Shown: piece after piece, positions 1 through 64,000 of the stretch | How positions within the stretch are numbered: position 1 is the stretch's first letter | How the letters are laid out: every line of letters starts with the position of its first letter | DNA from: Podarcis bocagei | Lineage: Eukaryota | DNA length: 64,000 nt | Assembly (NCBI GenBank): GCA_964188305.1 | Contig: OZ076892.1 | Direction: 5' to 3' (one strand) | Notes under the pieces: model-generated | Seen by the model: the letters and a program-made list of their open reading frames with translations, nothing else | Database searches by the model: none | What the model was told of the DNA's origin: nothing | Made by a program: the position numbers and the translations under genes

Positions 1-143
1 GGCCAGTCCTCCTGCTCTGCAGCAGCCGCTGCTCTCGTCAGCTCCCCTGGCCATGGTGCAAGTGGGGGGATTTCTGGAGTCACAGCGCTCTGCCCAGCGT
101 TCCTTCGGCCAACCAGGTGGGGTGAGGAGGGTGGGGCCAGAGC

Positions 144-16114
<15,971 letters not shown>

Positions 16115-17026
16115 TTAAGTCTTTAAAACAGTACCCCATGAGAAACCGTAGAGAGAGGCTGGTAGGGTCTCCAAGCTGGCATTGGTAATACTGACAGAAC
16201 TCTCTATGGTTCAATCCACGGTGTTTATCCCAAGTCAGCCATCTCTGCCACAGCTGGGACTCCAGAATACTTCAGCCTCAAAAAGTCTGTCTTCCCTGCC
16301 AAGTGGCTTAAGATATCTGTAGTAAGGAAAGAGATATGGCTCTGTTGCCAAGGTATATAATGATGTATTCGCTGCAGCTCTGTCTCCACTACTGCATGGT
16401 GGAATAGTGGCAGACTAAGGCTGGTGATAAACTGACTGCATGTGCTCTTTACAACACACACAGCTCACCTCTCATGGCAAACCCAAGAAACTGTTTCTTT
16501 CTTCCTGTGGCTGGTCCCTAATCACCAGGAATTTCTGCCTAAATTTGCATACCAGCACAGATAGGAGCCTCCTCCCTCCTTCTGCCATCCCCAAATAAGG
16601 CAAAAGTCCTAGATTAATCAGCGACCCTACACAACCTTCCTGAGCCTTGGATTAAGCCCTGCTTGTGAAAACAAACCTGAGATTGAAGCAAACAATATTA
16701 TGCAGCCATAAAAGCATCTGAATCTGCCGGCCCCAAGGTGAAGGCTTATTTACAGGATCTAGCAAACCACAGGAACACCTCTCTCAAACCCAAATATTCT
16801 ACTTCACTCTGGATTTGCTTTTCAACTAAAGGAAACTCCCATTATATTTCAAAGCAGCCTTTGGCCCCAATACATGGGTCACTCTCTGCTACCCTGGTCT
16901 GTTTATCTGCCAAACAAACTGAAATAAATTATCCACAAGTCAGGAGGAAAAAGTATTATTTTCAAGGCCCAGCATACACTACTGCATAATACTAATATGT
17001 ACATTAATGGTCATTCTGATATTGTA

Positions 17027-17255
17027 CAGTTGTACCTTGGTTCTCAAATGCCTTGTGACTTTGGCTCCCGAACACGCAAATACAGAAGTGTTCCAATTTA
17101 CAAACTTTTTTGGAAGCCAAACATCCAATGCGACTTATGCGGCTTCCAACTGAGTGCAGGAAGCTCCTGCAGCCAATCAGAAGCCGTGCCTCAGTTTTTG
17201 AACGTTTTTGGAAGTCAAACGGAACGGATTCTGTTCGAAAACCAAGGTACAACTG
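17027..17255. mobile_element. Tc1/Mariner (Tigger-like) MITE
   Basis: TIR CAGTTGTACCTTGGTT / AACCAAGGTACAACTG flanked by TA TSDs. Confidence 0.88.
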
Positions 17256-18650
17256 TATCGTTCTTTGGAATTTAAAATGCATGTGTCTGTAAATACATCT
17301 CATACAAAGTAAATCATATCCAAGTTTACTGTTACCATGATGTAATAATACTTACAGAGTGGACACATTTTTAGACCAGTCAAACATGCAAACCTAAGTT
17401 TCAATTAGCACAGCTAAACATGAGCAAGCAAGTGTCATTAACATTGTGAAGACAATTTTCATGCCGACGTGACATTTTACTCCTGAGGACCTGATGGAGA
17501 CAATCAGGGTTTCATTCAAGTCCTTTTCGTCCAGACAGCTCTGCCCCTTTCAGGCTCTTCATTATGGCTGTTTCTCAGGCTTTTTCAAAGCAAGGACAGC
17601 GGAGCCTGAGTGGGACAGTTCCAGAAGGGTGGGACATCCCCTCCCCCACTTTCCCAGTACAGCCTTAAGCAGACTACTTCCAGTATACTCCCAGCCCAGT
17701 GGTTGCCTAAAAACTGAACCCAGCACTCAATGGACACCAGCACTGCTGCTGCTTCTCACATGTGACCGAACCCAGAGCTGATTCCAAATGCACTTGCAGG
17801 CCCAACAGGTAGCCACTGAGCCCAAACGATGAAACCCAGGAAAAGTCTAAGCTGTTATTTAAAACCGTGGGAAGAAGCTAGGTAGCCCAACTCAAGGCCT
17901 CTTCTAAAGGCGCTTCATCAGTACAAGTCACATTACAGTGGGCTGTGGCTCTCTTTTAGTTGAGCATTCAAACTGTGACTACACCAATCCATTCAGAGAC
18001 TTCATTTGTTAAGGGTTGTGCAATAAATAACAGACAGAAATTCTAAATTACGCAGCTCTAGACTGAGCACTCAGCATCTGTAGATGCCTACATTTTTGAC
18101 TGATGCATTTCATAAAAACTACAAAATGTGGTTAGATGTTCAACAAGCTACAGAAACCACTGCAAGTTCTCTCTTATTGCTTGTGAAATCCACTTGTGCC
18201 AGCCCATTCGTTTCCCAAGCTGATTTTGTAAGGGCCTCCTCACATCCACCTTCAAAAGAAGGTGGCTGTCAAGTAGGAGAAACAAAAGAAGGACACATGC
18301 CTTTCAGGTCATGCTGCTGCTGCTAGCTACAGAGCTGGAAGGGGACCTCACAAATCATCCTAGTACAACCTCTTGCAGATGGATGGAGGAGACCTATTAC
18401 TACACACACCAGCCCCAGAAGGTTTTAAAGCAGAAGCTGGATGGCCACCATCTTCCAAGGTATTCTGAACTGCCTCTCTTTGGTAGGCTGAACAGTCCTA
18501 CCTGTCAAGGAAACTGTAGTCAGCAGGTGGGTGAAAGACATGGTCTCTGATGAACCTTTCACTTATGAAGACAGCCCTGTATCGGGAAGTTTTTAATGCT
18601 TGACATCTTATGTTTTTATATGCGCTGGAAACCCAGCTGGATGGATGGGG

Positions 18651-18651
<1 letters not shown>

Positions 18652-18702
<51 letters not shown>
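18652..18702. repeat. (ATT)n microsatellite, retroposon tail
   Basis: About 16 units following a LINE/SINE-like 3' end. Confidence 0.95.
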
Positions 18703-21700
18703 TGAAAACTTCAGCATTAATTTTTTTCCTTTAACATTGATTTCCCACTTTTCCATCCCAAAACAAAATGTTCAAACCACTGAAACACCATCATAAATCC
18801 TAATATTGCAGCAGCAATATAAAAATCCAAGGCACACACAGAGGAAAAACATCTGAAAAATGCATGGCTCAAGCCATACTGTTCTGACCTGTTGCCTGAA
18901 GAGAAAAAGGAGGCCATCGGCTGAGTCCATGGAGAAGAGTCTCATAACCAAGGGGCCTCCACCATCACCAAGAAAGCCTAACCGCATATGTCCACATGCC
19001 ATAGGTGGAGCCCAGAGCAGGGCTTCCCTTCAGCAGCATCTGCAGCAAGCAGGCAGTCACCTACAGATGAACTGATTCCATGGAGTTCCAAACCATCCAG
19101 GTAGGGACTGACTCTAGGTCAAGTTTTCTTGAACTCTACTAATGTGCTCTCAAGCCCATTCTTGGGATCAAATGGCTGTTTTCATTCCTGCTAGCAGAAA
19201 TAGTTCCCCTATCCCGGTCCTGTTTACTGGGTGATTTTACATTTATCCAACCAACCTCATTCTATTAACTATATTTCTGGACTTTGCTTCCAAATCAACA
19301 TGCAAAAATGATTCCCCTTCTTCAAAAGCCTCCCTTTCTGCTACTGAGAACAAACATGCTTCCCAAGACACTCCTCTAACACTGCCCCCCGCAACACAAT
19401 ATGAAGTTGACAAGAAGTCTGCAGCCTCCCTTCACAGATGGGTCCATGTGCTGGTTGAAAGCAGAGGACTCTGTTCAGGCAGAGAGATCTCATCAGAGCT
19501 CTCTATAGCCACCAGTCTCCAAACTGGAGGCTTCTCATTAAGGGAATATTTACGGTTATATATTCTTTCATTCCACAATTTACATTTGCCACCAACATAG
19601 CGACATAGTAAATTGCCTTCTGTTTGTGTCAGACCACTGGTCCATCAAGCTCAGAACAGTCAACACTGACTAGCAGTTGTTCTCCAGGCTTTCAGGTAGG
19701 GGGTCTCTCCCAGCCCTACCTGGAGATTGACCCTGGCACCTTCTACTTGCCAAGCTGGTGCTCCACTACTGAGCCGAATTCCTTCCCCATGCCATTATTC
19801 ATTCATGCATGTTATTAGATGATTTATGTCCCTCCACAGAGTATCCAAGGTGGTTTATGGAAAATAAACCACAGCACAAACTGCAGGTGTTGCAGGATAA
19901 TGGAGACTGACCAGACTTCCAGGGCTGATCTTCTGGCAACAGAGAAGCAGAATTATTTCCCTTTCCCCAAGTGCTAACCAGGGTAGACCCATGCCTGGTA
20001 GAGAGTCTTGTTCCATCTTGTGCCTTCCAACCTTACTGCCAAATCTGTGTGGATTCCTTAGGAAAGGAAGCTGTTGCCATAATTACACAGGAGGATCCTG
20101 GTGGATCAGAGCAAGCACACAACCCACAGTGAGCCAGCTCCTTCCATGTTTCATGAGCCAGCTTGAGTCTCCATCCAAAGCTCCCAGTTAAGAAGGAGGC
20201 TCTCAGGCTGCTTCTAAGTTCCAAAAGTACTCATGATCTAACTTCTACTAAGACGCTTTGGAAGAGCTTCTTAGTGAATCACAACCTTCCAGAGTAGCCA
20301 ACATACCACAAGTGCCTTTATTAAGTCTATGACATTTTAAAAATAATCTCTGGTAAACAGATGTTTAGTAAGAAATGCTCTGATAGCTATCTGTCTAACG
20401 TGGCATTCACTCACCAGGATGGAATTTCTGGTTGCCTATGACTACCAGGTGAGTTGTTACATGCAAGGCTGTCCTAAAGCTCATCTTGCTATACTAAAGT
20501 TGACCCCACCTCTCTTCAGGTACTCCAAGGTATGAGTCACAAGATAAACCAAATATAAGAACTGTTTCAAAGTAGCAACACTCTTAACGGAACTTTCACA
20601 ATGAGGGTGGGCCCTGATACATAGCAGGATGAAGCAGCGCACTTCAGGCAGCATAATGGGAGTGGCCAAAGCTAGAGGGAGACTGTACTGCTGTTTGAAT
20701 GGTACAGGGTTAGCCCTACAGAACAGAAATTTGAGATCTACCTCAGGCAGCAAGAGGTCTCAAGACAGCACTGTTCAGATTTCAAACAGTTTCTGATTGC
20801 AGGTCCCAAAAAAACTCTCAGAAGATGCCCAAGCTGAAGAAACAATAAAAAACAGGTCTTTGGTTCAAAAACACCTGCAACTACTCCTAAAATCCAACTC
20901 TGCCATAAGATGGTCAACATGCAAGCCAACACACAAAGTAAAGTTTATTAACTATGTTTGGGAGGAGAGACACAGAACGCAATTCACCGCCTCAATGCAG
21001 GTACACCCTGAATTACCAGCCAGACTGTTAACAAAAACAGTGACAGTGCAACCATACAGCTGGAAAGAAAGTGTACTACAAATACAAAAACATCCAGAAT
21101 AAGCTCACAGCAGTGTTAGAAACTATGATATGTAAGTTAGGTGCCAAAGGGCTCCTTAAACCAAGGCTACAGTCACCAAAACAGAATATCTAGTTGCCAT
21201 TTGAGGGTAAGATGGCTCTAAAATCTTATTTTTCAAATGATGGACTAATTGTGATTATCAGTGAAACACCTGGCTAGTTCAGATGACTACCTTGAACTAC
21301 CGGTAGGTTAAGAACTTTGAGATCTTAAAGAAGAAAAGTCACTTGATGCAGGGACAGTCCACATACATATTGGCCTATTCCTACATCTTTTTCTAAATGG
21401 TGACACTGACCATTCATAACATAGGAATGTTCTTCACAACTGTGACAAGGTCAGTGGGGTGGGGTAAGTGAAGACAAACTACAATAATTAACTAACGTTG
21501 CTCCTGCTTAGGCTGCACAGAAAAAGCATTTTGGTTCCTGAAATTCATTCTGATTGTGCAGATAAAATATCTCATGGTTGCGAGTGGTCAATCGTCTGCA
21601 CCTGGCTAATTTTGGACACTTGCCCATAGCCAACAGAAATTCAACAAAGATAAAGACCACTGTATTCAGACAAAAGACAAGCATACTCCATCTGCAATAC

Positions 21701-22699
21701 TATTTAAAAGCAAATCTTCTATCTCATGATATATCTTTGAACTACACCAAACTTAGTCAATGTAACAATTCTGCCCAAATGTCACAATTTATTTCAAGAG
21801 ACACAGAGGATTTTCAGCATACACTAGTTAGACATTTTATAAAAGAGAGGCCCTCTGTCAGACAGGTTCTGTTAATCATTAGTTATAAGGTAGCACCATC
21901 ATTCCACATGATGCTTTGCAGAGAATCACATCAATATGAGCTTACAGTTTCTAAATTTTAAATGGCAGATGAAGGAGAAATGTGAGCAAATACTCCATGT
22001 TGCAACAATGAAGGTGAAACCAAAGGCATTAAACAACAGGCTTCAAAGTGAAAATGTGTTTTGAGGAAGTGTTTGAAGAGAAGAGAAAGAGATTGTCACA
22101 AAGGGTTTCTTGCAAGGAGTTCCAGTCTAGGGGACAGAAAACTGGGCAATCAAGCTGCAGCAACTAAGGATATGGGCAGAACTATCCATATTAAAATAAA
22201 GTTAAGTTTCAGAAGGTCTGCAGATGTTGAGTAACCCTCTTCCAACTGTTACTCATCTACAAGAGTACTGCTAGATAACTCCTTCACAATCATTAACCTC
22301 AGTAGGAAAGCAGCTTATCTCATTTGTAAGACCCTTATAAATTCTTACAATCAAATGGAATAAAACTTTCGCTAAATAAAAATAAACAAATATTTCCCTC
22401 TCGACAGGAGGGCAAGAAAAGGAACTGCAATGGCTTCTTCAGGTCAAGTTGACAGGTGAGCCAGCTGGCTGGACTGCCCTCTCACTTCCCCGCACCCACC
22501 CCTGGTCTTGGCCTTTCCTTTCCCCAGCGCTCACTGAACAGCCATTCTTTGCAAAGCGTCGGAATCCACATCCAACAGCCTTGAGCCTTTTCCTAGTGTC
22601 GACCCTGCCGTAATCGGAAGTGACTCTCAGTCTCTTTCCCCGACGAGGTGTTCCTAAGCCCCTTGCTCACAAGGCCTGTCAAGGGGCGAGTCGAGTCTG

Positions 22700-24270
22700 T
22701 TTTCTTCAGACCTCGGATAGGAGCCGATCCGATCGTCGGAGGCCCGGGCGAGCTGTACAGGGTGAACCGGAGAAGACTCTCCTCGTCTATAACATAAGAG
22801 GCCACAGGCACTTCCGCCGACAGCAGAGACAGAACTGGCCGGGCGAGGAGAAAAACGCCTCGAATAGCGGGAGGGAAGTCATGGGCTAAGGAGCGCCGCC
22901 TAGGCTGGCCTTTGCTCGGGACGCGGCGGCGCGGAGAAGGGAAGCGGACGAAGGAACAGCCACCTCTTGCCCGGGAGGGCGAAGGGCTGCTCCGGCAGGG
23001 GCAGCTGCCCCGCCAGGCCTCACGAGCCAGCTGGCGAGTCAGACGGCAGCAACCCTCAAGGAACACGGTAGCGCGCTGCCTTCTTGCGCTAGGAAGCGGC
23101 GCCTCTCCCCTTAGCCAGCCGACCCACCCACCGACCGGAAAGCGCCCGGGCCCTCGGCGGCCAAGGCTCAGTCCGTCCCGGGAGGCGGGGCGGGCGGCGG
23201 CGGCTGGGCTTTGCCCCGGGCGGCGGCGGCGGGCCCAGGATCCTACCGCCGAAGTAAAAGCAGCAGCAGCAACACCTACCCTGCCTGGCAGCGCCCCTCC
23301 TCTCTCCCCGCGCGGCACTCACCGGGCCGGATCCCTATGGCGAAGGCGGCGGCGGCAGTAGCTAGAGCCTGGCATCCAAAATGGCGGCGGCGCGGCCTCA
23401 GCACCGATACCGCAGGCGGAGGAATCTGGAGACCGGGACTCACTGACTGCCCTCTCTCAGAGCTCGGCGCGGCGATAGCCTGCTGCATCCATTAACGTTG
23501 CTGCGTCCTCCGTCGCCGCCGGCCGGCGCGTTTCGTGGCCAGACAGAATGCTCGGCGCTTGGAACCGCGGTAACTGGCCCCAGAACTCGTTTCCTCCGCG
23601 GAAGTATCTGTAGCGGTGTCACACGATTAGCGGTGAGACTGCGCCGTGGCAGGTAGTGATGACGTCAGACGCCTGCCTAGTCACCGCTGCGGCTGTGCTC
23701 ACGACATGCGTCCGGCCGGGTCGTATTAGCGAACTTTAAAGTTCCGTTCTGGATACGAAACTTGCCCACAGCCCAAGAAGCGAAGCGCCTGCCCGTCCTT
23801 CGAGAAAAAACCAGCTGTCAGGGCGACTGAAGCGTCTTCGCCAATTGCGAATTGCCGGGGGCTAGCCTGACAGTAGCGGGGCCAAGTCCGTACAGAGCAC
23901 GTGCTTTCCCAGCAAGCTCAATCTTAAGCAAGTTTACTCGGAAATATATCCCAGTGCTTTGGACATACACAGGACTGCAGGCTTTGCACGGAGCTCCAGG
24001 GTCCCGTTTCTGAGGCCGCAGAGAGACGAAGAAGCTTGCTGGCAAGCACCTTGTTTGAACGTGGAGAGCCTCCCGGCTCAACCTCCGATACATCCATTTC
24101 AGCTCTGGCCTCTCTTAGGGCTCTACAGTTCCGCGGCTAGTATTAAGGTTTGGGGGCTAGAAAGCCTCGCCACGGAATATATATTGGTCACTTCAATCGT
24201 TATCTCTGATAGTCAACGTCGGCGGCTTTTTGTACTGCTTCCGCATTCCATTAGGGCATCTGGCTAATCG
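22700..24270. promoter_or_regulatory. CpG island / AP1G1 promoter
   Basis: High CpG density, YY1 motif CAAAATGGCGGC at 23377-23388, full CRE TGACGTCA at 23660-23667. Confidence 0.8.
23323..23420 (-). other. AP1G1: AP1G1 non-coding exon 1 (5' end approximate)
   Basis: Donor CCCG|gtgagt at 23323/23322 inside a CpG island. Exon 2 begins tcag|AGGATG at 16054. Confidence 0.7.
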
Positions 24271-25239
24271 CTGGGAAACAGATGGGGATACTGTAGGAAG
24301 CTGTCTTAAATTGAGTCAGTCTCTTGGTCCACCTAGCTCAGTATTGCTTACACTGGTGGTCAACAGTTTTTCACAGTTTTAGGCAGGATTCCTCACTCTG
24401 GCCTACCTGAAAGTGCCTGCCAGGAGTTTGTCTGGTCCTGTCTGCAAGCAAAAGCACGTGCAGCCCTTCCCTTCCCTCCTCCACTTAGTTTGATCTAACG
24501 GACAAGCAGAGCTTTTCCTAGGATCTCGCCAGACAGCGGCTTTTTCTTTTAGTTGCAAATCGATGGGCGACAGAAGCCCCACTGAGAGCATTCCTCTCTT
24601 TCTCACAGACACAAAGGAAAAATAATTAAACAACTCAACATCGAGTGACAGCTCTATCCCATCCCATCTACCTAGCACCAGCAAGCTGTTCCTGTCCTGG
24701 CCAGTATAAGGCCAAGGCCACTTTTATGCTTGAAGGTTGGAAAGTGCTTCGAGAATTGTTGCCCTTGTAAAAGGAACTCGCGCCGTGCAGAGGCTGTGAC
24801 TGAAGCGGCCTGGCTCTTTGCGGTTTTGGAAACACTTACTGGCTGCCTACCCACACAGAGACCGGTTCCTTGCCAGGATAGCGTGAGGCTCCTATTAAAG
24901 GTCTCTCCTCTCTGCTTCCCCTTCCTTGATTTGCTTAGCGTGAATTTGACTGCGGCCATAATTTACGCATCTTCTCGGTTTAAGGCCTAGAATAGCCAGC
25001 CGAGAAGCAGCGCTAGCTTACTCGTTCCTTTCCAATCCCAGTTTGATACCAGCAAGCCCCGTGGGGACGCTTCGGTTTTCCTGCCGCAAAGGCACGAGGC
25101 TGGCGGCTTCATCATCTTAATAAAGACGCACACCACACAGTGGAGAGACCGCTTCAAGTGCACAAGCATCGCTTATTATTTCTCAAGCCAGACCTCAGCA
25201 GTCCTTACGACAACCCTACAGGTAGGCCAGTTATGGCTC

Positions 25240-25900
25240 GACTGAGTAGAGCTCGGGGGGATGCCAGGGCGCGACGTCACGTGCAGAGGGGAAGGGCAGG
25301 TGCGTTTGTCGCTATAGCGATGCCGCCGCCGCCGCTTCCTCGGCTGTCGTTATGGCAACCGCAGGCGGCGATCACGTCATCGCTGTGCGCTGTGCGCGCG
25401 CCGTCCTAACGTCATGAGCCTCGGCAGTTCCGGCGCGCCGTGCAAGGCGGCGGCAGCGGCGGCGGCGGAGAAGAAAGAGGGCGGGGTCAGGCCCGGGGTG
25501 GCTGCGGAGTCGGCGGGCAGAGGGATGGCAGTCAGCCGTGGAGGCGGCGGCGGTGGCGGCGGGTGAGCGACAGGAGTGTCCGGGGCTCCCTTCCCCCCGC
25601 CGGGCGGAAGCCGCCCGCCTGCCCCCCCCCCCCGGCTGACCCCTGTGCTCTTCTCTGTGTCTTTGCAGGTGATCCCGCCCGGAGACCCCCTTGAGGAGGA
25701 GGAGGCGACAGCAGCAGCCCACCTTGCAGCTTCCCGAAGCGAGCGCCATGAGAGCGGCTCAGGAGCGGGGCCAGGAATTCCTCCCCCCCAAGAAGCGCGA
25801 CCTGCCGGTGGCTGCCAACAACGAAGAGCCGGGGCGGGCGGCTGAGTCGGGTCTGGTGGGTGGCGGCGGCGGCGAGACCTCTGTGGAATGGTCCCGGGGC
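25240..25900 (+). promoter_or_regulatory. CpG island / ATXN1L promoter and non-coding exon 1
   Basis: CRE/E-box GACGTCACGTG at about 25274-25284 and RFX X-box-like GTCGCTATAGCGAT (25308) and GTCGTTATGGCAAC (25346). Donor GG|gtgagc at 25562; acceptor tttgcag|G at 25669. Confidence 0.75.
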
Positions 25901-27733
25901 TCAGCAACAGGCAGGCAGAGCCAGGCACCTTCACGTTACTCGGAGGCTGGTGGCAGCTCCGACACAGTGACCAGTCTTACCGTGGACCAGTACGGCTTAT
26001 TGTACAAAGTGGCGATGCCCCCGGCCACCTTCTCACCCGTGGTGAATGTCAGCCCGCTGCCTCCAGCCTTCAGTATGACCTCGCAGCTGATCCCACACCC
26101 TGGTATCCCATACTCGCCTATCCATTACACTCAACTTCCTCCTGCTCCCTTGCAGTTTGTGGGATCACACTACTCTGTACCCTATGCCGCCGCTGTGCCT
26201 CCTGGCTTCCTGCCCAGCCACCTTCTGTCCTCTTCAGCCAGCCTTGCTGCCTCTCATATCCCACACTTTGTGCCCTATGCACCTCTCCTGGCTGAAGACT
26301 CTGCTCCTTCTCCACAGGCAGCCCACAGCTTTGGCAAGACCAGTGCCTCAGTTTTGCCTTCAGGCTCTCTGCAGCCCCATGTTGGAGGTCAGCCACTGGA
26401 TGTTACACAGGGCCGAATTCCAGTCTATTATCAGATGTCCCGTCTGCCAGCAGGCTATTCATCTTTTGAAGCTTCTGTTGCTGGCCCAAACACTGAACAG
26501 TCTCTGCAGGAGAATCAGCTAGATCCTAAAGTCACAGCAAATGGGGTGCAAAGGTCTGCCGTGGGGGCGAAGGAAAGTGAGGCTGAAGGGCAGTGGCCAA
26601 GGACAACAGTAGAGTGCAGCACTGAAGGTACCTTCTTGACAAGCAGTCAGATTTTGAGAACAGAGATCTCTGTGCCATCTCAGCGGAGCACCCCAGATAC
26701 AGACCTGGAGGTGCAGAGGGTGGTTGGAGTGCTTGCTTCCCAGGACTACCCTGTTTGTTCTGCTCAGCAGAAGGATGGCTTGAGCCCTCTAAACCTTTCC
26801 CATCGTAATCCCCCTGAGCAGAAGGCAGAGTCAATGAGGAACCCAGTGGAACTTGTGGTGGCTGCTACTGCTGAGAAAAGCCACTTTCGGAGACTGTCGG
26901 CAAAGTCCCCTGAGGAGCAGCTCCGCCATCGGCAAATACTGAAAAGCATTACAATGGCCAATGGTCGGCCAGTCTCAGGGTCCCTCCTTCCTGGGGCTCA
27001 GGATGGCCTGGGAGGTGCAAGTCCTGAGGGAACAGCCCATGAGGGACTACCTGACACGGAATGTGCCCATTCCCAGAGCCACTTACCCTCCCACTTCATG
27101 AAAGGAGCCATCATCCAGCTGGCCACAGGAGAGCTAAAGAGGGTGGAGGACCTGCAGACCCAGGACTTTGTGCGCAGTGCAGAGGTGAGTGGTGGCCTCA
27201 AGATTGACTCCAGCACTGTGGTGGACATCCAAGAGAGTCCCTGGCAGGGTTTCGTCACACTGCATTTTGTGGTGGGGGAGCAGCAGAGCAAAGTGAGCAT
27301 CGATGTGCCCCCTGAGCACCCTTTCTTTGTGTATGGACAGGGCTGGTCCTCATGCAGTCCAGAGAGGACAAATCGGCTCTTCTCACTCTCCTGCCACAGG
27401 CTGCAGGTGGGAGATGTTTGCATCTCCATCAGTTTACAGAGTCTGAATGGGAGGCTTGTGCCCCAGGCAAGCCCCCAGAGTGCTACCCGAGAGAGACCTG
27501 GGCGGGGTGGGGAGAGTCTCCAGGAGCTGCAGAAAAACCCATTGGAGAAGGGTGGGGTGGCAGTGGGCTCCCCCCAGGAGTCCACCCACCATGATCCTGT
27601 TTCTCTGCATGGTTGGGCAGGCCCCAGCTTCCAAAGGTCTGGGGAGGAGCCCCGGCCACCACTCCTCCGCCCTTCATTCATTCCCCAGGAGGTCAAGTTG
27701 TCCATCGAGGGCCGTTCAAATGCAGGGAAGTGA
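25748..27733 (+). CDS. ATXN1L: Ataxin-1-like (BOAT), 661 aa, single coding exon
   Basis: True ATG (gccATG) gives MRAAQERGQEFLPPKKRDLPV, the ataxin-1 family N-terminus. AXH domain LPSHFMKGAIIQLATGELKRVEDLQTQDF...CHRLQVGDVCISISL; C-terminus SFIPQEVKLSIEGRSNAGK. The ORF-track start at 25691 is a TTG. Confidence 0.97.
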   Translation: MRAAQERGQEFLPPKKRDLPVAANNEEPGRAAESGLVGGGGGETSVEWSRGSATGRQSQAPSRYSEAGGSSDTVTSLTVDQYGLLYKVAMPPATFSPVVNVSPLPPAFSMTSQLIPHPGIPYSPIHYTQLPPAPLQFVGSHYSVPYAAAVPPGFLPSHLLSSSASLAASHIPHFVPYAPLLAEDSAPSPQAAHSFGKTSASVLPSGSLQPHVGGQPLDVTQGRIPVYYQMSRLPAGYSSFEASVAGPNTEQSLQENQLDPKVTANGVQRSAVGAKESEAEGQWPRTTVECSTEGTFLTSSQILRTEISVPSQRSTPDTDLEVQRVVGVLASQDYPVCSAQQKDGLSPLNLSHRNPPEQKAESMRNPVELVVAATAEKSHFRRLSAKSPEEQLRHRQILKSITMANGRPVSGSLLPGAQDGLGGASPEGTAHEGLPDTECAHSQSHLPSHFMKGAIIQLATGELKRVEDLQTQDFVRSAEVSGGLKIDSSTVVDIQESPWQGFVTLHFVVGEQQSKVSIDVPPEHPFFVYGQGWSSCSPERTNRLFSLSCHRLQVGDVCISISLQSLNGRLVPQASPQSATRERPGRGGESLQELQKNPLEKGGVAVGSPQESTHHDPVSLHGWAGPSFQRSGEEPRPPLLRPSFIPQEVKLSIEGRSNAGK

Positions 27734-30620
27734 AGCCCCAGTGGTGGGCGAACTTGTGTGCCACGCTTAACTGGGTTCCTTCCAGTTTGGCCACTGCTCA
27801 GATGCTCGGCCCTTCCCCAGTTGTGTGCCTAGAATCATTCCACTGACAGAGGCTCCTTCTCTCCACCCCCTGTAGGGGAGGTCTGAGCCTGGGTAGGGTA
27901 GATTGGGGTCAGCCAAGGGGAGACTCTGAAGGAAGCAGTGACTGCGCTGCTTCTGTGAGGAGAGGAGCAAGGGCTCTACATCCCCCACCACCTCACTCAA
28001 GCACTTTATTGGACACTTGCTCACACATAGCAGGAGGGTGCTTTTACCAGGGCAAGGGAGCAGTGAGGGAGTTTGCCAGGTTTCTTCTGTTTGGGTCCCA
28101 AGTTAAGGATTTTTGTCTGGGCCTCCCAGCAGCCCCTCTCCAGGCACCGAGTCAAGGGAGCCTGGATTTCTCCTCAGGGAGGTAGTATTTGTATGCAATT
28201 TCCTCACATGTGTTAGATTGAAAGGAAATGGTTAATAGTCTGTTAAATTGCAAACCTGGCAATGTGTTGCCTCACAGCTCTGCAGCCAGGTAGAACTCGA
28301 ATCCCATAGGTGGGAATGGAGTAGGTGTACGTGTGAGAGGATGTTCTAGCTCTGGCTTCTTCAGATATCTCCATCCTGCTCTTAAGCCCCCACCTCCATC
28401 TTCTAGAAAGGCTGCATCCACTTTTGTTGCAGATGCCTTAGATGTTCACAGCTAAGCCAGGTCAGAATGGCCTGGGCTGACTAAGGCTTGTCACAGTTGT
28501 GGATGCCTCGAGTTACAGCCAGCTCCTTTGAAAAGTGCAAGGCAGTTTGTATATAAGAGCATGCTAGTGCACATACAGACACTCCTGCTTTTCCTTGGGG
28601 TGATTAAAGCATTTCCTATTGAGAGTTTGGAGAGGGGACATTCTGGCCACTGTAACCAGCTTGAATGGCCCCCACTACATGTGTAAGATTTCTTTGGATA
28701 TTAGAAAAATGTATTCAGGTTCTTCTGATAAAGATGAAAATTGCTCTTCTGTGTGCACTGGTGACTCAGACAGAATGAAAGAAGATAAAACGTGCAAGTG
28801 GTTAACAGTTTTTGAGCCGAGAAAGCTGTAGAACTGCTTGGGTTCAAGAAGCTGGCTGAGTACCTTCTCCTGCACTGGTGCCCACAACTCGGCAGGGGTG
28901 AGCTCTAGGGCTCTGAATCATAGCTGTGACTCTGCATCAGTGCCATCCAAGTCCCACTCCAGAATAGCAGCCAGGAAGCTCCTCCCACTGCTCCAAATGG
29001 GCAGCCTTGGCTTGTTTCCCTTGGATGTTTTGTCTACAGTTGTTGCTTTTAGGCCATTGCCTACAGGCATTCCTGGCTCACAACGGGAACTGCTTTCCTG
29101 TCTGACCAGCCACCTCATCCACTCCAAGCCCTCTCTATATGAAAGGTGGAAGACTTTGCTGTTCTCCTCTGGAAGGCCCGGCACTTTGCACTATTCCGAG
29201 CCAGGTTTCCCCGCAAACCACCCTCTGCCTTCCTTACTTGCTCTTGGGCTCCCCTGGATTGTGTGCTTACTAGACCAAGGCTCATTTCCATGTAAATGCT
29301 GGCCTAGGTTTCTCCTTTGTCCTTCAGCTCCCCTGCCACCAGGGAGGAGATGTCTGCTTCATGCCATTAGGGCAGAGTGCCCTTCTACTCCCAGGGCTTC
29401 ATGGGAGCTGGATCACTTGCACAGCATCACAGCAGAAGAGCCTGATTGGCCACCTCTTTCATTGGCACCAACTCTGGCCCTCCGTGGCTATTGAGGGTCA
29501 GTTCCCCTCAGTTCATCTGGACCGCCCAACACTACTGCCACCCTGGTCCAGTGCTGTTTCAGGATAGCTTGCTGCACAGCCCTTAGGGCCCAGGACCGAG
29601 TTAGGAATAGAGCTGCAAAATATGGAAGTGTCTTTGGGCACTACTCCATCTGGGGCCGCTGGAGGGTTGGGAGAACCAGCTTCCTAGAGCAATAAGCTAT
29701 TTCTCTCTTGTGACACTACAGCACGACCCCTTTCCAAGCCCTAGTAAATATTTGGGAAGGGCTCCCTAATATGCAATACTGTGGGACTGGCAGCTGCACA
29801 GCTGTGTCCATTTGGCCATTCCATGGGGTAGGATGGGGGCTGCTAAAAGAGACATGTTTCAGTGTGGGGTGCCAAACTAGGGGGTGATGAACTGGGGTCC
29901 TGCTTTTCAGAAGGGCACCAACCAGATACCCTTTCCAGCTAAAACATTTCCCATCCCTTCTTGCCAGCTGTTTCTGTAGCCCCTGCCTGCAAGAGCAAAC
30001 ATCCGCTTATATTAAGTCCCACCTCTGCCCAGAAACACTGAGCGATGGCCTGACCTAGTGGCTTGTTGCAGAGAAAGTTCCTTTGCTATATCTCAAGATG
30101 CACCGAGGAAGAAAGCAAATAGAGTCAGCCTGCCACCCTTCAATCCCTTGCATAGCACCTTAGTTGGGGTGGGTCACCTTCCTGTATGCAGCTGGCAAGG
30201 GGCAAGTGTGTAGCAGCCCTGCAACCAACACCAGTCATCTTCACTCCGAAACCCACTGCATCGTATCTCTAAAGCCTTAGGACTAGCCGAGTGCCCAGCC
30301 CCTTTTCTCCTACCTGATCTTTAATGAAGCATTACCAATCTAAGGAGGATAATCTATTTTGTTGTGCTTTTTTTGTACCTGTTTTAAATAAATCAATTTG
30401 TACTGTATATTTGTATTTTGGGTGAGATCCTTTTTCCCGTTTTACCATTTAAAGTCTCTGTACACACAGATTGTATTTTTATTGTTAATGCTCTTATGAA
30501 TACTGCATTTAACTTGTTGACTTATGTAAACAGTATATATACATATATCTATATCTATATATATCTATATCTATATAATTATAAGCCAATAGCTTTTCCT
30601 TTGATGTGTCTGTGTCTTGC
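27734..30620 (+). other. ATXN1L: ATXN1L 3' UTR (end approximate)
   Basis: Nearly repeat-free stretch ending in an AU/GU-rich block, with AATAAA at 30387-30392. Confidence 0.6.
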
Positions 30621-31559
30621 TTGTCTCCTGGAGAAAATTTTGGCAGAAATACGAAAGCTCATAAAGGAAACTTCCTTACATTCATATGATGGTCACTAAA
30701 GCCCCAAATAGCAATCTTCACACTAGCACAATTAGCTCTGTTCTGTTGTGTAAAAAATTTAACAGGCTGCACATAGGTTTTATGATTTAAGATTAATAGA
30801 ACAGAACAGACCTGGCTAACAAGACAGAGATAACTTCTCCTCGCTTGTGCAGCCAAGTCTCTCCCTTTTACCTAGTTTGGAAGTTGGGCAAGAGACGACA
30901 CAGGCTGCTGACCAAGAAAAGAAATATACCCCTCAGCATGGTCTTCCTCTAGCCTTTGTTTCGAAGTCTGCCTTTCACTGGTGCTCCTTCCACCACCATC
31001 TCTCTACGCACAAAGGCAAGAAGAACATCAGCAGCACTCAAATCTAGGAGCTTTCTCCCTCCCCAACACATATCCCCCCAGAATGTCAAATTCTTCCACA
31101 AACCTCCCATTTGGTGCTGCTGTACCTAAGTCTAGCAGCCACTATGATTAGGCCTAATACACCCCTGTGGGTAACTTGTGAGGCTCCAAGCCGTATTATA
31201 CACCTCCCTCTTCAGGACTCCACCTTCTTTGCTAGTCCCCACTTAAGAGCTCCAGCATGATGTAGTAAGGGGCAGGCTACAGAACTGCAAAGTTCCAGCT
31301 GGATCTTGCCCAGCAAGGAAGCAAGCTGGGCAAGGCAGAAGCAGCAGCTGCCTCTCAAGCTGCTGCAGTGAATTGGCCAAGCCCAAGAGGCACAGACTGA
31401 GGACATGTACAATTAATTTATTTCTGATCACAGCCAGTGCGCCCGCCCCTTCCTCCCTCCCTGCCCCTCTCAGACCGTTGTCACACTCCAGTTCCATGCT
31501 TCACTGGCAGAGCAAGTGGGGCCTCAGCAGACAAGAGCAGGTCCTCCTTTTTACCCTCC

Positions 31560-34500
31560 TCAGTGCAGGGCACTGGGACTCGGCTCCTCAAAGGCCATTT
31601 TACCAAGCAGCTGCCCCTCAAGCTCTAGCCCACCCACTGGCAGTGGGAAGAAGTTCATCTCGGCTGCCAATGCAGCCATGGCCGAGGGGTCCTGGCCAAA
31701 CTGTGCCCGCAGCATCATGTCCATTTTCTCCAGCCGCCGCTTTAGCCTCTTGGCTTCACGCTCCCGGATGAGCCGAGCCTGCCGCTTCTCAGGGGTCTCG
31801 TTGGCCCGCTTGAGGCGCATCGCTTCACGGTCCCGCTGCAGGCGGCGCGCACGCTGCTCGTCCGTCTCCTGCATGCGCTGCAGCCGCTTGGCCTCTCGAT
31901 CCCTCATGCGCCTCACCTCCCGCTCCTCCGCCGTCTCGTTGTCTCGACGGCTCTTCTTAGCTGTGCGCTCTCGCTCCAGGCGCTGCAGCCGCACCTCCAG
32001 GGGCTCGTTCTGCCTTCGCAAGGCCCACTTGCGAACCCCTGGAGCTTGAGCTTCCAGAAGCTTGCGGTAGGCCACACAGCTGTTGCACACCAGGAGGATG
32101 CCAGCAGGATACACTGTGGGGCTGACAGCAGCAGCAGCAGCACCACCACCTGCTTTTTCCTCAGCACCAGAAGAAGCCTCAGGGAGGGGAATGGGCAGGG
32201 CATCTCCACACAGCACCTCTGACACCTTGTCACTGTGAAAGTCAAAGAGTAGAAATGACGGGTGGTCGGCACAGATCTTAAGAAGCCATTGTGTAGGCTT
32301 GCAAGCTACTGCCTTAGCTGTAACCCTCCCCCTCCCTCTGGCCATGCTTACAAGCCACCCCACCCACATGAATGCTGGCCTGCAGAATGCTTCTGGCTGG
32401 GGTCACCTATTCCAGCTGCCTCCAGAAATTGCCAGGTATAACCTCCATTGCTTCCATTGAACAGGGCCCCTCCAGGACTTCCAAAATGCAGCCTGGGCCA
32501 CATTGTCCCAGTCCCACCGTCAGAGATGCCCACTTCTCACCTGTTGAAAGTAGCATGGCTGGTGAAGCGAGCCCCACACACCGCACAGTTGGACAGTTGG
32601 TCCTCGGAGTGGATGAGGAGGTGCCTGCCCAAGGAGCCCGGGGAGCTGAGTGCTCGGCCACAGACGGGACACAGGTAGCTCTTGGCACTGACCACAGCTG
32701 CCGTATGCTGCAAACGAGGCCGGGCTGTGAGGCAAGGGCTCCGCCGCCCTGTCCCCCTCTCAGCTGTCCCTATGAGGGCTGGCAGCCAAGGCCAAGCCAC
32801 GGAAGAGCTCCCTCTTCTGTTAGGGAAAGAAGGAGAGAGACCCGCAAGGCCTTCCCTGGGATGTGGTTCAAACCCACCAGGGGGGATGATTCAAATTGCA
32901 TCCAATGCCAACAGCCCCTGCCCCCATCCCCACCCTTTCCCAGTCCAGGATTACTAATTTCAGCCTGGAAGGAAAGGGGGAGCCAGGGCAGGGATGGTTT
33001 AGCCTTGCGTGATGGTCTCATCAAAGCCCCCTCTAAGTACCTGATAGACGTGAGTGACAAGCTGCTCCCTGCTTCCACACTCTAGCTGGCAGAGGGGACA
33101 ACGGGAGAGTCCCATCAGGGTATCTGGGCTGGCATTTAAACCCATCTGCAAGCAAGGAAAAGCAGGCTAAGGAAACAGCAGAGGACAAGACCCATACCTG
33201 GTATTCTGCCACATGCATACACATACCCCTCCCCCCAACTAATGCTGCACCAGACCCTTTAAGACCATGTTGACGGATTCTCTACAATGTAAGATTAGCC
33301 CTGTGCAATCAGATTGAGGGTCTACCTAGTTGTGTATTGTCTTTCTAACACACAGCAGCCAACCAAATGCCTCTTCTGGGAAGCCCAGAATGAGATGACA
33401 ACAGCTCTATCACTCCCCTTGCCCCCATTACTATTAGGGAACTCTAATGCCAAAAAGTCCAGACCCAATCACTTGAGCCTGCTGCAGTGATCACTTGGAC
33501 ACATCAATGGACCAGGCCCAGGAATCCCAGAGTGGGCTATACAATCCTCTTTCTCCATGCTAGGGCCATCCAAGAGTCTGCTATTGCTATTCTCCCTTCC
33601 ACCGAGTAACCACAGCAGTGTTGCACTTTTGCTTTAGTATGTGTTGACTACGGCCAATGTGATGCACTTGCCTCATGGCCTCGAGCGACCTGCTTGCTGC
33701 AGCCCAGCTGCTCAGTAAGTTCCAGTTCCTTTTTCACTGTCGCTGATGCTCCGTCCTCCTCAGAAGCATGGGAGGAGACCTCATCTTGTGTTGTCTCATC
33801 CCCCTCGCTATCACCTGGAATACAGAACAGCTTTAGGCCTCTGCCACAGACCAGCTGACAGGATTCCAAAGCAGCATGCAGGTGTTTGGTCTCTCCCAGG
33901 TGTCCCAGAGCTGCCCTTGTGTACAAGATGGGGAAACTCACTGTTGCTGCTGCTGCTGCTACTGCTGCTGTTGGAGTCTTTTTCTTGTGGTGGAGGTGGC
34001 AGCTGCTGCATGAGTGGTGACTGGGCTCCAAGCAGCCCAGGGAAGTCTCTTCGCATCATGGCCTGACGTGTGTGCTCTTCTAACCCAGCAAAGACTTGCT
34101 CCCCTGGAAGTACAATGGGGGAGGAAGAAGCCGCATTAGCCCATTGCCCTTCCCAAGCCCAGTCATTCTTTGCCCCCTCCTCAGATGCCCAGTGATGGTC
34201 TCCCCTACCTGAAGATGGCCCAGAATGGGACTAATGCCTGGGCTCCATTCCCCAAAACAGCTTTCCCCAAACCCTTCCTGCAAAGCAACAGTGGCCTGAC
34301 CAATCCGTCCCTTCGCATCCTTTCCAACATGACCTGGAAATACAAATGTCTTCAGCAGCATTAAGCACACAGGAAGGGCTCTTGCCTGCCCTGGCTCCGC
34401 CCTAGAATTTGCATGTGCTCTCCCACCCCCCCCCGGGGCCCATATTTTGGAAGAGCTTGTCCTGCCATACAGGTTCTCCTCCAGGGGTAAAGCTGTTACA

Positions 34501-35173
34501 TGTGTGTAAAAGATGCTTTAGTATAGGCAATAGCAAACCTACTTATCTACTTTTGCAAGCCAAATTTGTGGTGGGAGACTTCTGTGGATTTTGTAGTCCA
34601 GGTTTAGTTATCTGCTTTAGTTCCTCCTTGATATGTTTTCTCTTAAGTTGTGCAAAGTGGGCAGTGCTTGCCTGAAATTGCCAGACTCTTTCCTGGGCCT
34701 TTGCTATTTCCATTCTGATCCTAAAGCTATCATGGTGCCTGGAAGTCCCCTGTTCCTCATTGTGCAAGGGAGACTAGCCAGCCATTCCCAACTAGTGCTG
34801 AAAAGCTGTTCATTTGCAGAAGAAACATCAGTGGGTAAGGTGGCCCAATGAGAGACAGAATGCCACTAGAATGGCGGAGAGGGGTTCTGAGCCCCCAGAG
34901 TACCTAAGGAGCCCTTAGGCTCCAAGAGGTGGTACGTGGACATGTCTCAGCTCAGCCAACAAATCCTCGATGCTGGGCAGGGAGTCCCCACCAGGGCTAT
35001 GGGAGAAGAATGCAGCAAATAGTGGAGGGGAGGGCTGTCCCCCCCATCATTTTGCGGATGAGGATGCCTCGCTTGAGCGGGGGAAGGGGGTGAAGGTGGA
35101 AGTGACAACAGCCCCCCTCCCCTTATTACTCACAGTGGACTTTATTGGGGGTGGTCTGTTTCCGACGGGACAT
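31560..35173 (-). CDS. ZNF821: Zinc finger protein 821 (C2H2 fingers + STPR domain), 429 aa
   Basis: Starts MSRRKQTTPNKVHW. Exons 35173-35134, 34103-33942, 33814-33672 (GC donor), 33145-33041, 32707-32541, 32232-31560 total 1290 nt. Zinc fingers CPLCQLECGSREQLVTHVYQH and CPVCGRALSSPGSLGRHLLIH; 23-aa STPR repeats (ETAEEREVRR.., ETDEQRARRL.., ETPEKRQARL..). AATAAA on minus at 31422-31417. Confidence 0.96.
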
Positions 35174-35199
35174 GGTTCCCCCCCCCCCAGGGGGGGCGC

Positions 35200-36950
35200 A
35201 CCTGCGGAAAGAAGAGCCCTGTCACCATGCGGGGGATGACCAGGGTAGGCGAGCGGGGGGCGTTTAGAGATCAGCCCCCACCCCGCGCTGGAGCAAATCC
35301 TCGGCCCTTACCTGACTCCGTCGCCCGGCCTGGACTCGCCCAGCAGCGCTGCAGGAGGACAAAGGGCCGCCCGGGCTGGCAGACAGACAGACAGAGGAAG
35401 ATGGCGGCACGGCGGGAGCGCCCGGCTCGTGCACGGCGGGACCGACGGACAGACAGGCGGACGGGGGCGCGCTGCGCTGGAGCCCTCCCCTCCCCTCCGA
35501 GCGGAGCGCGCCTCCTGCCTGGCAGCAGGGGCGCCGATCCCGAGGCCGGCGCAGGCGCTCAGCCGGGAGGGGGTCCCGCAGCCATCAGGCCGGCGCCTCC
35601 GGGGGCTTCACGCACCCAGACGAGCCAGCAGGGCCAGAGTTGTGTCCTTCGGCGCTCTCCACGGGCCCAGCTACCGAGGAGGAGGAGGAGGAGCAGGAGC
35701 AACTGCTGCTGCTGCAACCCGCCTCCCTTGCCCCGAGTCGCCTCCTTCCACGGGGCCGCTTCTCCTCTTGTCGGAGCGGCAGCGCCGCGGTGCTAGTGGC
35801 GGGGCTGCCGCCGTCCCCGCCTCTTTTCAAGCCACGAGCAGGGGGACCCGATTGACGCCCCCGCCATGCCCTGCAAGGTGCCCGGCCATTCACGCGAGCG
35901 CCCCTACAGCGTGAGGGCTCCAGTCTGCCGCGCGACGCCCCCGGGGATGGGAAGCAGCTCGGAGGGAGGGGGGCAGTGGGCGGGGCCGCCGCCTCTTCCT
36001 CCTCCTTCTCCGACGTCGTACCCGACGAGGCCGGAACTCTCCAGCCGCGGTTGAGGGCTATGGAGGGACCTCAATGAAGGTAACGCTCGCTTTAGGAAGT
36101 ACGACTTTTATTGAGGTCCCTCTTTCTCCGGAGAGAGATCCCTCCGCCCGTAAAGTAGTTCCGTACCAACACAAAGCGCCCCGTGCGTCGCTGCACTGTA
36201 TCTTGGAGAAGCCGCGTCGCAGACGGAGGGCCGGACGCTGCTAGGAACTACGACTATTGCTTTTGCTACTGTCGCTGTCGCGCACCTCCTCCTCCTGAAA
36301 AGCAGAGAAGAGACGTATCCCTCCGCCTGCCCAGCTGAGGCTGGACCCGTGACGCCTCCGACGCCACCTTCGCTGCCTGCCGGGACAGACGGAGACAAAA
36401 AGACTCCCCCCCCCCGCCCCCGGGTAAGGCCGTCCCGGCTGACCGCCTTCGCTCGGCTCTGCGTTTTCCGGGGAGCGGGGCCGTTGCCCTCCTTGGACGA
36501 CTCGAGGTCCTGGTTCCCGCCGCCCTCACAAGCCTCCCCCGCCTTCCCGGTCGCCTTTCGTCCGAGGAACGGGCCGAGGCAGGGAAGGGCCCCGGGAAAG
36601 GCGAGAGAGGGCCGGAGGAGCCGCCGCCTGAAGCTGCCTTCGGCCAGCCGGTGGCGGGAGGCGCGGGCGAAGAAGCGGCGCTTCCTGGTCCGCGGCTGGC
36701 GGGCTTGGCCTCTGCCCAGCCGACCGCTCGCCTTCCCTTCCGGCTCTTGCTCCTGCCACTGGCCGGGAATGGCTCCTCCTTGGGCCTGTAGCACATCGAA
36801 ACTGGCTGTCTGGGCCACGGGTCGGGCGGCGCTCGTGTTTCGCCTTTGGGGTCTCTGAACCCGGAGCGGGCAGCTGCCTGTGTCTATCCGAAAGCGAAGC
36901 CGTTGCCGGAAGAAGAGTTGAGAATTGCCTTCGTGCCTCTGTAGTTCAGC
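35200..36950. promoter_or_regulatory. Bidirectional CpG-island promoter shared by ZNF821 and IST1
   Basis: CpG island between head-to-head genes. ZNF821 5' UTR donor CAG|gtaagg at 35312 (minus); IST1 exon-1 donor CGG|gtaagg at 36423 (plus); YY1-like AAGATGGCGGC at about 35398. Confidence 0.8.
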
Positions 36951-37216
36951 TACCTGCAAACTCCCCCACCCTCTTGGAGCAAATCCTCCACCAGCTCCCA
37001 CATAGGTGGGAGCTGAGCTCTCTACCGCTTCCAGTGCTGAAAAGCGGGGCAGGTTTGTCCTCCAGGGATTGAAACTGGTTAAAGAGATCCAAGGTTGTGA
37101 GCTGCCCCTTGTGCTGTATATGGTTGGGCCTGGCTGATCAAATCATGTACAAAAGGGGGGGGAAACCAGAAATCTGTTGCTTGCACAGATGAAAGTGCTC
37201 TACACATACATACAGA

Positions 37217-37219
<3 letters not shown>

Positions 37220-37250
<31 letters not shown>
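37220..37250. repeat. (CA)n microsatellite
   Basis: Direct reading. Confidence 0.95.
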
Positions 37251-37252
<2 letters not shown>

Positions 37253-37599
37253 GCATTTCTTAAATAGGTTTTGACATACTGTACTATTACACACACTTGA
37301 GTCTGTATGGGCTCTGTTTAAAAATGGCTGGCATTTATAGTCTATTCAAACATTTATTCTTGCTGTATACGAAAATTCGCATTAAAATTACTTATATTTG
37401 CTTGTTTGCTTTATTATATATTTGCAGCGGAGATAAAACATTACAGCTCGCAACCTTTCCACATTCAAACCAATCCAGATTCTGAGATCTGAGACCATTC
37501 ACTGTCTGCCTCTCCAAAAGATGTTCAGTAGGTAGCAACAAGAGTACAGATCCCCCCCCCCGCTCCAATTGTGAAATGCTCCAGCACCATGCAAAAAAT

Positions 37600-37809
37600 A
37601 AATTGATTAATTTGAAAAATGTCCAGTAGCACCTTAGAGGCTACCTAAGTTTGTTCTGGGTATAAGCTTTTGTGCACATGCACACTTCTTCAGATACCTA
37701 CGAAACCTTATACCCAGAACAAACTTAGCTGGTCTCTAAGGTGCTCCTGGACATTTATTATTTTTTTTTGACTGCGTTAGACCAACACAGCTACCTACCT
37801 GAATCTAGA
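37600..37809. mobile_element. Penelope-like retroelement remnant with inverted terminal segments
   Basis: Inverted copies AATGTCCAGTAGCACCTTAGAG..AAGTTTGTTCTGGGTATAAG and TATACCCAGAACAAACTTAG..TCTAAGGTGCTCCTGGACATT. Flanking direct repeat ACCATGCAAAAAA (about 37587 and 37810). Contains a hammerhead-like core. Confidence 0.7.
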
Positions 37810-38139
37810 ACCATGCAAAAAAGTTATTCTCAGCATTTGGACAGTGCTGATGATTGAGATTTTTGAGAATACTGGTGTCCTGCTTGTGTAGAGCAGGGAA
37901 TATTGTGTTTAGATTAATTTTTGAGCACTTTTGGTGTTTTATATTTGTATCACTTTTTTGAATTTTAAATGTATTTTGTATTTTATTCTAAATAACTCTG
38001 GAATGGCTCTGAATGTGCAAAGCAATATATAAATATTACAAGTAGAATATATCTACACAGGAAACTGCTAGCTGTCTGCCTTTAACACACATGACAGTAG
38101 GCTTTTTCTCTCTTGTATTCTTGGCAGGAATTCTACACC

Positions 38140-40873
38140 ATGTTAGGCTCTGGGTTCAAGGCCGAGCGCTTGCGAGTCAACCTACGACTTGTCATCAATC
38201 GCCTCAAACTGTTGGAGAAAAAGAAAAGTGAGTGGACTTTCCTACCTAATTCCTTGACCTCATCACCAGAGCAGTGATTCAGGAGGTTTCTGGTAGTCGT
38301 GGTGTCCCACAACACCATGTGCAGGCTATAAATTAAGAGATGCTTAATTTATAGCCTGCACATGTTGTTTCAGTGTATCCGAAGAAGTGTGCATGCACAC
38401 GGAAGCTTATACTACTCAGTTGGTCTCTAGGGTGCTACATTATAATTTTTAAATTCTTTTGGAAGGGTTCTTTTAAAGACTTCCTTAGATCATATAACTT
38501 TTTTGAAGACTTGATTTTTAAAGGGAGTTTTTAGGTTTTTAAGAAGAGTCTTTTTAACTATCTTTTAAAACAATTGTTTTAATTTATTTTGACATGTCAG
38601 AGTGTAAGTGTGGAATTGCTTGTGTGTGTGTACTGTATTTCAAAGATGCTGAGAATTGTGGTCATTGGGATGGGGGTGTGGATTCTGTGAAGAGTTCTTA
38701 GGTTTGTGGACTTGTGTCCAGTTATAGCCCCACTGTACTCATTGAATGGACATGGTTACTTAATTTCAATATGTCTATTCTGAGTATACCGTATTTTTCG
38801 CCCTATAGGATGCACCGTCCCATAAGGTGCACCTAGTTGTTTTTTTTTGGGGGGGGAATAAAGGAAAAAAATTATTCCCCTCCCCCAGGTGCGGGGCTGG
38901 GGCGGGGAAGCCCGAGCTTCCCCCGACCCCAGCCCCCAGAACAGGCAACTCTCCGCAAGCTGTGGGAGCCCAGCACCGGGCTCCCGCGCCTTGCGAAGAG
39001 CTGCGCGAAGTCTGGGCGCGCTGAGCTCAGCGCACCCAGGCTTCAGCATGCAGGCAACTCTCCGCAAGCCGTGGGAGCCCAGTGCTGGGCTCGCGTGCTT
39101 TGCGGAGAGCTGCGCGGAGCCTGGAGAGCAAGAGGGGTCGGTGTGCACCGACCCCTCTCGCTCTCCAGGCTTCAGCGAAAGCCTGTGTTCGCCCCATAGG
39201 ACGCACACACATTTCCCCTTCATTTTTGGAGGGGGGAAAGTGCGTCCTATAGGGCGAAAGATACGGTAACTTAGTTGGAGACAACCCACAGTCCTTCTTG
39301 GTGGAGCCCCTCTCTTTGCATACACAAACACCCCAGGCAGGGCCAGGGCAGGCTTGTGGGCCTCCCCTGCTGCCCCATGATGAACCCTTTTCTTGCAGCT
39401 GAGCTAGCCCAGAAGGCACGGAAGGAAATTGCTGACTACCTGTCTGCTGGCAAAGATGAGCGGGCTCGCATCCGTGTGGAGCACATCATCCGGGAGGACT
39501 ACTTGGTGGAGGCCATGGAGATCCTGGAGCTCTACTGTGACTTGCTTCTGGCACGCTTTGGCCTCATACAATCTATGAAGTAAGGTCTTGGCCTATGGGG
39601 AAGAGGGTGCTGGGTGCCTGCCACGTGTCCCCTCCCCTCGGTCTGCTAGGTCTGGGACCTATTTGTCCTCCTTGTCTTTCAACTACTTGTTCACTCTTGC
39701 CTTACTTTGTGTCCCTTCAGGGAGCTGGACTCCGGCCTGGCAGAAGCTGTCTCCACCCTCATCTGGGCTGCCCCCCGACTGCAAGCGGAGGTGGCTGAGC
39801 TGAAAATGGTGAGTAGTGCCAGTTGTGTCTTGGCAGGCTGCTCAGCCTTCCTGGACATCTGGGGGCAGCAGTTGGGAAAAGACTTTGATCTATCCTCACA
39901 GGATGCTCAGAGAACTTGGTGACTTTCTTGTTTGATCTGGGAGTTTAGGTTGGCTCCAGTCTCCAAACTCCTGAACCTTTTGTCCAGGGGTGCTGCGATA
40001 GTTGCTGTGCCCTGTCTTAAATAGAGGGGAGTCAGTGGTGCCTGGACTCTGTTTTGAGTGTGCCATTTCCATACTAGGTTGCTGACCAGCTCTGTGCCAA
40101 GTACAGCAAAGAGTATGGCAAGTTGTGCCGGAGCAACCAGATTGGGACCGTCAATGACAGGGTGAGTGGAATGGGAAGGGCATCATGAGGGTGAGATGGC
40201 GGTAAGGCTCTCAGGAGCTACTAACCACAATGGCTACGTCTTCCTCTGCTGTCAGAAGTGATCTGCTCCTGAAGTCAGTTGCTGGGAATCGCAGGTGAAG
40301 GAGAGCACTGCTGCTGCTCCACTCAGGGGCTTCTTGTTGGGGCATCCGTTTGGCCACTGTGAGGACAGGATGCTGGGCTAGACAGGCGGATCCAGCAGGC
40401 TGTTCTTATGGGAGGGAACGATATCAGTGCTTCATAAAGATGAGTTGTTTGCAGCAGGTGGTCCTGCCTGTGGTGCTTCACCAGGCAAGGTAGAAATTTA
40501 TCTTTTTTCTGGCTTGGATATCTCTTAGCTAGGTAAGTGTTCTTGACCTGCCCAGCTCAGTGAAGGGCTCACTCTTCCCTCCCTCCCTTCCAGCTGATGC
40601 ACAAGTTGAGCGTAGAGGCACCTCCCAAAATCCTAGTGGAGAGGTACCTGATTGAGATCGCAAAGAACTACAACGTGCCCTATGAGCCAGACTCCGTTGT
40701 CATGGTGAGTGAATGGGAGGCAGTTCCACTCTCAATTCCCTCAGTAGCAGCTCCCTTTCCCACATGTGACATCAGCTTCTTCCTCTTCCCAGGCTGAGGC
40801 TCCCGCAGGCGTGGAAGCTGACCTGATTGATGTGGGATTCGTGGATGATACAAAGAAAGGTGGCCGTGGAGGT

Positions 40874-40906
<33 letters not shown>

Positions 40907-43706
40907 TTCATGACCCCAATGGCTGGTCCTGATGGAGTTGTGCCAATGCCAATGCCCATGCCCATGCCGTCTCCAGCTCCCCCTTTTGCATACCCACCTC
41001 AAAAGGGACCAGTAAGTCCTATGTCTTGCTTGAAACAGGAGGGGAGTCTGTAAAGTTGGGATTGGGGGTGGTAGTGGGTGGGGGGGGGGAAAGGATAGCA
41101 GTCTACTGTGGTGAGTTAGCATCTGAGCACACCTCACTACCTGCTGTGTGAACAAGGTTTTCCAGCTGTTCTGGCAGGTATTGCCTATCTGATTCTGCCA
41201 TTAGGAAGGGGTGCTGGTCTGACTTAACAATTTCTCCCTTTAGGAGCACTTCAACGGGCTACCGGTGGGCACCTACCAGCCTTTCACCAGCCTTCACCCA
41301 CCTCAGATTCCAGCAACACCTCCAACATACGAGTCTGTAAGTACTGCTGATGAAAAACAAAAGCTGAATTGCTGGGAGGACAAGTCCTCTCTGCTGGGAC
41401 TGTTGCCGTCCCTAGTCTAGTGCTGGGTATTGGCAGGCCTTCCCACTTGGACTGACTGAGGAGTTGCCATCCACTGGATTTGGGCTTGCAGCAAACTTCA
41501 TGCACTTTTGATATGATTTTGATTTATTGCATTTCTATGTTGCTTTTCATCTCAAAGCAGCTTACAAACAATAAATAGCCATAACATAATAAAACATACT
41601 AGCATGTCGCAAATACAGCATACATCATATAAAATAATTAACAAATTATCAATAAAACATCAATAAAACCGTGGCAATCTATAAAAAACTTAACAGAACA
41701 GCAACTAAAAAATAAGCTAAACCTCACAATTACAGCAAGTCATGTGATTAACAAATCAATTCGGCATTTAGAATCTATAAAACAATATTAAAAACATTAA
41801 CAAAATAGCAATTAAAAATATAAACTAAGCACTAAGTTCATTCACACAGTCTCTGTACCCTCATGACTCATAATCTTTCACTCTGTTCAGTTCATTATAA
41901 TACACATAAATGCACATAATGTCAGATGTTGCACTGGCTGGGGTCCTCGAGTAGTGGGCCATGGTGGAGATGATGGGGCTCTTAGGCCTACCGCCAGTGG
42001 TAAGGTGGATGTTGACTGCCTAGGCATTGTTGAGGAGAAACTTGCCCAGGTCACTTTCAATAATCAGGAGTCCCATTCCCACTTGAGGAAGTCCAAGACA
42101 AGCCTGTCCCTCTGGAGCAGCGAGTGGCAATTGCACTTGGTTTAGAGCAGTGTTTCCCAACCTTGGGCCTCCAGCTGTTTTTGGACTACAACTCCCATCA
42201 TCCCTAGCTAGCAAGACCAGTGGTCAGGGATGATGGGAATTGTAGTTCAGAAACAGCTGGAGGCCCAAGGTTGGGAAACACTGGTTTAGAGGACGACCAG
42301 GAGGTCCAGCAGTGGCCCTGTAGCCTGTCCACCAGGAGCTGCTCCAGCTTCTTCAGCCGCACCTTGGTTGACATTGTGGTGGTGGAGGAGGCAGCCGCTG
42401 AGGGGATCGAGCAGGGCAGCTACTTGAGTCTACCAGGCAGGAGGGAGGGGCTGTGATAAAGATACCAAGGGAGCTTAGCATGATCTCAGCAGCCTGGATG
42501 AGCTTGCAGGCAGTGACTCAGAGGTTACCTTGGTCTCAGAGACCAGGCTGCTGCCCATGGAAAGCATGAGCGGAGGACATTGACCAGCAGGGGTAGAGGA
42601 TGAGATGTGGGGGTGGGCTGAGCAGCTAGAGAGTATGGAAATGGGGATGTGTCCACCTTCATGCCCTTTCGCTTGTTCAGCTACTGCTCTCCAGACTTCT
42701 GTGGTTGCTGGTGGTGGTGCTTCATGTCAGGTTGGTGAGACCGCCAGCGATGGTGAAGAGCTACTGCACCGTCAGGCCGTCCTTGGGGGACATAGCCAGG
42801 GCCGCTTGCTAGTCAGGTAGTCAGCCATGCTGAGCAGCTCTCCCTCACCTATGGCACCACCAGGCCAGGCTCACCACCACTGCTTCCTCCTCCAGATCCC
42901 TCATTTCCTCCTTCCTTCTGCTGTCTGGTCAGGCTGCATGAAGAAGATGGGAACACCAGATATGGTGCTTCTTCTGTGCAACTCTAGGGAGTTGTCAGGT
43001 GGTGGTTCTGTGTGGGGTGCTCCATGCAAAGCCAGCTTTTTTCTGTTTCAGATTGATGACATGGGTGCTGACAAGGAATTGCCATCCCCACAGGTGACCG
43101 GTGAGTGCAGGGCCGGAGGGGGAGGCTGTGGAGCTGGCAAGGCAGTGAGGAGGGAGGGAGGTGGTGATGTCAGGGGAAAGCTGGTGCTTGTGTTTATTGT
43201 TGGTCCCCTTCACTCTTGTGTTCGCTCTTGAGTTGCTGAGGTAAGCATGTGCCCATGTGTGTCTGTGTTGGGGCAGAGACTGGGACTCTTCATGGCAGAG
43301 AGCTTGGGCCCCTTTAGCAACTGGTAGGAGCTGCAAGGCTCAACTGAAGTGCAGCAAGTGCTCACTTCTGCAGGACATATACTAACTGTAGTACAGCAAA
43401 AAGAAGAATGGTCCTACCCCTGCCCCTACTACTGTTAGGTAGACTACTGTTTTCGCTGCCTTGAGCCTGCCCACTGCTTGTAACCAGTCACTCTTGTCTG
43501 CTGCAGGACCAGCCCCAAAGCCACAGCCGAGGGGGAGGCCACCAGCTGCAGTTCCTAGTTCGGGCGATAATTTTGTGCTGCCAGAGTTGCCATCTGTGCC
43601 AGACACGCTGCCTGCCGCTTCTGCTGGTGCCAACACTTCCGCCTCAGAAGACATTGACTTCGATGACCTCTCTCGAAGGTTTGAGGAACTGAAGAAGAAA
43701 ACTTAA
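38140..43706 (+). CDS. IST1: IST1 factor associated with ESCRT-III, 370 aa
   Basis: Starts MLGSGFKAERLRVNLRLVINRLKLLEKKK. Exons 38140-38227, 39399-39579, 39721-39808, 40078-40161, 40594-40704, 40793-41011, 41244-41336, 43052-43100, 43507-43706 total 1113 nt. Contains the ELYC motif, MPMPMP repeat, MIM2 VLPELPSVP and MIM1 DFDDLSRRFEELKKKT. AATAAA at 44547-44552. Confidence 0.98.
38365..38440 (+). mobile_element. Second Penelope-like fragment
   Basis: GTATCCGAAGAAGTGTGCATGCACACGGAAGCTTATAC..GTTGGTCTCTAGGGTGCTAC, homologous to the element at 37600. Confidence 0.7.
38789..39266. mobile_element. Tc1/Mariner-superfamily (Tc2/pogo-like) MITE
   Basis: TIR CCGTATTTTTCGCCCTATAGGA / TCCTATAGGGCGAAAGATACGG with TA TSD. 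CpG-rich, with an internal ~70-bp direct repeat at about 38942 and 39051. Confidence 0.88.
42078..42374 (-). pseudogene. CDC42BPB: Decayed copy of CDC42BPB (MRCK-beta) first coding exon, inside an IST1 intron
   Basis: Minus strand reads [16 protein letters not shown].. then, after a frameshift and with the MITE removed, LLDLLVVL*TKCNCHSLLQRDRLVLDFLKW. This resembles MRCK-beta [45 protein letters not shown]. It has a stop, a frameshift and a transposon insertion. Confidence 0.85.
42148..42283. mobile_element. hAT-type MITE (136 bp)
   Basis: Long TIRs CAGTGTTTCCCAACCTTGGGCCTCCAGCTGTTT and a perfect 8-bp TSD GTTTAGAG (42140-42147 / 42284-42291). Confidence 0.93.
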
Positions 43707-45998
43707 AAAGAGCCCCTGAACAGGGGGCCGATGGGCCTGATTGCTGCCTCCTCCTTCCCTCTTAGCACGGCCAAGTGCTCGTTCCTCTTCCTCCGCTTGG
43801 CCTTTCTTCCTTCTGTACTTACACCAAATGCCACTGCTTTTCTGACATTCTGCTCCAGGAGTGGGGGACTGCACAGCCTCTTTGAGATGGGAGCAGGAAC
43901 AATCCCTCCGAATGCATTGCTCTGCAGTCTGCAGCCGGGCATTAGAGGGGAAAGGGAGTGATGTAGGTGGCCTCTCATTTGGACAGACAGTGGTGTAGGG
44001 ACACCAACCTGAAGATTCTGGGCAACGTAGTTGGACAGAAGCGCGCCCCCCCCTCCAGGCATGTGCTGTGGAAGGGGAGCTGCTCTGGGCCCCTGATAGC
44101 TTTGTTTTGCCTGCCGCGTTCTCAGGGAGCCCTCCGGGGCCATTATGACTTTCCTTTGGGGAGGGATGCTGTGGGGCACAGGAGTTGACCAGTCTACACT
44201 CCTTGTGGCTCAGTGATCCTCCTGCCTCTGAGCAGCAGGCACATTTTCCTAGCTTTGAGTGAGCCCAGTTCTGCCTTAACGTGGCTCTGCATCAGGCTGG
44301 GTTCAGGGCCATTGCTTGACATGTGCCATCACTCCTGGTTCTCTAGCCTCTTCCCTTGCCTATAGGGCAAAGCCATGGGTGGTGGTGGTGACAGCAGCAG
44401 CAACACATCCAGCAACTTCTGCTGCTCTTACAGACCAGCTGCAGTGCCAGCAGCCAACCTCAGCTCTCCCATGTAACACTCTGTATGTAACTCTTTCATG
44501 TGGCTTTTCTGGGACAATTTGATTGGTTTGTATCTTCTCTATTCTAAATAAAGTTGAGGAATAGCCTTGACTGGATCTGTCTCAAGTGAAACATAATATT
44601 TCCTGGCTTCTGGCAGTGGTGGAGGGGAAGCAAAGGAGGCATGGTATGTTTACAACATGGAGGGGCAGCTGCCACCAGTTCTTATCATGGCCGTTCCTTC
44701 AGACTGACAGTCACACTTCCAGTCAAACAAGGAGTACTATTTATTGAGGGAAGGGGAAATATTGGCAAAAAGGAGCATGCAAATGTGTTGCCTTTACTTT
44801 GGCTTCGCAATTATATTTTGGAACAAGTCCTATCAGTTTGGATCGCACACCTGAGGATCTGCAGTGCAGCCCACAACCACCGCCCAAAGGAAAATTTATG
44901 AGGCTCCCTTTAGACTTGCTTCCCACAATACATTGTGGTTGGTGGCAGCAGGGGCAGCTTCAGAAGAGCGGGCCACCTGTCCTGCAGGGCACGGGGAAGT
45001 GCCTGGGTGCTGAAGCAGCTGTCATTCTCTGCAGTGATGTGATAGAACTGTCAAGCTATCATTCTTGAGAAATTAGCCCTTGTAGGATTTATGCTGACCT
45101 TTACAGGTTGGAGCAGGGGGATGAGTGCTTTCTGCTTGGGCCAGGCTGAATGGTGCCCTCTGGATTAAGGTAAGGGCTGCTTAAGGATCCTTGCATCTTG
45201 GAGGTTGGCTGCCTTTAAGGAAAGGCAGGATTGGATTCCCTTCATGGATTTGATCTCTCCCATTGGGCAAACTGAGCTCTCTGGGTGGGGAGGGGCAATA
45301 GTCACCCTTCTTCCCCACCCACCCTTCTATCTCCTCCCTCTGGTTCACCTTGAAACAGTGTATCCTTTGTGCATCTCAACAGACCCACCTTTGTCATATG
45401 AGTTCTTCAAATCTGTGGCTGGGTAGAGGAGTATAATCTACAATTCCCTGTTTGTCTCCTCAGGGGTTAAGCCCTGCAATAGGTAAAGAGTTCCTCAGCG
45501 ACATGAAAAATAAATTGATTTGTAAGGCTTAATTGATGTGCACCACTGAGTATTTGGGACTGGCAGCCCTCCTTTGCTCTGCCTCTTTGGGCAGAGAAGA
45601 AACTGGCTCCTGCTGTTTAAGGACTTGACCGGCCTTTGGGCTGGAAGCCAGTAAGATCGGCTTTGCTCTTCAACCTGCAGGGCTGCAGCAGGGGATTTCT
45701 GGGCAGTCAGATTTGTTCTGCCTTGGTTAGTCCCAACAACTCAAAGGCGTGTCAAGGATAAAGGAAGTAGGATGTAGCATGAGGTAATGTTGAGTCAAGA
45801 TCACATGGTAAATTAGCTGAAGAGCGGGAGGGGCAGCTTAAAAGTGGGAGAAAAGCCCTATAGATTTTCTTGCCAGCCCAGCTGACCTCTGATATTCTTA
45901 AAGATAGCATGTACATTAGTGATACTTGGAAAATGGTGACCCTTCCCATTTTAGAATAGAAAAGAGCTGTCCAAATGGGGAGGTGGGATGATGCCACT

Positions 45999-46129
45999 TC
46001 AGTCCTGTGGCTCCTTTCGGGAAGCTGCTGGGATGCGCAGCTGTTTCTTGATTCCAAACAAGGTGGAAATCTTCAGTTGAATCAGCTGCAACATGGATTC
46101 CTCCTTGCTGGCCTGTTGTGATGAACCGG

Positions 46130-46161
<32 letters not shown>

Positions 46162-49100
46162 TTATATGTGAACTGGGATCCTGAGGGGTGGCTGCGGCAC
46201 AAGCAGCTTCTCATGAAGGCTTAATTGCTTGAAGCTTGGCTGGTGGCTGGTCATGAGCAGCACCAGCCGCTTGGGCTTACACCTACCTTGGCAGCCTTCA
46301 TCTCCCGACTGAAGGTCGTCAAAAGGGCAGAGACAAACAGGTTGATGATCACAAACACCATGGAGATGACGCTGGTCACAATCAGCACAGCGCCAAACAC
46401 GGGGTCCACAGCAATGACCTAAGCATGAAGAGCACAGTTATGTCCCCTGTGTCTACATATGCACATAGCAGAGAGCTGTTGGCCGTGCTGTGCTTTGCAG
46501 GGCACAGGGAAGCATGTCATTCTAGACCCAGAAAGCTGAAATCCATGCAGGTCTCTCTGGGTGCTGAGCTGGGAGCTGAATGGGGCTGGGGGTCTGTTGC
46601 GATCTGTGGTGTCCTGGAAGGGCAGCCTGGCAGTGTGCCTCGGCCTAAAGTGGGGCTGCATGGCACTCACCTCTTCATAATTAAAGATTCCAATGAGAAG
46701 CCCTACGATGGTCACAGCTGAGTTAAAGAAGGTCTTGTAGTCATCTACGCTCCATCCAAACATGAGGTTGCACTGATGGCAAGAAAGTGAAGGTGATGTA
46801 GGGGGAGGGGTATAAGGACACAGGAAGGGGGGGCTCTTCCCTCCGCCCTTGGTTGGTTTCCCTGCAGTTGGCAGGTCTCTTCTTACCACAATGGCGTAAC
46901 CCACAAGTAGCACCAGAAGTGTGAGCAGGAAGCCCAGGACCTCATCCCAGGCTTTCTGCAGTGTCTGTGTGATGAGGTGCATTCTGGGATTTAGGCGCAG
47001 GAGGTTCCACAGCTTGATGGTTGTCAAGGCCACCAGAAAAGCAATGAGGTATGTCAGAGCAGAGTCAACTTCCACCATCTCATAGAAGCTGATGAACCTG
47101 GCAGGGGTGTGGAGGGAGATTTGCTTTAGCGTGTGTGAAAGCCGCCTCTGCTGAGTGGGGGCCTGCCCCTGCCCCTTGTTTCGGATGGTAGACACTCACT
47201 TGTTGCGGTCTTGGCGATGCTGCTTCAGGATGCCTTCTGCCAGCACGCGCCTCTTCACATAAAGGCCAATAGCTGCCACACTTATGAGGATGGTGCTGGC
47301 ATCCAGAAGGTTTCTCTTGCTGCTGAAGTACTTCCACTTCTGCTGCTTCACCTGCCGGCCCTGCTGGCCCCATGGAAGAAGCAGGCTTGACTCAGGCAGC
47401 CACATGTTGGGGGGGGGGGAATGCAAGTGGAAGGAGCAGTGGTGGTGTGATGCTCTTTCTCTGGCAATACAGCAACCTCCACAAACCACCACCCTCTAAA
47501 ACAGCCTTTCTCATCCTTGGGTCCCCAGATGCTTTTGGCCTACAACTCCCATCGTTCCTAGCTAGCAAGGCCAGAGCTCAGGGATGATGGGAGTTATAGT
47601 CCAACAACATCTGGGGACCCAAGGTTGACACTGCCCTAAAACAAGGGTGGGATGACACTCCTGCGGCACTCCAGGTGTTGCTGGAATCCAAATGCCCAAC
47701 TGCTCTAGGCAGCCAATGGCAATGGTCAGGAATGATGGGAGCCTAGCAGCACCCAGAGGGCCCACCGCAGGTTCTACATCTCTGCTCCCCTGAGCTGGTA
47801 CTGGCTGATACCTCCCACTAACCCTAGGCACCTTGAGAGTGCTGTCTAAAGCTGATGGAAGTTGTAGTCCAGCAATATCCAGAGGGTGCTAGGCTAAGGA
47901 AACTAAGCTGCCTCACAGAGGCCCTGCTCACCTGCACAAAGATGTAATATAGTATGAGCAGGAGAAAGGTGATCTGGGCACAGATAAATTGGAGGACGAG
48001 CTGAAGGTCTGGATAGAGGCGCAGAATTTGCAGCTCCGATTTGCTGAACAAGGCCCCTGCCACAGAAACAGGCACAGGGTCAAGTATGGAGGCTGCAAGC
48101 AAGGCTGGCTTCCAGGGAGAGGGAACACCTTTTCTCCTCCTCCTCCCTCCCCAACAGCCCCAGGACAGCCATCCTGCCTCTGAGGCCCATTGCAGGGCTA
48201 GGCCCCCTTTGTCTCTACTACACGCTCTTGCCTATCCCATTGGCCTCCAAGACCAGCGTGACTGCGCAGAAGAGGTTGACATTTGCATTGTAGACAACAA
48301 ACTCAATGAAGACGACTCGTGTGCTTTTGTCCAGCCAGTTGTTCCGTTCCAGATAGCGAAGGGTTCTGGTGGGAATGGTGCAGAAAAAAGTTATATTGTG
48401 TATCCACCTTGCAGTGGGAGAGAATTCTAAGGGCTGTACCTAAATCTACTGGCAGCAGGGGAAGAGAAACACAACTCTAGTTTACTATTGCATGCCCTGC
48501 CCAGTTGATCAGTTCTCCCCCAAGTACCACCTGCCAGACTTCAGCTAGCAGTGCCATATTCACTACTGTTAGCCAGGACTGTGGGTCTTTAGCTTTCACC
48601 TACCCTCTCCCACAGCTTCACCAGATCAGGAGATAGTGGGCAGAGACTGAGATACACCTGCCCAGAAAGAGCCCCTGGAGCTTTCAGTACCTGATGCCTG
48701 TTCTGCAGCTCCCTCAGTCCACATACCTCCAGGCGTAGCTTTTGTTTCTGCCAAGGTTTGCCAGGTAGCCGCTTCCCGGATAGAGAGCAAACTTCCCCCA
48801 GATGGGGTACTCTTGCAGGGTGCTCTCATTCTGGAAGACCCAGGCACTCGCCTGACCTCTCCCTTCAGCAGGAGGCCCCCAGCTGGCCGTGGGACCCTGC
48901 TTTCCCTCTTGGAGTGGGAGAAAAGCTGGCCCTGGCTTTGGTGGGGCTCCTGTGGCTCGGATCTGCCGTAGCCGCACGCTGCCCACAAGGAAAGAGTTTC
49001 CATCCATGGCCAAACCTGGAAGATTGAGAGAGGGGAGAAATGTGCTGCTTAGAAGCAAAACACACAGACACACACCTGTTTGTACAGATGTGAAAAGCTG

Positions 49101-52100
49101 GGCAAATTTCAGGTTTCAGCTTTGGCAACACTGAAAAAGCCTAAAGAGGCCATGTTTTTTATATTTTATACAGCGTGTGCTGCTGGGGCCACTGCCCGGC
49201 ACACCTTCCCTCACTTGAGGCTGCTGCCTTGAGCCTTCCCCACAATCCCTCCCATTGCAGCGAGTGAGCAGCAAAAAGAGACTTCCAGGCAGCGGCCCTG
49301 AGCAAGGGAAGGCACACTGTTTCAATTTATTCAGTCATTCGTTTTGTGGTGACCCGCATAAAAGCAGTCACACACAAGTAGAATGCCCATAAGCAGAGGG
49401 CTGCCTGTATACAGAAAGATGTCTCTTTTATCTCTGCTCCTTGTGCTGCTCACCTTCAGAATCGCCATGGAGGCCAGGCAGCAGAATCACCCTGATCCAC
49501 CTGTACAACTCCTCTGGAGTAAGGATGTCTTCCAGGTGGGATGTGAAGCTCTTCTGGAGGGCGTTGTTAAAGTAGAACTCATTGGGGCTTCTCTCAGTAT
49601 AGCTGAGGACCATCAGCACAGCCAGGAACACAAGCTGCACTGGGTGTCAGAAAAGGAAAGTGGATTAAAACAGTTTGTCCTGTTGGATTTTGCATCCCTA
49701 CAGCCAGAAGACGTGGGGGGAACAACCTCACAGGCCAAATTATAACCCCTTCCAGGTCTAAGCAACCTGCCCGCTGCAGGTATGACCGGGCGTAGCTAGC
49801 TGCTCCGGCACCTGGAGCGGCGGGAGCAGGGGGGCGGCAGCGTAGTGATCTGTCCATCGAGTCCGCCTGGTGGACGCAAGCCCCACGCTGCCATTTCAGG
49901 CAGCACAGGGCCCCAAGCCACCGCCTCACTCCCAGGAGAGACACATGGCTTGGGCATGCTGCAGGCCAGGCCCCACGGTAAGTGCCACCCTCCCGCGTGC
50001 GCCATTTTGTCACCCCTTCAGAGATGACACATGGGGCGGACCGCACCCCCCTCTCTATGCCCCTTGGTATGATGTTCCCTGCTGGTGGTTTAAAGGTTGC
50101 AAATTACATCTGAAGATTTGTCCTGAGCAGATTCTGCACCCAGAGTTATGTATACATTGTGGTTTATAGCAGTGGTTCCCAATTAGCTAATTACAGTACT
50201 GAGGACCCCCTATTTTTCAAAAGCCAAGCCATGGACCCCCTACTTTTGAAAATTTTGATAACTCTATGGTAGTTACCTGTGCAAAGCAATTTTTTGATGA
50301 AAATGTAAGGTAAGCCCAATGTTCTGACATGGTATGTGGCAGTTTCTTCCTGTGTTCCTAGAGGCGACTGCCGCTCCCACCATTCTGACCTTGGCCTCAG
50401 TATCATTCTCTGTCTTGCTTGCTTCCTTAACCACTGATGCTTAGGAGTGTGAATGCTGAGCATATTTCACCCCTGCTTGGTGTGGGGAGGGAGCAGGAAG
50501 TGTTGCACAACCCATCCACGCCCTTACTGGCCTTCGTGCCTGGTCTCACCTGCAATCTCTCTGATCAAGGAGTACAACTTCTTGTCTTTCAAGGCTCGTT
50601 CCTTTGGCCGCACCATTGGCTGGAGGGCAGGGGGTCTGTAAGCTGGGTCTGCCCAGTCTCTCTGCCCATAAGCTTCCAGTTGTAGGCCCCTTGCTAGAGG
50701 GAGAGGAAAGCTGGAATCAGTCCCAAGCAAGAGGAAAAAGGCCCTCTTTGGTCAGAGGCCACTCAGGCAGATGCCCTATCAAGCACTGCAGATGGAGGCG
50801 CAGGGAGGGGGGTTTGGAGAGCTTGAATTACCTTTGACAAGGCCCAGGGACCACCAGAGCTGCTGCTCCTCCCCCTTGTCCTTCCACAACTCCCTCTTGT
50901 GCAGCAGTGAGAAGAGGAAGGTCAGAGCCAACACCTGGGAAGGAGAGAGAACAGGGTTGCCATTGGGGAGCCCCACAGGGCAGGTGTCTGGGGCCCCTCT
51001 TAGCAGAATATGCAGGAGGGGCCCCACCACAAATGGAATGGTTAGTAACATTATACCCATTACCAGTGCGGATTGGGGGAGAGATGGACAAGCATTAAAC
51101 CCAGAGTCTGGACTTATGTGGGGTCTGAGGATCCTTGCAGAGCTCTGACCCTGCAGTGTTGCTGCAGAATCACAGAACACCAAAGACATTTGTAGAGGCA
51201 GGGAGAAGAGGGGAGATTCTGGGTCTGGCAAGGGTGTGGGGAGAGGTTAGCTGCACTCCAGATAAGACCAGGTTACCTTCAGGGGCTGCATTACAAAGAT
51301 GTTCTGTAGCACAGAGAGCAGGATGTTGACGGCCCAGTGCCCAGCCTCGTCCCTGCTCATTTCTAGGCTGTAGAGCACTGTGAAGAAGGCCGAAACCAGG
51401 CTGATGCTCCCCACTGTGAGCCAGCAGGCAAAGCTGAATCTCCCGGGGAGACAGCGGGAGAATGGCGGCCTCTCCTTGTCAGGGTCTTCAAGTGGGAAAC
51501 TGCTGAGCTCGCTCCTGGGCCCGGTGGGCCTGAGACACAGAGACAGGAGAATAAATGGCACCTCAGCCTTTGGGAACACCAGTGGAGGGAGGGAACTGTG
51601 CAGTGGGGAGGGGAAATGTCCCACAGACCAAGCAGAAAAAGCAATAGGCAGTTAAGAAAAAAACCATTATTGGGTGGGCTGGGAAAACTGGCTGGCTTTT
51701 GGTCTGAGTGTGACACGGGACCAGACACAGAGTCCTCTGAAGATGAACCAGATACCCTATAGATCCAGGGGCCCTCCAGGTTAGTACCTGATGAAAAACT
51801 CCTGGAACTGTCAGAACAGGGGTGGAACAGCTCCCCCTGCCAGTCTCTGGAATCAGAGGCAGCAGTCTGCTTGTGAGGAAGCAGTCAGTGGCTGTGGATG
51901 AGTGTAGTTTAGGAGACAAGAGTACCATATAAAGCCTCCCTAGTGAGCCTTCTAGTTGCAGGAAATAATACAGGTCTCTGGTGCCTTATTTCCTGATTCT
52001 CATCGCCCTGCCTTGCTGCATTGTACCTTGCCTGAACTCGACTGCGGTGGTGACCTTGGACTGTTGCTTCACTCTGTTTCTGGGTAACATATGAACACTC

Positions 52101-55100
52101 TGCTGCATATGCGACCCCCATTCTCACTGGTGAGTCCGGGGGGGGGGCAGCTTCTATCTCCTGTAACTGTGACCTGCCTCCTCGCCCAGCCCCTGAAGGC
52201 ATTCCCTGGAGTGTGAAGATATCTGGTTAGTTTCTTCCTGCAAGCTATTTCATGGAAGGAACTTTGACCTTAGCTAGGTGTGTTTCTTTGTATACATATG
52301 TAGGGTGTGTACAGTAGATGCCACACAGCAGCTTACAAATGAGGATCTTGTTCCCCAAGTACTATTTTGGGTTTGGGGCAATCTCTGCACAATGTTACCA
52401 GGAAATGGGGCCAGGAGAGTGGGGAAGAGATAGAGGAGGGGAGCTTCCAGATGGGGGCTACCTGCCAGGCCCCTCAGTGCTGGGCCAGGGCTGGGCCTGC
52501 TGCTGCTCTAGGTGCTGCTGGACTCTCCGTAGTTGGTCCACTGCATGCAGACGGTCATAGGGGTTAGGAAAGCTGCACAAATCCAGGCTGCAGAGCTGAG
52601 TCCCCAAGTCATTCAGCACATGGCTCAGGTAGCTGTGGAGGTTGAAGCGCCTCTCTGGAAACAAGTACAAAGAGGCATCACTCTCACCCTACAGAGCCTT
52701 AATTCCCCCTCCTCTTTCCAATTGAGTCAAGGGTTGCTCAGCACCCCAAAGGTACAAACTGGTGCACAGAGCATGAGGAAGGGTGGCACACTCTCTGTCT
52801 GAGAGAAAGGGAGTGGTGTTTGCATCCGTTGCCAAGACAAGCTACTCTTACCCTGAGGGGGACCTTCCAGGTCCTTCTGGTGCTGGAGGTGGGACTCAAT
52901 GAGGTCACACAGAGCAGCCACAAGCTCTGGTACTTGCTCAGAAGTCCCAGGGAACTTGTCCATGGCTCTGCACTGGCAGAGGCTGTTCTTGTAGAGGAAG
53001 CCCAGGGTCTCCTCCAGCTCCTGCAATGGAGAGAGCAGGGCAAGAGTGCCAAGCACCCATCAGGGCGGAGGCTGACCGCTCAGAACCTCCTGCTGACTGG
53101 AGGGACTTGTGAGGAGGGGGTCTCACCTGCTTGACTCGTGTGATGGGCATCACCTGCTTGGGGGGCATCACAGTCTGCAGGAGTTCAGGGCTGGCAGCCG
53201 GAGGCTTTGGGGCTGGGGGCTGGACCAGCTGGAAGATGTGGCTGATCAGTAGGCTCACTGGCATTAGGAAGATGGCTGTTTCCACACTCACCAGCAGCTC
53301 GTGCCAAGTCACCATGAAAGGCCCTGTCTCGGGAGCGGGGGGAGGGCAGAGGAGGGGCAGACAGAGACCTTCAGTCAGGAGGAGGGGGTGGCTGAAAGGA
53401 TCACTGCTGTGGCTGAAGCAGTTTCGATGCCAAAAATGCTGGGCGGGGTGCAGAGGGGGACTCCCAGCTCCATTGTGAAGCTTAGAATCCTCATTGCTAC
53501 TTAGAGACACACAAGCCCTATGCATGGAAGGTGGAGCATGGGGACAGGAGCAAAAATACAGGACCCTTTAGGGCTCTGCCTTGGGGGCTGTGAGCCATGG
53601 CAAGTGGTGGGAAGCCAGCCTCTTCCCTACCCCACCCACTCACCTGCCCCCAGCCCAGCGCCCACCTGCATCATGTTGGGGCAGGGGACAAGGAAAGGCA
53701 CTGGCTATGCTAGTCTCCAGCTGGCAGCCGACTCACCAGCCTCAGGGCTTCTGGACCCTGCCTCTTTTCTCCAGAACATGATGTTGATGAGGAAGGTGCA
53801 GCAGAGGAGGGCCAGGCAGCAGGAGAGCCTCTGGACACGGGTGAAGGGGCTCCAGGGCGAGCAGGTCACCACCGACAGCCACAGGTGCTCCTGCGTCAAT
53901 TTGTCCACCAGCCCTGACCAGAACTGGTACCTGGTGAAGTGGGATAAGGGATGTATTTGGTGGGACCTGAGCCAGAGAGGGTCAAGGGCCAGGAGCAGGG
54001 TGGGACCTTTCCTGCTGCACATAATTTCTGAATGGGGAGGAGCTGGAAGCTGCATCATACTCTCTGACCTGGAAGGAAGACCCAACTCCCAGATGGGTGG
54101 GAGAGAAAGGCCCTCTCTGTGTATAGTCAAAGGAACTTTCTTCACTGGGTCTGAGATTCGTCATTCCAAGCAGATTCTGGGACAAAGCCTGCCGTTCCGA
54201 CTTTTATTTTTTGATGTCTGCATATTGCTTTTTCACACAGGTGTTCTTAGCATAATTCAGTCAAAGGCAAGGTACCTGTTGGGTAGATCAGGGGCAGAAA
54301 AACCCCAAGGGCAAAAACACATTCCAGAGATGCCACAAACTGGCAGGAGGTGGGTGGGTGGGGCTCATATTTACCTGAAGGACAGGAGATCCCTCTCGGA
54401 GGCAGCAGCAAAGACTTTATCCACATGGCCGTCATCCAGGTCAGCTGCCAGCCAAGAGTCACACAGGAAATGCCACTTCTTCTTGGCAGACAGGTCACAG
54501 ACAACCAGCCGCCTCACAAACCTGCAGGAGGCTCAGGCCTTTCAGTCGTTTGCCCACACATGGGTGGCGCTGCCAAGCAGTCATGTGGTGCCCATTAGCT
54601 GCAGCCAAGGGATCTGCCCCCACTCCCCATCACTCAAGAGCTGCAGGTTAAAGGGAAGCAGTGGGGATCTTTTCCTTCTGCCCTCATTACCTTGCCAAAG
54701 CAGAGAGCTGCATGTGGCTTCCTTCAATCACAAGAGAAGCTTTGCTCCAAGTTAACCTATACATAAAGCATTCTTTGCCCAGTAGCTTTGGGAAAAGACT
54801 GGAGATGGAAGCGTATTCCCTCCCTGATGTATCCTTTATGTTTGGGGGTTCAGACCAAAGGTGGTTCATATGCATTATTTGACATGACAATGTGGCCTCT
54901 GGAGCCAAAGCTGGCCTTTAACATGGTGAGCATGAACCTTGGGTGGGACAAGACATGCCACAGTTCCATCGTCCCCCTGGAATGTCCAACTGACCTGATG
55001 CTAGTTTTGCTACAGTTGGACAGGGATATTGTGAATTTCTTCAGCATAGGCTTGAAAGGAGGTATCTTTGAGGACCTGGGAATTCTGCATGTGTCCAAGT

Positions 55101-58100
55101 CCTGGCAGCACAACCCCATGGCATGGGAGGACTAGGTATGCCAGCTGCAGCGTCCCTTCGCCTACTAGCATCTGATAAGGTCTGGTGCTGCCAACGGACT
55201 CTCCCACGCCAGTCGTGTGCTTCCAACCTCCTCCTTGCCTGGCATCCCAGTTGCTGTCTGGTTCGCTCTAACCCCACCCTCTTGGCCCCCACCCTCAGCC
55301 CTCGCTGGGCCATGGACTTACCAGCTGGGGTTGGGCCCAGTGTTGTTGTGCCAGAGGCGGATGGCGTGGAGGTTGCCCAGGGACTTCTGAGTGGCAAGGA
55401 GGAAGGCATCCCGCCCACCTCGCTCAAAGGAGGGCCCCTGGGGGTGCTGTAGCAGGTGTGGCTCGCTCCGGCCCTCTGCCCCATAGAGGGTCAGGATAAC
55501 CTCAAGCCAAGGAGGGAGAAGGGGTCAATCAAGGAAAGGGAAAAGAGGGCGGATGCTGGGTGGGGTTCATGGATTGCTTCCTTTCCTCAGTTCCTTGCCC
55601 AAGCAGGGAGCACATGAAGGATGTCATCAAAGACAGGCTTTTGCATGCAGCCAGTCACACAGAAGCCTGCACCCCACACACCCACTCCCCGATAGGGAGA
55701 GATCTGCCAGACTCGGCCCAGATTCTGTGGGCAGGTGCCTGAGGTCACGGAACTTGATGGGCAGCACTTGTACCATCAACAGTACAAAGTGGGCCTGCAG
55801 GGAAGTAAGACCCTCCCCTACCTTAGCAGAGGTCCCAGCCCCTCGGCGGTAGCCTGTGAAGACTTGCACCAGGTAAGGGAAGCAGGCGGTGGCCTCATTA
55901 TCTGCTAGGATTGTGACCTTCACCTGGAGGGGGGAGAGACACACATGGGGTGGGTGGCCCTAGAAATGGCCAAGCCCCACTTCAGCAAGTCAGCTTTTCC
56001 AGGGTGTCTGGCTCTCAGCTGTTTGCTGAATAAATATCTCATACCCTAAAAAGACGGTGTAAAATGTCTTCTCTCATGACCCGTTTGCATTTCCAATGAA
56101 AAACTTTCATTGTTCCTCATTTCAGCACATCAGACAAGAAGGGCCTGAATGAGGGCAGATGGGGGGTGGGTGTCTCTGGCCTGCAAATGCTAATAACCCC
56201 AAACCACCATCATAAATCTTTTGCTTGCCCTTTCCCCTCACCTTCTTAGCATCCGTTCTCTGTCTCCATCGAGCCCAAACGAGGGCAGCTCCATAGCCCA
56301 GCAACAAGCTGCTTAGCAAGGCCAGCCCAGAAGGGTTCTGGCCCACGGTGCTCAGGAGCTTTGCAGTGTTGTGAAGGTCAATCAGGTGTGGCAGGACCAA
56401 GGCGACGCACCCAAAGAAGGTGAGGTGGTTGCACAAGCACTGGGTGCTGTGGAGGGTGCTTTGGGAGCCCACCTGGGAGGGAAGCACTGATGCATTAGAA
56501 ACCAACACAGGAGGATGAGGTCCCAATAGTTCTGCTCCATTTGGTTCCCCATGACATTCCGCCCTACGTTTTTTTTCTCCCAGCATGGAAGCAAAGGCTT
56601 GCTTGCCTGCCCTGCAGCCCTCTGCCCTGGTTGACCCTACTGCATACCCGACATCCATCACTTCTCCAGGCATGCTGCTGGCTGGACCAGTAGTAGCATC
56701 CAGAGATGATGGTGTGAATGGAGAGGTTCCAGGGGCCCTGAGAGAGGGGAGCCACCTCTGCAGAGATGTAGTAGGTGCCCAGGCCATGATGCTGCAGCTC
56801 CTCTGGAGGAATCACCCATGTGTAGGTACCCTCTGAAGCAAGAGCAGTGAGTCAAAGAGAGCAGAGAGGGACCACACCCACTGACCTCACCCACACCTTC
56901 CTCCACTGGGGGACACAGTCCTGCCTGGCCCCAGCTCCTCAAGCCCCTCCCTCTGTGCCTACTCCCAGGTGCACAGATTTAAATCAAAGTGGTTTGGTCA
57001 ATTATGTAAATGAAGAAACGGGCTGATTTAACTAAGCGATTTAAATCAAATTTCCCATTGATGTTTCCCACAGTGCAAATCTGACCACTACACCATGTTA
57101 ATTTGCAATTAAATGAATTTAATGGGCAATTAAATAATTGAAACACAGCTGATTCAATCTGTATACTTTTGCAACTTTCCCTTTTTATTTATAGAGGTAA
57201 ATTGTTCCCATATAGCAGGCTTCCTCAAACTCAGCCCTCCAGATGTTTTTGGCCTACAACTCCCATGATCCCTAGCTAGCAGGACCAGTGGTCAGGGATG
57301 ATGGGAACTGTAGTCTCAAAACATCTGGAGGGCCGAGTTTGAGGAAGCCTGCCAAACAGGTCATGTCTTATGGCTGAAACCCAGAACAGCAGGTGAAGTT
57401 AACACCTCAAAGCTATGCCCACTTACCTGAGAGTTACCTCACTGAACTCCAATGAGACTTACTTTTAAGGGGATACATGCAGCACTGTGTTGTATTTATG
57501 AGCATAAGAAGAACCTGCTGCATCAGGCCAATGGCCATTCTAGTCCAGCACTATTCTCCTAGAGGTCAGTCAGATGCTCCAATAGGAAGTCCCAAAGCAG
57601 CACCTGCCCTCTAGCTTCCTTCTAACAAGTCCTCACCCTCTTGCCATCCGCTGCTGGGCAGGGTGGTGTTGAGGAGGCTTCTGTTCTTGTTGGGCTCAGG
57701 TTGGAGGCCCAGGTGCAAGGTGATCTGGACCACTGTGCTGGATTCCACCGATACTAGCAGGGCATCCTCTACTGATGTGATGTTTACCACAATGTCAAAG
57801 TTCCTGACGTTGCCAGTCAAGTGAGTGTGAGGGGCCTCAGCACTAGCCTCAGCACTGAGCCCAATCTGGAAGCAGACAGAATGCCTATGGTCAGCCCTGC
57901 AGTCCGTCCGTCCCCCCACTGGTCCTTGAGCACATATTGTCTCCCATCAGGCCATACAGCACAAAGTGCTTATTTCTGATCCAGAGCTGGACCTTGGACA
58001 GCGCTGCTTCTCCATGCCACTTGGGTGCTGAGAGAAGAGTCTCCCTGATGAGAGAACGTCCCAGTACAGTATCCATTCTCACCTCTATTTCCTCTGTAAG

Positions 58101-61100
58101 ATTGTGGACACCGATGGACTTCTCGCTGGCCATGAGAGCGATACTTGCCGTCCTTTTGATCGGCTTCCCATCCAGGTGCCGGAAAGGATTGAATGCAAAG
58201 GAGGCCACCTAGAGTGAAGATGAGAGCAAGAGCAAGCTGTGGGGGTGCCCTCTGCCCCACGTCCACACCCTGCCAGCCCTGCACTATGTCCCCCTACAAG
58301 GACCCAGTGGGCAGCAAGCCACTACCACCTTACCTGGACTTGTACTTGAGGGTGCTGGCTCAGAACTGGCTCCAGAGCAGAGCTGGATGGGAAGGTTACG
58401 TTCAGGCCCCTTGGCTGAAGCAGGTGGAAGGAGGCATGGGGCAGGGAGGCTTTGTCACACCTGGTAGGGAGTGGGGTTACTGTTGAAAGTTTGAGTGCAA
58501 CTCCATTTTCAGAAGAGGGGTCTTGCGTAGGTTAGGACAGATAGAACAGAGTTCGAGACCTCCAGATTCCCAGACTACCTTTGTGTCATTAACCTCTTCA
58601 GCTCACCTCTCTATCTCTTTTGATATTCTCAGGCTGCACTCTGTTTCACAACTTCCTGCTCCTCTCACATTTCTCTCTCCAAGAAGAATTATCCTCTGAG
58701 ATAAGACAGGAGCCAGCATGGCTACCATGCTCTAGTACAGACTTGTTAGGCTAGAACTTGGAACTTTTCTATCCAGCTATGTGGTTAGAGTGCGCGACAT
58801 GGACGTGGGAGACCAGGGTTCAAATCCCCTCTCAGCCATGAAACCCAATGGGTGACTTTGGGCCAGTCACTATCTCTCAGCCCCAACCTACCTCACAGGG
58901 TTGTTATGAGAATAAGATGGAAAAAAGGAGAAGTCTGTGAGCTACCCTGAGCCTTTTGGAGAAAAAGCGGGTTATAAATGTAGTAATAATTTTTAAAATA
59001 ATGTAATAGACTCCTTTATTATTTATCTTAACTACAAACATCCCTGTGTGTGAGATTGTAACTCATAAAAGTCTGTCCCCTAACCAAGATGCATTCTCTG
59101 AAAAATGTCTTACTCTGCGTACCAAAAGGATTCCAATAGGTAATTGGCAACCAAACAATTCATTCAGTTCCCCAGCTGCCCTGAGCAAGCCCCCCCCCTT
59201 CTTCAGTGCCTAGGAGAGAGGAGACTGGTACCTGCTGAGAGTGGTGCTGAGCACAGGAGACACCACAGTTACTGTGGATTCCTCCATGGTGGAGCTTCCC
59301 AACAGGAGCCCCGTCTGGATCAGAGGAAGGGCTGTTTCCAGGACCTTTGGTTCCTGCTGCAGAAAGGCCAGGTGTGGTCAGGAGCTGGGCAGAGCCAGGG
59401 TGGGGAGCTGGGAAGCTCAGCTCCCTTCCCATGGGCTCAGAGCAATGGGAAGGCCTGGACAAAAGGGGGTGCCTTCAGAATGAGACCCAGCCATGCAGCA
59501 GGCCTGAGCTGGCAACCCCATCCTTCTGCTGGCCTGGGAAAGAGTGAAGGGGGAAGGAGCAGGTCAGAATAGCCTCCTCCACCCGACCCCTGCAGGTCCT
59601 CTTTCTCCCCCACCTGTTGCGGGCCGAAGCTGGGTGTCTGGCTGCCTGAGGCTTGGAGGAGGTTGCTGAGGGCCTGGAAAAGAGCCTGTGATGCGAGGTC
59701 TAGGCAGGAGGCATTGCTGGCAGAGTGGTCCCTCAGTAGCTGAGAGCTCAGGGAGAGAAGTGCCTGGCTGGCAGAGGCCTGTAGAAACAAGGCAGGGCTG
59801 GTCATCTGGCGGGGCTGATTTGGGGGTGCAAGGGCGAGGCTGGCTGTGCCAAGCAGCAGGCTTGCCTCTGTACATAGCCTGGGTAGAGCCTGGCTCAACC
59901 AAGGACTGGGAGACTAGGCCGCACCCACCCACCCTCCCTCCCTGCCATGTGCCAGTACCTGGGCATCATCTGAGAGCAGAGCGTGGAAATTTGTCAAATT
60001 CTCCAGCATCCGGGCTGCCTGCTCCAGTGCCATAGGGTGGTCTGGGGTCTTCACAGCCTGGCTGAACTGGTGCAGCACCTTCTCTAGGGCCTGTGGGACA
60101 GACCCTGAGTGAGAGGGGCTGGGGGAGAAGGGGGCCTGGTTGCCCTATTACGCTGTCAGTGAGCCTGCAAGTAGAGCTTATCGCTAAATCTCTAATTCTA
60201 GGAAGGCTCCTCTACCCTATAGGGGGAAGACCTGAAAAGGCAGCTAGGCGGGAGGGAGCCACACATCCCCCCACACCTCCCCAGAGCCACTTGCCCCCCT
60301 TTCTGCTGTGGGCAAAACCAGTCTGGAAATCACTCACTAAGTGACTTTGGATCCCTGGGAAATCACATACGAGTCACACTCATCTTTGATCTGCACCTCA
60401 GCATTGGTTTTTCCAGGTGCAAAGGAAGAATCCTGCAACGCACACACCACCCCCACCTCCTGGCATCTCCGGAGCAGGGTGTGGGGTATGGGACGGAGAG
60501 AGAGGAGAGCCTGTCTGGACAAGGTGCCACCAGGGTGGGGGCAGGTGCCAGTCCAGATGTCTCCCTACCTTCCCCTGGTCCTCAGGGGGGAAGTCTCTAG
60601 GGCTGAAAGTGAAGGAGTCCGGGCTGGTGTTGGACTCGTGGCTTTTGGTACCCCCCGAGGTGGTTTTGCTGGTGGGCAGCGGCTGAGTGCTGGGCTCTGG
60701 GGCTGAGGTTCGAGAGTTGGGGTGAGTCTGGCTGCTGTTGCTGGCTGGCCAGGTGCTGGATGCCGACTTGGGGCTGCTCGGCGGATGGCGGGGAGTGCCG
60801 AGTTCTGGCCTGGTCCCAAGGAATGACTGGATGTCAGCGGTGGTCGGCTGGCGAACTGTGTTGCTTCCTGGAGGAGCACTGGGCGGCGGAGGAGTCGCGG
60901 CGGAGGGCTGGGCGCTCAGAGGAGCAGTCGCCGTCGGCTCTTCGGTGAGAATGGGCGTCGCCTCCGTCGGGCCGCACGTCAAATGCTGGCAGGTCGTTCT
61001 CTGGGAGACAGGGAGAGAGAGTCACCAGGGCCGGCTGCTCGGTGGTGCGCTGCAGTCAGCCCAGGGGGCGCTGCGCAGCGACCTAGAGAGCCTTCGCCCG

Positions 61101-62542
61101 TTCCTGTTCGACGGCTGCGCAGGCACCTGCTTTGGCGGGAACTTACCACCCAGGGCGTGGAAGTCTCTCGGGGCGTCCTCGGGGGGCCTGTAGCGGACAG
61201 AGAGCAGTAGGGGTTGAGCTCGGGAGGATTCATGGAAGCGGCGCTTCCGGGGAGGCGGTTCTAGGACCTGCGACGGCCCAGCCCAGCCACCTCGGGAGAG
61301 CCTGGCCCTGGCCCTGCCTCCGGGTTGCAGCCACCTCGAAAGGGCGTGCTTCGTGGGGGTTGCTTCCAGAGGCGTGCTTCCAGAGAGTCTCATCCTCAAC
61401 TCAGCCACGAGGTCCTTCTCGCTCTTTGAAGCTGGAGGCCGCGAACGAGGCCGTGAATAAGGGCGCGAACTCCCACCCCGGGGGGCGGGCAGACTCACGC
61501 ACCAGACTGGCAGATGAAAAAGTGCTTCTGGTCACACTCCTCCCTCCTGGTATAGAATTGGTCCCCATTCCGGACGAGGACTTTGCAGTGGTCTGCGGAA
61601 GTAGGCGCCGCCGTCAGACACGGTTATCCCTCTTCCCCGCCACCCCACACTCAGCACCAGCCCGCCAGTTGTTTGCCTTTGAGGGATTTTCTTAGGATAA
61701 GGCTTTCCGGCTGAGGCTGCTTTGAGCGCCCCCTGTAGGGCTCCGCTCCCTCTCCAGACTAGAGTCTCCCAGTGGTGGCAAGTGGTTTAAGGGGAGCCTT
61801 TGCATAGGGTGAGTGCCTGGTAGCAAACCCTCGGACAGCCTTGCATTATTATTATTTTTAACCCTCCCCACTCCTTGACTGCCTGTCACAGACTGCAGAG
61901 CTGAGCCATCAGCAGCGGGGCTTGGCATGGGAGGAGGGTTGCTACCCTGAGTGTCCTTGAAACGCTGGTGGGCGGGGTCCCTCGACGGAGGGAAGGGTCT
62001 GCAGGGCCTGGCTGGGCCCTTGAAGTGAGAAGCTTGGCTGCCCCGCCTCGATCCCCACGAGGAGACGGTGGTCCCACCTTGTGTAGGGAGGGTGGCGGTC
62101 TTGCCCTGAGGGGTTTGGCGTCTGGGCGAGCCAGAGATGCTGAGTGGGGAATAACACACATCCCGGGAGAGTATACTGGAATCGGCTGCTGCTGCCCCTC
62201 TTCTGCGGTGCTGCTGTTGGGCCTCTGCGCCCCCGTCCCGCTCTCACCTTTGCCAGGGTGGCTCACTTCTGGGAGCGCCTTTGCTGCAGCCCCGATCCAG
62301 GTTTTGCTCCTGTCGTCCAGGCGGTCGCGCAGGGCGTCCTGGATCTGCTGGTTCCACGTGTGGAGGAGCCGGCCGTGGGATCGTCCGCACCAAATCACTG
62401 CACCCAAGGCGGGTTGTGGCCACCGGAGCAGCCGATAGCAGTCCTCTCCTGCCACGGGCAGGCAGGCGGGCTCCGATTCCTCCGAAGAGACCTGTGCGGC
62501 CCAGAGCCAGAGCCAGAGCCACATCCCTATAGGGAGCCCCAT
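45999..62542 (-). CDS. PKD1L3: Polycystin-1-like 3, about 1770 aa
   Basis: Signal peptide, C-type lectin, S/T/P stalk, GAIN/GPS (CLCNHLTFF), PLAT and polycystin channel domains. Phase-consistent exons: 62542-62248, 61592-61503, 61187-61147, 61000-60569, 60090-59959, 59778-59614, 59356-59232, 58460-58334, 58208-58083, 57865-57637, 56832-56648, 56472-56242, 55923-55822, 55500-55322, 54521-54375, 53930-53737, 53323-53127, 53020-52852, 52654-52462, 51529-51277, 50934-50832, 50693-50550, 49639-49454, 49015-48727, 48365-48232 (GC donor), 48056-47932, 47360-47200, 47097-46887, 46772-46671, 46418-46287, 46112-45999. The 5' exons are less certain, with a possible extra exon near 61431-61291. Synteny next to IST1 supports L3. 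Confidence 0.9.
46130..46157. repeat. (GA)n microsatellite forming the polypyrimidine tract of the last PKD1L3 acceptor
   Basis: Direct reading; (TC)n on minus, about 18 nt upstream of the acceptor at 46112. Confidence 0.9.
47502..47633. mobile_element. hAT-type MITE, same family as 42148-42283
   Basis: Shared core CTACAACTCCCATC..CTAGCTAGCAAG..CAGGGATGATGGGA; near-perfect TSD CTCTAAAA/CCCTAAAA. Confidence 0.8.
49786..50065. mobile_element. Probable non-autonomous DNA transposon (GC/CpG-rich)
   Basis: Imperfect termini GGGCGTAG / CTATGCCC around a CpG-rich intronic patch. TSD not clear. Confidence 0.45.
57216..57351. mobile_element. hAT-type MITE, related family
   Basis: TIRs CAGGCTTCCTCAAACTC..CCCTCCAGATGTTTT / AAAACATCTGGAGGG..GAGTTTGAGGAAGCCTG and the same internal core. 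Confidence 0.85.
58781..58990 (+). mobile_element. tRNA-derived SINE (Squam3/MIR-like)
   Basis: GTGGTTAGAG A box, GGTTCAAATCC B box, GGGTGACTTTGGGCCAGTCAC core, CCTACCTCACAGGGTTGTT. Confidence 0.75.
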
Positions 62543-62929
62543 GCCGCTCCCTCTTTGGAGCAAGCTGGCCCGGGGCCACCCTTTAATAGTCTAAACCGCC
62601 GCCGCCGCCCCCCCCCCACCGTGCACGCTCAGCCCACGAACTGAGAAAGCAGGTGGGGGAGCTGCTGAAAAGAGGAGCAGAGCAGCGCCACACCCAGAGG
62701 CTGAACAGGTGCAGCACCTGGCGCTCCAGCTGGAGATGCGCCCTCTTGTTTGCAAAGAAGAGGGTGCCATTGTCTGCACCCCTGCGAGGAAGAAAGGAGG
62801 AGCAACTGCATTGTCTGCTGCATAAAAGACACGCTGGCAGGCAAATATTGAGAGCCCAGGTGGCACATCCCATTCCTCTTGCTCCAAAGAACAGTATGAT
62901 AACCAAGCAGTTTGGGTGACAAGAAATGG

Positions 62930-63108
62930 GATTTCAAGGGTTTGGGGAGTGGGGCAGACAGGAAGGTGGCAGACTCCCCTTCATTAGAGGTTTCTAAACG
63001 GAGGCGAAGGGACCCTCCTTCCAGGGAGGTTGTGCTAGTGGGATTCCTCAGGAGGTAGGAGTAGATGACCCTCACAGTCCCTTCCAACTCTACAGTTCTA
63101 TGATTCTT
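62930..63108 (+). mobile_element. CR1 LINE 3' end
   Basis: GACTCCCCTTCATTAGAGGTTTCTAAAC..GTCCCTTCCAACTCTACAGTTCTATGATTCT terminal motif. Confidence 0.7.
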
Positions 63109-64000
63109 CTGGACAAGTGCTGGCGAGTCTCCAGCCAGCCACATGAGGTTTTACAATTTACTGCATGTCACTGCCAGGGGGCCACCATGGCGTTTGAAGT
63201 GGGAATGGGTGTCTGGATCTGGGCCTGTCCTGGGCCTGGGCCCCTGAGAAGCCAATCATGAAGTCCTCAGAGAGTGAAAGAGAGCTTCCATGGACACCAC
63301 TTACGGTAACTGTAGCCTGCCATTTATTCGGTGTGGGCTGCGCCTAGTGCTGAATCACTTTGCAAGATAACACACAGCACACATGGACTTCTTACTGGGG
63401 AGAGGAGGCTTGCCTTCATTGCAATCACACACAGAGTACTTAAAATTGGAATATAATAAAGCTCCATTTATTATAAGAAATATATACTTGGATAGAAAAG
63501 AGTTCCTAGTTTTAGCTAATTAATCTTAAAGCTACAAGGGAGTCATGCTTGCTCTTTACTCTCAGCAGAGATACATCCATAGATGTCCTCTCTCAGCTTC
63601 AGAAGGAAGAGGGGGAAGCAGGAAGTTTGGTCACTGTCAGGAACCGTAAGAATATTAGTCTAATAGTAAAGGAAAGGTAATCACAGAGATCAAAGGGCAG
63701 TTAGACAATCTTGGAGGTTCCCTTCTTTATCCACTTTAACCTCATGCAAACCCTCAGCAAGCTGAGTTGCATCCCAACTCTTTCAACACTCAGTGAGTTC
63801 AGGGTTGGCTCCATTGGCAGGTTACAGAATGGGACTTCACTGTCCCCCTCCCATGCTGTGCCCTCCCGTTCCTCCAGAGAGATGGTCCTGGCCTTTGTAC
63901 AGGTGTGGGTGACATCATGTTGGAGAGGCTGATTGCAGGTCTTGGGCACATGGCGTGGCAAAAGCCAAGGTGGCCTCGCAGAAAGTTGTCCTCCCATCAC

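Follow-up and report, generated by a model that had tools for sequence, protein, structure and literature searches.

A dead chimeric retrocopy of CDC42BPB exon 1, an OTUD1 fragment and an AT-rich repeat in an IST1 intron, probably one member of a small old lacertid family

Two non-canonical SVA subfamilies of hominids are the closest described systems to the locus reported here. In SVA_F1 of human, the first exon of MAST2, and in pt_SVA_D6 of chimpanzee, that of STK40, was joined to the retroelement by first-exon splicing (PMC6139936 and its references 6-8). Both are GC-rich first exons of serine/threonine kinase genes, and about 84-94 copies are given for each (PMC6139936). We describe an insert in lizard DNA that we interpret, at a probability of roughly 0.8, as a dead, non-coding chimeric retrocopy and as one member of a small, old family of lacertid lizards, derived from a three-part hybrid RNA. 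This kind of event is already known and the insert is a further case of it: retroposition that captures a first exon, as in the hominid SVAs, appears to have given rise to a small lizard family as well. The present analysis adds an identity for the joined stretch, OTUD1, together with the target-site duplication (TSD) and true limits of the insert, and a copy-number profile.

The window, i.e. the whole stretch of 64,000 nt of Podarcis bocagei DNA that was analysed, contains no N and carries three genes, ATXN1L (AXH domain), IST1 (Pfam Ist1, E 9e-23) and a polycystin-channel gene. The Pfam Ist1 match rests on an exon of the same gene upstream of the IST1 exon at 41244-41336. IST1 coding exons on the plus strand flank the region of interest and enclose an intron of 1715 bp (41337-43051); the insert therefore lies antisense inside an IST1 intron, as the original prediction had placed it. 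The features of the locus, in order of position, are the following.

41244-41336, plus strand: IST1 coding exon (..EHFNGLPVGTYQPF..PPTYES, then a gtaagt donor), the lower border of the host intron.
41496-41508, strand not applicable: 3' copy of the TSD of the insert, CTTCATGCACTTT on the plus strand and AAAGTGCATGAAG in the orientation of the insert.
41509-42656, minus strand: chimeric retrocopy in its entirety, measuring 1148 nt, of which 1004 nt remain once the later MITE with its TSD is subtracted; bounded by the TSD of the insert and by the change in depth.
41509-41908, minus strand: AT-rich, high-copy repeat tail (26-29% GC), ending in AATAAA and 14 nt of decayed A-rich end.
41909-41950, minus strand: short linker, part of the family unit, at about 12x depth.
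41951-42016, minus strand: OTUD1 coding-sequence fragment, C-terminal part of the OTU domain, VNIHLTTGGRPKSPIISTMAHY, identified by PDB entry 4bop and by RNA reads.
42017-42077, minus strand: 61 nt between the end of exon 1 and the OTUD1 part; paralogous contigs continue across it and on into exon 1.
42078-42139, minus strand: 3' half of the MRCK-beta first coding exon, TKCNCHSLLQRDRLVLDFLKW, matching PDB residues 40-59.
42140-42147 and 42284-42291, strand not applicable: 8-bp TSD of the MITE, CTCTAAAC; MITE and both TSD copies together occupy 42140-42291.
42148-42283, strand not applicable: hAT-type MITE of 136 bp, with the terminal inverted repeat CAGTGTTTCCCAACC and 63-nt arms that are 92% complementary.
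42292-42374, minus strand: 5' half of the MRCK-beta first coding exon, matching PDB residues 1-16, then a frameshift and ..LLDLLVV.
42375-42656, minus strand: GC-rich, CpG-poor 5'UTR-like leader, at a depth of 2-4x single copy and a CpG observed/expected ratio of 0.16, ending at the TSD.
42657-42669, strand not applicable: 5' copy of the TSD of the insert, CTTCATGCCCTTT on the plus strand.
43052-43100, plus strand: next IST1 coding exon, IDDMGADKELPSPQVT, with an ag acceptor and a gtgagt donor, the upper border of the host intron.

The minus strand was expected to hold a decayed copy of the MRCK-beta (CDC42BPB) first coding exon, and this was confirmed at 42078-42374. The pieces on either side of the MITE were searched separately against the PDB (177,635 sequences), and the MITE-less join was translated only. 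An ATG at 42374-42372 on the minus strand opens a 16-residue MRCK-beta-like peptide, and residues 1-16 of MRCK-beta were the top match of the 5' stop-free piece (E 0.22). Residues 40-59 of the same protein were the top match of the 3' stop-free piece (E 0.55). Both pieces matched MRCK-beta chains only, and did so colinearly; each match is weak alone, but two independent pieces that hit the same protein in the right order are not a product of chance. The peptide LLDLLVVL, in a shifted frame, sits between the two matching pieces, and with the frameshift allowed for and the MITE excised (42148-42291 out) the copy reads LLDLLVVL*TKCNCHSLLQRDRLVLDFLKW.

The similarity to MRCK stops, at the point originally given, at TGG G, the last G being position 42078. 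We take this break to coincide with the exon-1 end of the MRCK/DMPK/ROCK gene family; a literature search returned no usable account of the CDC42BPB exon-1 boundary or of the OTUD1 gene structure. After TGG G comes AATGGGAC.. and then OTUD1 coding sequence, with no GT and no intron sequence, and the claim that the exon-1 copy is not followed by a GT intron can thus be confirmed directly from the DNA. No piece searched gave an MRCK match downstream of 42078, which speaks against the internally deleted CDC42BPB retrocopy that had been offered as an alternative.

Upstream of the ATG, about 550 bp had been taken for a 5'UTR-like stretch. This length had to be reduced: the leader within the insert measures 282 bp (42375-42656), and the DNA from 42657 on is single-copy native intron beyond the TSD, about 300 nt of which had wrongly been counted as 5'UTR. 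The CpG observed/expected ratio of the copy is 0.16-0.26.

The exon-1 copy is split, as had been recognised, by a hAT MITE whose 8-bp TSD (CTCTAAAC) falls in the L-*(Y)-T codons. The splitting element has the terminal inverted repeats, the 8-bp TSD and the many copies of a hAT-type MITE. Two further copies of its family lie in the window (47493-47645 and 57211-57346), the summed contig depth on it exceeds 1 million, and in a self-BLAST of 41400-43400 against the window nothing recurred but the MITE. DNA contigs with a joint 42137->42282 skip exactly 144 nt at the MITE site and are MITE-free copies or the parent gene; the MITE is a later insertion into the exon-1 copy. An Rfam scan of the intron gave weak miRNA-like matches on the MITE hairpin only, the best being mir-5408 at 50.8 bits versus a cut-off of 90.

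The stretch beyond TGG G had been described as coding-like and unidentified. Its coding-like origin was upheld, but it is a fragment of OTUD1 and not a CDC42BPB exon. The 52-residue stop-free piece at 41864-42019 (minus strand) matched the OTU domain of OTUD1 (PDB 4bop_A residues 104-131, E 1.8e-5) with 20/28 residues identical, the copy reading VNIHLTTGGRPKSPIISTMAHY and 4bop VNIHLTTGGRLESPTVSTMIHY; the match spans just about 22-28 residues. Bulk RNA of a sister species (organism D) yielded 22 reads over the fragment, with 18 start places and confined to about 41958-42010, the first mate being on the plus strand in every one of them. All 22 carried the same ten fixed differences from the insert. 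Half of these differences are silent, the amino-acid changes go toward human OTUD1 (three match it and one is conservative), and the fragment with the ten differences applied encodes the peptide VNIHLTTGGRPESPTVSTMVHY. Ten shared differences that restore OTUD1 mark the reads as live OTUD1 mRNA cross-mapping onto the decayed copy.

Within the insert the OTUD1 frame is out of register with the MRCK frame, and the hybrid RNA, at least as now read, therefore encoded no fusion protein. The motif GTPDY had been likened to the MRCK activation segment. Its being a remnant of that segment was rejected, since the motif belongs to a frame across the OTUD1-derived stretch and nothing past 42078 matches MRCK; we treat it as chance.

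Three other candidates for this stretch were rejected. P0001, the sole match of the 52-aa piece in an exhaustive representative search, is a tandem-repeat protein whose score was inflated by four repeats, and is not OTUD1. A Roadblock/LAMTOR-like peptide as the identity of the joined stretch was ruled out by the PDB match to OTUD1. A match to bL21m in another frame of the OTUD1-derived DNA (E 0.019, proline/serine-rich) was put down to chance, the OTUD1 frame being far stronger and supported by RNA. No Pfam match was obtained for stop-free pieces from either strand of the downstream stretch. A word-index protein search, which is confined to proteins of similar length, likewise gave no match for the exon-1 ORF or for the OTUD1-like piece.

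Two short segments flank the OTUD1 fragment. That at 42017-42077 gave no PDB or Pfam match when searched as 22-aa or 41-aa pieces; it may resemble OTUD1 coding sequence slightly further upstream, with a deletion between, and is possibly more OTUD1 coding sequence from upstream of such a deletion. The linker at 41909-41950 gave no match to a protein or RNA family.

The distal segment, 41509-41908, belongs to an abundant repeat and forms the 3' part of it, with a depth of 900-2500 versus a base of about 13 in the DNA run of the window species itself and similar values in the sister species. An alignment of the downstream part to a known repeat had been named beforehand as counting against the original interpretation. 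This applies in part, to the high-copy 41510-41908; the nearer part is the OTUD1 coding fragment. An AATAAA (reverse complement of 41523-41528) stands 14 nt before the 3' TSD and is followed by the decayed A-rich sequence tcaaaatcatatca and AAAG, in which a poly(A) is barely visible.

The ends of the insert are marked by a 13-nt direct repeat on the plus strand, CTTCATGC[A/C]CTTT, which matches at 12/13 positions with one mismatch; 0/2000 shuffles of the two end regions reproduced this match. The lower copy directly abuts the A-rich end, and depth is single-copy below 41509. The upper copy lies exactly at the point where the 2-4x depth gives way to single-copy depth (bins as far as 42649 versus bins from 42650). 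The TSD pair and the change in depth at both ends therefore set the limits of the insert at 41509-42656. A single TSD encloses the leader, exon 1, the OTUD1 fragment and the tail, so the mosaic entered as one cDNA piece. A duplication of this length around the whole insert is within the range of about 7-20 bp that goes with L1-like target-primed reverse transcription, and no inverted repeats were found at the insert ends 41509/42656.

Copy number was estimated from contigs of two DNA runs (organisms A and D), aligned at 80% likeness with the IST1 exons left out; contig depth gives a rough copy number only. Relative to single copy, depth was 70-190x on the tail, about 9-23x at 41909-42136, about 13x at 42308-42364 and 2-4x on the leader. 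In the two exon-1 bins beside the MITE, spill-over from its million-fold depth may have raised the values. Variant contigs pointed the same way. At 42071/42072, about 70 nt from the MITE, there were 10-12 of them in organism A and 15 in organism D (depth 175 versus 13), and at 41973-41993 there were 10-16, up to 18 in organism D. Contigs of 1037 and 3669 nt from organism A and their counterparts in organism D align at about 80% over 41921-42136, and the exon-1/OTUD1 junction (42078) is thus common to at least two paralogous copies and was seen in two species. Several loci with one and the same junction are what characterises a composite retroposon formed by exon trapping. Some paralogues skip 41911-42059, which makes the family heterogeneous. 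Overall there are roughly 5-25 paralogous copies in the two lizard species (put more narrowly, about ten to twenty), at least two of them continuous across the same junction, and the insert can no longer be regarded as the unique fossil for which it was first taken.

A shared junction with fewer copies toward the 5' end is the pattern that repeated retroposition with 5' truncation yields. Copy numbers are alike in organisms A and D, and organisms A, D and G all have contigs that cover the junctions of the insert itself; the family as well as this insertion therefore predates the split of these species. The divergence of 16-20% between copies points to an old family, its age being, as a rough guess, tens of millions of years.

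The copy in the insert contains many stops and frameshifts. In the RNA of organism D, of which 12% of the run was read, there was a trace of reads on the exon-1 halves and none on the leader. Reads on the rest of the insert showed several to many differences (1-10 in the cleanest) and appear to be cross-mapped reads of OTUD1 and of other repeat copies. No sign of function was seen, and as a decayed intronic retrocopy of this kind the insert is of descriptive value.

We count as shown the three sources, the single TSD, the junction shared by paralogues and the copy number falling 5'-wards. The parent would have been a hybrid RNA composed of the CDC42BPB 5'UTR and first coding exon, an out-of-frame OTUD1 coding fragment and the 3' part of an AT-rich repeat, which would have supplied the AATAAA. 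This RNA would have been reverse-transcribed into a nick in the IST1 intron by L1-like target-primed reverse transcription, leaving the 13-bp duplication; the insert would have decayed since, as frameshifts and stop codons arose and CpGs were lost, and the hAT MITE would have split it later. As for the exon-1/OTUD1 join, we lean towards splicing in the manner of SVA_F1. The exon-1 donor of CDC42BPB would have been spliced to an acceptor that lay in a repeat or an OTUD1-like retrocopy, for example one in intron 1, with the RNA ending at the AATAAA of the repeat. Transcription of the source copies may have benefited from the GC-rich first exon. Splicing is favoured over a template switch because the break is at the presumed exon end. 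In the latter course, a LINE reverse transcriptase on the repeat/OTUD1 RNA would have jumped to a CDC42BPB transcript, and the mosaic would later have been re-copied. Such a jump is possible but the less likely route: it would suit a mosaic of three unrelated sources with short linkers, as well as an exon-1/OTUD1 fusion that is out of frame, but would have reached the presumed exon-1 end of MRCK/DMPK/ROCK genes by chance only, and it usually starts at the 3' end of the second RNA and not in its interior.

The original prediction had seen one isolated fossil, retrocopied from a CDC42BPB isoform of alternative or read-through origin, with a second exon from the CDC42BPB locus itself. As far as a chimeric retrocopy is concerned this was correct, in that no intron follows the exon, a 13-bp TSD surrounds the mosaic and an AATAAA is accompanied by an A-rich end; these features and the break at an exon end agree with a retrocopied isoform, which would in fact be the right description if an OTUD1-like retrocopy with the repeat sits in CDC42BPB intron 1. 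It is nevertheless a doubtful reading, as the joined part consists of OTUD1 coding sequence and a high-copy repeat, the copy is not unique, and the junction was absent from the RNA reads examined (sister species, 12% of the run). Only as a sub-case can an undescribed CDC42BPB isoform still be entertained, one whose exon 1 would have been spliced to a repeat or an OTUD1-like retrocopy within intron 1. That the exon was captured as DNA, whether by a cut-and-paste transposon (Pack-hAT) or through segmental duplication, is highly improbable and already largely refuted. A hAT MITE is indeed present at the insert, but it lies inside the exon with an 8-bp TSD of its own and is missing from other copies; the unit has a TSD of 13 bp, not 8 bp, and ends without inverted repeats, in an AATAAA and an A-rich stretch, and no promoter or intron DNA follows the exon.

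The retrocopied hybrid RNA that we prefer has features in common with several known kinds of insert. Like an ordinary processed pseudogene it is intronless, carries a TSD and a poly(A) signal, and shows neutral decay as well as 5' truncation among its copies, but only exon 1 of the parent is present, fused to a coding fragment of another gene and to a repeat. With template-switch chimeras of the U6/L1 type it shares a mosaic of unrelated RNAs within one TSD and an end with a poly(A) signal. Each of those chimeras, however, is usually a one-off event that places a small RNA on the 5' side, whereas the 5' part of the lizard insert is an mRNA leader with exon 1 and its junction recurs at several loci. 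SVA_F1 and pt_SVA_D6 resemble it in being multi-copy composites whose leaders vary in length and which LINE machinery inserted with TSDs (PMC6139936). They differ in host and number, being hominid with 84-94 copies (PMC6139936) as against about 5-25 in lizards. The lizard copies are also much older and all apparently decayed, and their recipient was not an SVA but an OTUD1 coding fragment with an AT-rich tail, with splicing and promoter activity only putative. It is a speculative further step to see in them a lizard counterpart of SVA_F1 and pt_SVA_D6, i.e. a third independent case of a CpG-island first exon of a serine/threonine kinase gene spliced to a non-autonomous retroelement, the exon serving as an internal promoter for amplification of the composite. 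If true, this would hint that vertebrate retroelements have a general way of acquiring promoters, and if the captured exon drove the master copies, the principle of SVA_F1 would extend beyond primates.

Some paralogous copies of the dead chimeric retrocopy lying antisense in an IST1 intron were found to join ~41910 straight to ~42060 (region 41911-42059), and in one paralogue 41818 was joined to 42061. Either join would remove the proven OTUD1 fragment, and therefore the retrocopy family would have either a subfamily without this fragment or members in which the fragment was replaced. On the intronic copy itself, RNA reads from the live OTUD1 gene of a sister species cross-mapped to the pseudogene fragment at 41958-42010 (~82% identity), and with low likeness thresholds these could pass for expression of the intronic copy.

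Other features of the window are as follows.

42148-42283, 47493-47645 and 57211-57346: three copies of the hAT-type MITE
31560-32369, minus strand: RE/RR-repeat-rich ORF of 269 aa, between ATXN1L and IST1
40766-41053, plus strand: IST1 exon whose encoded peptide has low-complexity tracts

The hAT-type MITE, the first listed copy of which splits the CDC42BPB exon-1 copy, is extremely abundant, with a summed contig depth of 1-2.5 million compared with ~13 for single-copy DNA, and its sequence is also plentiful in the RNA. Its hairpin scored 50.8 bits against the Rfam family mir-5408, short of the cut-off of 90, so the element may be part of a MITE family from which miRNA-like hairpins arise in lizards.

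The 269-aa ORF contains ..RDREAKRLQRMQETDEQRARRLQRDREAMRLKR.. and, judging by the gene order, is probably a ZNF821-like exon. The IST1 exon encodes a run of ~15 glycines plus an (MP)n repeat (..KKGGRGGGGGGGGGGGGGFMTPM..MPMPMPMP..), tracts that look longer than those of mammalian IST1.
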